From: Sulfolobales archaeon
GTDB taxonomy: Archaea > Thermoproteota > Thermoprotei_A > Sulfolobales > AG1
NCBI GenBank assembly: GCA_038867615.1
Contig: JAWBYA010000001.1
Location: 512,001 to 576,000 of the forward strand
Direction: 5' to 3'
DNA: 64,000 nucleotides
Shown here: one piece after another, positions 1 to 64,000 of the stretch
Layout: each line of letters starts with the position of its first letter
Numbering within the stretch: position 1 is the stretch's first letter
Program-made: the position numbers and the translations under genes
The notes under the pieces: generated by a model
Database searches by the model: none
Seen by the model: only the letters and a program-made list of their open reading frames with translations
Told to the model about the DNA's origin: nothing

Positions 1-867
1 CTCTCCCTAGGGGTTATAGAGCTATTCGAAGGGCCTCCGAAACACACTATAGAGGAGTCGATATCCTTCGCCGAGAATATGGGTAGAGGAGAGCTTGTAA
101 GAGGCATGATCGGGGTCCATGCACTCTACTCTGTTACGGGTGATTCTGTTAGAAAGGCTGCCGAGGCCTCTGTAGAGAAGAACCTGAGGATCCACATGCA
201 CTTCGCGGAATCCATGGACGAGGTTAGGAGGGTTAGGGATATGTATGGATCAACACCAACAGGGGCTGCCGAAAGCCTAGGGCTCTTGAGAGCATCACCC
301 CTCCTAGCCCATGCTGTCTATATTGGTGACAACGATCTCGAGTTGCTTGCTAAAAGAAAGCCCTATATCTCCTACTGCCCCTCATCCATCATGGCCTGGG
401 GCTCTGGGGTTGCGAGGGTTCTCGAGATGGTTGAGAGGGGCATAGGGGTTACTATGGGGACTGATGGGCCCCTCACCTCGGGGTGGATGGATATCCTGCT
501 CGAGATGAGGATAGCTATTGCTGTCCAGAGCTCTAAATATTCTAGACCATATGCTCTAGATCCCCTGGGTCTCTTGAGATCCTCGATATTGGGTGGGGCA
601 AGGGCCCTGGGTTGGAGTGATGTTGGGATGCTTAGGAAAGGATATAGAGCAGATCTAGTTGTGCTCGAACCCACGATCCCCACGGATCTCGATGACCCAT
701 CCTCAGTAGCTAGGGCTATCATCTGGCTGGGAGGCTTCTCCGTGAGGGATGTTTTTGTCAATGGGAGGCATGTGGTTTCTGGAGGCATGGTTAGGAGTAT
801 AGATCTTGGTAGGGTTTATAGCGAGCTTTTGAGGGCTAGGAGTGATATTCTCTCGAGGTGCGGCTAG
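1..867 (+). CDS. Amidohydrolase superfamily deaminase (MTA/SAH-deaminase-like), 5'-truncated by window edge
   Basis: Frame is open from base 1; motifs GVHALYS, IHMHFAE, LAHAVY, MGTDG and GYRADLVV. Confidence 0.85.
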   Translation, partial: LSLGVIELFEGPPKHTIEESISFAENMGRGELVRGMIGVHALYSVTGDSVRKAAEASVEKNLRIHMHFAESMDEVRRVRDMYGSTPTGAAESLGLLRASPLLAHAVYIGDNDLELLAKRKPYISYCPSSIMAWGSGVARVLEMVERGIGVTMGTDGPLTSGWMDILLEMRIAIAVQSSKYSRPYALDPLGLLRSSILGGARALGWSDVGMLRKGYRADLVVLEPTIPTDLDDPSSVARAIIWLGGFSVRDVFVNGRHVVSGGMVRSIDLGRVYSELLRARSDILSRCG

Positions 868-1674
868 TTGGGCGAGGTAGGGCTCTATGTAGAAGGTAAG
901 AGTATTATCCACAGCCTAGACCCTAGGGTTAAGCTCCTCTGGTTCGTCTTTGTCCTGGCAGCGTCTATTGTATGTCAGTTCGACGGATCTGTCTCTCTAT
1001 TTATATTCCTATCCCTTGTGGTTGGCATGGCTCTAGCTGGGCTTCCTCTTAAGAGGCTTTTGCTCATAATAGGCTATAGCGTTGTGTTCTTCATAGTAAC
1101 GATTCTTGTGTGGGCTAGCTATTACCAGGATGTTGGGAGATACCTATTCACATTCGCCGGGGTTAGGGTTACCGATACAGGCTTGCTTGTGGGGACTGGG
1201 AAGTTCTTCCTAATAATAAACCCGATAGTATCGATGCTGATATTTTTCTCAACAGTAAAGCCCTACGATCTAGTCCAGGTTTTCTCAAGGATAGGGCTGC
1301 CCTATAAGGCTGGCTTTATGCTTCTACTCTCTCTAAGGATGCTCTCCCTAGCTGTGTCAGAGCTTAGGAATATAATGGATGTTCAGAAGGCTAGGGGTAT
1401 AGAGGTTGATTCGAGGAATCCCTTCAAGAGGGTTGCTAACCTCATCCCTGTTTTCGTACCACTTGTTATAAGGATCATGGGGCTTGCGTGGGAGCTGAGC
1501 ATAACCCTCATGGTTAGGGGTTTCGGCTATTCTAGGGAGAGGAGCTATGCATTCCCACTAAGGTGGAGCTCTAGGGATACGTTAGCCCTTATACTGATAG
1601 CAATATTCTACACAGGAATAATAGCTGTGAAGCTGGCGGGCTTCTCAACATACTACATGATCGCTGGGGTGTGA
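868..1674 (+). CDS. ecfT: ECF transporter transmembrane (T) component
   Basis: SIIHSLDPRVKL N-terminus, multiple TM segments, QKARG and MVRGF coupling motifs. Confidence 0.9.
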   Translation: MGEVGLYVEGKSIIHSLDPRVKLLWFVFVLAASIVCQFDGSVSLFIFLSLVVGMALAGLPLKRLLLIIGYSVVFFIVTILVWASYYQDVGRYLFTFAGVRVTDTGLLVGTGKFFLIINPIVSMLIFFSTVKPYDLVQVFSRIGLPYKAGFMLLLSLRMLSLAVSELRNIMDVQKARGIEVDSRNPFKRVANLIPVFVPLVIRIMGLAWELSITLMVRGFGYSRERSYAFPLRWSSRDTLALILIAIFYTGIIAVKLAGFSTYYMIAGV

Positions 1675-1677
1675 GGC

Positions 1678-2553
1678 TTGGGATACGCTGTCGAGGTTAG
1701 GAACCTCTGGTTCAGATACATGCTCTCAGAGGAATGGGTTCTAAGGGATCTAAACCTAGCTGTTGAGGAGGGTGAGTTTATAGTTATAATGGGGCCCTCT
1801 GGGTGTGGGAAATCCACACTCCTCTACATACTCTCAGGAATAATACCCAACATGATCAGGGGCGAGGTTAAGGGTGAGGTCAAGATCCTGGGGAGAGATC
1901 TTAGGGGGCTGAGGCCCGAGGATATCACGAGGAGCGTGGGCTTTGTGTTCCAGAACCCCGATTCCCAGCTAATAATGCCCACCGTTCTTGAGGAGGTTGT
2001 CATGGGTCTCGAGAACCTGGGGCTCGATAGGGGTGAGATCCTTGGCAGGGCTAGAGAGATCCTAAGCTATGTGGGGCTTGATAGGAAGAGCAACATGCCC
2101 CCAAGATCCCTCTCAGCTGGTGAGAGACAGCTACTAGCAATAGCCTCTGTGCTTGCAATGAGACCGAGGATCTTGATCCTTGACGAGCCAACCTCAATGC
2201 TAGATCATGTTGGCACTATGAAGGTTCTAAGCCTGGTAGAGAGTCTCAAGAAAAACCTAGGGATCACTGTAATCGTTGTCGAACACAGAATCGAGTGGGC
2301 TGTTGAGATAGCCGATAAAATCGCTATAATGGATCGAGGAACCGTGGTTGCCTACGGAGAACCATCAAAGATCTTCAGCAACCCAGAGCTTATTAAAAAG
2401 ACCGGTGTGAGGCCACCGATGATCAGCGAGGTTTTCTACGAATTGATAGATAAGGGGATAAAGGTTAACAGGATCCCTATAACAACTAAAGAAGGGATAG
2501 AAGAACTCAGGAGAATTCTAGAGAGATCCGCTAAACCCGGTGCTCTGACCTAG
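1678..2553 (+). CDS. ecfA: ECF transporter ATPase
   Basis: Walker A GPSGCGKST, VFQNPDSQ Q-loop, LSAGERQ, ILDEPTS, VEHR. Confidence 0.9.
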   Translation: MGYAVEVRNLWFRYMLSEEWVLRDLNLAVEEGEFIVIMGPSGCGKSTLLYILSGIIPNMIRGEVKGEVKILGRDLRGLRPEDITRSVGFVFQNPDSQLIMPTVLEEVVMGLENLGLDRGEILGRAREILSYVGLDRKSNMPPRSLSAGERQLLAIASVLAMRPRILILDEPTSMLDHVGTMKVLSLVESLKKNLGITVIVVEHRIEWAVEIADKIAIMDRGTVVAYGEPSKIFSNPELIKKTGVRPPMISEVFYELIDKGIKVNRIPITTKEGIEELRRILERSAKPGALT

Positions 2554-3300
2554 CTTTTGGTGTAAGAGTTCTTTGAATCTTTTAGCATCGTCCCACATAT
2601 AGATATTATTGAATAGGGCTAGGGCCTCTCTACGATTGCTCGAAACCAGCTTGCTATATAATTCCTCGAGATCTTTGTCGCTATATTTATATCTATAGTT
2701 CACCTCCCCACCTCCTAGTCCGTGTAGTCTTGTGTATAGGGGGATCTCGCTATCCTGGGTGCATGGATCTCTCCTAAGGATATCGACTATATGTATGATT
2801 CCGTGTTTGTTTAGGAGGCTGCAGAGCTTCTCTCTATTCTCCTCATCATTCCAAGAGCCCCTCGGCTCCCATCCGAGTTCGAAACCCTTCTTTGTGATTG
2901 TCGAGAAGAAATCATCGATCCATCTCAATGCCTGAACGCTATATCCCAGCGATGGTGGTGTTTGAAATACTATGAACCTAGCCCCCAACTCTCTAGCATA
3001 TTCCTCAACAACCTCCCAGGCCTTTAAATTCCTCTCAGTCGGTCTTAGAAGCCCGTATTCCGAGGGGTCTCCTTCAAGTTTTCTCCTCATCCTCTTCATT
3101 GTGGGGCTCTTACTACTATGGGTTATGACCTGCCAGGCTTTAACACTGAATATAAAGCCTTCTGGGGCTTCCTTTCTAAGGGTTCTTGCCTTCTCAACGG
3201 GTGGGGGGTCGTAGAATGTCTCCTGGATCTCGACTATATCGAGGGTTCTGAAAATCTCCCTTCTCGATCTGGGGAAGCCGCAGGTACCTGCGAGAATCAT
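2518..3300 (-). CDS. DUF72 (YecE-like) protein
   Basis: AGTCGF N-terminus, VEIQETFY, FSVKAWQVITH, FQTPPS, YTRLHG, FNN. Confidence 0.85.
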   Translation of the reverse strand: MILAGTCGFPRSRREIFRTLDIVEIQETFYDPPPVEKARTLRKEAPEGFIFSVKAWQVITHSSKSPTMKRMRRKLEGDPSEYGLLRPTERNLKAWEVVEEYARELGARFIVFQTPPSLGYSVQALRWIDDFFSTITKKGFELGWEPRGSWNDEENREKLCSLLNKHGIIHIVDILRRDPCTQDSEIPLYTRLHGLGGGEVNYRYKYSDKDLEELYSKLVSSNRREALALFNNIYMWDDAKRFKELLHQKLGQSTGFSGSL

Positions 3301-3343
3301 AAACCCCCAGCCTAGAGATCCTTCTACATGATGGCTAGGCCCT

Positions 3344-3607
3344 TTATTCTTCCTCAGGCGGGTGGTATGGTGAGTCGTAGAAGCAGTAGAGCTTTTTCTT
3401 CTTATAACTATTCTTGGGCTTTACGAGATGCTTCCTGACAAGCCCTGCTTTCGAGAGCTTGTTAAGCATGTAATAGACAGCGTCTCTTGAGACACCGAGT
3501 GCTTTGATTATTTCATCAGCGAAGGCACAACCACTAGGCGTTGATCTTAGGAATCTTAATATATCGCCCCCAATAAGGTCTAGCCTAGGCTCTTCAGAGG
3601 GTCTCAT
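3344..3607 (-). CDS. Small winged-HTH DNA-binding protein
   Basis: From ATG 3607: ILRFLR...ADEIIKALGVSRDAVYYMLNKLSKAGLV HTH pattern. The longer ORF-track start overlaps the antitoxin on the other strand. Confidence 0.6.
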   Translation of the reverse strand: MRPSEEPRLDLIGGDILRFLRSTPSGCAFADEIIKALGVSRDAVYYMLNKLSKAGLVRKHLVKPKNSYKKKKLYCFYDSPYHPPEEE

Positions 3608-3782
3608 CCTCTCCAAACTATTCCTAATAACTATTAACGGGGAGTCATCCACAGCCCTCACCAGACAATCATCACCATAGAGATTTATAAAAAGCCCAAC
3701 AAGACCTTTAAGAACATACACATTAGAATCGGAACCACAACCTACCCTTATGCTAAGTTCACTTATTATTTTTAATAAAATC

Positions 3783-4046
3783 ATGTATCTGGTAAGGAGC
3801 TTGAGCGTTACGATTTGCTTTAGGATTAGTAAGGAGCTTAAAGAGAAAATGGATAGAATGAGGCATATCATCTGGAACGAGGTTGTTGAGAAAGCCATAA
3901 TGGAAGAGATCAGGGGACAGGAGATACTCTTATCAAGAGACCCTGAGAGAGCCTTAAGAGCGTCTATGCTCATAGACTCGCTAAGGAGGAAGGCGCCCAG
4001 CTGGAATAGTGTTGAGGAAATTAGGAGATGGAGAGAGGGGAGATAG
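3783..4046 (+). CDS. VapB-type (RHH) antitoxin
   Basis: SVTICFRISKELKEKM...WNEVVEKAI RHH pattern and SVEEIRRWRE C-terminus; overlaps the start of a PIN-domain gene. Start codon uncertain. Confidence 0.75.
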   Translation: MYLVRSLSVTICFRISKELKEKMDRMRHIIWNEVVEKAIMEEIRGQEILLSRDPERALRASMLIDSLRRKAPSWNSVEEIRRWREGR

Positions 4047-4417
4047 TTATAGATGCATCAGTAGCTGTTAAATAGTTTGCTGAGGAGGAACATAGCGATC
4101 TAGCTATAAAGTTAAAGGATCTACGTGTAAAAGGAGAAATAGATCTCGCAGCCCCTTCCATGATCTACTACGAAGTGCTTAACGCACTAAGACACTCGGG
4201 ATCATTCAAACCAGAGGAGCCGGGATTAATAGCACGATCACTGGAAGACCTTCAGATCCTACTTTACACCAAGTTCCACTCTAATGGCCAGATTATCGAG
4301 CTCTCGCCGAGATACGGTATCACAGTATATGATGCATCATATCTCTCCCTAGCCAAGCACCTTAACACCGTAGTATATACTACTGATAAGGAATTACTAA
4401 GAAAGTTCAGGGCTTAA
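4028..4417 (+). pseudogene. vapC: VapC PIN-domain toxin with premature stop
   Basis: MERGEIVIDASVAVK*FAEEEHS...YEVLNAL...ITVYDASYLSLA...YTTDKEL. In-frame TAG at 4073-4075 where TGG (KW) is expected. Confidence 0.85.
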
Positions 4418-4725
4418 AAGAACGATCCACATAAGGATCTCATTTGATTAGCGAGAAGTTTCATCAAAAAAGCAGCTCTATGTGGTACTCAACATGTCTA
4501 AAGTAGCTGTTAAGGGGATCTATAATCGGTATGATGTATGAGATGATAAATAGCCACACAACCCTAATGTATCTTTTAACCCAAACCATGGGGACAAGAT
4601 CTATGGGGGTGTTGATGATGCCAACGCGTATGGAGATCATAACATGTCGTTCTCAGAATTTCTTAAGTGAAATGCCTATAACTATCACGACTGTAAGGAG
4701 AGGATCCTTGTCGCTAAGATTATCT

Positions 4726-6027
4726 CTATACATTGTATATTTTAAGATGCTTCTCCAGGATCTTTTTCTCTTCGAAAGCGATCTCTGAGAAGAGTTTTAC
4801 TCTAGGCTCGTCCACCTCTATATTTTTGGCATCAAGGATCTCTAGGGTTTTCTGTGCTAATGCTTCTATGTCTCCTTCCTTTGCTAGGTAGACTCCGTTG
4901 AGATTTCCATAACTGATTTTAAGGGCTGGTATATCGTATGCCACTACGGGGGTTCCGAGTAAAAGAGATTCAGCTACAGCGTATGGGTAGGCATCAACAT
5001 GACCTGGATATAGGCTTAGCTTTGCGCTTGCCCTAAATTTTAGGAGATCTCTTCTTTGGGGGATGTAGCCTACGAGAATCAGGTTATCATTTATCTTGAG
5101 CTTCTTAGCAATTCTAGCAATAAGGGCTCCCATGCGATCCTTCTCGGAGGTAAATATCGCTACTTTAAAATCCCTCCTACTCCTAGCAATGATCTTGATG
5201 GCAATCAATAGATCTGCTAAACCTTTCTCAGGCACGGGTCTTGCAGGGAAGACCGCGTGGATCTTGGATTCGTTTGGCTTTTTTAACCTTAGGCTTTTTA
5301 TATAGCCGAGCTCCTCCTCGTCAAAACCGATGCCTGGATCCATCGCAACAACCCTACCCTCCCAACCCATCTCAAAAGGAATGGATTTAGAAACAGAGAG
5401 AATAAGATCAAATTCTCTCAAGATACCTCCCAACATGAACTCAGATGGTGTGATGAGCTTTGCTAGACTACGTATAGAACTATTATATATAAGGTGATGT
5501 ACAGCTGTATGGTAGCCGAATTTTATGATGTCCGGTAATGAGTATTCAGAGATCATCCGTAGCCTGTGGAAAAGAAGAAAGGAGCCTGTTATGTTGGAGA
5601 TCCTCTTGATATCCTTATAGAAAGGAGGGTTATGAAGTATCACCACACTTTTCGAGCCTGTTTCTCTAGAGATCTCGAGAGCTGTTCTTAGACAAACTAT
5701 ATCTTCCATATGGCATATTACAACATCAGCATTCGTATTAATAATATTGCTATAGAACCTCAGGTTTAGTAGCATATGTGATGGTACGGATCTTATTAGT
5801 GGACGTGATAAGTAGGATTCAGGTATAGCGGCGAAAAATCTCTTCATAGACGCACACCCAAGCGGAGGGCAGAGGCTCAGCAGATCTCTAAGCGTCTCCT
5901 TAGTAAAATCCACGAGGATCGAGCGGCACTCGATACCAGTACTGCTTCTAGCTTTCAGCACCCTGTAAGTTCTAAATGGAGCACCACCCTTCCTGACATT
6001 TACATCAGCCACCTCTATGGTTCTCAT
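4726..6027 (-). CDS. Glycosyltransferase family 4 (GT-B)
   Basis: ARPVPEKGLADL, DAYPYAVAESLLLGTPVVAYDIP. Confidence 0.85.
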   Translation of the reverse strand: MRTIEVADVNVRKGGAPFRTYRVLKARSSTGIECRSILVDFTKETLRDLLSLCPPLGCASMKRFFAAIPESYLSRPLIRSVPSHMLLNLRFYSNIINTNADVVICHMEDIVCLRTALEISRETGSKSVVILHNPPFYKDIKRISNITGSFLLFHRLRMISEYSLPDIIKFGYHTAVHHLIYNSSIRSLAKLITPSEFMLGGILREFDLILSVSKSIPFEMGWEGRVVAMDPGIGFDEEELGYIKSLRLKKPNESKIHAVFPARPVPEKGLADLLIAIKIIARSRRDFKVAIFTSEKDRMGALIARIAKKLKINDNLILVGYIPQRRDLLKFRASAKLSLYPGHVDAYPYAVAESLLLGTPVVAYDIPALKISYGNLNGVYLAKEGDIEALAQKTLEILDAKNIEVDEPRVKLFSEIAFEEKKILEKHLKIYNV

Positions 6028-7148
6028 AGCCTCTGCACCTCATGCTAGGCCTACTAACAAACTAGTAGATAATGTGATATAAAACTATTTCAAGCCAAAT
6101 TATTTATTGTTATAAGCTATTTCCAACGATATCGCTGGGGTTTTCTCGTGGAACGCTCTTAACGAAATTTCTAGACCAAATAGGTTGTAAGCTAAGATTC
6201 ACGAATAACAGTGACAGACGAGCAGGCCTCCTAGAACCCGCTATTAATTGAGAGGCGCGAGACCTTAGGATTCTCAGGATATGATCTTCGATAGAGACCT
6301 GGGATTTAAGTATTCTTCGGCATTGATTCCTGGGTATGATTTTGCTCATATGGCTAGATTAATTACTAAGACCATTACTAAGACCGGCTCTACAGAGGAT
6401 CTGGGAGTCAAAATACTTTCTAAAGTCGAGGGGTCTTTGACAACCAGCTATACTTAGGTAATAGATACCATACTATGCAAAAAGAGATATACATGTATTG
6501 ATAGACACGGGGCCAAATGCAGAAATAGGGGCTCTATAGAGCTAGACCTCATGACATATTCTACGATGGTTTCTCCACACTATCAGATCGCTCGATAAGC
6601 CTGATTGCAACGCAGAGTTCTTTCTATTTGCGGTCTCGATCTAACCATCGGCCTACTCAGGGCAAAACTCCATGAGCTAATAGCTAATTATCACACCACG
6701 TGTCGATCTCTAAGAGAGCATAACTAGTAGCAGAGTAAGAAGGGGTGGTGTGTGTCGACAATAACATTAGGTTCAGGAAGTGGGGGATCTTGGAAAATAT
6801 AGAATCTTCATGATGGATTTCTATAGATTAGATCTCGAGGTAATGCCGTATTTTCTGGCTTATGGTGTTAAGTTCATGGATCTCACAGACTATTTAGATG
6901 GTCTCTATTTAATCATGCTGGATCGTGAAGGCTGTGGAGGGGAATCCTGAAGGAAAGCCATGTTCACCTAAGAAAGTTTTAAACGATCTTAATGGATCAT
7001 TATTGAGGAGACTACAAAAATATAACGAACCAGCTAAAAGGAATCCATAATGGTGAACATTATTTTGAGGGCTATAGCAAAATATTCCCAAAGTACTGTA
7101 GAGCGGAAAGACAGTATAGTGGAGGAAAGCTCTGAATGACAAATAACT

Positions 7149-8030
7149 TTAGGTTTTGTTGGCTAGGCATCTATATATGAAGGTGATCAGATCTTCCCCT
7201 CTTTCTCTGGATTCGATTAGATCGGTGAAGCCGCATCTCTGAATTATTGCAGCTAATAACCTTCTTCTATTATCTCTGATCTTTGTAAGGGTGTGAACCA
7301 ATGCCTCATAAAATGCAAAATAAAGTGCTCCCTTTAGTGAGAGATAGTTCATCGGGCTTCCCTTAATAGAGGCTCTTGCAATGATATAGAGATATATTAG
7401 GGGCATTGAGAAAGGTGCGAGAACCCATAAGACTCTTCGTACGAAGAAGCCTTCGTGTTTGTAGTATTGTAGGGCCTCATACCAGGCAAACTTCTTAAAC
7501 CCTGCCTTCCATTTCTTGAGGTCGTGTGGTCCATAGTGGAGTATATAGTGATCCTCGGGCAGCTCAAGAACCTTACCGTTGATGCTGGGGATCTCGTGAA
7601 TGATCCCTTTAAACACGGTCTTTGTTTTTCTAAATATCCTTATCTGTCTATCGGGATAAAATGGGCCTAAAAGCGGTTTCCCTTTCAAGATATTTATACG
7701 GGTTACTGAGAACGCATCGTAAGAGTCTCCTTGGCTGCTTATGATGGATCTAAGATTTTTCTTCAGGGTTTTGCCAAGCCTCTCATCAGTATCTAGGTAG
7801 AGAATCCATTCATATGAAGCTTTAGATAATGCATACATCCTATCAGGTTCCACATACCCCCACGGTTTCCTCTGGTAAACCTTAGCGTTGTACATTTTGG
7901 CTATTTCCAGCGTGTTATCAGTGCTATAGCCGTCTATAATCACTATTTCGTCAACCACATCACTAACATTTTCTAACAAACTTGGAAGATATTTTGCGGA
8001 ATTCCTTGTAAAGGTAATAAAAGAAATCAT
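7149..8030 (-). CDS. Glycosyltransferase family 2
   Basis: ISFITFTRN, IIDGYSTDNT, WILYLDTDE, YPDRQIR, IHE. Confidence 0.9.
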   Translation of the reverse strand: MISFITFTRNSAKYLPSLLENVSDVVDEIVIIDGYSTDNTLEIAKMYNAKVYQRKPWGYVEPDRMYALSKASYEWILYLDTDERLGKTLKKNLRSIISSQGDSYDAFSVTRINILKGKPLLGPFYPDRQIRIFRKTKTVFKGIIHEIPSINGKVLELPEDHYILHYGPHDLKKWKAGFKKFAWYEALQYYKHEGFFVRRVLWVLAPFSMPLIYLYIIARASIKGSPMNYLSLKGALYFAFYEALVHTLTKIRDNRRRLLAAIIQRCGFTDLIESRERGEDLITFIYRCLANKT

Positions 8031-8342
8031 AAACCTCCCTACTCTTACTGCTAATTATTAACTAATAAGCATTCGTCTCTATGGCTCTTCGTTCTATTGT
8101 TATCTGAGTAGCATTAAGTCGATTACTTCGTTGGCTGTTTCGATATGAGTTCTCTGTACCAGTACTATTTTATTATTTAATGAATAATCGCAATGCCAGC
8201 CCACTCGTACAATACCCCAGATCTTTAAGGTTTCGCTTTGTTAGATGCGACTTATAGCATGCTATGACATGTGGAAATTTGCTATTAATTGGAAGGGTTG
8301 TAGATCTATTTATATGTGTCTCTGTTCTAGATGCAGATATGA

Positions 8343-8975
8343 TTAATGAGTTTTCTCTGTTATGAGGTTTTCGAGTATTGATGCTAGTTCTTGTGCTGTT
8401 TTCCCAGCTTCTCCTTCTCTATTATAGATTATATTTACCGCTGCTCCTGTGAATGATGCTACTACTAGTGCTTCTATTCTGTTCATTCTCAGCATCTCCT
8501 CTATGACCGCTGGATCTGCGTAGTCTTTTCTAACCCTTGTCTTATCCCTGGCTTGTCTGGATAGGATCTCTTCCGGCGATGCCTCTATAAGGATAATAGC
8601 GTCTGGCTTTAGCTCCTGTGCAACATGTAGGGGTAATCCTGGCCAGTAGCCTGAGGGTGTTCTTATCAGGAGATGTGTATCGACTATCAGCAACCCCTTA
8701 GAGCCTTGGAGTTCTTCTGAGGCGCTTCTAATCATCATCCTAGCAGCCTCGGCCTGGTTCTCAACCTGGATCCTTATTGGGAGGCTTCTAATCTCATCCC
8801 TACTCTTAACAGCACCTATTAGGGAGAGTCTTTTGAACATATAGTCGCCATAGTTAAGTACGACAGCCTTCAAACCCCTACTCGAGAGGATCTTTACTGA
8901 TAGGTCAACTACCGTTGATTTACCAACGCCTGGGACGCCAACGATTATGGCGACAGGGAATGGGTGTCTAAGCAA
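8343..8975 (-). CDS. adkA: Archaeal adenylate kinase
   Basis: GVPGVGKSTV, NYGDYM, RDEIR, VDTH, TPSGYWPGLP. Confidence 0.92.
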   Translation of the reverse strand: MLRHPFPVAIIVGVPGVGKSTVVDLSVKILSSRGLKAVVLNYGDYMFKRLSLIGAVKSRDEIRSLPIRIQVENQAEAARMMIRSASEELQGSKGLLIVDTHLLIRTPSGYWPGLPLHVAQELKPDAIILIEASPEEILSRQARDKTRVRKDYADPAVIEEMLRMNRIEALVVASFTGAAVNIIYNREGEAGKTAQELASILENLITEKTH

Positions 8976-9247
8976 AGAACCCCCAGAGCATCACCACTAT
9001 AAAGAATATAAATATAGACCGAAGGATCAGGACTACTAACAGCTATACTGTATTACAAAACCTTGTAGGATCCCCTCTGCAGAGAATATAGGTAGTTGAT
9101 CGAAGAGATCTCTATAAAGATGCTCCAATGCATCTCATAATCAGTTATTTGATAACTAGTAAGCAGTATATCAGTAAATCAACACTCCGCTGAGGCGTAG
9201 TTTATCGCTATGTATTCAAACCTATCTGTGGTTTTTATTAACCCCAC

Positions 9248-10339
9248 ATGTTAAACACCATCGGGGTATCTATAGCTTATCCAATGGTTTCGATTATCTG
9301 GCTTAACTATAATAGTAAGGGTATAGTGGATCGTGTTTTGAAATCCCTCGATGCCGTTTTTGACCTTGACTATCCTGAGGATCGCTATGAACTCATAGTA
9401 GTTGATAATGGCTCTAGCGATGGTAGCTTTGAGACTATAAGGGGTTTTGTTGAGAGGAGATCTAATATTAAGAAGAAGATCTTGGGTCTCGATCGCAACC
9501 TAGGCTTTGCTGGAGGCTGCAATGCTGGTTTCAGGGCTAGGGATAGGGGTGCGAAATATATTGTCCTTCTAAACAACGATGCCATCCCCCGCAAAGATAG
9601 CCTGAGGATCTTTGTTGAGGAGATGGAGAAACGCCCCTACCTAGGAGGTGCTCAGGGGGTGATCGTGGATCCTAGGACGGGTTTTGTTGATACTGCTGGT
9701 AACTATGTCAGCGAATACCTATTCCCACTAGCATATCTAAGGGGAAACCCTCCCAACGATATGAAGAGGCCTCTCTATATATCATACCCAGACGGTGCTT
9801 ACTCGATCTGGAGGGTTGATGCCGTGCTTAAAGCCAACAAGGCTGAGAGGCTGTTCTACGACGAGCTCTTCGCATACTGCGACGATATAGTCCTTGGACT
9901 CAAGATCTGGGATTCGGACTATAAAGCCGCATCTTTCCCCCACGTGGTTGCTGAGCATAGCAGGGGCTCAACGCTTGGCAAGGATCGATCGGCGCAGATT
10001 CTACATACTATTAAATGTATATCGTTTCTCTACCACATATCACGCCTCAGCCTGGTTAGAAGGCTCATGGCGAGAAGCCTGCCTATCAAGAAAGGCATAC
10101 CATTGCTGGTGAGACCCCCGTTCACGCTCACCCCTGGGAAGATATGGAGAGCCTGGAATGAGGGGAAGGAGCTGGGGCTAAGGATCCGGGGTAGCGAGGG
10201 TTATATCGATATAGATAAAGCCCCTTTAGTAAGGCATAGAAATATTATAGATAAAGTCCTATTCTTAGCCCCTGCTAGATATATAGCTAGGTATAAAACG
10301 AAAGAGCTGGAGGAGATCTACAGACTCGATGATCGATAA
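9248..10339 (+). CDS. Glycosyltransferase family 2 (rhamnosyltransferase-like)
   Basis: VSIIWLNYN, VVDNGSSDGS, NLGFAGGCNAG, LLNNDA; lies directly upstream of the rml genes. Confidence 0.88.
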   Translation: MLNTIGVSIAYPMVSIIWLNYNSKGIVDRVLKSLDAVFDLDYPEDRYELIVVDNGSSDGSFETIRGFVERRSNIKKKILGLDRNLGFAGGCNAGFRARDRGAKYIVLLNNDAIPRKDSLRIFVEEMEKRPYLGGAQGVIVDPRTGFVDTAGNYVSEYLFPLAYLRGNPPNDMKRPLYISYPDGAYSIWRVDAVLKANKAERLFYDELFAYCDDIVLGLKIWDSDYKAASFPHVVAEHSRGSTLGKDRSAQILHTIKCISFLYHISRLSLVRRLMARSLPIKKGIPLLVRPPFTLTPGKIWRAWNEGKELGLRIRGSEGYIDIDKAPLVRHRNIIDKVLFLAPARYIARYKTKELEEIYRLDDR

Positions 10340-10417
10340 ACAAATATTTCGATCTAGAGGCGTTGGTTATTTATTAATTTTTCCTATGTATAGTTGGATG
10401 GCTATGTGGTGCTTAGT

Positions 10418-11482
10418 ATGGATGGTGTTGTGCTTGTAGCCGGCGAGGGTACAAGGCTCAGACCCTTGACCTTCACAGTCCCCAAACCGCTGATCCCTAT
10501 TATGGGGAGGCCCCTCATATCCTACGGCCTTAGGGGTCTCGTATCAGGGGGTGTTGATAACATCGTCTTTGTTATAGGACATCTTGGGGGCTATTTTATC
10601 GATTATTTTGGCGATGGTTCCAGCATTGGTGTTAGGGTCTCGTATGTTACTCAAGAAAGGAGGCTTGGGATAGCCCACGCTATATATAGGGCTATCGAGT
10701 CAGGGGCCGTGAAGGAGAGCTTTGTTGTATATCTTGGCGATAATTATTTTGGCAACGATATAGGGTTTATAATAAGATCCTTTGCTGGGAGTGATCACGA
10801 TGTCTATATAGTGCTTACAAAGACAAAGGATCCCTCTAAATTTGGCTACGTACTCCTAAGGGATGGGAAGGTTTATAAGCTGATCGAGAAGCCCAGAGAT
10901 CCCCCGCCAGGCGGCTATACACTCTCCGGGCTATATATGTTCAGAGACCCGGATCTTGTTGCAAGAGCCTTCAAAGATCTTAAGCCTAGCTGGAGAGGTG
11001 AGTACGAGATCACAGACCTGATCCAGTGGTTCATAGATAGAGACTATAGCGTGGGCTATAGCATTGTGACAGGCTGGTGGAAAGATGCTGGGAGCCCCAG
11101 CGATCTCCTAGAACTCCTCTACCTAATGCTAGATAAGGTTGATGAGAGAATCGAGGGGGAGGTTAGGGGTGAAGTGATTGGAAGGGCCGTCATTGAGAAG
11201 GGAGCCGTTATCGAGGGGAGGATTGTGGGGCCTGCATATATAGGTAGAGGGGCATATATCTCGAGGGATGCGATCATAGAGCACTATGTTGATGTGGAGA
11301 GTGGAAGCAGGATCCTTGGTGGAAGCCTCACCAGATCCCTAGTACTCGAGGAGGTTGAGATAAATGCTAGCAGGGCTAGGATAGTTGACTCGATAATCGG
11401 TAGAAGCTCGAAAGTCATGCTGGGGAACGGCTCATACTCTATTATTACTGGTGATTATAGTAGGATAATCCAGGGTGCATAG
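10418..11482 (+). CDS. rmlA: Glucose-1-phosphate thymidylyltransferase (long form)
   Basis: AGEGTRLRPLT, PKPLIP, YLGDN, EKP, LKPSWRGEYEITD, C-terminal hexapeptide region. Confidence 0.9.
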   Translation: MDGVVLVAGEGTRLRPLTFTVPKPLIPIMGRPLISYGLRGLVSGGVDNIVFVIGHLGGYFIDYFGDGSSIGVRVSYVTQERRLGIAHAIYRAIESGAVKESFVVYLGDNYFGNDIGFIIRSFAGSDHDVYIVLTKTKDPSKFGYVLLRDGKVYKLIEKPRDPPPGGYTLSGLYMFRDPDLVARAFKDLKPSWRGEYEITDLIQWFIDRDYSVGYSIVTGWWKDAGSPSDLLELLYLMLDKVDERIEGEVRGEVIGRAVIEKGAVIEGRIVGPAYIGRGAYISRDAIIEHYVDVESGSRILGGSLTRSLVLEEVEINASRARIVDSIIGRSSKVMLGNGSYSIITGDYSRIIQGA

Positions 11483-12491
11483 GTTGCGTATCCTCATAAC
11501 AGGAGGAGCGGGATATATAGGGTCGGTGCTCACCAGGCTTCTCCTCAGCAAGGGTTATAGGGTGACGGTAACGGATCTCCTCCTCTTCGGGGATATGGGG
11601 ATCAAGGAGCTTATTGGTGAGGAGAGATTCAAACTGCTTAAGATCGATGTTAGGAGTATAGATATGGATGCTATTAGGGGGCATGATGTTGTTATAGATC
11701 TAGCCGCTATATCGCAGCCAGACCCTTCTGGAAAAATAGATCAGGGTCTATTCTATGAGATGAACGCATTATCTCCTGTAAGGGTTGCTAGTCTATCCAT
11801 GAAGAGCGGTGTGGAGAGATACGTGTTCGCCTCAACATGCAGTGTCTACGGCTTCCAGGATAGGGTTGTTAACGAGGATTCGGAGCCAAACCCCATAGAG
11901 AGCTATGCTAAGATGAAACACGCTGCTGAGAAGAGGATCAGGGAGATTGCTGGAAAGAGATCCGTGATCCTCAGGATAGCCACTGTATATGGCTATTCAC
12001 CCAAGATGAGGTTCGATCTAGTTGTAAACGCAATGACATTATCGCTGTATAAGCATAAGAAGATAATGGTTGGGAGACCAGGAACCCAGATGAGGCCAGT
12101 GGTTCACGTAGGCGATGTGGCTGAGGCTATGCATCGGGTCATCGAGGCTCCGGGCGATATAGTGGGCGGCGAGATCCTTAATGTAGGATCCAACGAACAG
12201 AACTACAGGATAGCAGATCTAGCTGGGGAAGTGTGCAAAGCTGTTACGAGCGAATGCAGGATCGAGTATTATGGTGATCCAGATACTAGATCCTATGTGG
12301 TTGATTTTACAAAGATCTCGAGGCTCGTGGGGTTCAGGGCTAGATATAGTGTTGCCGATGGTGCTAGAGAGGTTTATAGAGCTCTTAAGAACGGTCTCAT
12401 CTCGGATGAGCCTTGGACGAGGGTTATAGATTGGTGGAGCTATCTCCACTCCCAAGGTGTTGTTAGGGTCATGGGGGTTGGTGATCTTTGA
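11475..12491 (+). CDS. NAD-dependent sugar epimerase/dehydratase (extended SDR)
   Basis: TGGAGYIGS, ASTCSVYG, YAKMK, RFDLVVN. Confidence 0.85.
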   Translation: MHRLRILITGGAGYIGSVLTRLLLSKGYRVTVTDLLLFGDMGIKELIGEERFKLLKIDVRSIDMDAIRGHDVVIDLAAISQPDPSGKIDQGLFYEMNALSPVRVASLSMKSGVERYVFASTCSVYGFQDRVVNEDSEPNPIESYAKMKHAAEKRIREIAGKRSVILRIATVYGYSPKMRFDLVVNAMTLSLYKHKKIMVGRPGTQMRPVVHVGDVAEAMHRVIEAPGDIVGGEILNVGSNEQNYRIADLAGEVCKAVTSECRIEYYGDPDTRSYVVDFTKISRLVGFRARYSVADGAREVYRALKNGLISDEPWTRVIDWWSYLHSQGVVRVMGVGDL

Positions 12492-13384
12492 GGATCCTGG
12501 TGACAGGCGGTTCAAGCACTCCTGGCTATAAGCTTGTTCTAAAGCTTGCTGAGAGGGGTTATGATGTCTATGCCCAGTACTACTCCCACGAGATCCCTGA
12601 GATCCCTGGTGTTAGGAGAGTGATGCTTGATCTCAGGGATAGCGATAGGATCATCAACGTTCTCGGGGATATCAAGCCCAGCATCATTATACATACAGCA
12701 GCTGTTGGAGATGTGGATCTCTGCGAATCTAATAGGGATCTTGCTTGGAGGGTTAATGTGGAGGCTACTAAAGCTATCTCTAGGTTTGCGTCTAGAAATA
12801 GATCTTTTTTGGTTTATCTATCAACAGACTATGTTTTTGATGGTGAGAGGGGTATGTATAGAGAGGAGGATACCCCCAATCCGGTGAACTACTATGGGTT
12901 GACAAAGCTTGTTGCCGAAAATATTGTTGCCTCCTCAACAGAGGATCACGCTATTGTTAGGGCTAGCCATATATATGGTTTTGGCATGGGTAGGGTTAAT
13001 TTTGCGAGACATGTGGTAGAATCGCTGAGTAAGGGTCAGCCTGTAAGGGCTCTCGTGGATCAGTGGCTCTCGCCAACCCTCAACACGCTTCTAGCCGAGG
13101 CGATGGTGGAGATTGTTGAGAAGGGTTTGAGGGGTCTCTTCCACGTTGCTGGTGAGAGGGTGAGTAGATATGACTTTGCCAGGGCTATTGCTAGGAGGTT
13201 TGGTTTTAAGGAAGATCTTATCGAGCCAATAGCATCGAGGGATATTGTCTTTAAGGCTAGAAGGCCTAGGGACTCGAGCCTTAATACAGAGAAGGCTAAG
13301 CAGCTGCTCAAAACACCTTTCCATGGCCTTGATCACTCGCTAGAGATCCTCTATAGAGAGTGGCTCTCAGCGAGGGGTGTCTAG
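12488..13384 (+). CDS. rmlD: dTDP-4-dehydrorhamnose reductase
   Basis: VDLCE, YLSTDYVFDG, PNPVNYYGLTK, DQWLSPT, ARRPRDSSL. Confidence 0.9.
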   Translation: MRILVTGGSSTPGYKLVLKLAERGYDVYAQYYSHEIPEIPGVRRVMLDLRDSDRIINVLGDIKPSIIIHTAAVGDVDLCESNRDLAWRVNVEATKAISRFASRNRSFLVYLSTDYVFDGERGMYREEDTPNPVNYYGLTKLVAENIVASSTEDHAIVRASHIYGFGMGRVNFARHVVESLSKGQPVRALVDQWLSPTLNTLLAEAMVEIVEKGLRGLFHVAGERVSRYDFARAIARRFGFKEDLIEPIASRDIVFKARRPRDSSLNTEKAKQLLKTPFHGLDHSLEILYREWLSARGV

Positions 13385-13942
13385 ATGCCGTTCAAAAGCT
13401 TTAGAAGGCTTAAGATCCCCGATGTAATATTGATCGAGGCTGAGAGGTTCAGCGACGCCAGAGGCTTCTTCTCAGAGCTCTATAAGAGGACGGACTACCA
13501 AGCCCACGGGGTTTTCCACGACTTTGTCCAGGCTAACCTCAGCTACTCGAGGAGAGGCGTTGTGAGAGGACTTCACTACCAATTAAAACCAATGGAGCAG
13601 GGTAAGCTGGTTACAGTAGTCTCGGGGAAAGTGCTCGATATAGCCTTAGATGTTAGGAAGGGCTCCCCATGGTATGGATCATACGTGGCTGTAGAGCTAT
13701 CACCAGGGCTCCTCCTATGGATCCCCCCGGGATTTGCACACGGCTTCCAAGCCCTCGAGGATACCTACTTCCTGTATTTAGTAACTAAGGAGTATAGCCA
13801 GCAGCATGAGAGATGCGTTAGGTGGAATGACGAGGAGCTCGGGATAGAATGGCCTATTAAGGAGAACGTTATAGTAAGCGATAAGGATAAGAAATGCCCA
13901 CCATTAAAAGAAGCTGAAGCGAACTTTGAATACCCTATATAG
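13385..13942 (+). CDS. rmlC: dTDP-4-dehydrorhamnose 3,5-epimerase
   Basis: DARGFFSE, VQANLSYS, RGLHYQ, QGKLV, GFAHGF. Confidence 0.93.
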   Translation: MPFKSFRRLKIPDVILIEAERFSDARGFFSELYKRTDYQAHGVFHDFVQANLSYSRRGVVRGLHYQLKPMEQGKLVTVVSGKVLDIALDVRKGSPWYGSYVAVELSPGLLLWIPPGFAHGFQALEDTYFLYLVTKEYSQQHERCVRWNDEELGIEWPIKENVIVSDKDKKCPPLKEAEANFEYPI

Positions 13943-14053
13943 AGCCTTGGTTGCTAGAGAAACGGATAAGCAAAGCTGGCCAGGTAGCTGGGATGCTTAG
14001 CTATTATTTATCAAACCTATTAATTGTCTTGCTTAAACTATGTGAATTAGCTA

Positions 14054-14308
14054 GTGAAAGGTGCTTCCTTCGAGGTTAATGTTGGTAGGAGGAGAAGAAT
14101 CTTTATCCCTAGGGCTGCTGCTGAGGCTGTTGGTATTAGTGAGGGTATGAGGGTTAGGATAATCGTTGATGACGGAAGGCTGATCATAGAGCCTCTAAGG
14201 GACGCTATATGGTATGCCCTCCACGATCCCAAGATAGGCTATGTAGGCTTTGAGGAGCTTGAGGAGGAGAGTATGCGTGTGCAGGAGAGGATTAAGAATC
14301 CTGGTTGA
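14054..14308 (+). CDS. AbrB/MazE-family antitoxin
   Basis: VGRRRRIFIPRAAAEAVGISEGMRV...LIIEPL. Confidence 0.8.
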   Translation: MKGASFEVNVGRRRRIFIPRAAAEAVGISEGMRVRIIVDDGRLIIEPLRDAIWYALHDPKIGYVGFEELEEESMRVQERIKNPG

Positions 14309-14477
14309 CACCTCCTTTATAACACCGGTACTTGGTTTTAAAACTGATTATGCTATAAACCATTTCCTTGTTTTCATGGATCTCAGGGCTTTCCGAGGTT
14401 TTGGCTATCAGCTTAAGGATTTTGTTTTGCTGTGTCTTAAACTCGGAATCCTTTTATTGGTCGTTGAACAACCCTAA
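14277..14477 (+). pseudogene. Truncated PIN-domain (VapC) toxin remnant
   Basis: LRILVDTSFITPVLG PIN N-terminal motif overlapping the AbrB gene end; similarity is lost after about 25 codons. Confidence 0.6.
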
Positions 14478-14483
14478 CTTCGA

Positions 14484-14790
14484 TTCAGTATGTTCCTTGT
14501 TGTTAAAAGCTATATTAACTGTGGGCAAGGATTAGCTTCTGAAGCAAGAATAAAGCGTGATAGGAGGGAGAATTGATTAATCGTCTATTTCATCTTTAGG
14601 AAGAAGGATGTTAAACAATACAAGCATAGCGGTTATATAGCTGTAAATATTGATGAGAACAACGTGGCAATACTCATCAATAGGGAGATACCTACTCGCA
14701 ACAGACATGGAGAAATAACATTTATTACTATAGAAAGAAATAAAAAAGATTCAAAAGAAAAACGATATAAGATCTGTGGTGTGTGGTGTT
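14484..14790 (+). mobile_element. Degraded IS200/IS605-family TnpB (OrfB) fragment
   Basis: Broken frames read LASEARIK..EEN*LIVYFIFRKK..KQYKHSGYIAVNIDENNVAILI / YLLATDMEK / YYYRK..KIQKK, matching the WED to RuvC-I region of crenarchaeal TnpB. Confidence 0.65.
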
Positions 14791-14850
14791 AGATGATGTA
14801 ATAGAGAAAGATTGTAAAAAGCTTAAATACCCTTATGGAAAGTAGAATAG

Positions 14851-15282
14851 GTGTTTTTGATGTATATCCCTCCAGATCCCGATCAATATGTAGGTGAGGA
14901 CTTGAAGAGCAGTATCCGCAGGGTTCTCTTAAAACTCCTAGCACCCAGGATTATAACTAGCGAGGTTGTCACCAAATATGTTAGGAAGGCTCTCAGACTC
15001 GGGGTCTGGAGGGAGCTCGCACTCGAGGCTAGGGCACTCCTCACAATCTGTAGGAGGCTACCCAAACCCGTAAGATCCCACACCCTCGCCCACGTGTTAT
15101 CAAAGATATTCTTGGAGATAGAGCTCGCAGGCCTCAAGGGCAAAGCCCTATTCTACGGATCGATAGAGTTCCTCAAGAAGGGCATGGGATCCCTCAAAGA
15201 CATACCATCAAACGCCGAGAAGATCCTATGCCTAGGCATCATGTACCTAAACAACCCACCACTAATGCGATTCTATAGCTAG
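14851..15282 (+). CDS. Hypothetical basic protein
   Basis: 143-aa ORF with host-like codon usage, preceded by an AT-rich TATA-like box; no recognised motif. Confidence 0.65.
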   Translation: MFLMYIPPDPDQYVGEDLKSSIRRVLLKLLAPRIITSEVVTKYVRKALRLGVWRELALEARALLTICRRLPKPVRSHTLAHVLSKIFLEIELAGLKGKALFYGSIEFLKKGMGSLKDIPSNAEKILCLGIMYLNNPPLMRFYS

Positions 15283-15374
15283 CAATAGTTCTGTGGGAAC
15301 TGTTAGAGACCTATTGATAGGGATCTCACAAGATCCTATAGCCTTGAGAAACCCTTAGTCGGGTTGATAAACAC

Positions 15375-16430
15375 ATGAAAATAGCTCTTATAGCACCTGC
15401 TAGTCTTGGTAGTGCTGCTATCGTTCTCCGTAACCTGGTCAGAGGCCTCGTTAGCGAAGGGATCCACGTCGATTTAATTAGACTTCGTAAAAGAAAATTT
15501 CATCTACTCTCGATTGTTCGCGATGATATTTTGAGTGCTAGGCATCGTAGGGATTACGATCTAGCTTTATACATTGGAGGCATACCATGGCCGAGTCACG
15601 TGTTGGCTAAGCTATCGGGGGTTCCTGTAGCCTTATTCTTACATAGTTATGTTTACCATGATCTGCTTAACGTAATGCTGTACAGACCAGGGCTTAGAAA
15701 TAAGATAGGTGGTGCTGTAATCCCTATAATGATGCTTCGTACAGCTACTTCCCTCAATACGGTAGATTTATATGTTTGTCACAGTCTAGCAGCGTGTGAA
15801 GCTAATAAGATTTCAAACCGCTTTGTTGTATTGCCCCAGTGGATATTTCCGGAAGAACTAGAACTATTAAAGCAACAAGTAAAACAGCAGGTGCTAAAAA
15901 ATAATATAGTTCGCATAGTTACTTACACATCAAATTCCCCTAGACTTCTTAACGCAAATCACCTGGTCGCCTTAGCACGGCTCATAGAACGCAAGGTTGA
16001 TCGGAGGTTCGAGCTAATTATAGTTGATTCATCAAAAGAGTATAATATCTCTTTAGGTTCTGTCAGGATTATGAGGACTATACCTCATAAGGATTTTCTA
16101 TCACTCTTAGCATCAGCAGATCTTTATATAGAGCGATGCATAGATGAAGAGCTGGGAATAACGTCTTTTGAAGCTATAGCTATGGGGGTGCCGATTGTTA
16201 AGCTAACACACCCGAGGTATTGGGATAGACAGGACTATAAAGAAGACTTAATACTAGTCCGATCATTTAGAGAGCTAGCAGATAAGATCGCAGAGTATAT
16301 TAACAATATAGACCATTACTACCACTATTATTCAAAACGCTGTAGAGAATTTGTTCTAACAAAAAGAACATGGGATGCAGTAAAAGAACCATTCCTATCA
16401 GCATTAAAACACATAAGCCGTCAAAAATAG
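15375..16430 (+). CDS. Glycosyltransferase family 4, AT-rich (probably acquired)
   Basis: MKIALIAP, EELGITSFEAIAMGVPIV; visibly more AT-rich than flanking core genes. Confidence 0.8.
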   Translation: MKIALIAPASLGSAAIVLRNLVRGLVSEGIHVDLIRLRKRKFHLLSIVRDDILSARHRRDYDLALYIGGIPWPSHVLAKLSGVPVALFLHSYVYHDLLNVMLYRPGLRNKIGGAVIPIMMLRTATSLNTVDLYVCHSLAACEANKISNRFVVLPQWIFPEELELLKQQVKQQVLKNNIVRIVTYTSNSPRLLNANHLVALARLIERKVDRRFELIIVDSSKEYNISLGSVRIMRTIPHKDFLSLLASADLYIERCIDEELGITSFEAIAMGVPIVKLTHPRYWDRQDYKEDLILVRSFRELADKIAEYINNIDHYYHYYSKRCREFVLTKRTWDAVKEPFLSALKHISRQK

Positions 16431-16474
16431 TGCAAAGAGGGCGTAGACAGTACGAGTCGGACTTCATGGCTGTT

Positions 16475-16640
16475 GATCTTTATTATACACAACACTCTTT
16501 CTTCGACTTAATAATCCTCAGGGTTCCTTTCATCGGGATCCTTATCCTCGGCCTCCACCCGTTCAGGGTGACCCCAGCCCACAGCTCCCCTTCATAGCTT
16601 TGCTCGGGCTCATTGCTGTGGGGAAACCCTTCATCCTGGT
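16475..16640 (-). mobile_element. IS200/IS605 right-end remnant (TnpB C-terminal tail/omega-RNA-like), copy A
   Basis: Shares the exact 32-mer GGTGGAGGCCGAGGATAAGGATCCCGATGAAA (16528-16559, minus) and flanking similarity with 56361-56515. Reads GFPHSNEPE..LWAGVTLNGWRP..IPMKGTLR, resembling archaeal TnpB tails. Confidence 0.6.
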
Positions 16641-16978
16641 TTTTATTTAACCCGCTCCTCGGGTCTCTATCTTTTACCCTTAGCAACTCTTTATCTTTGG
16701 TTTTAGAAAGCAGTATAACTTAATTTTTACACGTAGTACAGCGATATATAGTCATCACACTTTTCACAGATCGAGGAGTTATTATTGGTTTAGGAGGATT
16801 TGTATCTGTTATTGTTAGATGGATATTGGTTGTCTTGGTTACTCTATATTAGCTACCTACTATGGGTTTGAATCCCGGTTATAGTAATGATCCTTGGGTT
16901 TATGAGTGGAGTTGCTCTATGACTGTTGGTTTGTGTTTATAGGTCTTGATGGGGGATTTATCGTAGAGCTGTGGGGGT

Positions 16979-18046
16979 TTGCCGGCTGTAGAGCTTGTTA
17001 GTGTTACCAAGAGGTTTGGTAGAGCGATCGCTGTTGATAATGTTAGTTTTAGTGTTGAGAAAGGGGAGCTCTTCACGATTCTTGGTCCTTCTGGTTGTGG
17101 TAAGACTACTACTCTTAGGCTTATTGCTGGGCTCGAGATCCCTGATGGTGGTAGGATCTATATTGGTGGTAGGGATGTTACGTGGAGCAAGCCTTATGAG
17201 AGGAATACTGCTATGGTTTTTCAGAACTGGGCTTTGTGGCCTCATATGAGTGTTTTTGATAATATAGCTTATGGGCTGAGGGTTAGGAAGGTTCCTGGGG
17301 ATGAGGTTAGGAGGAGGGTTAAACGGATCCTCGAGATCGTTGGTCTTGAGGGGCTTGAGAACCGCTATCCCCACCAGCTCTCGGGGGGTCAGCAGCAGAG
17401 GGTTGCGTTGGCTAGGGCTCTTGTGGTTGAGCCGGAGGTTCTCTTGCTAGACGAGCCTCTGAGTAACCTGGATGCGAGGCTCAGGATCTCGATGAGGAGT
17501 GAGATCAGGTCTATGCAGAAGAAGCTAGGGATCACGGCTATATATGTTACACACGATCAGGAGGAGGCCATGTCGATCTCTGATAGAATAGGTGTTATGG
17601 ATAAGGGGAGGATGATCCAGATAGGAAGCCCGGAAGAGATCTATAGAAACCCGAGAAACCTCTTCGTAGCAACATTCATAGGAAAAAGCGCCACGATAGA
17701 GGGAAGGATCATAGAGATAAACAGCGACATAGTCGAGATAGAAACACCAGGAGGCAGAATAAAAGCCCGCTGGATGGATAGAGAAAAACCAGCAACAGGC
17801 GGTAGAGCAGTGATAGTGATAAGACCAGAAGAGACAAGCATATCGAGACAGCCAAAAGGATCATGCATAGAGGGAGTATTGAAAAACACATCATTCCTAG
17901 GAGACAGAACCCAGGTAACAATCGAAATAGGAGGCAGAGACATAATCACATACACAGACCCGCGAGAAACAGAAACACTGAGATCGAGAGAAGCAATAAA
18001 AATATACCTATGCCTAGAAGAACCACCAAAAGCGTTCCAAGCATAA
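16979..18046 (+). CDS. ABC transporter ATP-binding protein (PotA/MalK/FbpC-type, TOBE domain)
   Basis: GPSGCGKTT, LSGGQQQRVALARAL, LLDEPLSNLDA, YVTHDQEEA. Confidence 0.92.
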   Translation: MPAVELVSVTKRFGRAIAVDNVSFSVEKGELFTILGPSGCGKTTTLRLIAGLEIPDGGRIYIGGRDVTWSKPYERNTAMVFQNWALWPHMSVFDNIAYGLRVRKVPGDEVRRRVKRILEIVGLEGLENRYPHQLSGGQQQRVALARALVVEPEVLLLDEPLSNLDARLRISMRSEIRSMQKKLGITAIYVTHDQEEAMSISDRIGVMDKGRMIQIGSPEEIYRNPRNLFVATFIGKSATIEGRIIEINSDIVEIETPGGRIKARWMDREKPATGGRAVIVIRPEETSISRQPKGSCIEGVLKNTSFLGDRTQVTIEIGGRDIITYTDPRETETLRSREAIKIYLCLEEPPKAFQA

Positions 18047-18077
18047 AAACACCTAAACACAGATCATAACGGGCATA

Positions 18078-18592
18078 ATGAGCAGCCGAAACACCATCAC
18101 CATACCCGAGAGGATCGCTAAAAAAGCCAAAGAGCTAGGAGTAGATATAACCGACATAGTGATCGAAACCCTAGCAGAGAAGCTAGGAATAGATCCCGTA
18201 GAAGAGCTAGAAGCACGCGCAGAGCTAGCTAAAAATACCTAGAAGAAGGAATAAGACTCACAGACAGCGACCCTGTACAAGCATCAGAGAAACTCTACAA
18301 AGCCGCAGAAGAGGCTGTAAAAGCAGCGGCAAAGATCCTCAACCTACCAGTAATATCAAACGTTAAAGAGAGAGGCAGATGGACAGCAACAGATCTAGAG
18401 AAAGCTGTAGAGACACTGAGCAAGAAATACGGAGAGCAGATAATACTCTGGTGGGACGCTGCATGGACTCTTCATGTCTGGGGGTTCCACGAGGCTAAAC
18501 TAGATTCAGAAGCTGTGAGAACGAGGATCCCGTATATAGAGAAAATGATCCAGCTCCTTGATATGCTGAAAACACAATCCACACCCACGTGA
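18078..18592 (+). pseudogene. PaREP1-family (HEPN-like) protein with -1 frameshift
   Basis: MSSRNTITIPER...ELAK then, after the A5 run at 18231-18235, YLEEG..DPVQASEKLYKAAEEAVKA..WDAAWTLHVWGFHE. Span is 515 nt (one base short). Confidence 0.85.
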
Positions 18593-18807
18593 TCTCGATC
18601 CTGATAGCATTGTTCCACCCATATAGAAGACCTATATGATCGAGAGACACATATGCGGTATCTCAGCATCAGAGTATCCTGACTTCACAATGGACAGAAA
18701 TAGATCGAGATTTATAGTAGATTATATGCACTCCTAGTTACATGTTTACTTCTTGGGTTGATTCTCGGATAATAGCTGCATAGATCCTTAATGGGATAAA
18801 AAGATCA

Positions 18808-20955
18808 TTATTTAAGGTCTATTTTTCCCATCTCTTGCAAGGTATCCATGCCGTATGTTTTTATTGATTCGTGGGATATCGTGTAGATCTTGTCTCCTAT
18901 GTATATCGATCTTGACGCTCCCTCATGGCTTAGTATTGCTTTGAGCCCTAGCTTATTATTCTCAATGCTTATCACCGCTATTCCCGATAGTATTCCGCTT
19001 TTCGAGATCGTCATGGTTGTTATGGGTATTAGTAGCAATCCTCTCTCGAGGTTTATTGTTACTGCGTGGTGGTCTCCTAGTGCTTGGCTCCAGGCGTTCT
19101 CGATTTTTAGCACTGCTGTTTCGACTATGTTTCTAGGGTCTTTTGTGTTGAAGAGCGAGATTTTCAGGCTATTATTCTCGATCCCTATTCCTAGCAGTGT
19201 TTCTCTCGCTAGTGGGTGTAGGTATTCGCTGAAGCCTGGGATCTTTATGTAGCCGAGGATCTCTGGTTTCTCTGGGTTGCTTATATCTATAGCGTATAGT
19301 GGATCGATCTGTCTGAATGTTACTAGGTAGAATATTTCTCCCACAAGCCTTGCAGCATAGATCCTCTCCCCCTTGGCAAGCCCTTCGAGAATACCAACGA
19401 TCTTTCTATCTGCTAGGGATGCTATGTAGACGTTATTCACAGACTCGTCCTGCTGATTAGTACCTATATATATGAAGGAGCTTGGGAGCGGTCTGATCAT
19501 CTCCCTGGCTGTTGGGATAACCATGGTTCTCGTGGTGCAGTTAGAGCCCGCGGTGCACTCTATAATAGTTACCGTGGCATTCACAGCAGTGCTTTTGGTC
19601 TCCACACGGGCATAGCTTGCCATGATACTAGCGCTTATATTCCTACTGGTTGTTGCAACCACTAGGTGTTCTTTATACTCCTCTATGGAGAACTGATCCA
19701 GGATACTCCCGGGAACCTCTATATAGCCCCTATACCTCGTCTCAAGACCCTTAACATCTATAACATGGATCCTCGATGTGTCTCTAAAAACCTCTGTCGA
19801 TAGCTTTTGCGAAGCATTGGACACTATAGCCTGGGCCTCGCTCGGATCTAGTGTTGATAGGTATTTACTAACAAGCCCGAGGGCCTTGTAATAAGCACCT
19901 CTCTCAACAAGCTCGAACACTTGGGAGGATATATTGCTGGGCATATAGCCCGCAAGGATCTCTAGAGCCCTCGCCATAGCCTTGTAATAAGCCGGGTTTA
20001 TAGACACTATATATAGTCTCGAGGCACTCATATAGATCCAACTGCTATGGGACATTAGTAGGGAGAACTCCCTGTGATCTCCTCTTGAGAGATCTATAGA
20101 GGCTATCGTTGCGAAAGAGCTCGGCACGGGGTCTACTTGGAAAACAAGCCCAGGATCTATCGGAGCACCGTTAACAGAGGGGGAGGTGTTAGCAATAGCG
20201 GGCATCGATATCACTAGATAGACCGTAGCATTGATCATCCTGGCACCAGATATATAGCCCGTATAGACTATCCTACCAATCTCAGAGGGCTTCGAGGGGG
20301 TGGATATATCGTATATATAGATAGAGGTATTCCCACCCATCCTAACAGGAGGAGCTATTATAGAGACCCTGGGGATTGGCAGGGGCTCGATAACAACAAG
20401 ATCCTCTCGAGCTATTAGGGCAAGCCTATCACCCCATAGAAAGACCCCATGTATATAGCCATCAACAGATATCGAGGACAGGATCCTGAGGCCCTGGGGA
20501 TCCACAATAAAAGTCCTATTACCAGAGGCAGCGATTATCAACCTACCATTGGTCTTAACAATATCGAGCTCATCAACCCCCACAACCTGGACATTCGTTG
20601 TGGAGAAGCTAGCGGGAGGAGCCGGGGCGGGGGAACCGCCCTGAGATGCTGCGGGTGTAACCATGGCTCTTACGGCATCAATAACATATGGATATCCATA
20701 GGCTTCTTCTAAGCTGCTGAGGAGGCCCCAGATCTCATTATAGCTTGAGAAGCTCCTAAGATTGCCGAAGCCTATGAGCCCACCGCTACCCATGCCTCCC
20801 GGTGTTTGGGTTCTCTGTGGTGGGGTATATAGTGATGTGAGGATCGCTATGGATGCTATGATCATGAGGGCTATTGCTATGCTTACCAAAACAAACCTGG
20901 ATCTAGGTCTATCCATACCCGGGTTGGGAGAAGTGCTAGCCATACAGATCTCCAA
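18808..20955 (-). CDS. Membrane-anchored protein with C-terminal beta-propeller (COG4880-like)
   Basis: N-terminal TM helix; STTNVQVVGVDELDIVKT, ILDQFSIEEY, GERIYAAR, YLVTFRQIDPL, KIPGFSEYLHP. Confidence 0.88.
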   Translation of the reverse strand: MEICMASTSPNPGMDRPRSRFVLVSIAIALMIIASIAILTSLYTPPQRTQTPGGMGSGGLIGFGNLRSFSSYNEIWGLLSSLEEAYGYPYVIDAVRAMVTPAASQGGSPAPAPPASFSTTNVQVVGVDELDIVKTNGRLIIAASGNRTFIVDPQGLRILSSISVDGYIHGVFLWGDRLALIAREDLVVIEPLPIPRVSIIAPPVRMGGNTSIYIYDISTPSKPSEIGRIVYTGYISGARMINATVYLVISMPAIANTSPSVNGAPIDPGLVFQVDPVPSSFATIASIDLSRGDHREFSLLMSHSSWIYMSASRLYIVSINPAYYKAMARALEILAGYMPSNISSQVFELVERGAYYKALGLVSKYLSTLDPSEAQAIVSNASQKLSTEVFRDTSRIHVIDVKGLETRYRGYIEVPGSILDQFSIEEYKEHLVVATTSRNISASIMASYARVETKSTAVNATVTIIECTAGSNCTTRTMVIPTAREMIRPLPSSFIYIGTNQQDESVNNVYIASLADRKIVGILEGLAKGERIYAARLVGEIFYLVTFRQIDPLYAIDISNPEKPEILGYIKIPGFSEYLHPLARETLLGIGIENNSLKISLFNTKDPRNIVETAVLKIENAWSQALGDHHAVTINLERGLLLIPITTMTISKSGILSGIAVISIENNKLGLKAILSHEGASRSIYIGDKIYTISHESIKTYGMDTLQEMGKIDLK

Positions 20956-20989
20956 GAGCTATTTGATAGGGTTAAAATAACTCTAGGCT

Positions 20990-21811
20990 TTGCACACCAT
21001 GTATAAGATCTTTAACACTATAGCTTCTAAGGAAATATGCCTTGGTGATTGTTTGAAAGAATTCTCAGGCAGGGTTTGCCTAGTGATCGGTGGTAGTGGG
21101 GGTGTTGGGGAAGCCCTCGTAGAGATCCTTGTGGAGAGGGGGTGCACCACGATCTTCACATATGCTGCTAACGCTGCAAAAGCCCTCGGGATTGTTGAGA
21201 GGTTGAGAGGCTCGGGATCTATAGAAGCCGTTAGACTCGACGCTACGGATTATAGAGATGCCCAGAGGGTTGCTGAGTATATCTCGAAAAAACATGGCTC
21301 TCTAAACCACCTCGCAGTGCTCCACGGCCTCTCAAGAGCAGATCTCTGGAAGGCATCGTGGGACTCGCTATCCCTCGAGGACTATCTAGAGGTCTTTAGA
21401 GTGGATTTCGGGGGCTTTTTCAACGTTGTCAAGGCTTTTAAAAACCTTCTCGAGAGATCCTCACCAGCATCCCTAGTAGCTATATCATCAACGCCCGCTC
21501 TCGTAGGAGATATAGAGGGCTATCCATACCTAGCTGCAAAAGCAGCTGTAGCGGCCTTCGCAAAATCCCTAGCATATACCCTCGCACCGAGGGTGAGGGT
21601 AAACATAGCGGCGCTAGGATCTATAGAGACTAAGTGGATAGAATGGCTTGATGAGAAAACAATAGAGAGGATCAAAGCCTCAATACCCCTGAAGAGAATC
21701 GGAAAACCCCGCGAGGCTGCCGAGGCAATAGCTTTCCTGCTAAGCGATAGATCCTCATACATAACGGGGCAGGTGTTGATCGTGGACGGTGGGGAGGTGG
21801 TACCAACATGA
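20990..21811 (+). CDS. Short-chain dehydrogenase/reductase (FabG-like)
   Basis: GGSGGVG, YLAAK, IPLKRIG, YITGQVLIVDGG; the true start may be slightly downstream. Confidence 0.88.
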   Translation: MHTMYKIFNTIASKEICLGDCLKEFSGRVCLVIGGSGGVGEALVEILVERGCTTIFTYAANAAKALGIVERLRGSGSIEAVRLDATDYRDAQRVAEYISKKHGSLNHLAVLHGLSRADLWKASWDSLSLEDYLEVFRVDFGGFFNVVKAFKNLLERSSPASLVAISSTPALVGDIEGYPYLAAKAAVAAFAKSLAYTLAPRVRVNIAALGSIETKWIEWLDEKTIERIKASIPLKRIGKPREAAEAIAFLLSDRSSYITGQVLIVDGGEVVPT

Positions 21812-21986
21812 GTAGGTGGAGAACCCCGGAGCCGCATCAGCTATACGATCCATGGGTTTTAGAGCTTCCTAAAATATTTAGATGAGATAGAGAAGAATAT
21901 AGTTGAATAATCGATCTTGACGATACATAGGTTTAAATATATAGCTCTTTTTGCAAACTATTATGGTAAATACGGGGGGTTAGGGG

Positions 21987-23633
21987 TTGAAATACCCCTG
22001 GAGACCTGGTTATGATCTAACAATCGATAGAATGATCAAGACGGTGTTGCATTATAACCCTGGAGGCGAGATAGTATATAGAACTAGATCAGGTGTTGAG
22101 AGGTATAGCTATTCAAAAGCCTATGAGAGGATGAACTCCCTCGCAGCAGCACTCTCAAGCATGGGTGTTAAGAGAGGGGATAGGGTTGCTACCCTCGATT
22201 GGAATACGCACTGGCATTACGAAGCATATTTCGCTATACCAATGATGGGTGCTGTTCTACATCCAGTTAATGTTAGGCTGGCTCCCAGCGAGATTGAGTA
22301 TGTTATGAACCATGCGGAGGATAGGGTTGCTATAGTGCACTCAGACTTCCTCAAGCTCTTGGAGGTTGTGGCACCGAGGGTTAAGAGTCTAGAGCATGTT
22401 ATTGTAGTCGATGCTGATAGCGCTCCTGAGAAGCTGGGGAATGCTAGGGTATATCTATACGAGGATCTCGTGAGATCCCATAGGGAGAGCTATGAGTGGC
22501 CAGAGATCTCTGAGAACGAGGTTGCTGGTATAGGGTATACTAGTGGGACTACAGGCCTGCCCAAGGGAGCGTTCTTCACACACAGGCAGATAGTTATACA
22601 CGCGATGTCTGTAGCCCTCTTCACATCCGCATCCCCCCTAATAGGGTTGAACGCATCCTCAACACTCCTCCACATAGTCCCGATGTTCCATGTATTCTCG
22701 TGGGGCTTGCCCTATGTTGCAACCCTCCTAGGGGCTAGGCAGGTCTATCCCAACAGGCTTATCCCCTCCGTCTTGTTAGAACTCATAGCTAGCGAGAGGG
22801 TTACCCACACAGCAGGGGTTCCCACGATACTCTACATGCTTCTAACAGACCCGTCGAGCCCCAAATACGATCTAAAGGGTCTGAGGTTCATAAACGGGGG
22901 CTCAGCAATGCCAGAGGGTTTGGCGGAGCTTGCTAGAAAGAGGGGTATAGAGGTTATAGTGGGCTATGGCCTGACAGAAACAGCCCCGGTTCTAACAATA
23001 GCAAGCCCCCCGCCCGGTCTGCTTAAAAGCCCCGAGCTGGGTAAACTACTCCTGAGAACCGGATGGCCAGTACCCTTAGTAGAGATAAGGGTTGTTGATC
23101 CTGGAGGAAAGCCTGTGCCGAGGGATGGGAGGACTATGGGTGAGATTGTTGTGAGAGCCCCCTGGCTAACCCCTGAATATTATAGAGATCCTGCCAAGAC
23201 TGAGGAGCTCTGGAGGGGAGGATGGTTGCATACAGGCGATATAGCAGTGTGGTTCGAGGACGGCTCTGTATTGATAATGGATAGGGATAAGGATGTGGTT
23301 AAAAGCGGAGGCGAGTGGATAAGCAGTGTGAGGCTTGAGGATGCTATAAGCACACACCCAGGCGTCTCCCAAGTCGCGGTTATAGCTGTGAGGAGTGAGA
23401 AGTGGGGTGAGAGACCCGCAGCCCTCATAGTCCCGAAACCAGAGTGGAGGGGTAAGATAACGCTTGAGGAGGTGAGGAGGCATCTCGAGGATAACTATGT
23501 TGCCAAGGGACTGATACCGAGGTGGTGGCTTCCAGACATAGTTATAGAGGTTGAGAGTCTTCCCCTAACAAGTGTAGGTAAGATTGCTAAGAGGGTGCTT
23601 AGAGAGCAGTACAAAGATCTAGTAGTTAGTTAG
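21987..23633 (+). CDS. Medium/long-chain fatty acid-CoA ligase (AlkK/DmdB-like)
   Basis: YTSGTTGLPKG, GYGLTET, WLHTGD, DRDKDVVKSGGEWISS, PLTSVGK. Confidence 0.92.
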   Translation: MKYPWRPGYDLTIDRMIKTVLHYNPGGEIVYRTRSGVERYSYSKAYERMNSLAAALSSMGVKRGDRVATLDWNTHWHYEAYFAIPMMGAVLHPVNVRLAPSEIEYVMNHAEDRVAIVHSDFLKLLEVVAPRVKSLEHVIVVDADSAPEKLGNARVYLYEDLVRSHRESYEWPEISENEVAGIGYTSGTTGLPKGAFFTHRQIVIHAMSVALFTSASPLIGLNASSTLLHIVPMFHVFSWGLPYVATLLGARQVYPNRLIPSVLLELIASERVTHTAGVPTILYMLLTDPSSPKYDLKGLRFINGGSAMPEGLAELARKRGIEVIVGYGLTETAPVLTIASPPPGLLKSPELGKLLLRTGWPVPLVEIRVVDPGGKPVPRDGRTMGEIVVRAPWLTPEYYRDPAKTEELWRGGWLHTGDIAVWFEDGSVLIMDRDKDVVKSGGEWISSVRLEDAISTHPGVSQVAVIAVRSEKWGERPAALIVPKPEWRGKITLEEVRRHLEDNYVAKGLIPRWWLPDIVIEVESLPLTSVGKIAKRVLREQYKDLVVS

Positions 23634-23938
23634 AGAACATAGGGTTAAGGCATAACATCTCCCCAGCGGAGATATGTGGGATCACGATAGCAAGGTTCCG
23701 AGGTGGTGCTAGAAGCTAAGAATCCCGGCTTAATGCTGCATTCCCACGATCTCCCTACATCTCAGGATCTTTTTCACTTTTTCCTTTCCAGCTGTAGGAG
23801 CGTGTTTAAAGATCTCTCCATATATTGGATAGCATGGATACTGTTCTCCTTACTATCGGCTCTTTTCTCTCTACATATCTTCCCGCTATGTTTATATGCG
23901 TCCTTAAGCCTTTTACTTTCAATTCTATAGTAGATCGA

Positions 23939-24125
23939 CTTGTGGGGTTATGGATTGCTGTTGAGCCTAGCGGCATGGGGCTTCCATCTACTGAGAGATC
24001 ATCCCCTGGATGGCTTGGAGCGATGCTCCCATCACCATCCAGAGTCAATATTGAGATCAAATCATCACCAAAAACCATTCCAATCAAGGCTTACAAATCT
24101 TCTGTATCGGTAAGAAAACAGCCCT
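23939..24125 (-). mobile_element. Diverged copy B of IS110-like non-autonomous element with structured RNA
   Basis: Begins AGGGCTGTTTTCTT like copy A; TTTGTAAGCCTTGA promoter-like box; aligns with 25525-25675 with compensatory stem changes. Right boundary not defined. Confidence 0.6.
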
Positions 24126-24512
24126 ATTTCTTAGCCTCAATACTCCTCGCCTCAAAGCCTAGGTATTTATCGATCATTTTGGAGAGTGTCTCCTGGAGAT
24201 CGTTATCAGCATGGCCAAGAGTTCTGCAGAATGCTACAAGACCGCTTAGCCTTATGGTCTCTATCCTAGCCTCCTCAACAAGCTGTGAGAGCCTGAACCT
24301 GAGAGAAGCCTCCCTAGATCTTAGCTCGAGAAGCCTTCTCAAAAGATCTACGCATTCCTCTCGATACAAGATCTCGCCCTCCCCTGAGCCTCATAGATCC
24401 TCCTAAGATCCTCCTCAACCTCCCTAACAGCCCTCTCAAGAGCTTCAATATTCTCCAAAGTAACCCTCAAAAGATCCTCAAGACCATTACTATCAATACA
24501 CACATCATTCAT
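24124..24512 (-). pseudogene. Uncharacterised coiled-coil protein (~130 aa) split by a frameshift, or two coupled small ORFs; downstream of the fluoride riboswitch
   Basis: ORFs 24348-24530 and 24124-24369 overlap. Adding one G near 24390 (TAT GAG GGC TCA) gives a continuous helical protein MNDVCID...RRIYE-GSGEGEILYREECVDLL...EAKK. Confidence 0.6.
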
Positions 24513-24532
24513 AGGCGCCCCCCACACCATAA

Positions 24533-24603
24533 ACAGGCGTCATCAGCCCATCACAACTCAGGGCGGTTTGGGGCCCCCAGGCCCCGGGAGGACGCCATCT
24601 CCC
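24533..24603 (-). ncRNA. Fluoride riboswitch (crcB motif)
   Basis: Minus strand reads GGGAGATGGCGTCCTCCC-GGGGCCTGGGGGCCCC-AAACCGCC-CTGAGTTGTGATG-GGCTGATGACGCCTG. It has the P1 stem GGGAG/CTCCC with the GATGG motif, the AAACCGC core, the GCTGATGAC core, and the pseudoknot GGCGTC/GACGCC. Confidence 0.9.
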
Positions 24604-24640
24604 AGCCGCGTCGAGCGGCAATAGCTATTACTCTTGAGGG

Positions 24641-24648
24641 CTTATATA
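24641..24648 (-). promoter_or_regulatory. TATA box for the riboswitch transcript
   Basis: TATATAAG on the minus strand about 40 nt upstream of the aptamer, with a small GCCGC/GCGGC hairpin in between. Confidence 0.55.
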
Positions 24649-25244
24649 GATACCCAGTTAAGTTGTTATAAAAACTAGATGTTTTGAAGGGTTCTCCTTG
24701 GTTAGTGTTTGTTCCTGGTTGTTTGTTGTCTCTTTTCTATATCTAGGGTTTCTATATGATTTTGTAGGACTGCTTGGTGAGAGACGTGCTGCTATGGTGA
24801 AGAGTGGAAATGCTGGAGAGAATCGGCTCTGTCTAGAGGAATGGTCTTTTGACAAGCTCTCTTGTTGATTCTATTAGCCATACTCCTTTTTCTTCGGCTT
24901 TCTTGGGATCGCCTATGTATTTTAGGCAATAGAGCACCATGATGACATTGCCTGTAAATTTCTCTGGCCATTTCTTTCTAGCCCTCTCAACCCTCTTTAC
25001 AAGTCTGTCAATGAGTTTCTCGCTAGCTCTTGTCTCAGCCTCGCCAACGATCACGATACCATTATGTGAGCCATATATATCGAACTCGTATCTCTTATCA
25101 AGCACAATGGATCCGAGGCTTATCTCCAAACCCTTCTCTCTTAAAAACCCCTCGACAACGATCCTAGCTTCCTCCTCGATAGAGATTGTTATGTTCTCAA
25201 GGATCCTCTCAACCCTACTAAGTCTCCTATCAATCCTGGAGACA

Positions 25245-25345
25245 CTTGCTTTCAAAGCGGAAACATCGCTCTTCAAGGTAGAAACGTCGGATTTTAGGGC
25301 TGGAACATCAGTCTTTAAAGTGGATACATCGGATTTCAGCAACCC
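25245..25345 (-). repeat. Imperfect 21-nt tandem coding repeats (LKSDVST heptads, about 5 copies)
   Basis: LKSDVST LKTDVPA LKSDVST LKSDVSA LKASVSR. Confidence 0.8.
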
Positions 25346-25432
25346 TATATCGTCTCTAATTCTTAATATATCGGTTTTTATCGCAACCAAATAGCCCTCC
25401 AGGGTTGAGAGCCTCTTATCAACTTGTTTGAA

Positions 25433-25781
25433 CCGTTTGTCCCTGGATGTTCATTCCAGTCATTTTATATTTGTTCATGGTCACATCCGGGGACTTCCAC
25501 CTCTACCCGCAGGATCAGAGAGATCCTGTGGGGTCATGGGCTGCCGTCGAGCCGAACGGCACGCGGCTCCCATCTAGCTTGTGCCCCAGACAGCTTGGAG
25601 CGCTGCTCCCATCGCCACCCGAGACCTGTGTGGGGAGACCCACACCGGGGCCAATATCTTTCAAGGCTTATAAATATCCAGGTGTTGGCGGGAGAGCGGC
25701 TTTCGGGCATGTCGCTCCCAATACTTATAAAAATTTCCAAAGCCTATTAATCCTCACTATGCATATCAAAAAGAGAACAGC
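25433..25781 (-). mobile_element. ~347-bp non-autonomous element (IS110/IS1111-like) carrying a TATA box and a multi-hairpin RNA, copy A
   Basis: Clean in-frame interruption of the host gene with no clear TSD. Weak terminal inverted similarity (13/22). Internal TTTATAAG box followed by hairpins. Degenerate MNKYKMTGMNI-(S)RDK resembling the IS110 N-terminal GIDVSKD motif. Confidence 0.7.
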
Positions 25782-26082
25782 CCTCTCTAACATAGTCGGC
25801 CAGTGCTTTGATCGCTTCAGCAATCATTCTAAGATCCTCTGACCTTGCCTCTTCAAGAGCCCTCTTAACGGCTTTCTCAACGATCTCCTCGAGGATTTTC
25901 AGATCTACGGACATCAGCGTACCAATAGTTAGTGCTTCTCTAAAACTTATATAAGCCGGGCAAGAAGGATCGCATTGAATCTATAGATCTTGGGGCTTGG
26001 GATGCGTTACTGGTTTTTGGTAACGCGCCCTGCTGAGGGCTTGCTGTGTTGCTGAAAAATATATTGGTTCACGTGATCGGTA

Positions 26083-27036
26083 TTGTGGCTGGTTGGGATG
26101 GTTGGGGTTAGGGATTTTAGTATCGAGATCGCTGGGATTGTTGAGAGGGTTAGGGATTCGGTTATAACCGTTGTTGTTGAGGCCATAGATCCTTTATCAA
26201 TGCTTGAAGCCCCTGTTAGGGGTGTTGGTTCTGGCTTCATAGTTGGTGAGGATCTCGCTCTAACGAATAGCCATGTTGTTGGCTCTGCTATCGAGGCTAG
26301 GGTTATCTATAGCGATGGTGAGGTTGGTGTTGGCAGGGTTCTTGCCAGGGATCCTTACAGGGATCTAGCCCTCCTCGAGGTTGAGAGTAGGGGTAGGCGT
26401 GTTAGGATGGGTGATTCTGATAAGGTCAGGATAGGAGAGCTTGTAATAGCCCTCGGATCCCCTCTCGGGATGCCTGGACCCTCGGTAACGCTCGGTGTTG
26501 TTAGTGCTAGGGGTAGGACTATTGTTGCTGATGAGGGGAGAATCGTTCTCGAAGATCTCATACAGACAGACGCTGCAATAAACCCAGGCAACAGCGGTGG
26601 TCCTCTAATCAACATGGACGCCGAGGCTATAGGCGTCACAACAGCCATGATCCCATTCGCACAGGGAATAGGCTTCGGAATACCCATAAACCATGCCAAG
26701 AGATTCATAACACTGATCTCTAAATACGGGAGACCAGTGAGAGCATGGATCGGTGTCTTCGTAGCACCACTAACACCAGAGATCGCGAGAATGATGGGGC
26801 TCGAAAAAGCAAAAGGAGTAGTTGTCATCAGAACAATCCCCGGAAGCCCTGCAGAAGCCGTCGGAATAAGGAGGGGTGATGTGATCCTCAAGGCAGGGGG
26901 TAGGGAGATCTCAACGCCTGGGGATCTGAGAAACACTATAGAGGATAGCATAGATAGGGGAGAGATCGAGATAGAGCTTGTTAGAAGAGGCTATGTAAGG
27001 GTAGTGAGCGTTCCAATCATTATCGAAGAGCTTTGA
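26083..27036 (+). CDS. HtrA/DegP-like trypsin serine protease with PDZ domain
   Basis: GSGFIV, LTNSHVV, DLALL, IQTDAAINPGNSGGPL, C-terminal PDZ; no obvious signal peptide. Confidence 0.92.
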   Translation: MWLVGMVGVRDFSIEIAGIVERVRDSVITVVVEAIDPLSMLEAPVRGVGSGFIVGEDLALTNSHVVGSAIEARVIYSDGEVGVGRVLARDPYRDLALLEVESRGRRVRMGDSDKVRIGELVIALGSPLGMPGPSVTLGVVSARGRTIVADEGRIVLEDLIQTDAAINPGNSGGPLINMDAEAIGVTTAMIPFAQGIGFGIPINHAKRFITLISKYGRPVRAWIGVFVAPLTPEIARMMGLEKAKGVVVIRTIPGSPAEAVGIRRGDVILKAGGREISTPGDLRNTIEDSIDRGEIEIELVRRGYVRVVSVPIIIEEL

Positions 27037-27325
27037 ATACCATAGGGGTTTGATCACAAGGATTATCGTTATTTCCACACTCTAACCAGACCTCATAGCT
27101 ATGGCTATCAAAAAGATCCAGGTAGAAGGTTGAGAAGCGATGAATATCCGCTGAAGCCCTCGACCGGTCTAGACATTGCCACCATATCTATCTCCCCGTC
27201 CTTGTATCCATATCGCTGCCGAGCCTTGGTAACGTTACGCTTAGATGCTCTCCTATACTGCGATGCATGATAAGGCATCGACATAGGTTAAAATTAGCTT
27301 GGAGTTAGCAAGAAAACGCAGCGAT

Positions 27326-28384
27326 CTAGGATGAGGTTATGTTAGCATTGAAAGGTACCTCTATCTCCCCAGAGGCTACTTTGCTATGTATCTCCATAGC
27401 CTTTTTACTGATCTCCTCCGGCACGTTTTTGAGCGGGAAGAGCACATATATATCTGTACCGTATTTTAGCTTGTAATAACCGCTTTTCTTACCGTTTGCT
27501 ATCTCCTGGATCACTAGTTTTAAGGCCTTGCCGAAGTCATAGATATATGATGTTATCACATTGTTGGGAGCCATGCTGGATTTATCTGTATACTTCACAG
27601 TGACTAGAACCTTGCCCGGAGCTGACTGCACAGCCTCGAAGATCCCGTAGACCCCTAGATTAACACTAGCAAGGAGGATATCAGCACCAGATGCTATCAA
27701 CGTCTCGGCCACGCTCCTAGCCTTCACAGGATCGTTGAAATCGCCTACCCACACGTATTTAAGCCTAACGCTAGAGTTATAGCTCTTAATAGCCATCAGG
27801 ACAGCGTTCACCTCAGCCTTGCTGAACGGGAGATCTATACCGCCTATATAGCCAATAACACCTGTCTTAGTAACCATAGCTGCCATAGCTCCCAACACAT
27901 AGAATCCTGGGGGAAAGTTCCTGTCAATTATCCACACATTGCTAGGCTGGTCTGCGAGGGGAGAGTCGGTCTCTATTATGAAAACAACGTTCGGGTTTTC
28001 TTTCGCCAGCTTTAGAGCCGCTGCATTGAACTGGGCACCATGACTCCAGATCACGTTATACCCCAGCGAAATATACTCCTGCATAACCCTCTCAGCATCG
28101 GGTACAGCAACCCTCTCCGAGAAAGCAACATCTATACCGAGATCGCCCTTAACGCTCTGGAGAGCGAGATATCCCAGCGTGTTGTAATCGGCATCCTGTA
28201 TAGTTCCGGGGAATATCGCTGCCAACCGGATTTTCTGTTGAGATATAGCAGGGGCTGTGGCTGGTGATGTCATGGTAGGCGACGTCACGGCCCGTGAAAA
28301 CCCGCCGCCTAGGAACAGAAACACTCCTACACCTATTATTATTATTAAAGCCAATACTATACCGAACACATATATTTTGTTCAT
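27326..28384 (-). CDS. BMP-family (nucleoside) ABC substrate-binding protein
   Basis: N-terminal TM helix; FPGTIQDADYN, SHGAQF, TKTGVIGYIGG, VGDFNDPVKA. Confidence 0.88.
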   Translation of the reverse strand: MNKIYVFGIVLALIIIIGVGVFLFLGGGFSRAVTSPTMTSPATAPAISQQKIRLAAIFPGTIQDADYNTLGYLALQSVKGDLGIDVAFSERVAVPDAERVMQEYISLGYNVIWSHGAQFNAAALKLAKENPNVVFIIETDSPLADQPSNVWIIDRNFPPGFYVLGAMAAMVTKTGVIGYIGGIDLPFSKAEVNAVLMAIKSYNSSVRLKYVWVGDFNDPVKARSVAETLIASGADILLASVNLGVYGIFEAVQSAPGKVLVTVKYTDKSSMAPNNVITSYIYDFGKALKLVIQEIANGKKSGYYKLKYGTDIYVLFPLKNVPEEISKKAMEIHSKVASGEIEVPFNANITSS

Positions 28385-28423
28385 TTTAACCCCTTTTGTT
28401 CTTACTGTTGCGGGTAATATAAG

Positions 28424-29950
28424 TTGAACATAGAAATGCTGAACATATCAAAGACATTTGGTTCTTTAAAAGCTCTCGACGGGGTCTCGATCACCATAAA
28501 GTCGGGAGAAGTGCTCGGACTTTTAGGAGAGAATGGGGCTGGGAAGAGCACCCTTATGAACATACTCTTCGGACTATATAGAATGGATTCAGGTGAGATA
28601 AGGATCGATGGCAAGCCTGTTAAGATAAGCTCCCCAAAAGACGCTATAGAGAAAGGGATCTTTATGGTTCACCAGCAGTTCAAACTAATACCTAGCTACA
28701 CAGCGCTGGAGAATATAGTGATAAACATGCATAGAGGGCTCGGATCTCTTACGAGGAGGAATCCTAAGGCTGAGAGGGAGACGGTTGAGAAGATACTGAG
28801 AAGCCTTAACTTCGAAGTACCCTTGGATAGGAGGGTTGATAGCCTATCCCTCGGGACTCAGCAGAAGATCGAGATCCTAAAGGCCTTGGTACGAGGCGCC
28901 AGGGTATTGATACTCGACGAACCGACAACAAACCTAACCCCTGGCGAGGTTGACGAGCTCTTCCAAGCGATAAAAAGACTGAAGGAGAACGGCGTTGGTA
29001 TTGTGTTCATAACCCACAAGCTTAGAGAGGTTCTAGAGATAACCGATAGGATTGTTATTCTTAGGAAGGGGAGGAAGGTTGGGGAGAGGATAACCAGCGC
29101 GGTCTCACCCTCAGAGCTTATAGAACTCATGGTGGGAGCGAGGATGGAGAGCATATACCCTGAACTGCAGCCTACAAAGGGCTATGGGGAGATAGTGCTG
29201 GCGGTAAGGGATCTATGGCTTGTTGAGGGAGGTTTGGCACGGGTTAGAGGGGTATCGTTATCGATCAGGAGGGGCGAGATCTATGGTATAGCTGGTGTTG
29301 CGGGCAATGGTCAGAGCGAGCTGATGGATCTCCTGATAGGCTATAGGCGCCCTTCCAAGGGATATATAGAGCTCGAGGGTAGGGAGATAACAGTCCTAAA
29401 CCCTCTGGAGAGGATCTCCCTCGGTTTGAGATTTATTCCAGAGGATCGGGTGAGGGACGGGGTGCTGCCCTCGATGCCTATATATCTCAACGCGATCTTA
29501 GGTGATCACAGGGCGGCCCCTTATTCAAGAGGCGTGTTTCTAGATATGGAGGCTGTTAGGGAGAGGGCATTAAGGATAGTGAAAACCCTTAGAGTAGACA
29601 CACCAAGCATCTATAAAATAGCTGGAAGGCTTAGTGGGGGAAATCTCCAAAAACTTATCGTGGGTAGAGCGCTCGACACCCTTCCCAAGGTTCTGATAGC
29701 CTATAGCCCCACTAGGGGCTTGGATCTCGCTACATCGAGGTATGTTTTAGAGAGAATAGTTGAGCTGAGGGAGAAAGGAGTGGCGGTGCTATATATTGGA
29801 GAGGATCTTGATGAGCTGCTTAGCATAAGCGATAGGCTTAGCGTGATCTATAAGGGCGAGCTTATGGGTGAGCTTGAGAGGAGCAGGTTCTCGAAAGATC
29901 TTGTGGGGAAGATGATGGCTGGCTATAGATTAGAGGAGGTGGCTGGCTAG
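28424..29950 (+). CDS. Nucleoside/sugar ABC transporter ATPase (two NBDs, NupA-like)
   Basis: GENGAGKSTLM, MVHQQF, ILDEPT, AGVAGNGQSEL, LSGGNLQK. Confidence 0.92.
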   Translation: MNIEMLNISKTFGSLKALDGVSITIKSGEVLGLLGENGAGKSTLMNILFGLYRMDSGEIRIDGKPVKISSPKDAIEKGIFMVHQQFKLIPSYTALENIVINMHRGLGSLTRRNPKAERETVEKILRSLNFEVPLDRRVDSLSLGTQQKIEILKALVRGARVLILDEPTTNLTPGEVDELFQAIKRLKENGVGIVFITHKLREVLEITDRIVILRKGRKVGERITSAVSPSELIELMVGARMESIYPELQPTKGYGEIVLAVRDLWLVEGGLARVRGVSLSIRRGEIYGIAGVAGNGQSELMDLLIGYRRPSKGYIELEGREITVLNPLERISLGLRFIPEDRVRDGVLPSMPIYLNAILGDHRAAPYSRGVFLDMEAVRERALRIVKTLRVDTPSIYKIAGRLSGGNLQKLIVGRALDTLPKVLIAYSPTRGLDLATSRYVLERIVELREKGVAVLYIGEDLDELLSISDRLSVIYKGELMGELERSRFSKDLVGKMMAGYRLEEVAG

Positions 29951-30975
29951 TGGGGGCAGCGGGGGTAATAGATCTGAGGGCTCTTATTTATTACTCCATA
30001 GCCATCCTGGTATCCATAAGCGTTGTTGGAGCCACGCTAGCCATTATGGGGTATGACATTGTCCAGGGCTATGTATCGTTCCTCTTCTCAGGATTCATAG
30101 ATATAAGATCCCTGGGTCTCTTCTCAGTTAAGTTCACATCCCTCTATCTATTGGGGCTGGCGTTTTCAATACCCCTAGCCGCCAGGAGATTCAATGTTGG
30201 TAACGAGGGTCAGTTTCTCCTAGGAGCTATCGGGGCATCTATAGCGGGGATCTTGTTTGGAGACATCCCAGCATTTATACTGATCCCGGCGGTCTTGCTG
30301 TTCTCAGTACTGCTTGGGCTATTATGGTCATCAATCCCGGCCTTGTTGCTATATGTTTTCAAAGTCAACGAGATTGTGTCGACAATCCTTCTCAACTTCA
30401 TAGCATTCCAGCTTGTGAATTACGTAGCCCTCAGCCCCTTGCGCGATGTCTTCGCGGGCCATCCGATGACGATCCCGATATCCGAGTCGGCAAGGCTTTC
30501 AAGTCTTATAGGAGGATCCTCATTAAATGCCGGGCTTTCAATAGCCATAGTGTGTGGGGTTATCATCTATATATACACCTACAGGACCGTATATGGTTAC
30601 GAGCTACAGGCGGCTGGAGCCAACCCTATAGCGGCGTCTAAGCATGGGATAAACGCTAAAGTGCTGGGGCCCATGTCACTAGCAATTGGGGGTGTTTTTG
30701 CAGGCTTAGCAGGAGGTATAGAGGTTGCTGGGTATCACTATAGGCTTATAGAGGGTATGCAGGGCTTCTACGCGCCCCTCTCCATAATAGCAGCCCTTAT
30801 GGCTAAGGGTGATCCCCGGTATCTCTTGCTCTCATCATTCTACGTAACACTGGTTGATATAGGATCGAGCGCTCTTCAGAGAACCCTCGGGGTTCCCGCA
30901 GAGCTCTCTCTAATCATAGCTGGGTTATCAATGCTGCTGATAATGATCGCTGAGTATGTTAAAGAGAGGCGATGA
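29950..30975 (+). CDS. Nucleoside ABC permease (NupB-like)
   Basis: FNVGNEGQ, VNEIVSTILLN, GYELQAAGANP. Confidence 0.9.
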   Translation: MGAAGVIDLRALIYYSIAILVSISVVGATLAIMGYDIVQGYVSFLFSGFIDIRSLGLFSVKFTSLYLLGLAFSIPLAARRFNVGNEGQFLLGAIGASIAGILFGDIPAFILIPAVLLFSVLLGLLWSSIPALLLYVFKVNEIVSTILLNFIAFQLVNYVALSPLRDVFAGHPMTIPISESARLSSLIGGSSLNAGLSIAIVCGVIIYIYTYRTVYGYELQAAGANPIAASKHGINAKVLGPMSLAIGGVFAGLAGGIEVAGYHYRLIEGMQGFYAPLSIIAALMAKGDPRYLLLSSFYVTLVDIGSSALQRTLGVPAELSLIIAGLSMLLIMIAEYVKERR

Positions 30976-31910
30976 TCTTGATGGACGTTGTTGGACAGCT
31001 ACTAGGATATTTAATGCTCATGATACCCCCATATGCTCTAGCAAGTCTAGGCATAATGCTTGGTGGAAGGGTTGGCTTGTTTAATGTGAGCGGTGAGGGC
31101 TTAATGCTGCTCACAGCCAGTATTGCGTTCCTAACAACCTACTATACCGGGAGCGCGGCTCTCGGGGTTCTGAGCAGCCTTGCTGTGGGAGCGCTATTCG
31201 GAGCCGTGTTTGCTGTCTTTTCCGAGAGGTTGAAGATTAATCAATTCATAGTAGGGCTAACCATGTTCATACTAGCTCTAGGACTTGGTAGCTTTCTCTA
31301 TAAGATATTGATAGGAGTGGTTCTCACACCCCCCAGGATAGGGGTTCTGCCAGGACTCCCAATACCTCTTCTAGCCGATATCCCGGTGGTAGGTCAGGCT
31401 ATATTTGCCCAGAATATCCTGGTATATATAACGATAGTGATAGCCCTAGCCCTACACTACTTCCTATTCTCAACAGGGTTTGGGCTTAGCGTGAGATCTA
31501 TAGGGGAGTCACCGAGGGTTGCCGATGTTCTTGGTGTTAATGTAATGCTATATAGATACCTATTCACAATAATGGGGGGCATGTTGATCGGACTGGCTGG
31601 GGCATATCTACCCCTGTGCTTCACAGGCTCGTTTACAGACACCATTGTTGGGGGTAGGGGTTGGATAGCAATAGCGATAACGATTTTTGGTAGGTGGAGC
31701 CCTCTACAGATCCTGCTGGGATCCATGGTGTTCGGCGGCATAGATGTTATTAACTACTGGTTACAGGTGCAGAGGGTACCAATACCATATCAATTCCTAC
31801 AGATGCTGCCCTTCGCGGTAACTCTCGCAATACTTATTAGAATCTCTAGGAGGGCTGAGATGCCACTGGCCATTGGCAGGGCTTATGATAGAGAGGCGAT
31901 AGAGGAATAA
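30972..31910 (+). CDS. Nucleoside ABC permease (NupC-like)
   Basis: GLFNVSGEGLML, RSIGESP, GRGWIAIA, MLPFAVT. Confidence 0.9.
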   Translation: MILMDVVGQLLGYLMLMIPPYALASLGIMLGGRVGLFNVSGEGLMLLTASIAFLTTYYTGSAALGVLSSLAVGALFGAVFAVFSERLKINQFIVGLTMFILALGLGSFLYKILIGVVLTPPRIGVLPGLPIPLLADIPVVGQAIFAQNILVYITIVIALALHYFLFSTGFGLSVRSIGESPRVADVLGVNVMLYRYLFTIMGGMLIGLAGAYLPLCFTGSFTDTIVGGRGWIAIAITIFGRWSPLQILLGSMVFGGIDVINYWLQVQRVPIPYQFLQMLPFAVTLAILIRISRRAEMPLAIGRAYDREAIEE

Positions 31911-31936
31911 GGGATTTGGAACCGTGTGGGCTATAC

Positions 31937-32257
31937 CTAGCACTCCCTAACCTCTATCCCAATACCCCTGGTTATGATCTCTCTGACTATATATTCTATA
32001 TCGCTTTCAACACCTCTTTTCTTTAAAAAGACAACCTCGTGCCCCCTATGGATCATCTCGTGGGCCAGGTTAGCGATAGAATATATAAGGTAATCCCTAC
32101 CTTCACTGCTTACATATTGCAGGGGCGGCACCACCTGGAAGCCATAGCCTTTCTCCATATAGTCTTTCACAACCTCTCTGCATTCTCTCCACTCTATACT
32201 GGATAGGAAGAGACTCTTCCTGGATCTCTTGTCATGCTGATATATATCTGTGCTCAT
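31937..32257 (-). CDS. Small protein, possible degenerate paralog of the upstream TudS-like protein
   Basis: ATGA overlap with the upstream gene. Segments KRSRKSLFLSS, DYMEKGYGFQVVPP and LAHEMIHRGHEVV parallel TudS-like motifs but lack the motif Cys residues. Confidence 0.6.
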   Translation of the reverse strand: MSTDIYQHDKRSRKSLFLSSIEWRECREVVKDYMEKGYGFQVVPPLQYVSSEGRDYLIYSIANLAHEMIHRGHEVVFLKKRGVESDIEYIVREIITRGIGIEVREC

Positions 32258-32883
32258 TGATCCTTGCCCTCAAAGATCCTGATGGTTTGTTCCAAGGCCT
32301 TCTCAGGATTTGAGCTATGTTCAGGAAGTTCTGGAACCCTGTATCGCGGGTATATCAGCGCCGGCGGGATCTCATGCTTACTATATGGTATGCCCATCTC
32401 TTCCAACGCCTTCTCCAACTCCTCGATAAACACTCCTCTACCCCTAGCCACGGGTGGTGATAATCCCACGTCGAAGGGCTTTCCTCCCCAGCTGGGATCT
32501 GATTGTACGTAGAACACACCGCTTGTTGGGCTTAGGCTGAGGCCCACGATCGCTATTCTATAGCCGTTGTCATGGTACTTCTTAGCGATCTCGGCCGCCG
32601 CTTTGGCAAGTTTTCTACAATGAAGTCTATATGGGGCACTATCATAGAGCTCTTTGGTGAACCACCACCTCTTAAGCCCCACAAAAACAGCCTCGGGACA
32701 GGGGACCTGCAGGAACTCGTGCTCCTCCTCCATAAGCTTCTCAGCAACAGGTTCTATAGATCCCATGTGGATCGCTATCCCAGGCGCTCTAGTATTCATA
32801 TTCAATATGCAGTTCATAAGTATGAAAAGTGTTTTCCCCAACCATGGCACCACAGGATCTATGCGGAACCAATATATATACAT
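32254..32883 (-). CDS. DUF523/TudS-related (CD3072-like) Fe-S protein
   Basis: NCILNMN, QVPCPE, KELYD..YRLHC, SPTSGV, GRGVFIEEL; probable start TTG at 32841. Confidence 0.75.
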   Translation of the reverse strand: MYIYWFRIDPVVPWLGKTLFILMNCILNMNTRAPGIAIHMGSIEPVAEKLMEEEHEFLQVPCPEAVFVGLKRWWFTKELYDSAPYRLHCRKLAKAAAEIAKKYHDNGYRIAIVGLSLSPTSGVFYVQSDPSWGGKPFDVGLSPPVARGRGVFIEELEKALEEMGIPYSKHEIPPALIYPRYRVPELPEHSSNPEKALEQTIRIFEGKDQ

Positions 32884-33246
32884 CCACGATCCTGTTAAGA
32901 GGCATAAGCTGCTCAGCCAAGCTCGGTGTAATATCTAGCTCATCGCTAGTGATGATACAACCCCTAGGGGTATTTAGAAAACAAAATAAAAAGAGGATCT
33001 AGGGCTGTAGCTATGTCTATTCTATCAGCTATGAACGATAATATCTGTATTTCTATTGGCGAGGTTGATTTTAACCTAGGGCTTCTGTTTGCCTTAACCA
33101 TAGAGCCGAGGCGTTTCGAGCACTAGTGTGGATGGTCGTCTGTTAAGGTTGATCGGTATAGATGGGGTTCGCCTATATATACATTCTCTGCGGATCAAAG
33201 TTCTTAATAAAGATCTTGGCTGTTGTGATATAGATCCATTTAAGGA

Positions 33247-34275
33247 TTACCATGGGAGTGTGTAGTTCTCAAGCCTTCCTGTTAGGGCCATTCTAGCCTC
33301 TGCCGGTGTGAGGACTGGTTTGTGGAAATCGTCTAGATCGTCTGTCGGTATTCTGGGGCATGCTAGGATTACATAGGCATCTATCTCCTGTCTATCCATG
33401 TTTAGGAGAGTCTCTCTGGTTATCACACTTGCTATGATCTCTATAGCTCTTCCGCCCCTCTTCTCTATAAGGCTTCTCAAGTAACCCCTATACCAGGGTC
33501 TGCCCTGCCCCTTGATACCGTCTATCAGGACCCATGTTTTTGCATCCATAGCCTTCTGGATCATGTAGAGCCTCTTCCTAAGGATCTTCTCAACCTCCTG
33601 CGTTAGATCCACGGCTCTCCCCTCATAAGGATCGATCTTTACCAAGGGCTTCCCAGGAATAGCGAGCCCTAGTCCGAGTGCGTGGAAAACGCCCCCAGAG
33701 ATCACTACATAGGCGTCAACCACGCTCCTCACGGAATATGGTTTTGAGTAGTCACACCCAACGATCCCGGGACCCCCGCTGTGGATCAAGACCTCGAAGT
33801 GTTTTGAAAGGATCTCAGCAACCCTGGGGACTTGCCTAGCATGCTGTATGGTTGAGAAGAGGGCAATCCTCTTAACACCCCTCCCACGAAGGATCTCGAT
33901 AGCCTGGTTAACAACCTCCTCAGAGACATCTAGCAAGCTATAGGCTGGGATGAAGAGCGTTCTAAACCCGGGTTTGTAGAACAGATACTCAACATGCCCT
34001 ATATGAACCAAGAGATCAAAACCTCCCTGGAGGGCCTCGGCATCGTCTAGAACACATGCGCCCCACGAGGGCGATGCTGAGAAGACGATCTCAACCCCGC
34101 CTAGTCTTTTCCTAAGCTCCTCGTCTATATATGGGATCAGGGGTTTGAGACCATCGGGCAGCTGGATCAAGATCCTCTTGGCCGAGATCCTCCTAACCTC
34201 CTCGACAATCCTATCGATCTCGAGATCATAGCCTATCTCAACAACATTGCCTGAGACACTAGATCTCACGGGCAT
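33247..34275 (-). CDS. dph2: Diphthamide biosynthesis protein Dph2
   Basis: IQLPDGLK, WGAC, HIGH, STIQH, IVGCD, GVFHALG, ACPRIPTDD. Confidence 0.92.
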   Translation of the reverse strand: MPVRSSVSGNVVEIGYDLEIDRIVEEVRRISAKRILIQLPDGLKPLIPYIDEELRKRLGGVEIVFSASPSWGACVLDDAEALQGGFDLLVHIGHVEYLFYKPGFRTLFIPAYSLLDVSEEVVNQAIEILRGRGVKRIALFSTIQHARQVPRVAEILSKHFEVLIHSGGPGIVGCDYSKPYSVRSVVDAYVVISGGVFHALGLGLAIPGKPLVKIDPYEGRAVDLTQEVEKILRKRLYMIQKAMDAKTWVLIDGIKGQGRPWYRGYLRSLIEKRGGRAIEIIASVITRETLLNMDRQEIDAYVILACPRIPTDDLDDFHKPVLTPAEARMALTGRLENYTLPW

Positions 34276-34386
34276 CGCCTCACAGGGATCTTTATACTCA
34301 TCGCGGCACCAGTTAATTAACCACTAGGTGGCATTTATCTCGCAACCATGGATCTCTAAATAATAGACTGTATAGATGGATCCGGA

Positions 34387-35391
34387 CTAGGTGTGGGTTC
34401 TAGCATAGAACTGGGAGATCTCTCTCCAGGTCTCCTCATCAAGCTCTATACCCTCTCTAACCCTCTCCCTATATTTTCTCTCCTCAGGCTCTCCTGGGAT
34501 CATGACCTCGCTATGGCCTTTCGCTGGCGGTGTGTTCTTTATAGTTTTTATCAGCATCTCTATTTTTGATAGATATTCCTCTCTATCTAGTAGTCTTGAC
34601 GGGTCGAGGGCTGCTACTATGAATCCCCCCTGCCTCATCGATCCCGCGGGTACTTCTACGCTTAGAATACCGCCCCCAAGGATTCCTGCTAGGATCTCTA
34701 CTACGAGGGATAGTGCGTATCCCTTGTATCCCCCGAAGGGTAGGAGGGCATAGAGCGAATTCGGATCTCTCGTGATCTCTCCCTTCTCATCTATAGCAAC
34801 ACCCTCAGGCAGGATCTCTCTTTTCCTCGAAGCAACTATTGCTTTGAAATGGGCTATAGCGCTTGTAGCCATATCGATCACTATGGGCTCGCCCCTCGTG
34901 GGGAATGATATGCTGAAGGGATTAGTGCCGAAAACAGGTTTAGCCCCTCCCCAAGGGGTTACCATGGGGTTAGCATTGGTTGCTGCAAACCCTATAAACC
35001 CCTCCCTAGCGATCATCGAGGTGTAGTATGCAAGCATACCAACATGCCCTAGGTTGCCGCATCCAAGCACCCCTACCCCGTACTCCCTAGCCCTCTCGAT
35101 AACAAGCATTGTTGCCTTATAGGCTACAGGTATTCCGAGGCAGCTGTTCCCATCAGCCTTAATGAATGCACCGCCATCCCTCAGGATCGATAGATCCCCG
35201 CAGGGCTTCATAAACCCCTTCTCAATAGCATCGAGATAATACCTAACCCTAACTACGCCATGGCTATCGACGCCTCTTAGATTCGCTGTGACAAGGTGAT
35301 CCGCTATGATCGATGCATCCTCACCCCTGAACCCCGCTTTAACAAATATCTCTCTAACCATGCTCCTCAGGGTCTCATGATCTATCCTCAA
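34387..35391 (-). CDS. Ldh_2-family oxidoreductase (malate/L-sulfolactate/ureidoglycolate dehydrogenase type)
   Basis: LRGVDSHGV, GHVGML, FGTNP, DMATS, GGYKGYAL, IPGEPE. Confidence 0.9.
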   Translation of the reverse strand: MRIDHETLRSMVREIFVKAGFRGEDASIIADHLVTANLRGVDSHGVVRVRYYLDAIEKGFMKPCGDLSILRDGGAFIKADGNSCLGIPVAYKATMLVIERAREYGVGVLGCGNLGHVGMLAYYTSMIAREGFIGFAATNANPMVTPWGGAKPVFGTNPFSISFPTRGEPIVIDMATSAIAHFKAIVASRKREILPEGVAIDEKGEITRDPNSLYALLPFGGYKGYALSLVVEILAGILGGGILSVEVPAGSMRQGGFIVAALDPSRLLDREEYLSKIEMLIKTIKNTPPAKGHSEVMIPGEPEERKYRERVREGIELDEETWREISQFYARTHT

Positions 35392-35692
35392 AGGGGCACC
35401 CGTGATAGTAATAAGGGCGTTCTTAATATAGTTGTAGGATCTATCGGGGTTGTTTATTTAGAGAGTGCTATAATATTTTAAAAGAACCATGCCGCCATGC
35501 CCTATGAGCGGGGTGTTTTCTTCGTCGATGCTACTAGACCGTGGTGGAAAGACTTTTAGGCTATCTGGGGATGATCTCCATCTAGATAGAGCCCAACGCT
35601 ATTAAGCTCAGCAGTATTTGTATATATAATTTGTATATCTAGCGGGATTTCTATCCCTGTCTATTGAAGGGAAATATATTGCCCTAGCCGAA

Positions 35693-36964
35693 ATGTTTGT
35701 GGTGCTCTTGGTGGAGTGGAGGATCAAGGATCCTTCTCTAGCGAAGCAGGGTAAGGTTCAGATTGAGTGGGCTGAGAGGCACATGCCTGTTGTGATGAAG
35801 ATTAGGGAGAGATTCTCTAGAGAGAAACCCCTCTCCGGGATCAGGATATCTGCTGTTCTCCATGTAACTAAAGAGACCGGGGCTTTGGTGAGAACCCTTG
35901 CCTCTGGAGGGGCTGAGGTCTGGCTGGCAGGATCTAATCCTCTCTCGACGCAGGATGATGTTGCTGCAGCCCTCGTTGAGGATGGGATCCATGTTTTTGC
36001 TTGGAGGGGCCAGGGTTCTGATGAGTATTGGTGGTGCATCGATAGAATTATAGAGGCTTCGCCCCACGTGGTTATGGATGACGGTGCTGATCTCCATGCC
36101 AGGCTTCACACGACGAGGAGAGATCTTGCTAGAAAGATCCTTGGTGGGAGTGAGGAGACAACCACAGGTGTTATGAGGCTTAGGGCCATGGAGAAGGAGG
36201 GGGTTCTCCAATACCCCGTGATAGCGGTTAACAACGCTCTAACCAAATACCTCTTCGACAATAGGTACGGGACTGGGCAGTCAACAATAGACGGGATCCT
36301 GAGGGCTACCAACATACTCCTGGCAGGAAAAACCGTGGTTGTTGCTGGCTACGGGTGGGTTGGTAGGGGTATTGCTATGAGGGCTAGGGGTATGGGGGCT
36401 AGGGTTGTTGTGGTTGAGGTCGACCCTATAAGGGCCCTCGAAGCCCTCATGGATGGGTATGAGGTTATGAGCATGTCTAAAGCCGCAGGGATCGGGGATA
36501 TCTTTATAACGGCTACAGGGAATAGGGATGTTATTAGGACTGAGCATTTCGAGCATATGAAGGACGGGGCTTTCCTAGCAAATGCCGGGCACTTCAATGT
36601 AGAGGTCTCTGTAGAGGATCTCGAGAGGATCTCTGCCTCGAAGAGGGTTCTGAGAAACTATGTAACAGAATATACCCTAAAGAATGGTAAGAAGCTATAC
36701 CTACTCGCTGAGGGGAGGCTCGTCAACCTAGTAGCAGCCGAGGGCCACCCAAGCGAGGTTATGGATATGAGCTTCGCAAACCAAGCCCTCTCAGTAGAAT
36801 ACCTGGTTAAGAATAGGGGGAAGCTCGGGCCAAGAGTATATAACGTTCCCCAAGAGATAGACATGGAAGTGGCAAGGCTAAAGCTAGCCTCGCTAGGGAT
36901 AGAGCTCGAGGAGCTTACAGAAGAGCAGAAGAGATACCTAGCACAGTGGGCCGAGGGAACATAG
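35693..36964 (+). CDS. ahcY: Adenosylhomocysteinase
   Basis: [51 protein letters not shown]. Confidence 0.96.
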
Positions 36965-37036
36965 GATCCCAAAGGATGACGCTTATAAGCGTGGAAAGGG
37001 CTATATACAATCGACCGTAGTGTGCGGTGAATCTCC

Positions 37037-37375
37037 ATGAGCCTCATCTTCTGCCCCCAATGCGGATCACTACTCCAGCCGGTGGGAGCGGGTACCCTCA
37101 AATGCCCCAAATGTGGATATACAAAGAACGTTGAGAATCCCGGGGGCTTGGTCATAACATCGACGAAGATCAAGCACAAATCCAGCGAGAAGATCCTCGT
37201 AATAGAGGATAGCAAGCCAAACACAAACCTACCAAGAACAAGGGATACCAGGTGCCCCAAATGCGGATATGACGAAGCGGAATACTGGTTCCTACAGACG
37301 AGAAGAGCCGACGAACCCCCAACGAGGTTTTATAAATGTGTTAAATGCGGCCATGTGTGGAGAGAATACGAATAG
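37037..37375 (+). CDS. tfs: Transcription factor S
   Basis: Two Zn ribbons; QTRRADEPPTRFYKC. Confidence 0.93.
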   Translation: MSLIFCPQCGSLLQPVGAGTLKCPKCGYTKNVENPGGLVITSTKIKHKSSEKILVIEDSKPNTNLPRTRDTRCPKCGYDEAEYWFLQTRRADEPPTRFYKCVKCGHVWREYE

Positions 37376-37389
37376 ATCTTCCAAGCCTG

Positions 37390-38100
37390 CTATAGTCTTA
37401 AAAGCCTCCCCAAACCATCGATCCTCTCTCTAATCCCCAACCCTCTGAGAGAAGCCCATAGCGATGCCTGGTTGCTTGTGACAACAGGGATCCCTAGGTC
37501 TTTTTCCAGAGGCTCTATAACCTCGAATGTTCTTAGATTAGTGCAGCTTATGAAGAGACCCTCGGCTCCCTCTCTATATAGGGATCTTGCGAATCTATAT
37601 ACCTCGTAGGGAGAGATCCTGCCTATATCTGTGTTTCTCCTAACCCCCATACCCTTGATCAACAGCACCTCCAGACCATGGGCCTCGAGAAACCTCCTCT
37701 CAGCATAGTTGATCTCATCTATATATGGTGTTGCAACCACAACCCTCTTCACACCCAGAACCTCTAGAGCCTCGATGACAGCTGTTGCTGTAGCTACTAC
37801 AGGCTTGCCAGTAGCCTCGTAGATCTTGCCCGCGATAGCCTTATCAAACCCGGGGCCTCCCACCAGGCTTCCGCTTGTGCATCCATAGAGTATTAGATCA
37901 ACATCCGCGTCTACAAGCTCTTGCGAGGCTCTCAGCGAGTGTTTCTCCATCTCTAAGAGCGACTCTATGGTAACCTCTCTGAGAGGGATCCTGGATGTAT
38001 GTATCGATACTCCCTGCGGGATTGCTCTATATAGCTCTGGCTCCATGGTGGTGTTCGAAGAAGGTACTATGAGCCCTATTCTCGCCCTCCACCCGTGCAT
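37390..38100 (-). CDS. Maleate cis-trans isomerase/arylmalonate decarboxylase (Asp/Glu racemase) family
   Basis: IGLIVPSSNTTME, YGCTSGS, TPY, ISCTNL, PVVTSNQA. Confidence 0.88.
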   Translation of the reverse strand: MHGWRARIGLIVPSSNTTMEPELYRAIPQGVSIHTSRIPLREVTIESLLEMEKHSLRASQELVDADVDLILYGCTSGSLVGGPGFDKAIAGKIYEATGKPVVATATAVIEALEVLGVKRVVVATPYIDEINYAERRFLEAHGLEVLLIKGMGVRRNTDIGRISPYEVYRFARSLYREGAEGLFISCTNLRTFEVIEPLEKDLGIPVVTSNQASLWASLRGLGIRERIDGLGRLLRL

Positions 38101-38162
38101 AATACTCCCAATAACATTATATAACTATAAAGTATATATAAACCCCCTAATACTAAAGGTTA

Positions 38163-39464
38163 TTGGCGATTTGTATGAGAGGCATAGCTAGAACAGTAAT
38201 GTTAGTATTGTTAATAGTGATCATAGTGGTTGCTGGGGCAGCATCCTATATGCTGCTAACACCCAAGCAGACCCCCAGAGTGGCTGAGGTTAAGGTGGGT
38301 ATAGTGCAGCCGCTCTCAGGATCCCTGAGCACTATTGGGAAGTATAACCTGTGGGGAGCCCAGTTCGCCGCAGAAGAGATCAACTCCAGAGGAGGTATCA
38401 AAAGCCTTGGGGGAGCCAATATAACGCTTGTGGTGGGGGATAGCGCTGGGGATCCCTCAACAGCTGCTAGAGAGACCGAGAGGCTTATAAGTGTTGAGAA
38501 CGTGGTCGCGGTTATAGGGGCTTATGCTAGCTCGAACACAAAGACCGTGAGCGAGGTTTGTGAGAGGCTCCAGACCCCGTGTCTCAATGGCGACTCGACA
38601 TCGCCTCTCCTGACTAGGAGGGGGCTTCAATGGTTCTTCAGAACCACCGGGGATGATGATCTGTTCTCCAAACAGCATGCAGAGTTCCTCAAATACCTCA
38701 ACACCGTTAAGCCAGGATCGATAAGCACTGTAGCTATACTCTATGAGGATACAGAGTTTGGAACAGCTACTGCAGAGGCTTGGAGGAAATATATGGCAGA
38801 GACAGGCTTCAGAGTAGTTGAGAGCATATCTTTTAGAACCGGGACACCCACGCTCGATACAGAGATCACTAGGCTTAAGGCAGCCAACCCCGACGTGCTC
38901 TTAGTAGCTGGGTATCTATCCGATGCTATACTTATTCAGAGAACCCTCAAGAGACTTGACTTCAACCCCAAGGTAGTGCTTGCACAGGATGCTGGGTATA
39001 TAAACCCAGCCTATATAAAGGAGGTAGGGCCTCTCGGATACTATGTCCTTAGCAGAGAGGTGTTCAACTGGGATCTCTTTGAAAAAGTACCGGCTCTCAA
39101 GGATGTTAACGAGAGATTCAAGGCTAAGTATGGAATAGATATGGATGGCAGCATAGTGAGGAACTATGTTGCTGTGTGGGTTCTCTACTACGCCTTAGAG
39201 GAGGCTGGGAAGAAGGCCAGCCCCTCGGATCTTGGGGCCTTTAGATCCGCCCTCAGGGATGCCTTGAGAGGCCTTGATATAGGTAAGGGTGTGCTCCCAG
39301 TCCCCTGGGATGGTGTTAAGTTTGACAGTACTGGTCAGAACATAAAGGCTGGGGGGATAATTGTCCAGATGTTCCCCGATGGTAAGTATTACACGGTATG
39401 GCCTAGGGAGTACGCGACGAGAGATCCTATATTCCCGATGCCCAAGTGGTCTGAGAGATCCTAG
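38163..39464 (+). CDS. Branched-chain amino acid-type ABC substrate-binding protein
   Basis: N-terminal TM helix; PLSG, INSRGGIKSLGG, IGAYASS, WFFRT. Confidence 0.88.
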   Translation: MAICMRGIARTVMLVLLIVIIVVAGAASYMLLTPKQTPRVAEVKVGIVQPLSGSLSTIGKYNLWGAQFAAEEINSRGGIKSLGGANITLVVGDSAGDPSTAARETERLISVENVVAVIGAYASSNTKTVSEVCERLQTPCLNGDSTSPLLTRRGLQWFFRTTGDDDLFSKQHAEFLKYLNTVKPGSISTVAILYEDTEFGTATAEAWRKYMAETGFRVVESISFRTGTPTLDTEITRLKAANPDVLLVAGYLSDAILIQRTLKRLDFNPKVVLAQDAGYINPAYIKEVGPLGYYVLSREVFNWDLFEKVPALKDVNERFKAKYGIDMDGSIVRNYVAVWVLYYALEEAGKKASPSDLGAFRSALRDALRGLDIGKGVLPVPWDGVKFDSTGQNIKAGGIIVQMFPDGKYYTVWPREYATRDPIFPMPKWSERS

Positions 39465-39478
39465 GACGGGGTGGTTTT

Positions 39479-40351
39479 TTGTCAACACCCTCTGAATCTA
39501 TCATAGCCCAGGTTATAGTTGACGGGATCCTTACTGGCAGCTTATATGCTCTCATAGCTATAGGGCTGGCGATGATCTGGGGTATTGTTGAGGTTATAAA
39601 CTTCGCCCACGGCGAGTTCCTCATGATCTCGGCTTTTCTAGCATATTTCCTCTACATATATCTAGGCGTGGATCCTCTCCTCTCAATACCCCTAGCCTTC
39701 GCAACATCATTTATGCTCGGCTATGCTGTTCAGAAAGGGATTATAAACAGAATACTCGAGGCTCCCTTCCTTTCACAGATATTCGCAACATTCGCCCTCG
39801 TCCTCATAATGAGGAACGGCTTTTTCGTAGCCCTCGGCCCCGATATAAGGTCTGTGCATGTCTGGTACTCAGAAGCCGTTCTGGATCTCTTTGGCATTAG
39901 GGTGAGCGTTGTGAAGCTACTGGCAGCCTTTATCTTCATAGCAGCAACTATATTTCTCCACATGTTTCTCACAAGAACATATCTTGGTACCGCGATGAGG
40001 GCTATCTCTCAGGATAGGGTTGCGGCAGCCCTCATGGGTGTTGATGTTAAGAAGGTATATGCTATAGCCTTTGGTATTGGTGCTGGGCTGGCTGGTATTG
40101 GTGGTGCTCTCCTAGTGTCTTTCTACTATATATTCCCCGAGATGGGGATACCTTTCACGCTGATAGCATTCATCTCGGTAGTCCTAGGGGGTTTTGGAAA
40201 CATATTGGGGCCTGCTATTGGTGCTATTATAATAGGCTTGACACAATCCATTGGAGCAATAGCCATAGACCCCAGTATGAAGGATATCCTGGTATATCTA
40301 TTATTCCTAGCCATACTCCTCATAAAACCCACAGGGATTATCTCTAGGTGA
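39479..40351 (+). CDS. livH: Branched-chain ABC permease
   Basis: YALIAIGL..IWG..INFAHGEF, GTAMRA, VVLGGFG. Confidence 0.9.
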   Translation: MSTPSESIIAQVIVDGILTGSLYALIAIGLAMIWGIVEVINFAHGEFLMISAFLAYFLYIYLGVDPLLSIPLAFATSFMLGYAVQKGIINRILEAPFLSQIFATFALVLIMRNGFFVALGPDIRSVHVWYSEAVLDLFGIRVSVVKLLAAFIFIAATIFLHMFLTRTYLGTAMRAISQDRVAAALMGVDVKKVYAIAFGIGAGLAGIGGALLVSFYYIFPEMGIPFTLIAFISVVLGGFGNILGPAIGAIIIGLTQSIGAIAIDPSMKDILVYLLFLAILLIKPTGIISR

Positions 40352-40357
40352 TGAGAT

Positions 40358-41332
40358 ATGAGGAGAGGCTCTCCCAACCTCGACCTATGGGTTGTTGTGG
40401 TTGCTATAGCAGCTCTAGCCCTGCTACCGATTCTCTATAATAACTATTTCTTCATAAACGCCCTTTTCCTAGCATCTATATATATGATCGCATCCACAGC
40501 GTGGAACATAATGGGGGGCTATGCAGGTCTCGTGAGCTTCGGGCACGCTGCCTTCTTCGGGATAGGCGCCTATACCCTAGCACTCACATACAACGCAGGA
40601 CTCGTACCATGGCTGGGATTACCTGTGGCTGGGTTTGTCTCAGCTCTATTCGCACTAGCAATAGCCCCTCCCCTGCTGAGGCTAAAGGGGCACTGGTTTG
40701 CTCTGGCAACAATAGCTGTTAGCGAGGCTCTCAAGCTGTTTTTCAATAACTGGGCATATGTTGGGGGTGCGAGGGGTATCGAGCTTGCTAGGAGGGAGTA
40801 TTCGTTAGAATGGATCTATTTTGTTGGGCCTATCAACTATAACTATATAGCCCTAGCTATAACAGCGATCAGCATGGTATCAATGATGATTATTATGAGG
40901 AGCAGGGTTGGCTATTATCTCCAGAGCGTAAGGGAGAGTGAAGAGACGGCTATGTCTGTGGGGATAGATCCCTTCAGGTATAAGGCTATAGCTATGTTTG
41001 TGAGCGCCTTCTTCACAGGGGTTGCGGGGGCTCTCTATGCTCTTAGATATAGGTATGTAGATCCCTTCAGCACTATGGATCTATTCATATCGGTCCAGAT
41101 ATGCCTTATAGCAATAATAGGGGGTGTGTACAGCTTTGCAGGACCATTAATAGGAGCCCTAGCCATAGTCCCGGCGGCAGAGTATCTGAGGGCGATCATT
41201 GGTGGGGCTTATGGTGCTAGGTTCTTCGGCATACATCTACTGATCTACGGCATAGTGCTCCTAGCACTATCACTATACGCTCCTGGAGGCATTATGGAGG
41301 CTATTAAGAAGAGAGTGGGTGGGAGGGTATGA
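40358..41332 (+). CDS. livM: Branched-chain ABC permease
   Basis: WNIMGGYAGLVSFGHAAFFGIGAY, RLKGHWFALAT. Confidence 0.9.
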   Translation: MRRGSPNLDLWVVVVAIAALALLPILYNNYFFINALFLASIYMIASTAWNIMGGYAGLVSFGHAAFFGIGAYTLALTYNAGLVPWLGLPVAGFVSALFALAIAPPLLRLKGHWFALATIAVSEALKLFFNNWAYVGGARGIELARREYSLEWIYFVGPINYNYIALAITAISMVSMMIIMRSRVGYYLQSVRESEETAMSVGIDPFRYKAIAMFVSAFFTGVAGALYALRYRYVDPFSTMDLFISVQICLIAIIGGVYSFAGPLIGALAIVPAAEYLRAIIGGAYGARFFGIHLLIYGIVLLALSLYAPGGIMEAIKKRVGGRV

Positions 41333-42060
41333 AACCAATACTCGAGGTTAGGGGTGTTAGCAAGAGGTTCAAGGGCGTTGTTGCTCTAAATAACGTGAGC
41401 TTCGAGGTCTATGAGGGAGAGTTTGTGGGCATAATAGGTCCAAACGGCTCTGGAAAAACAACACTCTTTAACATAATATCAGGTTTTATAAAGCCCGATA
41501 GCGGCAGGATCATATACAGGGGTATGGATATAACGGGACGCCCACCCCATATGATAGCCAGACTGGGGGTGGCTAGGACATTCCAGATCATGAGGCCCCT
41601 CGAAGCCCTATCTGTTCTGGATAACGTTATAGTAGCAGCACTTCCTAGAAGCAGGGGTGTGGGGGAGGCTCGGAGGAGGGCTGAGGAGGTGTTGGAGCTT
41701 GTAGAGCTGGGGGATAAGATGGGTCTTGCCGCAAGGGATCTGAACTCGTCTGAGAAGAGGAGGCTTGAGCTGGCTAGAGCCTTGGCTGGGGATCCAAGGC
41801 TCTTGCTACTCGATGAGGTTCTTGCTGGCCTCAATGCTTCTGAGATCGATAGATCTCTCGATATACTGAGAAAGATCCATGGCTCTGGTGTAACGATACT
41901 GATGGTGGAGCATGTTATGAGGGCTGTTATGAGGGTTTCTAAGAGGATAGTGGTTCTTAACTATGGCAACAAGATAGCTGAGGGAGCTCCGGAGGAGGTC
42001 TCGAAGGATCCAAGGGTTATTGAGGCCTATTTAGGTAAGCCCGGCTCTATATCCTACTAG
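41329..42060 (+). CDS. livG: Branched-chain ABC ATPase
   Basis: GPNGSGKTT, ARTFQ, LLDEVLAGL, VIEAYLG. Confidence 0.92.
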   Translation: MKPILEVRGVSKRFKGVVALNNVSFEVYEGEFVGIIGPNGSGKTTLFNIISGFIKPDSGRIIYRGMDITGRPPHMIARLGVARTFQIMRPLEALSVLDNVIVAALPRSRGVGEARRRAEEVLELVELGDKMGLAARDLNSSEKRRLELARALAGDPRLLLLDEVLAGLNASEIDRSLDILRKIHGSGVTILMVEHVMRAVMRVSKRIVVLNYGNKIAEGAPEEVSKDPRVIEAYLGKPGSISY

Positions 42061-42783
42061 GTGGTGCATATGCCAAGCCTCTATGTAAGGTCGCTTGATG
42101 TTTTCTACGAGAAAGCCCATATTCTCAAAGGCGTAAGCATAGATGTTACTGAGGGCTCTATAACAGCCCTTATAGGGCCTAATGGTTCTGGGAAGACAAC
42201 CCTTTTGAAAACGATCTCAGGCCTTGTTAAGCCGGTGAGGGGGTCTATAGTCTATGATGATGTAGAGCTGGTGGGGAGAGAGCCCCACGAGATAGTCGAG
42301 ATCGGGATAATCCATGTTCCCGAGGGTAGAAGGCTCTTTCCCTACCTATCGGTTTACGAGAACCTCAAGCTCGGATCGTATAGCAGAAGGGCTAGGGGGA
42401 GGTTTAGAGAGAACCTAGAGAAAGTATTATCCATATTCCCACTGCTTAAAGACAGACTATGGCAGAAGGCGGGAACACTGAGCGGGGGTGAGCAGCAGAT
42501 GCTGGCTATAGCGAGGGCCTTGATGGCAGAGCCCAAGGTTCTATTGATAGATGAGCCAAGCCTAGGGTTAGCGCCAAAGATAGTAGATCTTGTTTATAAA
42601 CACATAGAGGAGCTCAGATCTAGGGAGAAGATCACAATGCTCATAGCCGAGCAGAACGCTATGAAAGCCTTCGAGGTCTCTGACCACGTCTATGTACTCG
42701 AGATAGGCAGGGTGATAAAATCCGGAAAACCCTCAGAACTAGCAGAAGATGAGGAGGTTAAAAAAGCATACCTAGGGATATAG
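42061..42783 (+). CDS. livF: Branched-chain ABC ATPase
   Basis: HVPEGRRLF, LSGGEQQMLAIARAL, DEPSLGLAP. Confidence 0.92.
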   Translation: MVHMPSLYVRSLDVFYEKAHILKGVSIDVTEGSITALIGPNGSGKTTLLKTISGLVKPVRGSIVYDDVELVGREPHEIVEIGIIHVPEGRRLFPYLSVYENLKLGSYSRRARGRFRENLEKVLSIFPLLKDRLWQKAGTLSGGEQQMLAIARALMAEPKVLLIDEPSLGLAPKIVDLVYKHIEELRSREKITMLIAEQNAMKAFEVSDHVYVLEIGRVIKSGKPSELAEDEEVKKAYLGI

Positions 42784-43077
42784 ATGCTCTACAAACATAG
42801 ACCAGCAATCATATCTACATAGCACCATAACCAACCCACAGATCAAGTTTATTAAAGGACTTGCTAGTAATTACAAAGGATTCTTTAACACATTATGTAA
42901 GAATAATAGATCGCCATGCACTCTCTCTAAGCTAAATCCCCACAAGCCTCTTGATAGCGATCCCACGCAGGGTGAGAGCTGTTTGTAGGAGAGACGGAAA
43001 TCCCATATAACGAGTATCAAAGGAAGATCAACTAGTATCTGAATATGGGTTATGTATGTGTATATATATACCTCTAG

Positions 43078-43554
43078 GTGATTATAACTGGTGATTGTTT
43101 GCCTATGAGTAGAATAGCCATAATAGCAGGTATTGTGGCAGTTATAGTTATCCTTACTATATACCTAGTCAGTCCCGGCTTGTTTGGCACCTACAGGGCG
43201 CCTCAGCAACCAGCCTCACCCACACCTACCACACCTATACCTACTAAGCCCACACCTGCTAGGGAGATAGAGGTTAAGCTCCGTGACAACTACTTCCAAC
43301 CCCGAACAATAACTATAAGCCTTAATGAAACCGTCAGGTTCGTGCTGAAGAATGAGGGGATGGTTGGCCATACCTTCACCATAGATGAGCTGGGGATCAA
43401 TGTAAGGTTAGCTCCTGGGGAGACAAAGACTGTGGAGATCGTGTTTAACAAGGCTGCAAGCTATACTTTCTACTGCATACCTCACAGAGGTATCGGCATG
43501 GTTGGGAATCTAACCATTGTAATGTCTACCCCTGCCCTTACCCCTAAGTATTAG
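43078..43554 (+). CDS. Membrane-anchored cupredoxin (type-1 blue copper protein)
   Basis: TM helix, Pro/Thr linker, GHTF and YCIPHRGIGM (His, Cys, His, Met ligands). Confidence 0.85.
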   Translation: MIITGDCLPMSRIAIIAGIVAVIVILTIYLVSPGLFGTYRAPQQPASPTPTTPIPTKPTPAREIEVKLRDNYFQPRTITISLNETVRFVLKNEGMVGHTFTIDELGINVRLAPGETKTVEIVFNKAASYTFYCIPHRGIGMVGNLTIVMSTPALTPKY

Positions 43555-43772
43555 ATACCCAAAACCTATAGATCCTTGGATCTTTTTTGAACCCCAAACT
43601 ATTTAGATAAGAACCCTTTCGCTGGGTCTGGGTGCTATTCATAGCTAGTAGAGATCCTTAAACATGTGAGCAGGCTGAAACCCGTGAGTAGGCATTTAGG
43701 AACGATGGTTGTTGGGTTTGAAGATCTGGTTTGGATGCTATGGTCTTTGTTTCTGGGGGTTTGTCCCTGTAT

Positions 43773-45440
43773 TTAGGATCGTGTTCTTCTCGTTTCTCTG
43801 GATGCTATGCTGTATAGGAGTCTTATGAGGATTATTATGACTGCCAGGGATCCTATTGTGAAGGCTGCGTGTCTTCTTATGAGTTCCGGGATTTCTTCGG
43901 GGTATTTTGATATTGCTTTGTTTGCTATGTATGTTTCAAGGATTATTCCGAAGGCTAGTAGGAGGAGTGTGAGGTTGAGTCCAAAGATGTTTGCTAGTTT
44001 TGCGTATTGTGTTGCGTTATTGATATGGGATCTATAGGATCTCCAGGCTATATATGGTATCGATACTAGTAGCACGATCCCCATTAGCACTATTACTATT
44101 ACCCCGTATGGGAGTAGCTCTCTTGGGAGGATCCAGAGGTTCTCGGCGGCTATGTCGAGAGCCACTGTAGCGAAGATCATTGCAACAATGCTGTAGATGA
44201 AGATAGAGAACCTCCCAGCCTGGCCGAAGATCACCTGCCTAGCCCTTGATACATAGCTCCTAGCGATCTCCTCGATCCTTTGTGGGACTAGCCTATGTAT
44301 AGCTCCCGCTATTTGTGCGTCGAATCTAGCAGCTATAGAGGATATCACTGCCGAGGAGAGTACCAAGTATATTGATAACAAGAGGTATAGAGAACCCAGG
44401 GACAGCATGCCATAGACATGGGAGGCTATTATGATCCCTAGCTCACTTATAGATGTCATATAAACCCCAACCCTGACAGCCTCCCTAGCCTCTATCCCCC
44501 AAATCCAGAGGGCTGTCGAGAACGCTGTGAATTTCACCACAATCACGGTGGGTATTATTAAGAGTAGCAGGGGTAACAGGGCCTCGGCAACAAGGCCGGA
44601 GCCTGCGAGAACCCCTCCCAGTGAGGAGAAATATAGGAGGAGCCCGAGCTCTCTCAAACCCATAAGCTGTGTAACAGCACCCCTGAGATCCACGGCTCTG
44701 CTGAGCGCAGCCCCAGCTATGAAGGCTCCGAGGAGCTGGCTTATCCCTGCAAGGCCGAAGACAACCCAGTAGAGGAGGGCTGCTGAGATTGCTATTATGG
44801 GGAGCATCTCAACGTCTCTCAATCTTTTCCCAAGGATCCTGAAGCCATAGATCCCTGCTATGAGCATTAGGGCTGCTATGAGCGCTATCCTGCCGGTTGA
44901 TACCACCACCCCCAAGGGATCCATGGCCTCGCTAACCATTACCAATAGTATTGCCAAGCCTCCGAGGGCAACCGTATCCTCTATAACGCTTGCCGAGAGT
45001 AGGAGGGATCTCACATCATCCCCAACCCTTCCCTGGATAGCCTTGTAGAGAATACCCGTCGATGTGTTGATCGCTATGAGGAATAGTACTAGGTGTTCAA
45101 GCCTGCTAAGGCCTAGAAAAGCGGAGATCAATCCTGTTAGGAGGTAGATTAGGAACATGGAGATGCTCTCAACAGCAAGGGCTTGTTTAATAGCACCCAT
45201 AGATCCTTTCCCACCGATCTCAGCACCTACCTCGAAGCCAAGGATAACCAGGCCCAGAGATGCTATCACAACACCCACATCCTGGGAAACCCCTATTATA
45301 GAACCAACCAAGCCGCCGAGGATATAGCCAACAATGCTGCTCAGCCCAGCCCTCCTGAGAATCATGGCTGCCGCTCCAGAGACAGAGATCACCACCAGCA
45401 GCGATGCCAGAGGATCTGTTAAGACGGCCATAACCCCCAT
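43773..45440 (-). CDS. Cation:proton antiporter (CPA2/Kef-like)
   Basis: SIVGYILGG, FEVGAE, TSTGI, VIED, LGAFIAG, SISELG; many TM segments. Confidence 0.85.
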   Translation of the reverse strand: MGVMAVLTDPLASLLVVISVSGAAAMILRRAGLSSIVGYILGGLVGSIIGVSQDVGVVIASLGLVILGFEVGAEIGGKGSMGAIKQALAVESISMFLIYLLTGLISAFLGLSRLEHLVLFLIAINTSTGILYKAIQGRVGDDVRSLLLSASVIEDTVALGGLAILLVMVSEAMDPLGVVVSTGRIALIAALMLIAGIYGFRILGKRLRDVEMLPIIAISAALLYWVVFGLAGISQLLGAFIAGAALSRAVDLRGAVTQLMGLRELGLLLYFSSLGGVLAGSGLVAEALLPLLLLIIPTVIVVKFTAFSTALWIWGIEAREAVRVGVYMTSISELGIIIASHVYGMLSLGSLYLLLSIYLVLSSAVISSIAARFDAQIAGAIHRLVPQRIEEIARSYVSRARQVIFGQAGRFSIFIYSIVAMIFATVALDIAAENLWILPRELLPYGVIVIVLMGIVLLVSIPYIAWRSYRSHINNATQYAKLANIFGLNLTLLLLAFGIILETYIANKAISKYPEEIPELIRRHAAFTIGSLAVIIILIRLLYSIASRETRRTRS

Positions 45441-45651
45441 AAATGTGGTTCTAAATAGCTATTATACCGGGTTTAGTGATATGGCTACACAAGGTCTTTT
45501 CCAACTCTACAGTACGACCAACAGTGATTTCACCGGGTTGGCAGGTGTCTGGAGATCCCCTGGGCTTCGAATATCAGCGATATTGATGAATAGACAGACC
45601 CCAATTCCCCTGGATCAGCAGTATCGATATGCTACCTGCTCTTAATAATTG

Positions 45652-47028
45652 CTAGGTTATTCTCCTGCGCTTGAAGATCCCCCAGGCTCCTCTCCTAGCC
45701 CTCTCGAGGGTCTCTAGGCTTAGCATTCTCCCCGAGAGGTATATGAGAACCGCGACCACGGCTCCCGAGACTGCTAGGTAGATGTAGATCTCGGGTCCTG
45801 GGCTGAGCCCTGAGAAAGCCATTCTCGAGTATAATATGGTACCGGTTAGCGGGTTTGTTAGGAGCAGCCATCCCGGCACCCTCTGTGGGTCTAGATAGAA
45901 TGCAGCTATAGCGAATATTATTATCGGTGGTGTGAGGCTTCCGGAGATCGTGTAGGCCATTCTGACATCGCTACTCATCCCACCTATTATTATGCCCAGT
46001 ACTCCTGCGAGGATTGTTACTTCTATGATATATATAGCTAGGATCGCGATTGATGAGAGGCTGGGCATCACGAGATCCACGATCCTTGCGACGCTATAGT
46101 TTCCTAGATGGATTCTCAGGAGATCCTGAACCTCTGCAGGGATTGGAGCACCTGTGATAGGAGTGCTGATCGTTATATTCACAGCCTGGGTACCGCCCCT
46201 AACACTCTCCATAATCATGTTCTGGTATATAATGAAACCGGTTACAAAGCCCAGCACGGAGAGACCCCCTATAATGGCTGAGGCCGTTAGTTTAGCCATC
46301 GTTATGCTCCACCTAGGTAGGGGCATTGAGAAGAGGATCTCGAGGGTCTTCTCCTCATTCTCGATAGCCATCGATGTAGCGCTATACTGGAGTATGAGGA
46401 ATATTATGATTGTGACTATTATTGGTATCATTAGTGCGGCAATTAGCAGGAACGCTATATCGCCAGGCCCTATACCCCCTATAATTGCTTTCCTCTCCTC
46501 AATATATGGGATATATGATGTTATGGAGGGGGCTATTATTGAGTTTGCGAGAGCGGCTAGATTCATGGCGCTGAGTAGATAGGTTCTCGAGGCTTCTGTA
46601 AGAGCTCTGGAGACCCGTTGTGTGACCTCTTCACCCATGGTTGTGGATGCGGAGAGCGTGTAGACCAGATATGCCGATACCCTGCCCCCGCTGAGAAGAT
46701 CCCTTATAGATGTGGCATTTATGATCAGAAGAGCATCGGCCTTCTCGGGGAAGCTACCCTTAGGAGCTATCTTTATATTGCTGAGGGCGAAGAAGTTGCT
46801 GAGTATCGATGAGAATGCATCTAGATCCGGGGATTGCCCTATATATTGAACCTCAACCGATAACTCCCTTGTAAAGGCCTCGACACTCTCTCGTAGTATT
46901 AGTGAGCTCTGTGCATATCCTAGTGCTGGGAATATTAGGAAGCTTATTAGGATTGGAACCCAGATCCTAGGGTCTCTTAGGAGATCCTTGACCTCCTTCT
47001 CTATTAGGGGTCTGAGCATAAAGCTCAC
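45652..47028 (-). CDS. ABC-2 exporter permease (NatB-like)
   Basis: KEVKDLLRDPR, ENEEKTLEILFSMP, AKL. Confidence 0.85.
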   Translation of the reverse strand: MSFMLRPLIEKEVKDLLRDPRIWVPILISFLIFPALGYAQSSLILRESVEAFTRELSVEVQYIGQSPDLDAFSSILSNFFALSNIKIAPKGSFPEKADALLIINATSIRDLLSGGRVSAYLVYTLSASTTMGEEVTQRVSRALTEASRTYLLSAMNLAALANSIIAPSITSYIPYIEERKAIIGGIGPGDIAFLLIAALMIPIIVTIIIFLILQYSATSMAIENEEKTLEILFSMPLPRWSITMAKLTASAIIGGLSVLGFVTGFIIYQNMIMESVRGGTQAVNITISTPITGAPIPAEVQDLLRIHLGNYSVARIVDLVMPSLSSIAILAIYIIEVTILAGVLGIIIGGMSSDVRMAYTISGSLTPPIIIFAIAAFYLDPQRVPGWLLLTNPLTGTILYSRMAFSGLSPGPEIYIYLAVSGAVVAVLIYLSGRMLSLETLERARRGAWGIFKRRRIT

Positions 47029-47759
47029 CTTGAGACAAGCTTGAGGAATGCTTCCTCGAGGTTCCTAGCACCCTGGCTTGCTATGATATCGCTCACACTC
47101 CCCTCAGCTATTATGTAACCCTTATCGATTATAGAGACCCTCTCACAGAGATCCTCAGCCTCCCCCATCTCGTGTGTTGATAGGAGTATCGTTGTCCTAT
47201 AGCTCTTTGAATAGCTCTTTATAGTTCTCCTTATCTCTGCCTTCTGCACGGGGTCGAGGCCTGCTGTCGGCTCGTCCAGGATCGCTACCTTGGGGAGGAT
47301 CATTAAAGCCCTCGCAACCTGGATCCTTCTCTTCATACCCTTGGAATACTGCTTCATAGGCCTCGCCAGATCCTTCTCCGACAACCCAGAGATCTTTATA
47401 CCCCTTTCAAGAACCTCCTCGGCCTCCCCACCCCTAAAATAGATCTTGGATACTATTGAGAGGTACTCAAGCCCAGATATGTTTCTATAGGTCCCAACCT
47501 CTTCAGGAAGATAGGATATGATCTCCCTAACCCTGCTAGCCTCCCTCACAACGTGGTATCCCTCTATATATGCATCCCCAGATGTTGGGAGAATCAGTGT
47601 TGAGAGGATCCTGAAAGTAGTTGTCTTACCAGCACCGTTGGGTCCTACGAGGCAATATATAGAGCCCCTATCGACCTTAAAAGAGATCCCGTTAAGGGCA
47701 CGCACAGACCCTCCATAGATCTTTACAAGCTTATCAACTATAACACTATGTTCACCCAT
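47025..47759 (-). CDS. ABC exporter ATPase (NatA-like)
   Basis: GPNGAGKTT, YSKGMKRR, LDEPTAGLD. Confidence 0.9.
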   Translation of the reverse strand: MGEHSVIVDKLVKIYGGSVRALNGISFKVDRGSIYCLVGPNGAGKTTTFRILSTLILPTSGDAYIEGYHVVREASRVREIISYLPEEVGTYRNISGLEYLSIVSKIYFRGGEAEEVLERGIKISGLSEKDLARPMKQYSKGMKRRIQVARALMILPKVAILDEPTAGLDPVQKAEIRRTIKSYSKSYRTTILLSTHEMGEAEDLCERVSIIDKGYIIAEGSVSDIIASQGARNLEEAFLKLVSR

Positions 47760-47964
47760 AAATACCCCGGGATATATCTTGCGGTGCGGTTTATTAATGT
47801 TAACAAGGCTTATTATCCAGTAGATCTTGTTTAAAGAGCCCTGCGAACACCAGATCTTATGAAGCTATAAAGATCCTCGTGTTCGGTGTGCATAGCGATC
47901 CACAGATCTACGGGCTATATGTTGATATTGCCGCATGGATTCCCATAGATCGCGGGTTTGGATC

Positions 47965-48726
47965 TTAGTGGTGTGTTGTCTCTCTCCTAGAGATCCTCTC
48001 ACTATCCCCCAGGATCCAGTATTCACCGCTCTCCCTCGATTCCAGCTTCCATATCCCTGTTGTGTGTTTAACCATCTCTATAGCTTCCCTCATCGCTTCG
48101 AGGGCTTCTTTTCTACCCCTGCTCTGGATCGCTATGATCATTGCGGGGTCGCCTGGTTTTAGATCGCCCTCCGCATGATAGATCCTTACGTAGCCCACAC
48201 CATGTTTCCTCTTAACCTCCTCAGAGATCTCGTGGAATCTCTTTATCGAGTATTCCCTGTGAACCTCGTAGTGGAGGCTGTCAACCCTCTCCCCATCGAC
48301 GGGGCTTTTCACAATCCCTATGTAGATTAGCAGGGCTCCAAGACCCTCTTCTCCAGCGTGTTTTCTTGCATCCTCTAGAATCGATTCTATGCTTGGCATC
48401 TTTCCTCCCAGCACTATCCCGTGATCGTCGCACCCGCCTGAGGCTGGTGGCAATAGATCCACTGTATCGCCGTTACCCAGCCTGTGCTCTAGGGGTGCGT
48501 AGAGCCCGTTGACGAGTGTTATTATCGAGGATAGTCTTTTCTCGAGGAAACTTCCTAGCTTGCTGTTCTTCCTACCAAGGATGTCTAATAGATCCCGGAT
48601 CGTGGCTCCCTCTGGGATCTCGATCTGATCTTTATCAGCCCCATAGAGATCCCTGAGGATCGCGTAGAACCTCACATTCACCTTCAAAGAATACCACCTG
48701 TATTTATAACCTCCAGCCCTTTTCAA
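47965..48726 (-). CDS. MoaD/SAMP-MoaE fusion (molybdopterin synthase)
   Basis: VRFYAILRD...VNG...LLPPASGG ubiquitin-like domain fused to a MoaE domain (GALLIYIGIVK, YEVH, IWKLE). True start is probably about 13-15 codons downstream. Confidence 0.88.
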   Translation of the reverse strand: MKRAGGYKYRWYSLKVNVRFYAILRDLYGADKDQIEIPEGATIRDLLDILGRKNSKLGSFLEKRLSSIITLVNGLYAPLEHRLGNGDTVDLLPPASGGCDDHGIVLGGKMPSIESILEDARKHAGEEGLGALLIYIGIVKSPVDGERVDSLHYEVHREYSIKRFHEISEEVKRKHGVGYVRIYHAEGDLKPGDPAMIIAIQSRGRKEALEAMREAIEMVKHTTGIWKLESRESGEYWILGDSERISRRETTHH

Positions 48727-48763
48727 TACCGCATCGAAGAGATCCTTCTATTTGTTATTAGAG

Positions 48764-49471
48764 TCATGCCGAGCCTAATAGATCGAGGCCGAGGGCTCTC
48801 TCTATGCTTGTCGTGATCTTGCACACAACCTCCCAGGCGTCGAGGCTCTCGCCATAGATCGAGATCCTCTCGAAACCTGCTGAGAGTATTCTTTCCGAGA
48901 ACTCCCCCTTCTGGAAGCCTCCTATCAATATATATGGTTTGAGGGATCCTGCTACCCTGCTACCAAGGATCCATGGATCCTCCCTCCTACCCTTCTCATC
49001 AAGCAGGACTACTAGGTCTGGGGATTCGCTCCTAAGATACTCGATCAGATCCCGCTCAACCAGATAGATCAAGGGCTTATCACTCCCAGGCGGGGCCGAG
49101 CCTTTGGTAAGCACCTGCTCCATAAGCCCCACAAACCTATTATAATTCCTAACAATCCTAACCCCCTCTGTAACAAAGACAAGACCATGCCTTGTCTCGA
49201 TAACAGCCCTAGCCATCCCTCTTCTCCAGAGTATCGATGATCCCAGGGTGAGGAGTGTTGTGTGTATAATATCAGGCCTACCCCTCTTAAACCAATCCCT
49301 GAGATGCCTCCTCATAGATCTATAGTGATATGATATGTCAAGCAACATCCCCCTAGGATCTACACCCCTCCTCCTGGCACTCGAGACAACATCCCTAGAT
49401 CTTACAAGCTCTGGGGGAACAAGCTCTAGAGCCGCCTCTACAAGAACGAACGTGACCATGCTTAGAGGCAA
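48764..49471 (-). CDS. nep1: 16S rRNA N1-pseudouridine methyltransferase Nep1/Emg1
   Basis: EAALELVP, LLDISYH, RGRPDIIH, RNYNRFVGLMEQ, IGGFQKG. Confidence 0.92.
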   Translation of the reverse strand: MPLSMVTFVLVEAALELVPPELVRSRDVVSSARRRGVDPRGMLLDISYHYRSMRRHLRDWFKRGRPDIIHTTLLTLGSSILWRRGMARAVIETRHGLVFVTEGVRIVRNYNRFVGLMEQVLTKGSAPPGSDKPLIYLVERDLIEYLRSESPDLVVLLDEKGRREDPWILGSRVAGSLKPYILIGGFQKGEFSERILSAGFERISIYGESLDAWEVVCKITTSIERALGLDLLGSA

Positions 49472-49716
49472 GGGATCCCTTGGGAATCTTGGTGAGCCCC
49501 GATATATTGTGCTGAGCCCTAGCCCGGCATGGTTGTGTTAGCTATAGGATCTAGAGAGGCTTGTGGGAAATAGAACAGAGGTGGTTTTCACGGGGTTAGC
49601 AGTATTTATCTATACATTCTGTTACCACGATCCGCATCATGCCGATTTTTACCGATTTATTCTATCTGTATGGTTTGTTTTTATAATATAAATCTAAGTT
49701 TTGTATTTTTAAATTT

Positions 49717-51795
49717 ATGCTTATATACCCCTATGTTTATGTATCAAGGTGGACTTTTGTGGGTGAGGAGCCCAGAATACTTGGCGAGGCCCTTCCGTTT
49801 GAGGAGAAGATAGAGCTTAAGAACTGGGCTGGGAGGCATGTTAGTATTGAGAGCTATTTCGAGTACCATAGAAAGACTCTTGAGAACTTCGATGAGTTCT
49901 GGCTCTCGGTTGCTAAGGAGCTGGATTGGTTCTCACCACCCTCAAAGGCTGTCGAGCCTGGTGACTACCCCTATGTCTATAAGTGGTTCCCGGATGGTAG
50001 GATAAACATCTCCTACCTAGCCCTCGATAGGCATGTTAGGAGTTGGAGGAAGAATAAGGTAGCCTATATATGGGAGGGGGAGCCTGTAGATCCTGATGGT
50101 AGGCCTAAGGAGGTTAAGAAATACACTTACTACGATCTCTGGAGGGAGGTTAACAGGGTTGCCTATGTATTGTCAAGGAATTTTGGGCTTAAGAAGGGGG
50201 ATAAGATCGCGATCTACCTCCCAATGATCCCTGAGCTCCCGGTATTCATGCTAGCAGCAGCAAGGCTGGGGATAATATTCACGGTAGTCTTCGCAGGATT
50301 CACTGCTGAGAACCTCGCAACAAGGATCAACGACCTCGGTGCAACCCTCCTAGTAACTGTTGATGGCTTCTATAGAAGGGGTAAGGTGATCAGGCTTAAG
50401 GATGTAGCCGACAGGGCTATTGAGAAGTCGCCAAGCATAAAGAACGTGATCGTTGTTAGAAGGCTCGGGATAGATGTGAACATGGTTGATGGGAGGGATT
50501 ACTGGCTTGACGAGCTCCTTAAGGGGGTTCCTCAGAATGCATATGTAGAGCCTGAGAGGCTTGAGAGCACCCACCCGCTATATGTTCTATACACCTCGGG
50601 GACTACTGGGAAGCCTAAGGGTATTATACATGACCACGGCGGCTATTCTGTCCTCCTCCATGCTACGATGAAGTGGGTTTTCGATGTGAGGGATGACGAT
50701 ATATTCTACTGCACAGCAGATATTGGCTGGGTTACTGGGCATAGCTATATAGTCTTCGGACCCCTGATGGAGGGGCTCACAACGGTGTTCTACGAGGGGG
50801 TTCCAGACTACCCGGCTCCTGATAGGTGGTGGTCTATGGTGGAGAGGTACGGGGTAACTGTGTTCTATACAACACCAACGGCTGTTAGAATGCTAATGAG
50901 ATATGGTGATGAGTGGGTTAGGAAGCACGATAGATCTAGCTTGAGACTGATCCACAGCGTTGGCGAGCCGATCAACCCCTCAGCATGGAGATGGCTATTC
51001 GAGGTTGTTGGTGAGAAGAGATGCCCCGTAGGATCTACATGGTGGATGACAGAGACAGGAGGGATACTGGTATCCAAAGCCCCCGGACTAGCCCTAGTCC
51101 CTCTAAAGCCTGGAGCAAACGGCCCCCCTCTACCCGGTGTGGATGCGGATGTTGTTGACGAGGATGGAAACCCCGTGGAGCCTGGTAAGAAGGGTTTTCT
51201 AGTTATAAAGAGACCATTCCCAGGCATGCCAGCACCCCCGACAGGTATGTGGGGCGATCCACAGAGATATGCTCAGGTTTATTTCGAGAGGATAAAGGGT
51301 AAGGGTTACTTCTATAGCGGGGACTATGCTGTGAAGGATAGGGATGGCTATATATGGGTGCTCGGCAGGGCTGACGAGGTTCTCAAAGTAGCTGGGCACA
51401 GGATAGGGACATACGAGCTCGAGTCCGTCCTAGTATCCCACAAGGCTGTGGCTGAGGCCGCTGTAGTGGGGATCCCTGATCCTGTTAAGGGCGAGGTCCC
51501 CATAGCATATGTGGTGCTTAAACAGGGCTATGAGCCTAGCCAGCAGATAATCGAGGAGCTCAAGGAATGGGTTAGGAAGAACTACGGACCAATAGCGGTG
51601 CCCAACAATATATTCCTAGTCACGAAGCTCCCCAAGACGAGGAGTGGGAAGATAATGAGGAGGCTTGTAAAAGCAGTTGCCACCGGAGCGCCGTTAGGCG
51701 ATATAACAACCCTCGAGGACGAGGCCGCTGTTGATGAGGTTAAAAAGGCTTACGAGGAGTTCGTAAAAGCTGTTAAGGAGAGCAGGACAGCTTAG
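49717..51795 (+). CDS. acs: Acetyl-CoA synthetase (AMP-forming)
   Basis: YTSGTTGKPKG, TADIGWVTGHSY, TWWMTETG, PKTRSGKIMRR; probable start GTG about 49759. Confidence 0.95.
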   Translation: MLIYPYVYVSRWTFVGEEPRILGEALPFEEKIELKNWAGRHVSIESYFEYHRKTLENFDEFWLSVAKELDWFSPPSKAVEPGDYPYVYKWFPDGRINISYLALDRHVRSWRKNKVAYIWEGEPVDPDGRPKEVKKYTYYDLWREVNRVAYVLSRNFGLKKGDKIAIYLPMIPELPVFMLAAARLGIIFTVVFAGFTAENLATRINDLGATLLVTVDGFYRRGKVIRLKDVADRAIEKSPSIKNVIVVRRLGIDVNMVDGRDYWLDELLKGVPQNAYVEPERLESTHPLYVLYTSGTTGKPKGIIHDHGGYSVLLHATMKWVFDVRDDDIFYCTADIGWVTGHSYIVFGPLMEGLTTVFYEGVPDYPAPDRWWSMVERYGVTVFYTTPTAVRMLMRYGDEWVRKHDRSSLRLIHSVGEPINPSAWRWLFEVVGEKRCPVGSTWWMTETGGILVSKAPGLALVPLKPGANGPPLPGVDADVVDEDGNPVEPGKKGFLVIKRPFPGMPAPPTGMWGDPQRYAQVYFERIKGKGYFYSGDYAVKDRDGYIWVLGRADEVLKVAGHRIGTYELESVLVSHKAVAEAAVVGIPDPVKGEVPIAYVVLKQGYEPSQQIIEELKEWVRKNYGPIAVPNNIFLVTKLPKTRSGKIMRRLVKAVATGAPLGDITTLEDEAAVDEVKKAYEEFVKAVKESRTA

Positions 51796-51800
51796 CTTGA

Positions 51801-51814
51801 GCTTTTCTTTTTAA
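51801..51814 (+). terminator. T-rich archaeal terminator after acs
   Basis: CTTTTCTTTTT just after the acs stop, between convergent genes. Confidence 0.4.
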
Positions 51815-51853
51815 CCTATACAGGGCAATGATCCGGTTTTGCGGGGTCTTGCT

Positions 51854-52819
51854 CTAAAAACCACCGTTGATCTCTATGAACTCCATGGTTTCGTCATAGG
51901 TTGGCATTGCTTCGGAGCATGAGTGTCTTGTAACAACTATGGCTCCTACGGCGTTGCCGAATCTCAGGGATCTATATAGATCCCAGCCTTTTAGGAGGCC
52001 GTAGAGAAGGCCTGCTATGAATCCATCGCCGGCTCCTAATCCTTTGAGATGGTTCACTATATATGGCTTAGCCCTCACAACCTCTCCCTTGCTTGTCAAT
52101 GCGATCGAGCCTTCTCTTCCGAGGGTTGCTACTAGGAGGGCTTCGCTGTTAATATCCCTCGCTGTTTTTAAAGCCTCCTCTAGATCTGTTTTTCCTGTTG
52201 CAGCCTCATACTCCGATCTATTGCCGATCATTATGTTAGCGATCTCCATGGCTTTTCTATAGTATTTCAGCCTCTCGGCCTCGCCTATGTTTCTCCAAAG
52301 GCTTGGTCTCCAGTCTAGGTTGAGCACTGCTCTAGACCCTCCTCTCCTCGCTAGCTCGAGTGCATAGTAGTTCGCGCTTCTAGATGGCTCTGCACTAAGC
52401 CCTGTACCTGTTATAACAACAGCTCCAGCAGATTCTACGGCTTCGCTTGGTATGTCTTCTATTCTTAGGAGTAGGTCGCTTGCCTTCTCTCTATAGAATA
52501 TGAATCTCCCATCCCTCCCCGGGATTATCTCTGCAAATACTATCCCCACCTTACCCTCGGGATCTTTCTTGATGAACCTCGCATCAACCCCCATCCTCGA
52601 TAGCTGTCTAACAATATACTCTCCCAGCTCGTCATCACTCACCCTGGTTATTAATGCTGATCTAAGCCCGAGTCTTGCAGCACCAACAGCTATGTTGGCA
52701 GCACTGCCTCCAACGTATCTGGCAAACCTCACTGCTTCTTCTAGCGGTGCGTAGAGATCTAGGGAGTATAGGTCTATCCCAGCCCTCCCGATCGTTATTA
52801 CATCGTACCTCTCAGCCAC
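51854..52819 (-). CDS. iolC: 5-dehydro-2-deoxygluconokinase (PfkB family)
   Basis: YDVITIGRAGIDLY, YVGGSAANIAVGAARLG, LDWRPSLW, GAGDGF, HSCSEAMPT. Confidence 0.88.
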   Translation of the reverse strand: MAERYDVITIGRAGIDLYSLDLYAPLEEAVRFARYVGGSAANIAVGAARLGLRSALITRVSDDELGEYIVRQLSRMGVDARFIKKDPEGKVGIVFAEIIPGRDGRFIFYREKASDLLLRIEDIPSEAVESAGAVVITGTGLSAEPSRSANYYALELARRGGSRAVLNLDWRPSLWRNIGEAERLKYYRKAMEIANIMIGNRSEYEAATGKTDLEEALKTARDINSEALLVATLGREGSIALTSKGEVVRAKPYIVNHLKGLGAGDGFIAGLLYGLLKGWDLYRSLRFGNAVGAIVVTRHSCSEAMPTYDETMEFIEINGGF

Positions 52820-52831
52820 TGGGATCCTGCA

Positions 52832-54592
52832 TCACCTGGCTAGATGTATTGACGGTATATCCCAGTATCCATAGGCTTTTGTACCACTATACGGGAACCT
52901 GGTCTCGACAGGTATCTCTAGCACCGATGCAACCTCTAGTGAGAGGAGCTTTCTAACCCCCTGCCTAACCTCCTCCGGGCTTGCTGCCTTCACATACTCA
53001 GCCCCATAGGCCTTGGCTATCTTCTCGAAATCTATCAAGTATTTCTCGCCGCTCTTCCTCCTAAGCTCTGTTGTGAATATCCTCTCCTTGAAGCTCCTTA
53101 TCTGGAGATCCCTTATCGATACCCAGCCGTAGTTGTTGAGCACTATGACGAGGATCGGGATCTCGTATTGGATCGCTGTTGATAGCTCTACGTTGTTCAT
53201 GAGGAAAGATCCGTCTCCCTCTATCGCGACAACCCTTGTCTTGGGCCTTGCAAGCTTAGCACCCATTGCTGCTGGTAGTGCGAAACCCATTGTTGAGAAG
53301 CCCCCGGAGCTTATGAATGTCCCGGGGTGGTAGGCTATCCATTGTTGTGAGAATATCTCCTGGGGTAGTCCTGCTGAGAGGGTTATTATGGCATCCCTCG
53401 GGATCTCTTCCCTCAGGATCTTCACCATATTTGGTATCCCCATAGGAGCCTTGGATCTCAGATCCTCTATCTCTGAGAGCCATTTCTCCTTCAGCTCCTT
53501 GAACCTTCTATACCACTCACTCTCCCTCCAGTTCCTCCTAACACCTATCTCGACAAGAGCCCTGTATAGCTGTTCCAGTGCTGCCTTTGCATCGGCTACT
53601 ATACCTATCTCTACCGGGTAGTTCTTCCCTATCTCGTGGGGATCTATATCTATATGTATGAGCTTTGTTGGGGGTATGTTGAATGTAACCCCCCTCACAT
53701 AGGAGCTCGTCGTCTCATCACTGAAAGTAACCCCCACGGCTAGGAGGACATCGGCTTCCTTAGCAAGCTCGTTTGCAACCAGGCTCCCAATATTTCCTGG
53801 GTGGAATGCGTATAGCTCGTGATCCTCTGGGAAGCCTCCCTTAGCATCGCCTCTGAAGGAGCATACTACGGGGGCTCCTAGGAATTCCGCGACTCTGACT
53901 AGATCCTCTGTGGCTCCTGACATGACTACGCCTCCTCCTATCAGGATCAATGGTCTTTCGGCTTTTAGTAAGAGCTCTGCAGCCCTTTTTATTAGAACGG
54001 GGTCTGGATATACCCTGCCCGATGGTATATATCTCCACGGATCCTCGATCTCTATCTCCATCTTATCAACCTGGACATCCATTGGGAGGTCTATGAGCAC
54101 AGGCCCTGGCCTCCCACCCACAGCCTCTTTGAGAGCGTTGGCTAGAACCCTTGGTAATTGTTTTGTGCTTGTAACAAGCCATGATCTTTTCACGAGATGG
54201 TTCATAGCATTCACATAGTCAACCCAGTTCTTCCTCTCAATCTCCTGGAAGATCCCCATGCCGAATAGATAAACCTGGATCTGCCCCGTAATGGCTATGA
54301 AGGATGAGGAATCAACATAGGCCGTGGCAAAAGCCGTTGCCAGGTTGGTAGCCCCAGGCCCTACAGAGGTTGTAACCACAGCAGGGATCCTTCTATTAGC
54401 CCTGAAATACCCGTCAGCCATATGCCCGCCCCACTGCTCATGCTTAACAGCTATTACCTCTACATCTGGCGATAGATCCTTGAGAGCGTCGAATATATTC
54501 ACATTACCATGCCCAGGGATCCCGAAGACATACCTAATCCCCGCCTTTCTGATAAACTGAGCAACTATTTCAGCACCTGAGTAGATAGGCAT
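52832..54592 (-). CDS. iolD: TPP-dependent THcHDO hydrolase (IolD-like)
   Basis: GIPGHGNV, KHEQ, TTSVGPGATN, GFSTMGF, GDGSFLM..NN; lies between iolC and iolB. Confidence 0.75.
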   Translation of the reverse strand: MPIYSGAEIVAQFIRKAGIRYVFGIPGHGNVNIFDALKDLSPDVEVIAVKHEQWGGHMADGYFRANRRIPAVVTTSVGPGATNLATAFATAYVDSSSFIAITGQIQVYLFGMGIFQEIERKNWVDYVNAMNHLVKRSWLVTSTKQLPRVLANALKEAVGGRPGPVLIDLPMDVQVDKMEIEIEDPWRYIPSGRVYPDPVLIKRAAELLLKAERPLILIGGGVVMSGATEDLVRVAEFLGAPVVCSFRGDAKGGFPEDHELYAFHPGNIGSLVANELAKEADVLLAVGVTFSDETTSSYVRGVTFNIPPTKLIHIDIDPHEIGKNYPVEIGIVADAKAALEQLYRALVEIGVRRNWRESEWYRRFKELKEKWLSEIEDLRSKAPMGIPNMVKILREEIPRDAIITLSAGLPQEIFSQQWIAYHPGTFISSGGFSTMGFALPAAMGAKLARPKTRVVAIEGDGSFLMNNVELSTAIQYEIPILVIVLNNYGWVSIRDLQIRSFKERIFTTELRRKSGEKYLIDFEKIAKAYGAEYVKAASPEEVRQGVRKLLSLEVASVLEIPVETRFPYSGTKAYGYWDIPSIHLAR

Positions 54593-54689
54593 AAGAATCC
54601 CAATTATATCTTGATGGAGAGTTAATAGCTAGCCCTTCTAAGCATTTCACATACTTTTAGCCTGGGAATATAGAATATGGGGGGAAGCC

Positions 54690-55421
54690 GTGCTTCTCAG
54701 AAACCCGAAGGTATATGATAGGCTACTACATATATTTGATTACAGGGGTTTCTCCCTCTACACCTATAGGGCTAGTAAGCGTGCTGAGCTAGTGCTAGAG
54801 CCTCTGGAGGGGAGGGAGAGGATCGTGGCAAGCCTTGGGGCTTGGTTGAGGGTTAATGGTGAAACCCTTGGTGAGAGGGATATTGCCTATATACCCATGG
54901 GTGCTAGGGCTGGGGTTGAGGTTGATGCTGGGTCCGTTGTATATATCGCGGAATCCATGGCTGTGAATCGCTATCAATTCTATGTGAAGAGGTTCCGGCA
55001 GAGCGATTCCTACGATGTCGGGGTTGAGCCTTATAGGAGGAGGGTCTATGTTACCATAGGTGAGAAGGATCCTGCTGATAGCATTATAGCAGGATATGTC
55101 GAGGGCGAGAAGGGTAACTGGACTAGCTATCCTCCCCACAGACATGATGAGAAGCCCGAGGCATATATATTCTTCGGCATGGGGGATGGTTTTGGCGTGC
55201 AGCTACTAATGGATGAGAGTGGGGAGTACGCATATGTTGTTAGGGATTACGATGTTGTCCTCATACCGAGGGGTTATCACCCTAACGTGTGCACATCGCT
55301 TGCTGGGTGTAGGTATCTATGGATAATATCAGCCCCGATAGGTAAGAGGGATCTCTCCGTAACTATACACCCGGCTTTTAGGGATATACCGATGGGTGGG
55401 TCTCATCTTAAGGTTAAATAG
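54690..55421 (+). CDS. iolB: 5-deoxy-glucuronate isomerase
   Basis: GNWTSYPPHRHD, PEAY, VLIPRGYHP. Confidence 0.88.
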   Translation: MLLRNPKVYDRLLHIFDYRGFSLYTYRASKRAELVLEPLEGRERIVASLGAWLRVNGETLGERDIAYIPMGARAGVEVDAGSVVYIAESMAVNRYQFYVKRFRQSDSYDVGVEPYRRRVYVTIGEKDPADSIIAGYVEGEKGNWTSYPPHRHDEKPEAYIFFGMGDGFGVQLLMDESGEYAYVVRDYDVVLIPRGYHPNVCTSLAGCRYLWIISAPIGKRDLSVTIHPAFRDIPMGGSHLKVK

Positions 55422-55423
55422 AT

Positions 55424-56185
55424 CTATAGATCCTCCAAGATCTTTCTCACCCTCTCAACACCGAGCCTTACAGCGCTATAGGGATCCATGGATCCCAGGG
55501 CCTCTATCTCGAGCATAAGGTATCCTTTATAGCCATAGAGATCCAGCATCTTTAGAAAGCCCTTGAAGTCGATGATACCCTCGCCAACGTTTACAAAATC
55601 CCTCTTAAACCTAACACTGCTCTTCGAAACCATAGCCCTGAGATCTTTTAGATGAACCAGAGCTATCCTGTCCCGGTATAGTTTCAAAACCTCCTCGAGA
55701 TCTATGTTAGCCGCGACCGCGTGTGCGGTATCTAAACATAGTGCTAGATCCCTGGCTTTGGTCAGGATCCTTGAGAGATCCTCGAGATCATCGTAACAGG
55801 TTCTAAGATGGTTGTGGAGAGCCACAGTAATCCCCGAGGATCTCGCCCTAAAGACATACTCCTCGAGAATCGTGTCAGCCTTCGCGCAATCCCTCTCTCT
55901 ACTAACAACCCAGTAGATCTTCGCACCCGAGCCAACGCCCCACTCTATCGATGGCTCTTTTAGATTTGAATAGGAGCCTATGTTCTCCAAACCAACCTCC
56001 CCAAGGATCCTGGCCAGGGCTTCTGGCCTCATCCTAAGCTCTCTCGGTAAAAGCCTATACTCGATCCCAACCCCCTCAACCCCTACCTCTGCTAGGAACT
56101 TAGCGACTCTTCTAAAATCATCCACACCTTTTAGAAAACCCCAGGCTATGGTTCCAACAGCTAGTCTGAAGCTCTTACCCATCAC
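55424..56185 (-). CDS. IolE-like metal-dependent TIM-barrel (inosose dehydratase/sugar isomerase)
   Basis: GTIAW, LHNH, LCLDTAH, VHLKD, GEGIIDF, MLEIE; iol cluster context. Confidence 0.75.
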   Translation of the reverse strand: MMGKSFRLAVGTIAWGFLKGVDDFRRVAKFLAEVGVEGVGIEYRLLPRELRMRPEALARILGEVGLENIGSYSNLKEPSIEWGVGSGAKIYWVVSRERDCAKADTILEEYVFRARSSGITVALHNHLRTCYDDLEDLSRILTKARDLALCLDTAHAVAANIDLEEVLKLYRDRIALVHLKDLRAMVSKSSVRFKRDFVNVGEGIIDFKGFLKMLDLYGYKGYLMLEIEALGSMDPYSAVRLGVERVRKILEDL

Positions 56186-56360
56186 AAGCCCAGCACTAGT
56201 TATTGGAGCGACTAATTATGCTTAACTATGGAACGACATAGATTAGCCGTAGCTAGCCGTAGCCAGCTGTTTCTGTTTTTGTGATGGCTTGTGTGGATTG
56301 ATATTAATTCGTGGTTCTGTGGGACATAGTATAAGCTCTATGTATTTTACAATAGATCCA

Positions 56361-56515
56361 GGAGGAGTTTTCCATAGTTATTAATCGGAGCAATGCCGTG
56401 AGGGACTATGGGCTGGGGTTTCCCCGAACAGGTGGAGGCCGAGGATAAGGATCCCGATGAAAAAGAGCTCTGAGGCTTATGAACTCGGAGGAGGTGTGTT
56501 TTGTGTAAAAAGATC
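56361..56515 (+). mobile_element. IS200/IS605 right-end remnant, copy B
   Basis: 32-mer at 56431-56462 is identical to the minus strand of 16528-16559; flanks are alignable. Confidence 0.6.
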
Positions 56516-56520
56516 GACTG

Positions 56521-58026
56521 TTACGAAGATCGAACACCATAGTATTCCTCTATGAATTCCTTAGGCGGGGGCGGTGTTGCTAGCGAAACAATGATTAGTG
56601 CAGCCACGGCTAATAGGCTGGGTAGCGTCCCTTCCCATAAGCCGAAGGGGTTGTGGGGAGCCTCGGGCCATATGACGTAGGTAAAGAGTAGAAGTGATAT
56701 GAAGCCTACTAGATAGCTTGCGAGACCTCCGTATTTGTTGGCTCTGCGCCAGAATAGCATCACTATTGTGGGCCAAGCGATCACCGCATATGCAGGCCAG
56801 GCAAGCTCATAGCCTATTATAACCATCGGTGCTTCGGGGGCTAGAGCTACTAAGATGCTGAGTAGTGCGACGCCTATTATAACCAGGGTTGTTGCTATCC
56901 TCCTCTTGCGCTCAGATATCTTAATACCTATTCCTCTTTCTATCAGGTCTATATCGACTATGGATGAGACTAGGAGTAGCATAGAATCTATAGTGGATCT
57001 GGTTATGGCTATAAGACCTAGCAGGAGTAGCACTAGGAAGGGTCCCTGGCCAAAGAGATCCATAAACAGCGAAGGAACATATCCCTCTACAACCTCTACC
57101 TCGGGCAGGTTGGAACCGTAGTATGCAGCCAGGCTGAGCCCCAGTAGTAGGGGGGATACGAAGGCACCTATAAAGAACCCCGCGTTGGAACCCATACCGC
57201 CTATTAAGACACCTTTGTAATCCTTTGCAGCGAATAGCCTAACTACTAGGTGGGGTATGAAGAGCCATGAGAGCCCATAGAATATAAGCATGGTCCAGAA
57301 GTACTGGAAGGGCTGTGTCTTCTGAAATATTTCTGGGGCTATATCTGAAGTATATGCCTTCCAAGCCAGTTTATCAAAGCCTCCCCAGAAGATGAGTGCC
57401 GCGTAGATCATGGATATAAAAGCGATTATGAAGGTCACTCCAGCTATAATATCCGCATAGGCTACGGCTCTTAAGCCACCGGCACTTATATAAATAACTA
57501 TGAAGATGACATAGAGGAATAGAAACACATGGTATGGGATCTCGCCCCCCGTTGCGGCTGATAGCACTCCTGCCGCTGGTATGTATATCATGCCTACATA
57601 GATTATCGTGGCATAGACTATCATTATAGCTAGAAGTATCCTCAGGAATCTTTCGAACCCCCCAACCCTGTGGACTATTAAATCGGTTGGCGTTATGTAT
57701 CTATAGAGCTTACCCACTCTATAGATTCTCAAACCAACCATGAACCAGAGGGCGACAAAGCTTAGGTAGAATATCATCTCCATAACCCACCACTCAAACC
57801 CCTCACTAACTATGACAGAGGGCATGCCCACAAACTCCCATGCCTCCATATATGTAGCCATGTATGTAAACATCACAGTTATTGGTGCTAACATACCCCC
57901 TGCTACATAGAACTCGTGAAGACCTCTTCCAGTCCTCCTAGCCCCTATATAGCCTGCTATCAATGTGAAGCTGAAAAAGGCTACGAGGGTTGATAGCACG
58001 ACCAAGGACCAGGGGGAGAGGTTCAT
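56521..58026 (-). CDS. Sodium:solute symporter (SSS family)
   Basis: EFYVAG, ATYMEAWEFVG, YITPTD, GGLRAVAYAD, STIDSML, WRRANKYG. Confidence 0.9.
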   Translation of the reverse strand: MNLSPWSLVVLSTLVAFFSFTLIAGYIGARRTGRGLHEFYVAGGMLAPITVMFTYMATYMEAWEFVGMPSVIVSEGFEWWVMEMIFYLSFVALWFMVGLRIYRVGKLYRYITPTDLIVHRVGGFERFLRILLAIMIVYATIIYVGMIYIPAAGVLSAATGGEIPYHVFLFLYVIFIVIYISAGGLRAVAYADIIAGVTFIIAFISMIYAALIFWGGFDKLAWKAYTSDIAPEIFQKTQPFQYFWTMLIFYGLSWLFIPHLVVRLFAAKDYKGVLIGGMGSNAGFFIGAFVSPLLLGLSLAAYYGSNLPEVEVVEGYVPSLFMDLFGQGPFLVLLLLGLIAITRSTIDSMLLLVSSIVDIDLIERGIGIKISERKRRIATTLVIIGVALLSILVALAPEAPMVIIGYELAWPAYAVIAWPTIVMLFWRRANKYGGLASYLVGFISLLLFTYVIWPEAPHNPFGLWEGTLPSLLAVAALIIVSLATPPPPKEFIEEYYGVRSS

Positions 58027-58322
58027 TCCCTCCTCACCACCTCTTTAGAACCCATACCCTTAGCCCTCTTTGTTATCACGTAGTAGTACACGGTGAAGAG
58101 TACAAAGTTCATGACGATCCATGTTATGGCGATCATTAAAGCACCAGCAACAGGCTTCGGCAAACCCCAGAAGCTTTCCTCCGGTTCCCAGACAAGCATG
58201 TTCTCAGCTACATACCAGACCAGGAAGCTGGCAAACACTAGATAGACGAGCAGCAAGTATTCCCAACGCATTAAACCACTTGGTATAACATCTATGCCAG
58301 GCTGAGCGCCTGACCCGGCCAT
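58023..58322 (-). CDS. Small 2-TM accessory subunit of the SSS transporter
   Basis: Two hydrophobic segments with an FWGLP loop; ATGA overlap with the symporter. Confidence 0.7.
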   Translation of the reverse strand: MAGSGAQPGIDVIPSGLMRWEYLLLVYLVFASFLVWYVAENMLVWEPEESFWGLPKPVAGALMIAITWIVMNFVLFTVYYYVITKRAKGMGSKEVVRRE

Positions 58323-58556
58323 AATATTACCTCGAAAAAAGTTGACATTAACTACTTTATAAATTTATATTCATAGACTTAAAATAATGTTTAAATAGGT
58401 AAACAACGTGGACATGGTGTCTCGGTAGAAGAGGGGGTGGATAATTAATGCCCGGTGTATGTGTTATTAGCAGCGTAATAGGTTTATCCTATGTTCATAT
58501 AATTATTAGTTGCGTTTAAATACCCTTTATACTGTGGACTACTTGGTGTACACCCC

Positions 58557-60344
58557 ATGATTTATGTAGGACAAACAATACTACGTGTTAATCTATCTGA
58601 TGATAGGATCGAGGAGGAGGAGCTACCCGATTCCCTTGTTGAGAAGTTCGTCGGTGGTAAGGGCTTAGCCACGTATTTCATGTATAGAGAGATTAAGCCG
58701 GGAGTAGATCCATTCTCGCCTGAGAACAAGTTCTATGTGTTTGGAGGCCCTCTGGCGCTTATCTATCCCACATTTACCAGGACAGCAATTGCTTCTAAAT
58801 CCCCACTAACAGGTCTATACTGCGACAGCTATGCCGGCGGCTCTTTCGCCATCGAGTTGAGGAGAGCCGGCTATGTAGGGATAGTTGTTGAGGGTAGGAG
58901 CGATAAGATGAAGTGTTTGAAGATAACCAAAGAGGAAAAGAGGCTTGTTGAGTGCGAGCATCTCAGGGGTAGGACTACCTATGAGGTCGGCGAGATCTTT
59001 AGAAACTACTCGGTGCTCACTATAGGCCCTGCTGGCGAGAATCTGGTGAGGTTTGCCAATGTAGCTATAGATATGAGGAAAAACCCCACCTCCAGGCCGG
59101 GAGTGGCTGGGCGTGGAGGGCTCGGTGCGGTTATGGGTTCTAAGAACTTAAAGGCTATAATACTGAGGGGCTGGCTAAAACCCGACGAGGTATCCAAGGG
59201 GGTTGATAGGAGCTTGCAGAAAGAACTGACCGATAGATATATAAAGATACTGAAGGAAGACGTGGTTCCCGGGATAGGTATTGGTGGCAACCTACCGGTG
59301 TTCAGGGTCTCTGCTATGACGAAGATCCTCCCGGTCAAGAACTTCCAAGCAGGAACCCATAAGGGGTGGGAGGAGTTAACGGATGATGCGTGGGGCGGGG
59401 TCACTGTTAACAGGATAACATGCCCCACATGTCCCCTCAGATGCGGAACCACGGTGTCGGAGAACAGATCCGTGACTGAGAGGATAGAGTACGAGACAGT
59501 AGCTATGAATGGATCCAACTTAATGATAGTTAGCCGCAAAGCATTGATAGAGATAAACAATACGCTGAACGCTCTGGGGATGGATACAATAACCATGGGC
59601 AATATAGCTGGATACCTTATGGAGCTAAGCGAGCGGGGGCTCTTAAAAGACTACAAGATCTCCTGGGGCGATGTAGAGGGCTACCTAAAACTGGTATACG
59701 ACGTAGCATATAGGAGAGGAATAGGAGACCTGCTAGCCGAAGGCCTGGCTAGAGCTTCTAAAGCACTCAATGCCGAGGAATACGCTGTACATACCAAAAA
59801 GCTAGAGATACCGGCATACGACCCAAGAAGGGTTATAGGAATGGCGCTGGCTTACGCGACAGCCGATAGAGGTGGAGATCACTTGAGAGCATGGACAGTA
59901 GCCATCGAGGTGACAACCAAGCTAACCATGGAGGAGCTCGCCAACCTGGTTAAATACCTCCAGGATAGGAACGCTGCCCTCTGGACTCTGATAGCGTGTG
60001 ACAATATACCAGGGAATTCCACAAGGCCTCCAGACGAGATGATCAAGGTATATATAGAGATGCTCAACACCATCGGATTCAACTACGACGAGAAGAGCTT
60101 TCTAGAGCTGGGTGAGAGGATCTATAACCTGTCAAGGCTATTCAACGTCAGAGAAGGCGTTGGGAGGAAGGACGACTCTCTACCGCCGAGATTCCACAAG
60201 CCTAGAGAAGACACGGGGTGGGTTATAACCAGAGAGGATTTCGAGAAAATGCTCGACATGTATTACAGCAAAAGAGGATGGGACTCCAACGGAGCCCCAC
60301 TAAGAGAAACCCTAGACAGGCTAGGGCTTGCAGACATAGCTTAG
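58557..60344 (+). CDS. aor: Tungsten/molybdopterin aldehyde:ferredoxin oxidoreductase family
   Basis: GGKGL, KSPLTG, IGPAGENLV, AGRGGLGAVMGSKNLKA, CPTCPLRC, EYET, GMDTIT, YDPR, RGGDHL. Confidence 0.92.
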   Translation: MIYVGQTILRVNLSDDRIEEEELPDSLVEKFVGGKGLATYFMYREIKPGVDPFSPENKFYVFGGPLALIYPTFTRTAIASKSPLTGLYCDSYAGGSFAIELRRAGYVGIVVEGRSDKMKCLKITKEEKRLVECEHLRGRTTYEVGEIFRNYSVLTIGPAGENLVRFANVAIDMRKNPTSRPGVAGRGGLGAVMGSKNLKAIILRGWLKPDEVSKGVDRSLQKELTDRYIKILKEDVVPGIGIGGNLPVFRVSAMTKILPVKNFQAGTHKGWEELTDDAWGGVTVNRITCPTCPLRCGTTVSENRSVTERIEYETVAMNGSNLMIVSRKALIEINNTLNALGMDTITMGNIAGYLMELSERGLLKDYKISWGDVEGYLKLVYDVAYRRGIGDLLAEGLARASKALNAEEYAVHTKKLEIPAYDPRRVIGMALAYATADRGGDHLRAWTVAIEVTTKLTMEELANLVKYLQDRNAALWTLIACDNIPGNSTRPPDEMIKVYIEMLNTIGFNYDEKSFLELGERIYNLSRLFNVREGVGRKDDSLPPRFHKPREDTGWVITREDFEKMLDMYYSKRGWDSNGAPLRETLDRLGLADIA

Positions 60345-60450
60345 CTATCTTAGCTATAATCCGATAAGGCATAACGCCCTGTTAGGCAATGAGCTGCAGA
60401 GTGATCCCGTACATTATAGCTTTATTATATATGTTTAAGTAAGCCCTTGA

Positions 60451-61641
60451 TCAAGGGTTTTTCAGCTTCGAAGCAATGATCTCGATGGCTCTCCACAGCC
60501 TCTCGCCAGGCTCCCATGCAAAGCTAAACCTAACCCATTTCTCGCCACCGCTTCCAAACAGCATTCCAGGGACTGCTATGACGCCGCTGTCTATCGCTAT
60601 TTTCCTAACCCACTCATCCGAGCCTGTTTCGAGGTATTTCGAGAGATCAGCGTATATAAATATACCTGCGCCTGGTTTTCTGAACCTGGCGTTTGGTAAT
60701 AGCTCTTCGAGTGCTTTTGAGATGATATCTCTCCTAGATCTATACTCCTCGATAACTTTTGGGAGGAATTTCTCTCTGTATCTGCCTCTCAGGTATTCTA
60801 GGACAAGGATCTGTGAGGGTACTGGGGCGTTATAGCTTGTAGCCTCCCTAGCGTGTGCAATAGCATTGGCTAGATCTTCGTTCGAGGCTATGAATCCCAG
60901 CCTCCACCCAGGGATCCCTGGATCCTTACTGAAAGTCCCCACAGTGATCACATACTCTTCGCAGTAATTCTCGGGCCACTCCCTCGAAGCCTCGTAATAG
61001 AGTGTTGAGTATGCAACATCGTGGATCAGATATACCCTCTTATCGCAAGCCAGATCTGCGAGGAGCCTGGCCTCATCCCTATCCAGAGTCCTCCCGGTAG
61101 GGTTATCCGGGTTAGCCACTATAACAGCTCTAACCTTGGAGAAGAGATCAGCCCAAGAATCGTGGGTAACGAATAGATCTGGGTAGGAGGAGATCTCGAC
61201 AACCCTATTGCCCAGAAGCCCCAGGATAGAGTAGAAGTGGAAATAGGCAGGAGTAACGATACCCACAGGATCCCCAGGATCTGTCACAGAAGCTATGCTA
61301 GCGAAAAGACCCTCGATACCGCCTGTTGTTATAACAACACCCCCCAAGGGGTTAGGCTTAACCCTCCCAAGAGAAGCCAGATCCTCGGCAACAGCCTCCC
61401 TAAGCTCGGGAATCCCTCTAGGCGAGGTATAGGTGTAGAGAGAAATATCCCCACACCTCTCAGCGAGAATCCTTGAGAGGCGGTCGATAACCTCTCTCGG
61501 AGGAGGAATCCCGGGCTGCCCAACATGGAGGCTATAATAATCCCTACCAGATCTCTTTAACATGGAAACCAGATCCTGGATCCACATGGTGGGGCTGGGC
61601 ATAATACTATAAACCCTGTGGGAGATCCCAGCAACCATCAA
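60451..61641 (-). CDS. Class I/II PLP aminotransferase
   Basis: HVGQP, NPDNPTG, HDVAY, TFSKDPGIPGWRLG. Confidence 0.9.
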   Translation of the reverse strand: MMVAGISHRVYSIMPSPTMWIQDLVSMLKRSGRDYYSLHVGQPGIPPPREVIDRLSRILAERCGDISLYTYTSPRGIPELREAVAEDLASLGRVKPNPLGGVVITTGGIEGLFASIASVTDPGDPVGIVTPAYFHFYSILGLLGNRVVEISSYPDLFVTHDSWADLFSKVRAVIVANPDNPTGRTLDRDEARLLADLACDKRVYLIHDVAYSTLYYEASREWPENYCEEYVITVGTFSKDPGIPGWRLGFIASNEDLANAIAHAREATSYNAPVPSQILVLEYLRGRYREKFLPKVIEEYRSRRDIISKALEELLPNARFRKPGAGIFIYADLSKYLETGSDEWVRKIAIDSGVIAVPGMLFGSGGEKWVRFSFAWEPGERLWRAIEIIASKLKNP

Positions 61642-61757
61642 CCCCCCACCCCCTTACAGTAAACCATAATAAATCGCCCTAATAAGAAATAACCCTAGCG
61701 CTAGGGAGATCTATTACTCGGAGATAAAGGGATCGAGATGCGGTTCTATAGTAATAT

Positions 61758-62696
61758 TTACTCTCTGTACCGGTCTGCCATAGAGCTAAGGGTGTTGGCT
61801 AGGGTTCTCATTAGTGATATCTCTATAAGTCCTTCCAGGTTGTTTAGTATCGATGCTATCTCTGCATATACTTGTGAGTGCTCCTCGGATTTCTTCATAT
61901 CTTCCTGAAGGATCTTTCTAAGCTCCTGTATATCTTCATACCTACCACTCATCTCCTCCTCGCCGCATTTGTTCTTTATGCAGTGGATTATGGTTAGTAG
62001 GACGCTTGATATCTCGTTGACGAGCTGGGGGGTCTCGCCTGGCACTATTCCGGCCTCCTCTATGCGCCATGCTATCCTGTCAAAGGAGTCGACAAGATCC
62101 TCTGAGATCTTTAATAGCGATATGCTCAACAGCATCCCGATAGTCTTGTCAATCCCGAGCTCCCTCTCGATATTCCTGAGAAGCTCCACCGCACCTGCTC
62201 TGTATGATAGATAGTAAAGGAGATCCATTTTACCCTCAATCTCATGGATCTTTCTAGCAGTATTGCTATCAAGGCTGGCAATATATCTAGCAAGATAGAG
62301 ACAAGCATTCTCTAGATATCTAAGCACCAGGAAAACAAGATCCTCGTGCTCCAGAACCTCCCCCCTATATAGAGGTGCAAGTATCCTGATCAGATCTGGA
62401 TCGCTATGAAGACCACCACCCGGGATCGTTTCCGGAGCACCTAGAGCCAAGGCCATGAGCCTCTCTTTAGCAGCAAGCCTTTCATCGGTAACACCATGCT
62501 GGGGCCTGGCAAAAACACCGGCTAAAACCGGGATCTTTGATCCCATGGGTAGAAGCGTGATAGAACCATCATTATTAAGCCTAAGCATAACCCTATCACC
62601 AGTCCTAACGCCCAGCATAGAAACCCACGCTTTTGGGAGAACAACGGCTAGAGATCTCTTGCCCACGGATACAACATGCCTCATAGCGACATACAT
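61758..62696 (-). CDS. AbrB-domain plus PhoU-like regulator
   Basis: RHVVSVGKRSLAVVLPKAWV N-terminus; IEGKMDLLYY and EDLVDSFDRIA PhoU-like helices. Confidence 0.7.
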   Translation of the reverse strand: MYVAMRHVVSVGKRSLAVVLPKAWVSMLGVRTGDRVMLRLNNDGSITLLPMGSKIPVLAGVFARPQHGVTDERLAAKERLMALALGAPETIPGGGLHSDPDLIRILAPLYRGEVLEHEDLVFLVLRYLENACLYLARYIASLDSNTARKIHEIEGKMDLLYYLSYRAGAVELLRNIERELGIDKTIGMLLSISLLKISEDLVDSFDRIAWRIEEAGIVPGETPQLVNEISSVLLTIIHCIKNKCGEEEMSGRYEDIQELRKILQEDMKKSEEHSQVYAEIASILNNLEGLIEISLMRTLANTLSSMADRYRE

Positions 62697-62907
62697 ATGA
62701 GTCCCTATACATAGTATGTAAAAGACCTAATCTATAGCCTATCCATCAGACCTATGGCTTATTGCAGAATCGATCATGTCTCTTATGGTAGCCAACGCGC
62801 TAGCCATAGATAGCTGCATCGAGGCTCGTATAAACACAGCATAAATAATATAAATCTATACGTAACGGGAGGTATAAAAAGAGGCTTGGGCAACATATCT
62901 GGGCGAG

Positions 62908-64000
62908 ATGGTGATTCCAGCAAGGAGATTCCTTGAAATAGGCATGCTGATCTTCGTAATAATATATACAGCCAGCCTAACACTAATGATCACCTCCCAG
63001 GCCCAGGAGCTAACCTTCTGCATACCATCACCAGGAAAGCTAGTCGAATTCAACCCATACTTCTACATAGCCTCACCCCCACTAACCCACGGAACCGTTG
63101 TGAAGCTCGTCTACGAAACCCTTGCTGAGGAGAAAGCGGATGGCTCTCTAGAACCCCTCCTAGCTATAAACTGGTCCGTCTCTCAGGATGGAAAAACAGT
63201 GACTATAAAATTGAGGCAAGGCGTCTCATGGCATGACGGAACCTCGTTCACATCGAAGGACGTGGCCTTTGTCTTAAACACTATCCAGAAATTCCCCCAT
63301 GGGGATGTATACAACATTGGTAGATACATAGGATCTATAGAAACACCTGACCAGACCACCGTGGTTATAAGGCTTAAAGAGCCTTTCAGCAGATTCCTAT
63401 ACTACCTCCTAACCGGTTATAGGATCTTCCCGGAGCATGTGTTCACAGACAAGGACATGTCTAACTTCACAGCAAGGGATGCACAGTATGTAGTTGGTAC
63501 AGGACCCTACAGGATCGTTGATGCTAACTTCGATACACAGACCTTCAGATTCGCTGCTTATGAGAAATACTGGGGAGGACAGCCCCAGATCAAGAGCATA
63601 GTGGCGAGAGTGATCGATGAATCGGCACCAATACCAATTATGCTGAAAACAGGGCAGTGCTCCATAGCTATGATAACCAACCCAGCCCTCGTAGCACCAG
63701 CGATCACAGACCCGAAGCTCAAAGTAGCCGCAGCAAGGGGGTGGCCTTACCAGGGCTCTTTCTACACCCCAGCAGGGCTTGTAGTGCTCAATACAGCCGT
63801 GTATCCATTGAATATAACATCCTTTAGACAGGCGCTAGCCTATGCTATAAACAAGGAGAGAATAATACAGCTAGCATTACAAGGGTTTGGCGAAGTAGCA
63901 TCATCAGGGCAGCTCCCACTATCATCCCCGTGGAGACCGCAGGATCTGAACGAGATAACGTATAACATCTCCAAAGCTAGAGAGATCCTGAGATCCCTGG
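62908..64000 (+). CDS. Peptide/nickel ABC substrate-binding protein (family 5), 3'-truncated by window edge
   Basis: Signal/TM segment; VYETL..PLLA..W..S.DG..IKLRQGVSWHDGTSFTSKDV, VGTGPYR, FRQALAYAINK. Absent from the ORF track because there is no stop in the window. Confidence 0.88.
   Translation, partial: MVIPARRFLEIGMLIFVIIYTASLTLMITSQAQELTFCIPSPGKLVEFNPYFYIASPPLTHGTVVKLVYETLAEEKADGSLEPLLAINWSVSQDGKTVTIKLRQGVSWHDGTSFTSKDVAFVLNTIQKFPHGDVYNIGRYIGSIETPDQTTVVIRLKEPFSRFLYYLLTGYRIFPEHVFTDKDMSNFTARDAQYVVGTGPYRIVDANFDTQTFRFAAYEKYWGGQPQIKSIVARVIDESAPIPIMLKTGQCSIAMITNPALVAPAITDPKLKVAAARGWPYQGSFYTPAGLVVLNTAVYPLNITSFRQALAYAINKERIIQLALQGFGEVASSGQLPLSSPWRPQDLNEITYNISKAREILRSL

Follow-up and report, generated by a model that had tools for sequence, protein, structure and literature searches.

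A fluoride riboswitch in front of two conserved, overlapping small genes in a Sulfolobales archaeon

Introduction

What does a fluoride riboswitch control in an archaeon in which no known fluoride exporter is detected? The question is raised by one locus in a 64,000-nucleotide stretch of a Sulfolobales genome (the window). It was their position behind this RNA that revealed CrcB and CLC-F to be fluoride exporters, and in the past riboswitch regulons have led reliably to unknown biology. Passages of Weinberg et al. (2010; PMC2864571) treat the crcB motif RNA, the fluoride riboswitch class RF01734, and a member from Thermococcus kodakarensis is cited in passages of PMC8241225; the presence of fluoride riboswitches in archaea is already described. 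For Sulfolobales, the literature searched yielded nothing specific on the contexts of these riboswitches; the additional files of Weinberg et al. may list archaeal contexts.

Results

A scan of the window against all 4227 Rfam families (cmscan) returned a single match, to the Fluoride family RF01734 (Table 1). It scores 46.9 bits (E 7.5e-10; gathering score 34 bits) over model positions 1-64 of 64 and is the only RF01734 match in the 2,221,398-base genome (whole-genome E 6.2e-12). The features of the class are all found. P1 is formed by GGGAG (24603-24599) with CUCCC (24590-24586), P2 by 24564-24561 with 24549-24546, and the pseudoknot, in which the P1 loop pairs with the 3' tail, by GGCGU(C) (24596-24591) with (G)ACGCC (24541-24536); GGCGUC and GACGCC are complementary, with a duplex energy of -9.6 kcal/mol. 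The cores AAACCGCC and GGGCUGAUGAC are seen, as are the conserved GAUGG, AAACCGCC and GGCUGAUGAC of the class, and the cmscan alignment flags no non-canonical pairs. With a match over the whole model, both helices, complementary pseudoknot strands and the conserved cores, the window aptamer is like crcB motif RNA. A GC-rich hairpin of 16 nt (24585-24570) between P1 and AAACCGCC is an insertion relative to the model, and the five other archaeal copies with alignments displayed (L004, L013, L014, L016 and L029) carry insertions of 11-15 nt at the same site.

The aptamer lies in the position of a 5' UTR on the same strand as the genes, with 24 nt between the end of its core and the AUG at 24512. 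The TATA-box-like sequence is found about 30 nt upstream of the start of the aptamer model and, from its position, would place the transcription start near 24620. Two related loci, L028 and L029, match the window at each of the 22 nt that follow this box (24633-24612). A preliminary description of the locus had reported a near-textbook crcB aptamer with intact P1, pseudoknot, both cores, an extra GC-rich hairpin and an upstream TATA box, and all of these elements are present. By sequence, the riboswitch is confirmed as a genuine fluoride aptamer, and fluoride binding is predicted.

Table 1. Coordinates of features at the riboswitch locus (positions in the window)
Feature	Position	Strand	Basis
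Second, diverged insertion of the 212-nt repeat family	25435..25780	-	absent from L028
TATA-box-like CTATATAAG (putative promoter)	24641..24649	-	sequence reading
Fluoride riboswitch aptamer (crcB motif, RF01734)	24527..24611	-	covariance-model match
Expression platform (predicted)	24513..24535	-	RNAfold model
ORF1, 54 aa, acidic, helical, Cys5 and Cys49	24348..24512	-	homologues upstream of ORF2 homologues
ORF2, 81 aa, TTG start, invariant ETIRL core, Cys6 and Cys48	24124..24369	-	homologues
212-nt non-coding repeat element	23916..24127	-	other genome copies and aligned termini
DUF6062 3' remnant, last ~35 codons and stop	23806..23913	-	tblastn

The window switch controls no Fluc/CrcB, CLC-F, antiporter, enolase or pyrophosphatase gene, and the genes behind it fit none of the riboswitch-controlled classes listed in the passages considered of a 2024 review (PMC11139923). 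Profiles for CRCB (PF02537) and Voltage_CLC (PF00654) gave no matches in the window genome (G000), which is 94.44% complete; controls for the exporter search were positive in 11 and 12 of 14 genomes. None of 13 genomes of the same family has CrcB, and among 41 relatives, a set that includes G000, 4 have it. In no examined locus does a crcB or CLC gene follow homologues of the window's small genes, which speaks against reading those homologues as merely the first gene of a crcB operon.

Two small reading frames follow the aptamer. ORF1 had been given a start at 24530, but its ATG is at 24512, and in L029 the ATG further upstream is not in frame. ORF2 overlaps ORF1 by 22 nt and lies in the -1 frame. 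ORF1 homologues are found directly 5' of ORF2 homologues in L004, L005, L007, L013, L015, L019, L022 and L024 and also in L028-L031, L034, L060, L061, L065 and L068. Five ORF2 homologues of 76-97 aa were found, and an ORF2 profile retrieved 41 representatives among 1.84 billion at E <= 1e-3. Members of the family have the core SREASL...EEA..ETIRLSG...C...KY, overlapped on the 5' side by an ORF1 with ...DL..IY..Q....C, and the window pair has both. Neither ORF1 nor ORF2 matches a Pfam or NCBIfam family at cut-off, and fused ORF1-ORF2 forms match no Pfam family, one sub-threshold match aside. Sequence searches of the PDB with profiles of ORF1, ORF2 and DUF6062 (see below) gave only matches at E >= 0.0096, to generic (GCN4-type) coiled coils or, at E 0.3, to RelE. 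No paralogues of ORF1 or ORF2 were found in their own genome.

The overlap raises the question of whether the two frames are one gene, either read through a programmed -1 frameshift or surviving as a frameshifted pseudogene of the joined ~130-aa protein that had been proposed. The window, L029, L024 and L015 share the -1 frame and the 22-nt overlap, the conserved ORF2 N terminus of L004 has no start codon nearby, and in-frame ORF1-ORF2 fusions occur elsewhere, in other lineages (hhalign 91%, E 1e-6). Against this, in seven of nine lineages compared ORF2 begins with a TTG, ATG or GTG of its own (the window, L029, L024, L015, L019, L013 and L030; L004 has none, and in L034 the start was not identified), the frame relation varies, being +1 in L030 and L034, and no X XXY YYZ slippery heptamer was seen in the overlaps by eye. 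We regard a single gene as very improbable. On the comparative evidence, ORF1 and ORF2 are two separate, conserved overlapping genes, not one broken gene, and constitute a conserved, unannotated small-protein family. Their cysteines also vary together: Cys5 of ORF1 and Cys6 of ORF2 are jointly present in nine lineages and jointly absent in three, and Cys49 of ORF1 and Cys48 of ORF2 are jointly absent in L004 only.

Structure prediction places the two products in a parallel heterodimeric coiled coil with ipSAE 0.78 (0.78, 0.78 and 0.79 in three runs), compared with a best value of 0.00 for three controls. The mark applied to such complexes is passed by 58 of 80 solved complexes versus 2 of 110 mismatched pairs. 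Partner pLDDT is 83, and at least 93% of contacts agree between runs. In this predicted dimer of the ORF1 and ORF2 products, either end carries a pair of cysteines. Fos/Jun-type zippers are heterodimeric leucine zippers and offer a structural analogy only: as in those proteins, an acidic and a basic helix, both short, are predicted to pair in parallel, whereas ORF1 and ORF2 have no recognised basic DNA-binding region, bear no sequence relationship to Fos or Jun, and carry conserved cysteine pairs at both ends.

The leader suggests how fluoride could act on this pair. Its expression platform contains GGUG (24528-24525), which resembles a Shine-Dalgarno motif, and GGGGGGCGCC (24523-24514), which are able to pair with the 3' strand of the pseudoknot and with GGCGUCCUCC (24596-24587), respectively. 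These alternative helices are the RNAfold minimum-energy fold of the window and L028 leaders at 37 and 75 °C, and the L029 leader gives the same helices at 75 °C; the model is based on these three nearly identical sequences, and the alternative helix was not reproduced in the leaders of L004 or G145. From these folds we infer that the RNA is most likely an ON switch. Without fluoride, GGCGUCCUCC in the P1-loop/3' strand would pair with GGGGGGCGCC just 5' of the AUG, the pseudoknot 3' strand ACGCC would pair with the GGUG ribosome-binding motif, and together these pairings would block initiation. Binding of a Mg-fluoride complex would let P1 and the pseudoknot form and so free the start region. 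The conserved overlap could then couple translation of ORF2 to that of ORF1.

The window lacks a third gene that related loci retain. In L028 and L029 (~95% identity), riboswitch, ORF1 and ORF2 are followed by an intact gene for a DUF6062 protein (Cys3His x2), and the distant L004 has the same intact order (riboswitch 53.5 bits, DUF6062 7e-19). DUF6062 proteins of these three alleles have two CPxC...CxxH modules with invariant Cys/His columns. In the window only a 3' remnant is left, which corresponds to residues 213-248 of the L029 protein at 78% identity, and PF19538, the Pfam family for DUF6062 (membership cut-off 27 bits), has no match in the window genome; the window does not qualify as a DUF6062 locus. 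The 5' part of the gene has been replaced: 623 nt of L029 (positions 506-1128) correspond to window positions 24127-23914, which hold a 212-nt repeat that begins with (A)TAGGGCTGTTTTCTT and ends in a full CRISPR repeat (23940-23916). The ORF2 stop TAG (24126-24124) comes from the inserted repeat, and in the intact allele the stop is a TGA two codons further on. The repeat has 29 other copies in the genome (E <= 1e-8, 73-85% identical), and the CRISPR repeat at its end also occurs in a separate array of 122 repeats on the contig. The preliminary description had offered the alternative that an exporter was cut away at the stop codon by an IS110-like element. Comparison with L028 and L029 shows that a downstream gene was indeed lost exactly there; that gene, however, encoded DUF6062 and not an exporter.

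Two identities considered for the element were rejected. It is not IS110-like, as it has no transposase ORF (DEDD type) and is 212 nt long; the genome has roughly 30 short copies, all non-coding, and the sole ORF of at least 60 aa across the element (23806-24087) matches no Pfam family. Nor does the element share homology with the leader sequence of the real CRISPR array (45 in a local alignment versus a shuffled maximum of 34). Separately, the second insertion of this repeat family in Table 1 provides the last ~11 codons of a 55-aa ORF (25747-25914).

No fold could be assigned to DUF6062. Its model (pLDDT 80.3, pTM 0.73) had no PDB match at E <= 0.001 with Foldseek, and the best hit in a wide VIA-align search reached Z 4.7. 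"DUF6062" did not occur in the literature searched, and in the 2024 review, which covers fluoride responses (PMC11139923), the word "uncharacterized" is absent and the passages on riboswitches mention neither DUF6062 nor the ORF1/ORF2 family.

With DUF6062 destroyed, the riboswitch and both small ORFs might be functionless leftovers that are being lost in turn. DUF6062 is down to ~35 codons, the cassette is also damaged in two relatives (it lacks its 5' half in G003, L025, and has frameshifts in ORF2 and DUF6062 in G010, L024), the dN/dS of ORF1 against L028 and L029 is ~1-1.5 (7 and 10 of 165 positions differ, so that few substitutions lie behind this figure), and none of the 13 other genomes in the family has the riboswitch. 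The destruction of DUF6062 here, together with the damaged cassettes, argues for dispensability. However, the aptamer core has changed at 0 of 67 positions relative to L028 or L029, which are ~5% diverged, ORF1 and ORF2 are both intact, and the dN/dS of ORF2 against the same loci is ~0.2 (12 and 11 of 242 positions differ). The same truncated allele is also found on a ~95% identical contig from sequencing run X10, indicating that the allele has persisted; no joints were seen in the sequencing-run contigs over the region. In G145, moreover, the riboswitch stands directly 5' of ORF1-ORF2 with DUF6062 absent within 4.5 kb, suggesting that the pair can stand alone behind the switch. We consider a decaying relic unlikely.

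At least four lineage contexts have ORF1 and ORF2 in fluoride-riboswitch operons; in this species, L004 and G145 the pair comes directly after the riboswitch. Riboswitch-headed operons of the Sulfolobaceae type encode NuoH-, NuoD- and NuoB-type and two Proton_antipo_M-type proteins, and ORF1-ORF2 homologues form the tail of such hydrogenlyase-like operons in G035, G153, G093, G044 and G045; an association of the crcB motif with 'formate hydrogen lyase' appears in passages of Weinberg et al. (2010; PMC2864571). The window shares with these operons the riboswitch class at the head, but here the switch lies directly before ORF1, and the window genome has only ordinary complex-I homologues, located elsewhere (24-36% identity). 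The fused ORF1-ORF2 form adjoins MutS-like (MutS_V) genes, and these MutS-like genes belong to a family that is under riboswitch control elsewhere. In a set of 151 genomes from the order, the riboswitch is present in 15, ORF2 in 24 and both in 7, and in 6 of these 7 ORF2 is on the riboswitch strand, at a distance of 0.2-6.7 kb downstream; the genomes are kin, and the counts overstate independence. As 17 of the 24 ORF2-bearing genomes have no riboswitch, the pair is not strictly a member of the fluoride regulon. Conversely, 7 of 11 Sulfolobaceae-type riboswitch operons have no ORF2 within 10 kb. A relaxed riboswitch search (E <= 10) of the cassette flanks of L005-L009 and L017-L025 found none, the L005 contig ending at ORF1, and the G010 leader (L024) could not be aligned with the riboswitch.

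These contexts also bear on whether the heterodimer is a regulator, binding DNA, RNA or protein, that passes the signal to unlinked genes. Such a relay would explain why the pair stands alone behind the only riboswitch of a genome with no detectable exporter. It would suit a small pair of acidic and basic helices, predicted to meet at a zipper-like parallel interface, that adjoins three unrelated fluoride-riboswitch-linked sets (DUF6062, the hydrogenlyase-like complex and the MutS_V proteins), and ORF1 has a weak, sub-threshold match to the GapR DNA-binding family (E 0.024, 14.7 bits versus a cut-off of 22.6). Yet ORF1 and ORF2 searches gave no DNA-binding domain at cut-off, the weak matches are to generic coiled coils, and target sites are not known. 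We therefore hold a dedicated signal relay to be quite improbable.

Discussion

Our preferred reading, which we think probable, is that a functional-looking switch with a putative promoter of its own headed an ORF1-ORF2-DUF6062 operon and that the pair acts as an accessory or adaptor factor in an exporter-independent archaeal fluoride-stress response. The role of accessory or adaptor is suggested by the recurrence of the pair in other fluoride-riboswitch operons. In the ancestral operon, the three proteins would have been made together, DUF6062 being a two-module Cys3His, all-helical protein. In this strain the repeat element would have taken most of DUF6062, and the switch would now control the predicted coiled-coil pair only. 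Comparative evidence favours the earlier proposal of an undescribed fluoride-response factor, as a conserved, unannotated family is found in the fluoride-riboswitch operons of several independent archaeal lineages.

A stronger version of this reading is tentative. ORF1 and ORF2, with DUF6062 where intact, could constitute an undescribed exporter-free system for fluoride tolerance or signalling in Thermoprotei with no detected Fluc/CrcB or CLC, and in this strain the heterodimer alone could be a working fluoride-induced factor. As a relay or adaptor, the pair may also serve the hydrogenlyase-like complex and the MutS-like proteins of relatives.

Overall, the window shows natural decay of such an operon, here through a repeat element with a CRISPR repeat in it. 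CrcB is rare in this archaeal order, and the RNA that once pointed to exporters here points to a tiny, unannotated two-protein family and to DUF6062. If these proteins act in fluoride stress, ORF1, ORF2 and DUF6062 would offer three small, easily expressed proteins for testing and would bear on how hot-spring archaea with no known exporters tolerate fluoride.

Riboswitch architecture

When the 64-kb window was scanned in full with all 4227 families of Rfam at their gathering thresholds, one match was returned: RF01734 (Fluoride), on the minus strand at 24527-24611, scoring 46.9 bits where the cut-off is 34 (E 7.5e-10) and spanning model positions 1-64 of 64. The site is also the sole match genome-wide (2,221,398 bases in 28 contigs, 94.44% complete). 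The preliminary description of a near-textbook crcB aptamer was therefore correct, and its P1 helix, pseudoknot, cores, GC-rich hairpin and TATA box were all found. The extra hairpin is not special to the window's copy. A hairpin insertion of 11-15 nt lies between P1 and AAACCGCC in all five of the other archaeal aptamers aligned (L004, L013, L014, L016, and L029), and every archaeal fluoride aptamer alignment shown, the window's included, departs from the Rfam consensus in this way. Immediately upstream of the riboswitch promoter, a 185-aa ORF (24833-25390, minus strand) begins with a near-repeat run (…LKSDVSTLK…) that has weak coiled-coil Pfam matches (LPP 5.9e-05, below the cut-off); its C-terminal half matches no family.

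Features of the riboswitch locus and adjacent repeats
Feature	Position	Strand	Remarks
TATA-like box	24649-24641	-	CTATATAAG; sequence read
P1	24603-24599 with 24590-24586	-	GGGAG with CUCCC; sequence and model alignment
Pseudoknot strands	24596-24591 and 24541-24536	-	GGCGU(C) and (G)ACGCC; sequence and model alignment
Conserved aptamer cores		-	AAACCGCC and GGGCUGAUGAC; sequence and model alignment
P2	24564-24561 with 24549-24546	-	sequence and model alignment
Extra 16-nt GC hairpin	24585-24570	-	between P1 and AAACCGCC; insertion in cmscan alignment
ORF1	24512-24348	-	54 aa
ORF2	24369-24124	-	81 aa, TTG start
212-nt non-coding repeat	24127-23916	-	insert at ORF2 stop
Second, diverged copy of repeat family	25435-25780	-	missing from L028

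Minimum-energy folds suggest how the aptamer might act. GGCGUCCUCC (24596-24587), comprising the pseudoknot 5' strand and the P1 3' strand, would pair with GGGGGGCGCC (24523-24514) immediately ahead of the AUG, and GGUGU (24528-24524), a likely ribosome-binding motif, would be paired by ACGCC (24540-24536). For the leaders of the window and of the close relative L028, this alternative fold has the lowest energy at both 37 and 75 °C; for that of L029, another close relative, it does so at 75 °C. At position 24518 the window's G is A in both relatives, turning a G-U pair into A-U. It reaches -56.5 kcal/mol at 37 °C against -47.8 for the aptamer-constrained fold, to which the pseudoknot duplex adds about -9.6, so that the two energies lie near each other, as a switch would show. 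Ligand binding would release the initiation region, and the riboswitch is thus probably an ON switch, a model based on three near-identical sequences (window, L028, and L029). Transcriptional rather than translational control is possible. The expression platforms of L004, from a distant Thermoprotei metagenome-assembled genome (MAG), and of G145, from another family of the order, differ from the window's.

ORF1 and ORF2 as separate genes

ORF1 and ORF2 overlap by 22 nt, with ORF2 in the -1 frame. ATG 24530 was rejected as the ORF1 start: a one-base difference in L029 throws it out of frame, and the equivalent of the ATG at 24512 is retained. Neither protein reaches the cut-off of any Pfam or NCBIfam family, and neither has a paralogue in its own genome. 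ORF2 is nonetheless a genuine family. A search of 5.8 billion clustered proteins, in which 17 candidates were scored, returned five homologues of 76-97 aa, and a profile run against 1.84 billion picked up 41 representatives at E <= 1e-3, of which 21 reach E <= 1e-10.

The joined protein of ~130 aa that had been proposed was not borne out for the window. In seven of the nine lineages compared, ORF2 opens with an ATG, GTG, or TTG of its own (absent in L004, none placed for L034); ORF2 lies in the +1 rather than the -1 frame in L030 and L034; and no slippery heptamer was seen in the overlaps of the lineages compared. These observations argue against a single frameshifted gene and for two translationally coupled cistrons. 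In-frame fusions of 149-156 aa are present in other lineages: the ORF1 profile matches the N terminus of fused protein P0025 (91% probability, E 1e-6), whose cluster members are named from Acidilobus spp., and fused protein P0020 (47%, E 2e-4), and at L066 and L067 one open frame is matched by both profiles.

The two products are predicted to form a complex, with ipSAE of 0.78, 0.78, and 0.79 in three runs (best of three controls, 0.00), a partner pLDDT of 83, and at least 93% of contacts agreeing between runs. The pair thus clears the mark of the test, which 58 of 80 solved complexes but also 2 of 110 mismatched pairs attain; with custom alignments used, these counts apply roughly. In the predicted parallel register, ORF1 residues 25, 32, and 39 lie against ORF2 residues 23, 30, and 37, and the interface takes in residues 4-6 and 49-50 on the ORF1 side and 5-7 and 47-48 on the ORF2 side. 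Cys5 of ORF1 and Cys6 of ORF2 are jointly present in nine lineages and jointly missing in three (L034, L019, and L030); Cys49 and Cys48 are both missing in L004 only. Such co-variation would fit a pair of disulfides between the chains or metal sites that they share.

Loss of a DUF6062 gene

Across this region, two metagenome contigs, L028 and L029, match the window at 88-95% identity; they carry the riboswitch (47.6 bits), ORF1, ORF2, and then a 263-aa ORF that overlaps the end of ORF2 and holds two CPxC...CxxH modules. Its L004 homologue belongs to Pfam DUF6062 (PF19538, 7e-19), and in a profile of 13 archaeal members the Cys and His columns are invariant. The predicted fold is all-helical (pLDDT 80.3, pTM 0.73); Foldseek returned no structural neighbour at E <= 0.001, and the best VIA-align Z was 4.7. 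The window has its stretch 24127-23914 where L029 has positions 506-1128 (623 nt), and from 23913 on the two are homologous again. There, DUF6062 is reduced to its last ~35 codons (78% identical to L029 residues 213-248). ORF2 is two codons shorter and ends at a TAG stop that the inserted DNA supplies, and no DUF6062 was found elsewhere in the genome (94.44% complete). The truncated allele recurs in L027 (99.8% identical) and in a 4099-nt contig from sequencing run X10, which spans 23500-24784 without a joint and differs from the window at 55 letters, with 21 gaps; thus, it is not an assembly artefact. The suggestion that an exporter had been cut away at the stop codon therefore holds insofar as a downstream gene was lost there, but that gene was DUF6062.

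Nor does an exporter appear to have been removed locally. CRCB and Voltage_CLC profiles found no match in the window's genome (94.44% complete); of 14 genomes, 11 and 12 gave matches to the controls. CrcB was found in none of 13 genomes from the family and in 4 of 41 relatives, and this rarity across the order points to a lineage trait.

The insert is not the IS110-like element first supposed, as it is a non-coding repeat without a transposase. It has 29 other genome copies at E <= 1e-8, 73-85% identical (e.g. C1:232909-233123, C5:93965-94145, and C2:202573-202776), which share GGGCTGTTTTCTT at one end, a full CRISPR repeat at the other (3') end, and a conserved hairpin (CUGGAUGG...CCAUCCAG) with compensatory changes. 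The same CRISPR repeat forms a 122-repeat array on the same contig (C1:626879-634758) and occurs at 22 scattered sites elsewhere in the genome, one or two repeats each; the 212-nt repeat has no homology to the leader of the array. One might speculate that its RNA, if transcribed, could be cut by Cas6-type processing, tagging flanking RNA. The diverged copy provides the last ~11 codons of a 55-aa ORF (25747-25914), a tail also encoded at other element copies.

The cassette also appears damaged in relatives. In G003, of the same genus, L025 1399-1998 keeps DUF6062 from about residue 72 onward and has no riboswitch, ORF1, or ORF2; in G010, L024 999-2125 shows one-base frame breaks in ORF2 and DUF6062, possibly MAG assembly errors. 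From the sequences, the two cases look independent. In the riboswitch-less G010 leader (L024 2215-2195, minus strand), CCGCTGATAATAGC resembles the aptamer's GGGCTGATGACGCC and may be the decayed 3' half of a former riboswitch, although the alignment is unconvincing.

Linkage to fluoride riboswitches across the order

L004 carries a riboswitch (53.5 bits) followed by ORF1, ORF2 (40% identical), and DUF6062. In G145, the riboswitch precedes ORF1-ORF2 by 124 nt, with no DUF6062 within 4.5 kb. In Sulfolobaceae-type genomes, the riboswitch leads a six-gene operon encoding NuoH-, NuoD-, NuoB-, and two Proton_antipo_M-type proteins, which is the formate hydrogen lyase association of the crcB motif recorded by Weinberg et al. 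2010 (PMC2864571). ORF1-ORF2 stands at the end of this operon in five genomes (G035, G153, G093, G044, and G045), and ORF2 is lacking within 10 kb downstream in 7 of the 11 Sulfolobaceae-type riboswitch genomes of the order-wide sample. In G050 (L053/L064), behind the riboswitch stand an 84-aa Proton_antipo_M subunit remnant and, immediately after it, an ORF2 homologue only, an arrangement that suggests deletion of the hydrogenlyase-like complex once lying between riboswitch and ORF2. Three riboswitches (L043, L049, and L054) lie directly ahead of ~495-aa MutS_V proteins, and in G109 (L066 3195-6852) a fused ORF1-ORF2 gene (154 aa), without a riboswitch, immediately precedes two same-strand MutS_V genes. 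Across these contexts, the pair accompanies three distinct sets of genes linked to the fluoride riboswitch.

Among 151 genomes of the order, which are kin and not independent events, 15 have the riboswitch (16 instances), 24 have ORF2, and 7 have both; in 6 of the 7, ORF2 lies on the same strand 0.2-6.7 kb downstream. In the seventh (G073), it lies 12.6 kb upstream of a riboswitch controlling a MutS-domain-V protein. The riboswitch is missing in 17 of the 24 ORF2-bearing genomes, and riboswitch-less ORF1-ORF2-DUF6062 cassettes occur in the window's own family (G001, G010, and G012). We estimate about four independent juxtapositions. The idea that the gene behind the riboswitch encodes a novel effector gains support from these neighbourhoods, where riboswitch loci carry ORF1/ORF2, DUF6062, Nuo-type, or MutS_V genes.

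Function of the remnant

The 67-nt aptamer core has no differences from L028 and L029. ORF2 differs from them at 12 and 11 of 242 positions (dN/dS ~0.2), and ORF1 at 7 and 10 of 165, with a dN/dS of ~1-1.5 from few changes. The ORF1 ratio could indicate that the locus is a relic after truncation, which we think unlikely given the unchanged core, the ORF2 ratio, and the fact that a diverged strain (the X10 contig) has kept the truncated allele. On the same grounds, we consider it likely that the riboswitch and the ORF pair still function.

The RNA class and its occurrence in archaea are already known; the T. kodakarensis fluoride riboswitch is described as the only experimentally determined natural archaeal riboswitch (PMC8241225). 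The associated genes named in the relevant passages of a 2024 review are exporters, Na+/H+ antiporters, pyrophosphatase, HAD phosphatases, enolase, and formate hydrogen lyase (PMC11139923); nowhere does that review use the word "uncharacterized". The fluoride-riboswitch passages of PMC2864571, PMC8241225, and PMC11139923 make no mention of the ORF1/ORF2 family, and no mention of DUF6062 was found in the literature searched.

Follow-up and report, generated by a model that had tools for sequence, protein, structure and literature searches.

Elements that carry tnpB encode an 'omega RNA' at the 3' end of that gene, its guide being drawn from the sequence that flanks the element (PMC10055086; PMC4615843). 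Derived from elements of this kind are the PATEs (palindrome-associated transposable elements); gene-less relatives of IS605 without inverted repeats or target duplications, some of which, in the archaeon Haloquadratum walsbyi, are described as having arisen when IS605-type elements lost their core (PMC3119063), and which in Geobacillus stearothermophilus are said to 'often encode omega RNAs', needing TnpB from other elements in trans (PMC10055086).

The window analysed here, a 64,000-nt stretch of the genome of a Sulfolobales archaeon, contains a 347-nt insert that closely resembles such elements. Like PATEs it has no protein gene, no inverted repeats and no target duplication, and its ends are those of a tnpB-bearing element, as though the core had been deleted and the two ends fused; the omega-RNA region that it appears to keep would have to use a TnpB supplied in trans. 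Unlike the PATEs cited above, it resides in a hot-spring archaeal host, has the promoter and start of tnpB fused directly to the omega-RNA scaffold, lies next to a G-rich left-flank motif (GGG), and belongs to a genome in which, as in three close relatives, we find no Y1 TnpA. It shares with the archaeal IS1341-group elements (sotRNA/omega RNA; PMC4615843) a TnpB-only parent with a structured RNA lying over the 3' end of the gene, but differs from them in that the window's copy has lost tnpB and in that the parental tnpB reading frame continues past the right end. We therefore interpret the insert as a gene-less, non-autonomous IS200/IS605 element of the IS1341 (tnpB-only) group, that is a PATE, with its promoter and omega RNA retained; a reading to which we assign a probability of about 0.88. 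A literature search, judged by titles and abstract openings, found no paper on this element family or host group.

In what follows G000 denotes the element's own genome, G001-G003 genomes of the same genus (to which G004 also belongs), C a contig and L a fetched locus. The gene and the element that interrupts it are laid out as follows:

25781 to 25914, minus strand: 5' part of the host gene, MSVDLK...ADYVREG (open reading frame 25747-25914); N-terminus identical in homologue P0002
25434 to 25780 (alternatively 25435 to 25781), minus strand: inserted element, 347 nt; matched elsewhere in the genome, co-linear with the ends of a tnpB element, and missing from empty alleles
24833 to 25433, minus strand: 3' part of the host gene, FKQVDKRL... 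to the stop; DUF8196 (PF26618) family, with a coiled-coil repeat region

The insertion splits a DUF8196 gene that runs along the minus strand (24833-25914). The product begins MSVDLKILEE...ADYVREG, the upstream half ending ...GCC GAC TAT GTT AGA GAG GGC, at which point the reading frame enters foreign sequence and meets a stop 10 codons later; the frame FKQVDKRLSTLEGYL... picks up again 347 nt downstream, in another phase, with TTC AAA CAA GTT GAT AAG. The two halves are out of frame with each other (compare the codon phases of 25914 and 25432), and removal of 347 nt joins them. A protein search with the C-terminal part (199 aa) returned 251 homologues, the best of which carry the precomputed domain PF26618 (DUF8196); a Pfam search of the window's own copy gave weak coiled-coil matches only. 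The nearest full-length homologues are P0002 (244 aa; 87% identical where it aligns with the C-terminal part), P0003 and P0004 (251 aa); all are uninterrupted and read ...ADYVREGFKQVDKRL... or ...ALADYVREGFKQVDKRLSTLE... across the site. Close homologues of the host protein are labelled Desulfurococcaceae/Sulfolobales; the host is a hot-spring archaeon.

Empty alleles, for which the original prediction had proposed a search, are found both in a same-genus genome and in a metagenome. In G003 the flanks are contiguous, with query positions 1-134 aligning to C15:162050-162183 and positions 481-1082 to C15:161428-162050; on the sense strand of the gene the site reads GTTAGAGAGGGGTTCAAACAAG, i.e. 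GGG and then GTTCAAACAAG.... From the hot-spring metagenome run X7, one contig joins position 25433 to position 25781 and skips the 347 nt; among contigs of the four DNA runs examined (X5-X8) this joint is seen in X7 only, and we place no interpretation on the parts that the contigs leave uncovered. The claim of a clean 347-bp insertion whose deletion restores the frame is thus borne out by the intact homologues and by both empty alleles, and inactivation of the DUF8196 gene by the element forms part of our overall explanation, held at the same level of confidence.

Exact restoration of the frame, taken together with the orientation of the element in the sense of the host gene, also fits an archaeal intron-like element that the bulge-helix-bulge endonuclease would remove from the mRNA, so leaving the gene functional, by analogy with bacterial IStrons. 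Two sources lend this some substance: omega RNAs are reported to occur as circular isoforms in archaea (PMC12558985), and IStrons show that a TnpB element can be combined with splicing (10.1101/2023.11.20.567912). We nevertheless regard it as highly improbable. The duplex that the two junctions could form (-16.2 kcal/mol) is matched or bettered by 33% of shuffled sequences (-14.6 ± 3.1 kcal/mol), and in the minimum free energy fold the junctions pair locally rather than with each other; furthermore, once the element is taken out, only three of 17 copies (15 gene-less and two tnpB-bearing) have an ORF of 100 aa or more running across the junction, and the family therefore lies mostly outside genes.

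The precise ends of the element are ambiguous by 1-2 nt, because a run of G sits at the junction and three placements restore the frame. We inspected eight pairs of occupied and empty sites: the present insertion, five G002/G003 loci compared with G000, and two G000 loci compared with G003/G002. Four of the pairs are clean (the present insertion, L055, L059 and L004) and four too diverged at the junction (L044, L051, L061 and L013). Over the clean pairs the originally predicted ends, 25433-25779 (TGTT...AAACGG), incur five mismatches, against one for each of the two placements shifted by 1-2 nt (C-TGTT...AAACN and GC-TGTT...AAAC); the element is best placed at 25434-25780 or 25435-25781. Target duplications, of which the same prediction had seen no clear sign, are absent from all four clean pairs, and the X7 joint agrees with a simple insertion.

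There are no terminal inverted repeats: the inverted-repeat pairs detected in the element are all internal hairpins and none links the two termini. At the right end, a 12-nt hairpin is formed by 25439-25450 with 25483-25494; the left end displays just a short palindrome, TATGCATA, and a hairpin there is uncertain. Strict MITEs are likewise small, multi-copy and non-autonomous, but with neither terminal inverted repeats nor a target duplication the insert is excluded from that class.

Searching the genome with the terminal 60 and 70 nt allowed the boundaries to be compared across the family, with 13 of 20 matches kept for left ends and 35 of 40 for right ends. Every one of the 35 right ends stops at ...CCAGGGACAAAC plus two bases (GG in 26, AG in four, TG in two, GA in two and CG in one), and the flanks diverge beyond; the left ends are preceded by GGGC in 12 of 13 cases and by AGGC in the other, the sequence further upstream being random. 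The ends of the family thus take the form GGG|CTGTTTTC at the left and CCAGGGACAAAC at the right. Judged from the empty sites, the GG(G) before the left end is host sequence, such that a conserved target motif, a candidate TAM, adjoins the left end only, with no conservation further out. Insertion has occurred within a run of G (GGG^G), with a weaker G/T preference directly 3' of the right end (a weak preference for T after the cut), unlike the textbook IS608-type target; the target rule known from IS608 would not lead one to expect a preference on that side.

In IS607 the core dinucleotide is GG. A derivative of that type, with a serine recombinase exchanging strands at the GG dinucleotide, would account for the GG found in or beside each junction (GGGC on the left side, AAACGG on the right), and elements of the IS607 type also carry tnpB (PMC10055086). 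Exchange at a 2-nt core, however, predicts an empty site with GGG, whereas GGGG is seen in G003 and X7 at this locus, as well as in two other pairs. The sole serine recombinase of the genome, a single PF00239 match at C23:6616-7053, is unlinked to the family and has the layout of a resolvase/invertase, the catalytic domain coming first and followed by a C-terminal HTH-like tail; in IS607 TnpA the DNA-binding domain is N-terminal. We consider an IS607 origin very unlikely, and discount this recombinase as the transposase of the family.

The insert belongs to a sizeable repeat family. Against its own 2.22-Mb, 28-contig genome, blastn returns 49 matches, 13 of which, the insert itself included, span it from end to end; the self match aside, these copies are 67-89% identical to the insert. 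Many further copies, up to 95% identical, are present in the same-genus genomes G002 and G003, and the last ~185 nt of the element recur in many genera of the order. Insertions are polymorphic among G000, G002 and G003 in both directions, and the family has therefore moved after those lineages split. Over 1142 nt, one copy and its flanking sequence agree at 99.65% identity among these three genomes (G000:C7:66977-68118; L052 in G002; L053 in G003), other regions that they share being about 84-97% identical; this suggests either recent exchange or a shared assembly source.

At two places in the genome, matches to the left and right ends lie some 1.5 kb apart. The first (C1:783-2279) encloses an open frame of 463 aa, whilst the second (C2:203164-204652) holds the same gene broken in two. 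This frame, the sole gene of the ~1.5-kb 'parent', encodes a TnpB: it matches PF07282 (Cas12f1-like TNB domain; E = 5.6e-11) and TIGR01766 (IS200/IS605 TnpB-related; 2.4e-15) above their cut-offs, matches NF040570 (RNA-guided endonuclease TnpB) at 5.5e-24 over positions 43-388 of 389 with a score of 85 bits, below the NCBI cut-off of 100, and weakly matches structures of Cas12f1 (2.3e-4). By eye, we take VDVN, LEDL and RDVVACYN to be its three RuvC-like motifs. The tnpB reading frame runs through the right end of the element and into the flank. With the TnpB protein as query, 31 matches are found in the genome: one full-length and open, one broken by stop codons (on C2), two cut short where a contig ends, one an internal fragment (C1:526508-526825) that contains stops, and, for the remainder, short C-terminal remnants, i.e. 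the miniature elements. A single intact tnpB (G000:C1:754-2142) thus stands against some 35 right ends with omega-RNA regions.

These relatives settle the family assignment, for which the original prediction had favoured a non-autonomous IS110/IS1111 element with a bridge (seek) RNA, to be mobilised by a DEDD recombinase in trans. Its outline holds well: the insert is miniature and non-autonomous, lacks a target duplication, and contains a structured RNA as well as a box resembling a promoter; the TTTATAAG box and the hairpins that it named are all present and are conserved in other copies, with compensatory changes. Absence of a target duplication and possession of a guide RNA (here a predicted one) are indeed traits of IS110/IS1111 elements. 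The family itself is another matter, and we now view an IS110 origin as extremely unlikely. No DEDD recombinase is found, with PF01548 (DEDD_Tnp_IS110) and PF02371 (Transposase_20) giving no match in the 94%-complete genome whilst hitting control genomes, and every longer relative carries tnpB; a search for full-length IS110 copies, as had been proposed, leads to TnpB elements instead. The architecture and the position of the RNA differ too: the bridge RNA of IS110 elements is encoded in their non-coding end, on the upstream side of the recombinase, whereas the RNA here sits at the opposite, right end and runs over the 3' coding part of the parental tnpB, which is where omega RNAs are encoded. 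The peptide that had been read as a decayed IS110 N-terminus (KMTGMNIQGQT, compared by eye) matches the C-terminal tail of the parental TnpB, ...KMIGMNIQGQTV. Copies tied to a non-IS110 transposase and flanked by target duplications had been named as grounds for abandoning the IS110 assignment: the full-length copies do carry TnpB, target duplications being absent.

Alignment of the insert to the tnpB-bearing parent separates it into the following parts:

25727 to 25781, minus strand: left end, element positions 1-53, common to the tnpB-bearing parent; flank GGG(C)
25667 to 25674, minus strand: TATA-box-like TTTATAAG, an archaeal motif from the tnpB promoter, facing the omega-RNA region
25622 to 25655, minus strand: remnant of the tnpB start (first ~11 codons), aligning with parental ...TTGGTGGGCTGCTTCCCACAAGCATCCC at the start of tnpB; contains the hairpin GTGTGGG/CCCACAC at 25628-25645
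25435 to 25621, minus strand: predicted omega-RNA scaffold, element positions 159-345, corresponding to parent positions 1309-1497; overlaps the 3' end of tnpB and terminates in ...CCAGGGACAAAC
25415 to 25433, minus strand: host sequence beyond the right end, matching the empty allele; putative guide if the RNA reads through as in characterised TnpB elements (PMC10055086), going by the position of the right end

Both ends of the insert are common to the element at C1:783-2279. In a global alignment, positions 1-53 of the insert correspond to positions 1-53 of the parent (83% identical) and positions 159-347 to parental positions 1309-1497; the stretch between them is also parental, and when 26 copies are aligned together with the parent it proves to be the promoter and start of tnpB. 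Because the ends and the intervening stretch all align to the parent, the insert is, on this comparison, an internal-deletion derivative of a tnpB element, in which the tnpB promoter would now face the last ~190 nt of the parent. The TTTATAAG motif is found at the aligned position exactly in 15 of the 26 rows and loosely in 23, three of the rows being one orthologous copy in three genomes; in the parent, tnpB starts ~20 nt beyond the TATA-like box, and in the insert the remnant of that start lies about as far downstream. The TTTATAAG motif recurs at 25724-25731. A sigma-70 promoter scan gave no sites, though it looks for a bacterial signal that is not relevant to an archaeon.

The parent (L010; G000:C1, 1-2470) carries at ~79-105 a near-repeat of its own terminus, ATGGGC TGTTTCTCTATTGATGCTATAGGG, which could serve as an alternative left end.

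The predicted omega-RNA region is strongly structured, and comparison of copies reveals covariation within it. We drew a secondary structure from the window's copy and scored it on a MAFFT alignment of 41 distinct copies from at least eight genomes, the rows comprising loci of G000, G002 and G003 plus seven loci of other genomes that cover the region. The structure has 50 pairs in seven helices, and 86.9% of cells are paired, a share that falls to 30.4-42.7% once the partners are displaced by 1-3 columns; in this control the structure is favoured by having been drawn from one of the scored rows. Pairs changed on both sides number 17 of 50, compared with a mean of 11.2 in shuffled alignments, and none of 500 shuffles reached as high a count; as the rows are related by descent, these shuffle counts should not be read as probabilities. 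The pair counts are, if anything, conservative, since some rows have one arm of helix 6 misaligned by MAFFT. Compensatory changes are clearest in the first helix, in helix 4, where columns 67/77 hold A-U, G-C, C-G, U-A, G-U and U-G, and in the terminal helix, for which four distant copies have CTCCC/GGGAG in place of GTCCC/GGGAC. A proposed pseudoknot helix is weakly supported (71.7% of cells paired). RNAalifold independently found four of the helices, and the fold of the single sequence (-97.6 kcal/mol) is more stable than those of its shuffles (-78.1 ± 5.1 kcal/mol; z = -3.85).

Searches of Rfam, run on the window at gathering thresholds and on 23500-26100 at E <= 10, placed no family inside the insert, the one real hit being a fluoride riboswitch nearby, and a tRNA scan of the window found none. 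The label of omega RNA is therefore a prediction drawn from position, structure and linkage to tnpB, and the most likely role of the structured RNA is to guide a protein provided in trans. By eye, the internal loop GAUGGGAGC...GCUCCAAGC resembles a possible kink-turn, for which we make no claim.

It has also to be asked whether the element is simply a dead relic, with neither it nor its RNA expressed or used, and any conservation reflecting recent common descent alone. The copies are 66-95% identical, so most of them are old; the genome retains one intact tnpB and yields no TnpA match, and three of the 26 aligned copies lack even a loose TATA match. Set against this are the compensatory changes that hold the helices together across copies and genera (17 of 50 pairs), which argue for selection on the structure of the RNA, at least in tnpB-bearing lineages, and the insertions that are polymorphic, in either direction, among same-genus genomes. 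We consider the relic reading unlikely, but deserving of some weight.

Returning to the preferred reading of a gene-less tnpB derivative that retains its promoter and omega RNA, we can propose a sequence of events. A tnpB element of ~1.5 kb would have lost nearly the whole tnpB reading frame by internal deletion, so that there remained its left end, the promoter of tnpB (the TATA box) and some 11 initial codons, and a final stretch of ~190 nt with the omega-RNA scaffold and right end; this derivative would then have entered the DUF8196 gene just 3' of the GGG motif, without duplicating its target. From its new position the tnpB promoter may transcribe the scaffold and read a few nucleotides into the host beyond the right end, thereby supplying a guide. 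The intact TnpB of G000 (C1:754-2142) could bind this RNA in trans and cut empty copies of the site, with repair from an occupied copy then preserving the element at its site. For the element to be excised and inserted, a transposase, classically Y1 TnpA, would have to act in trans.

No match to Y1 TnpA (PF01797) is found in G000 (94% complete) or in the same-genus genomes G001-G003, the assemblies being 86-96% complete, and this counts against the preferred reading; the enzyme may reside in unassembled sequence. Across the 41 genomes searched, Y1 TnpA is present in six. The intact Y1 gene of the genus, in G004, lies inside a different IS605 that has no blastn similarity to the element family. 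When the parent was compared by blastn with seven Y1 TnpA loci of relatives, six gave no match, and the 100-nt match in the seventh (L069, in G005) represents a related element inserted in the tnpA of another IS605; a nested insertion rather than a linkage, such that we reject these loci as partners of the family. This nested copy (L069, G005:C3, ~1100-1600, minus strand) is itself a related miniature, with GGGC followed by TGTTTCAG..., a TATA box and an omega-RNA-like core.

In the G004 locus (L065; G004:C18, 1447-3355), where the IS605 has its intact Y1 tnpA, the tnpB frame is interrupted by ~270 nt (roughly 2681-2954), which may be another small insertion. The locus adjoins a LysE-type gene whose homologue in G000 neighbours the intact tnpB of the element family.

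A more radical idea is that the family moves without Y1 TnpA, its spread being driven by some other enzyme or by TnpB itself together with promoter-driven miniature omega RNAs. The basis for this lies in the dozens of copies in G000-G003, in their polymorphic insertions, in the lack of any Y1 match in those four genomes, in an insertion site within a G run that departs from the IS608 pattern, and in TnpB being the only protein linked to the family; we hold it to be quite unlikely. Were it true, the G-rich motif at the left flank would be an unusual TAM for a thermophilic TnpB.

What looked at first sight like an oddity is, on our reading, a gene disrupted in the ordinary way by a mobile element whose class is known, with its family assignment corrected. 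It nonetheless offers a natural TnpB example from a thermophilic archaeon, with miniature copies in which a tnpB promoter is fused to a guide-RNA scaffold, and with exact empty and occupied alleles that can be used to define the ends and flanking motif. The absent transposase adds a further case to the old question of how tnpB-only elements spread, and the G-rich flank motif of a thermophile's TnpB, if proven to be a TAM, could be of interest for genome editing.

Elsewhere in the window, a fluoride riboswitch (RF01734; 46.9 bits, E = 7.5e-10) is detected at 24527-24611 on the minus strand, upstream of small minus-strand ORFs (24348-24530 and 24124-24369) that encode coiled-coil-like peptides, with no obvious CrcB/fluoride exporter. 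On the plus strand, 14508-14825 matches TnpB residues 161-263 at 50% identity with four in-frame stops, and represents a decayed remnant of tnpB. The window also holds a second relative of the insert:

23938 to 24128, minus strand: truncated second relative, 1.4 kb from the insert; GGGCTGTTTTC left-end-like motif, TTTGTAAG box and an omega-RNA region reduced to its 5' two-thirds, without a right end

This diverged copy was not flagged by a window-wide repeat search; it was spotted in ORF translations and then confirmed by alignment and blastn. By blastn, C1:535941-536040 aligns to insert positions 160-253 at 73% identity, and the TnpB protein matches C1:535905-536051. The copy begins at the inner GGGCTGTTTTC motif, which resembles the repeat inside the left end of the parent (~79-105).
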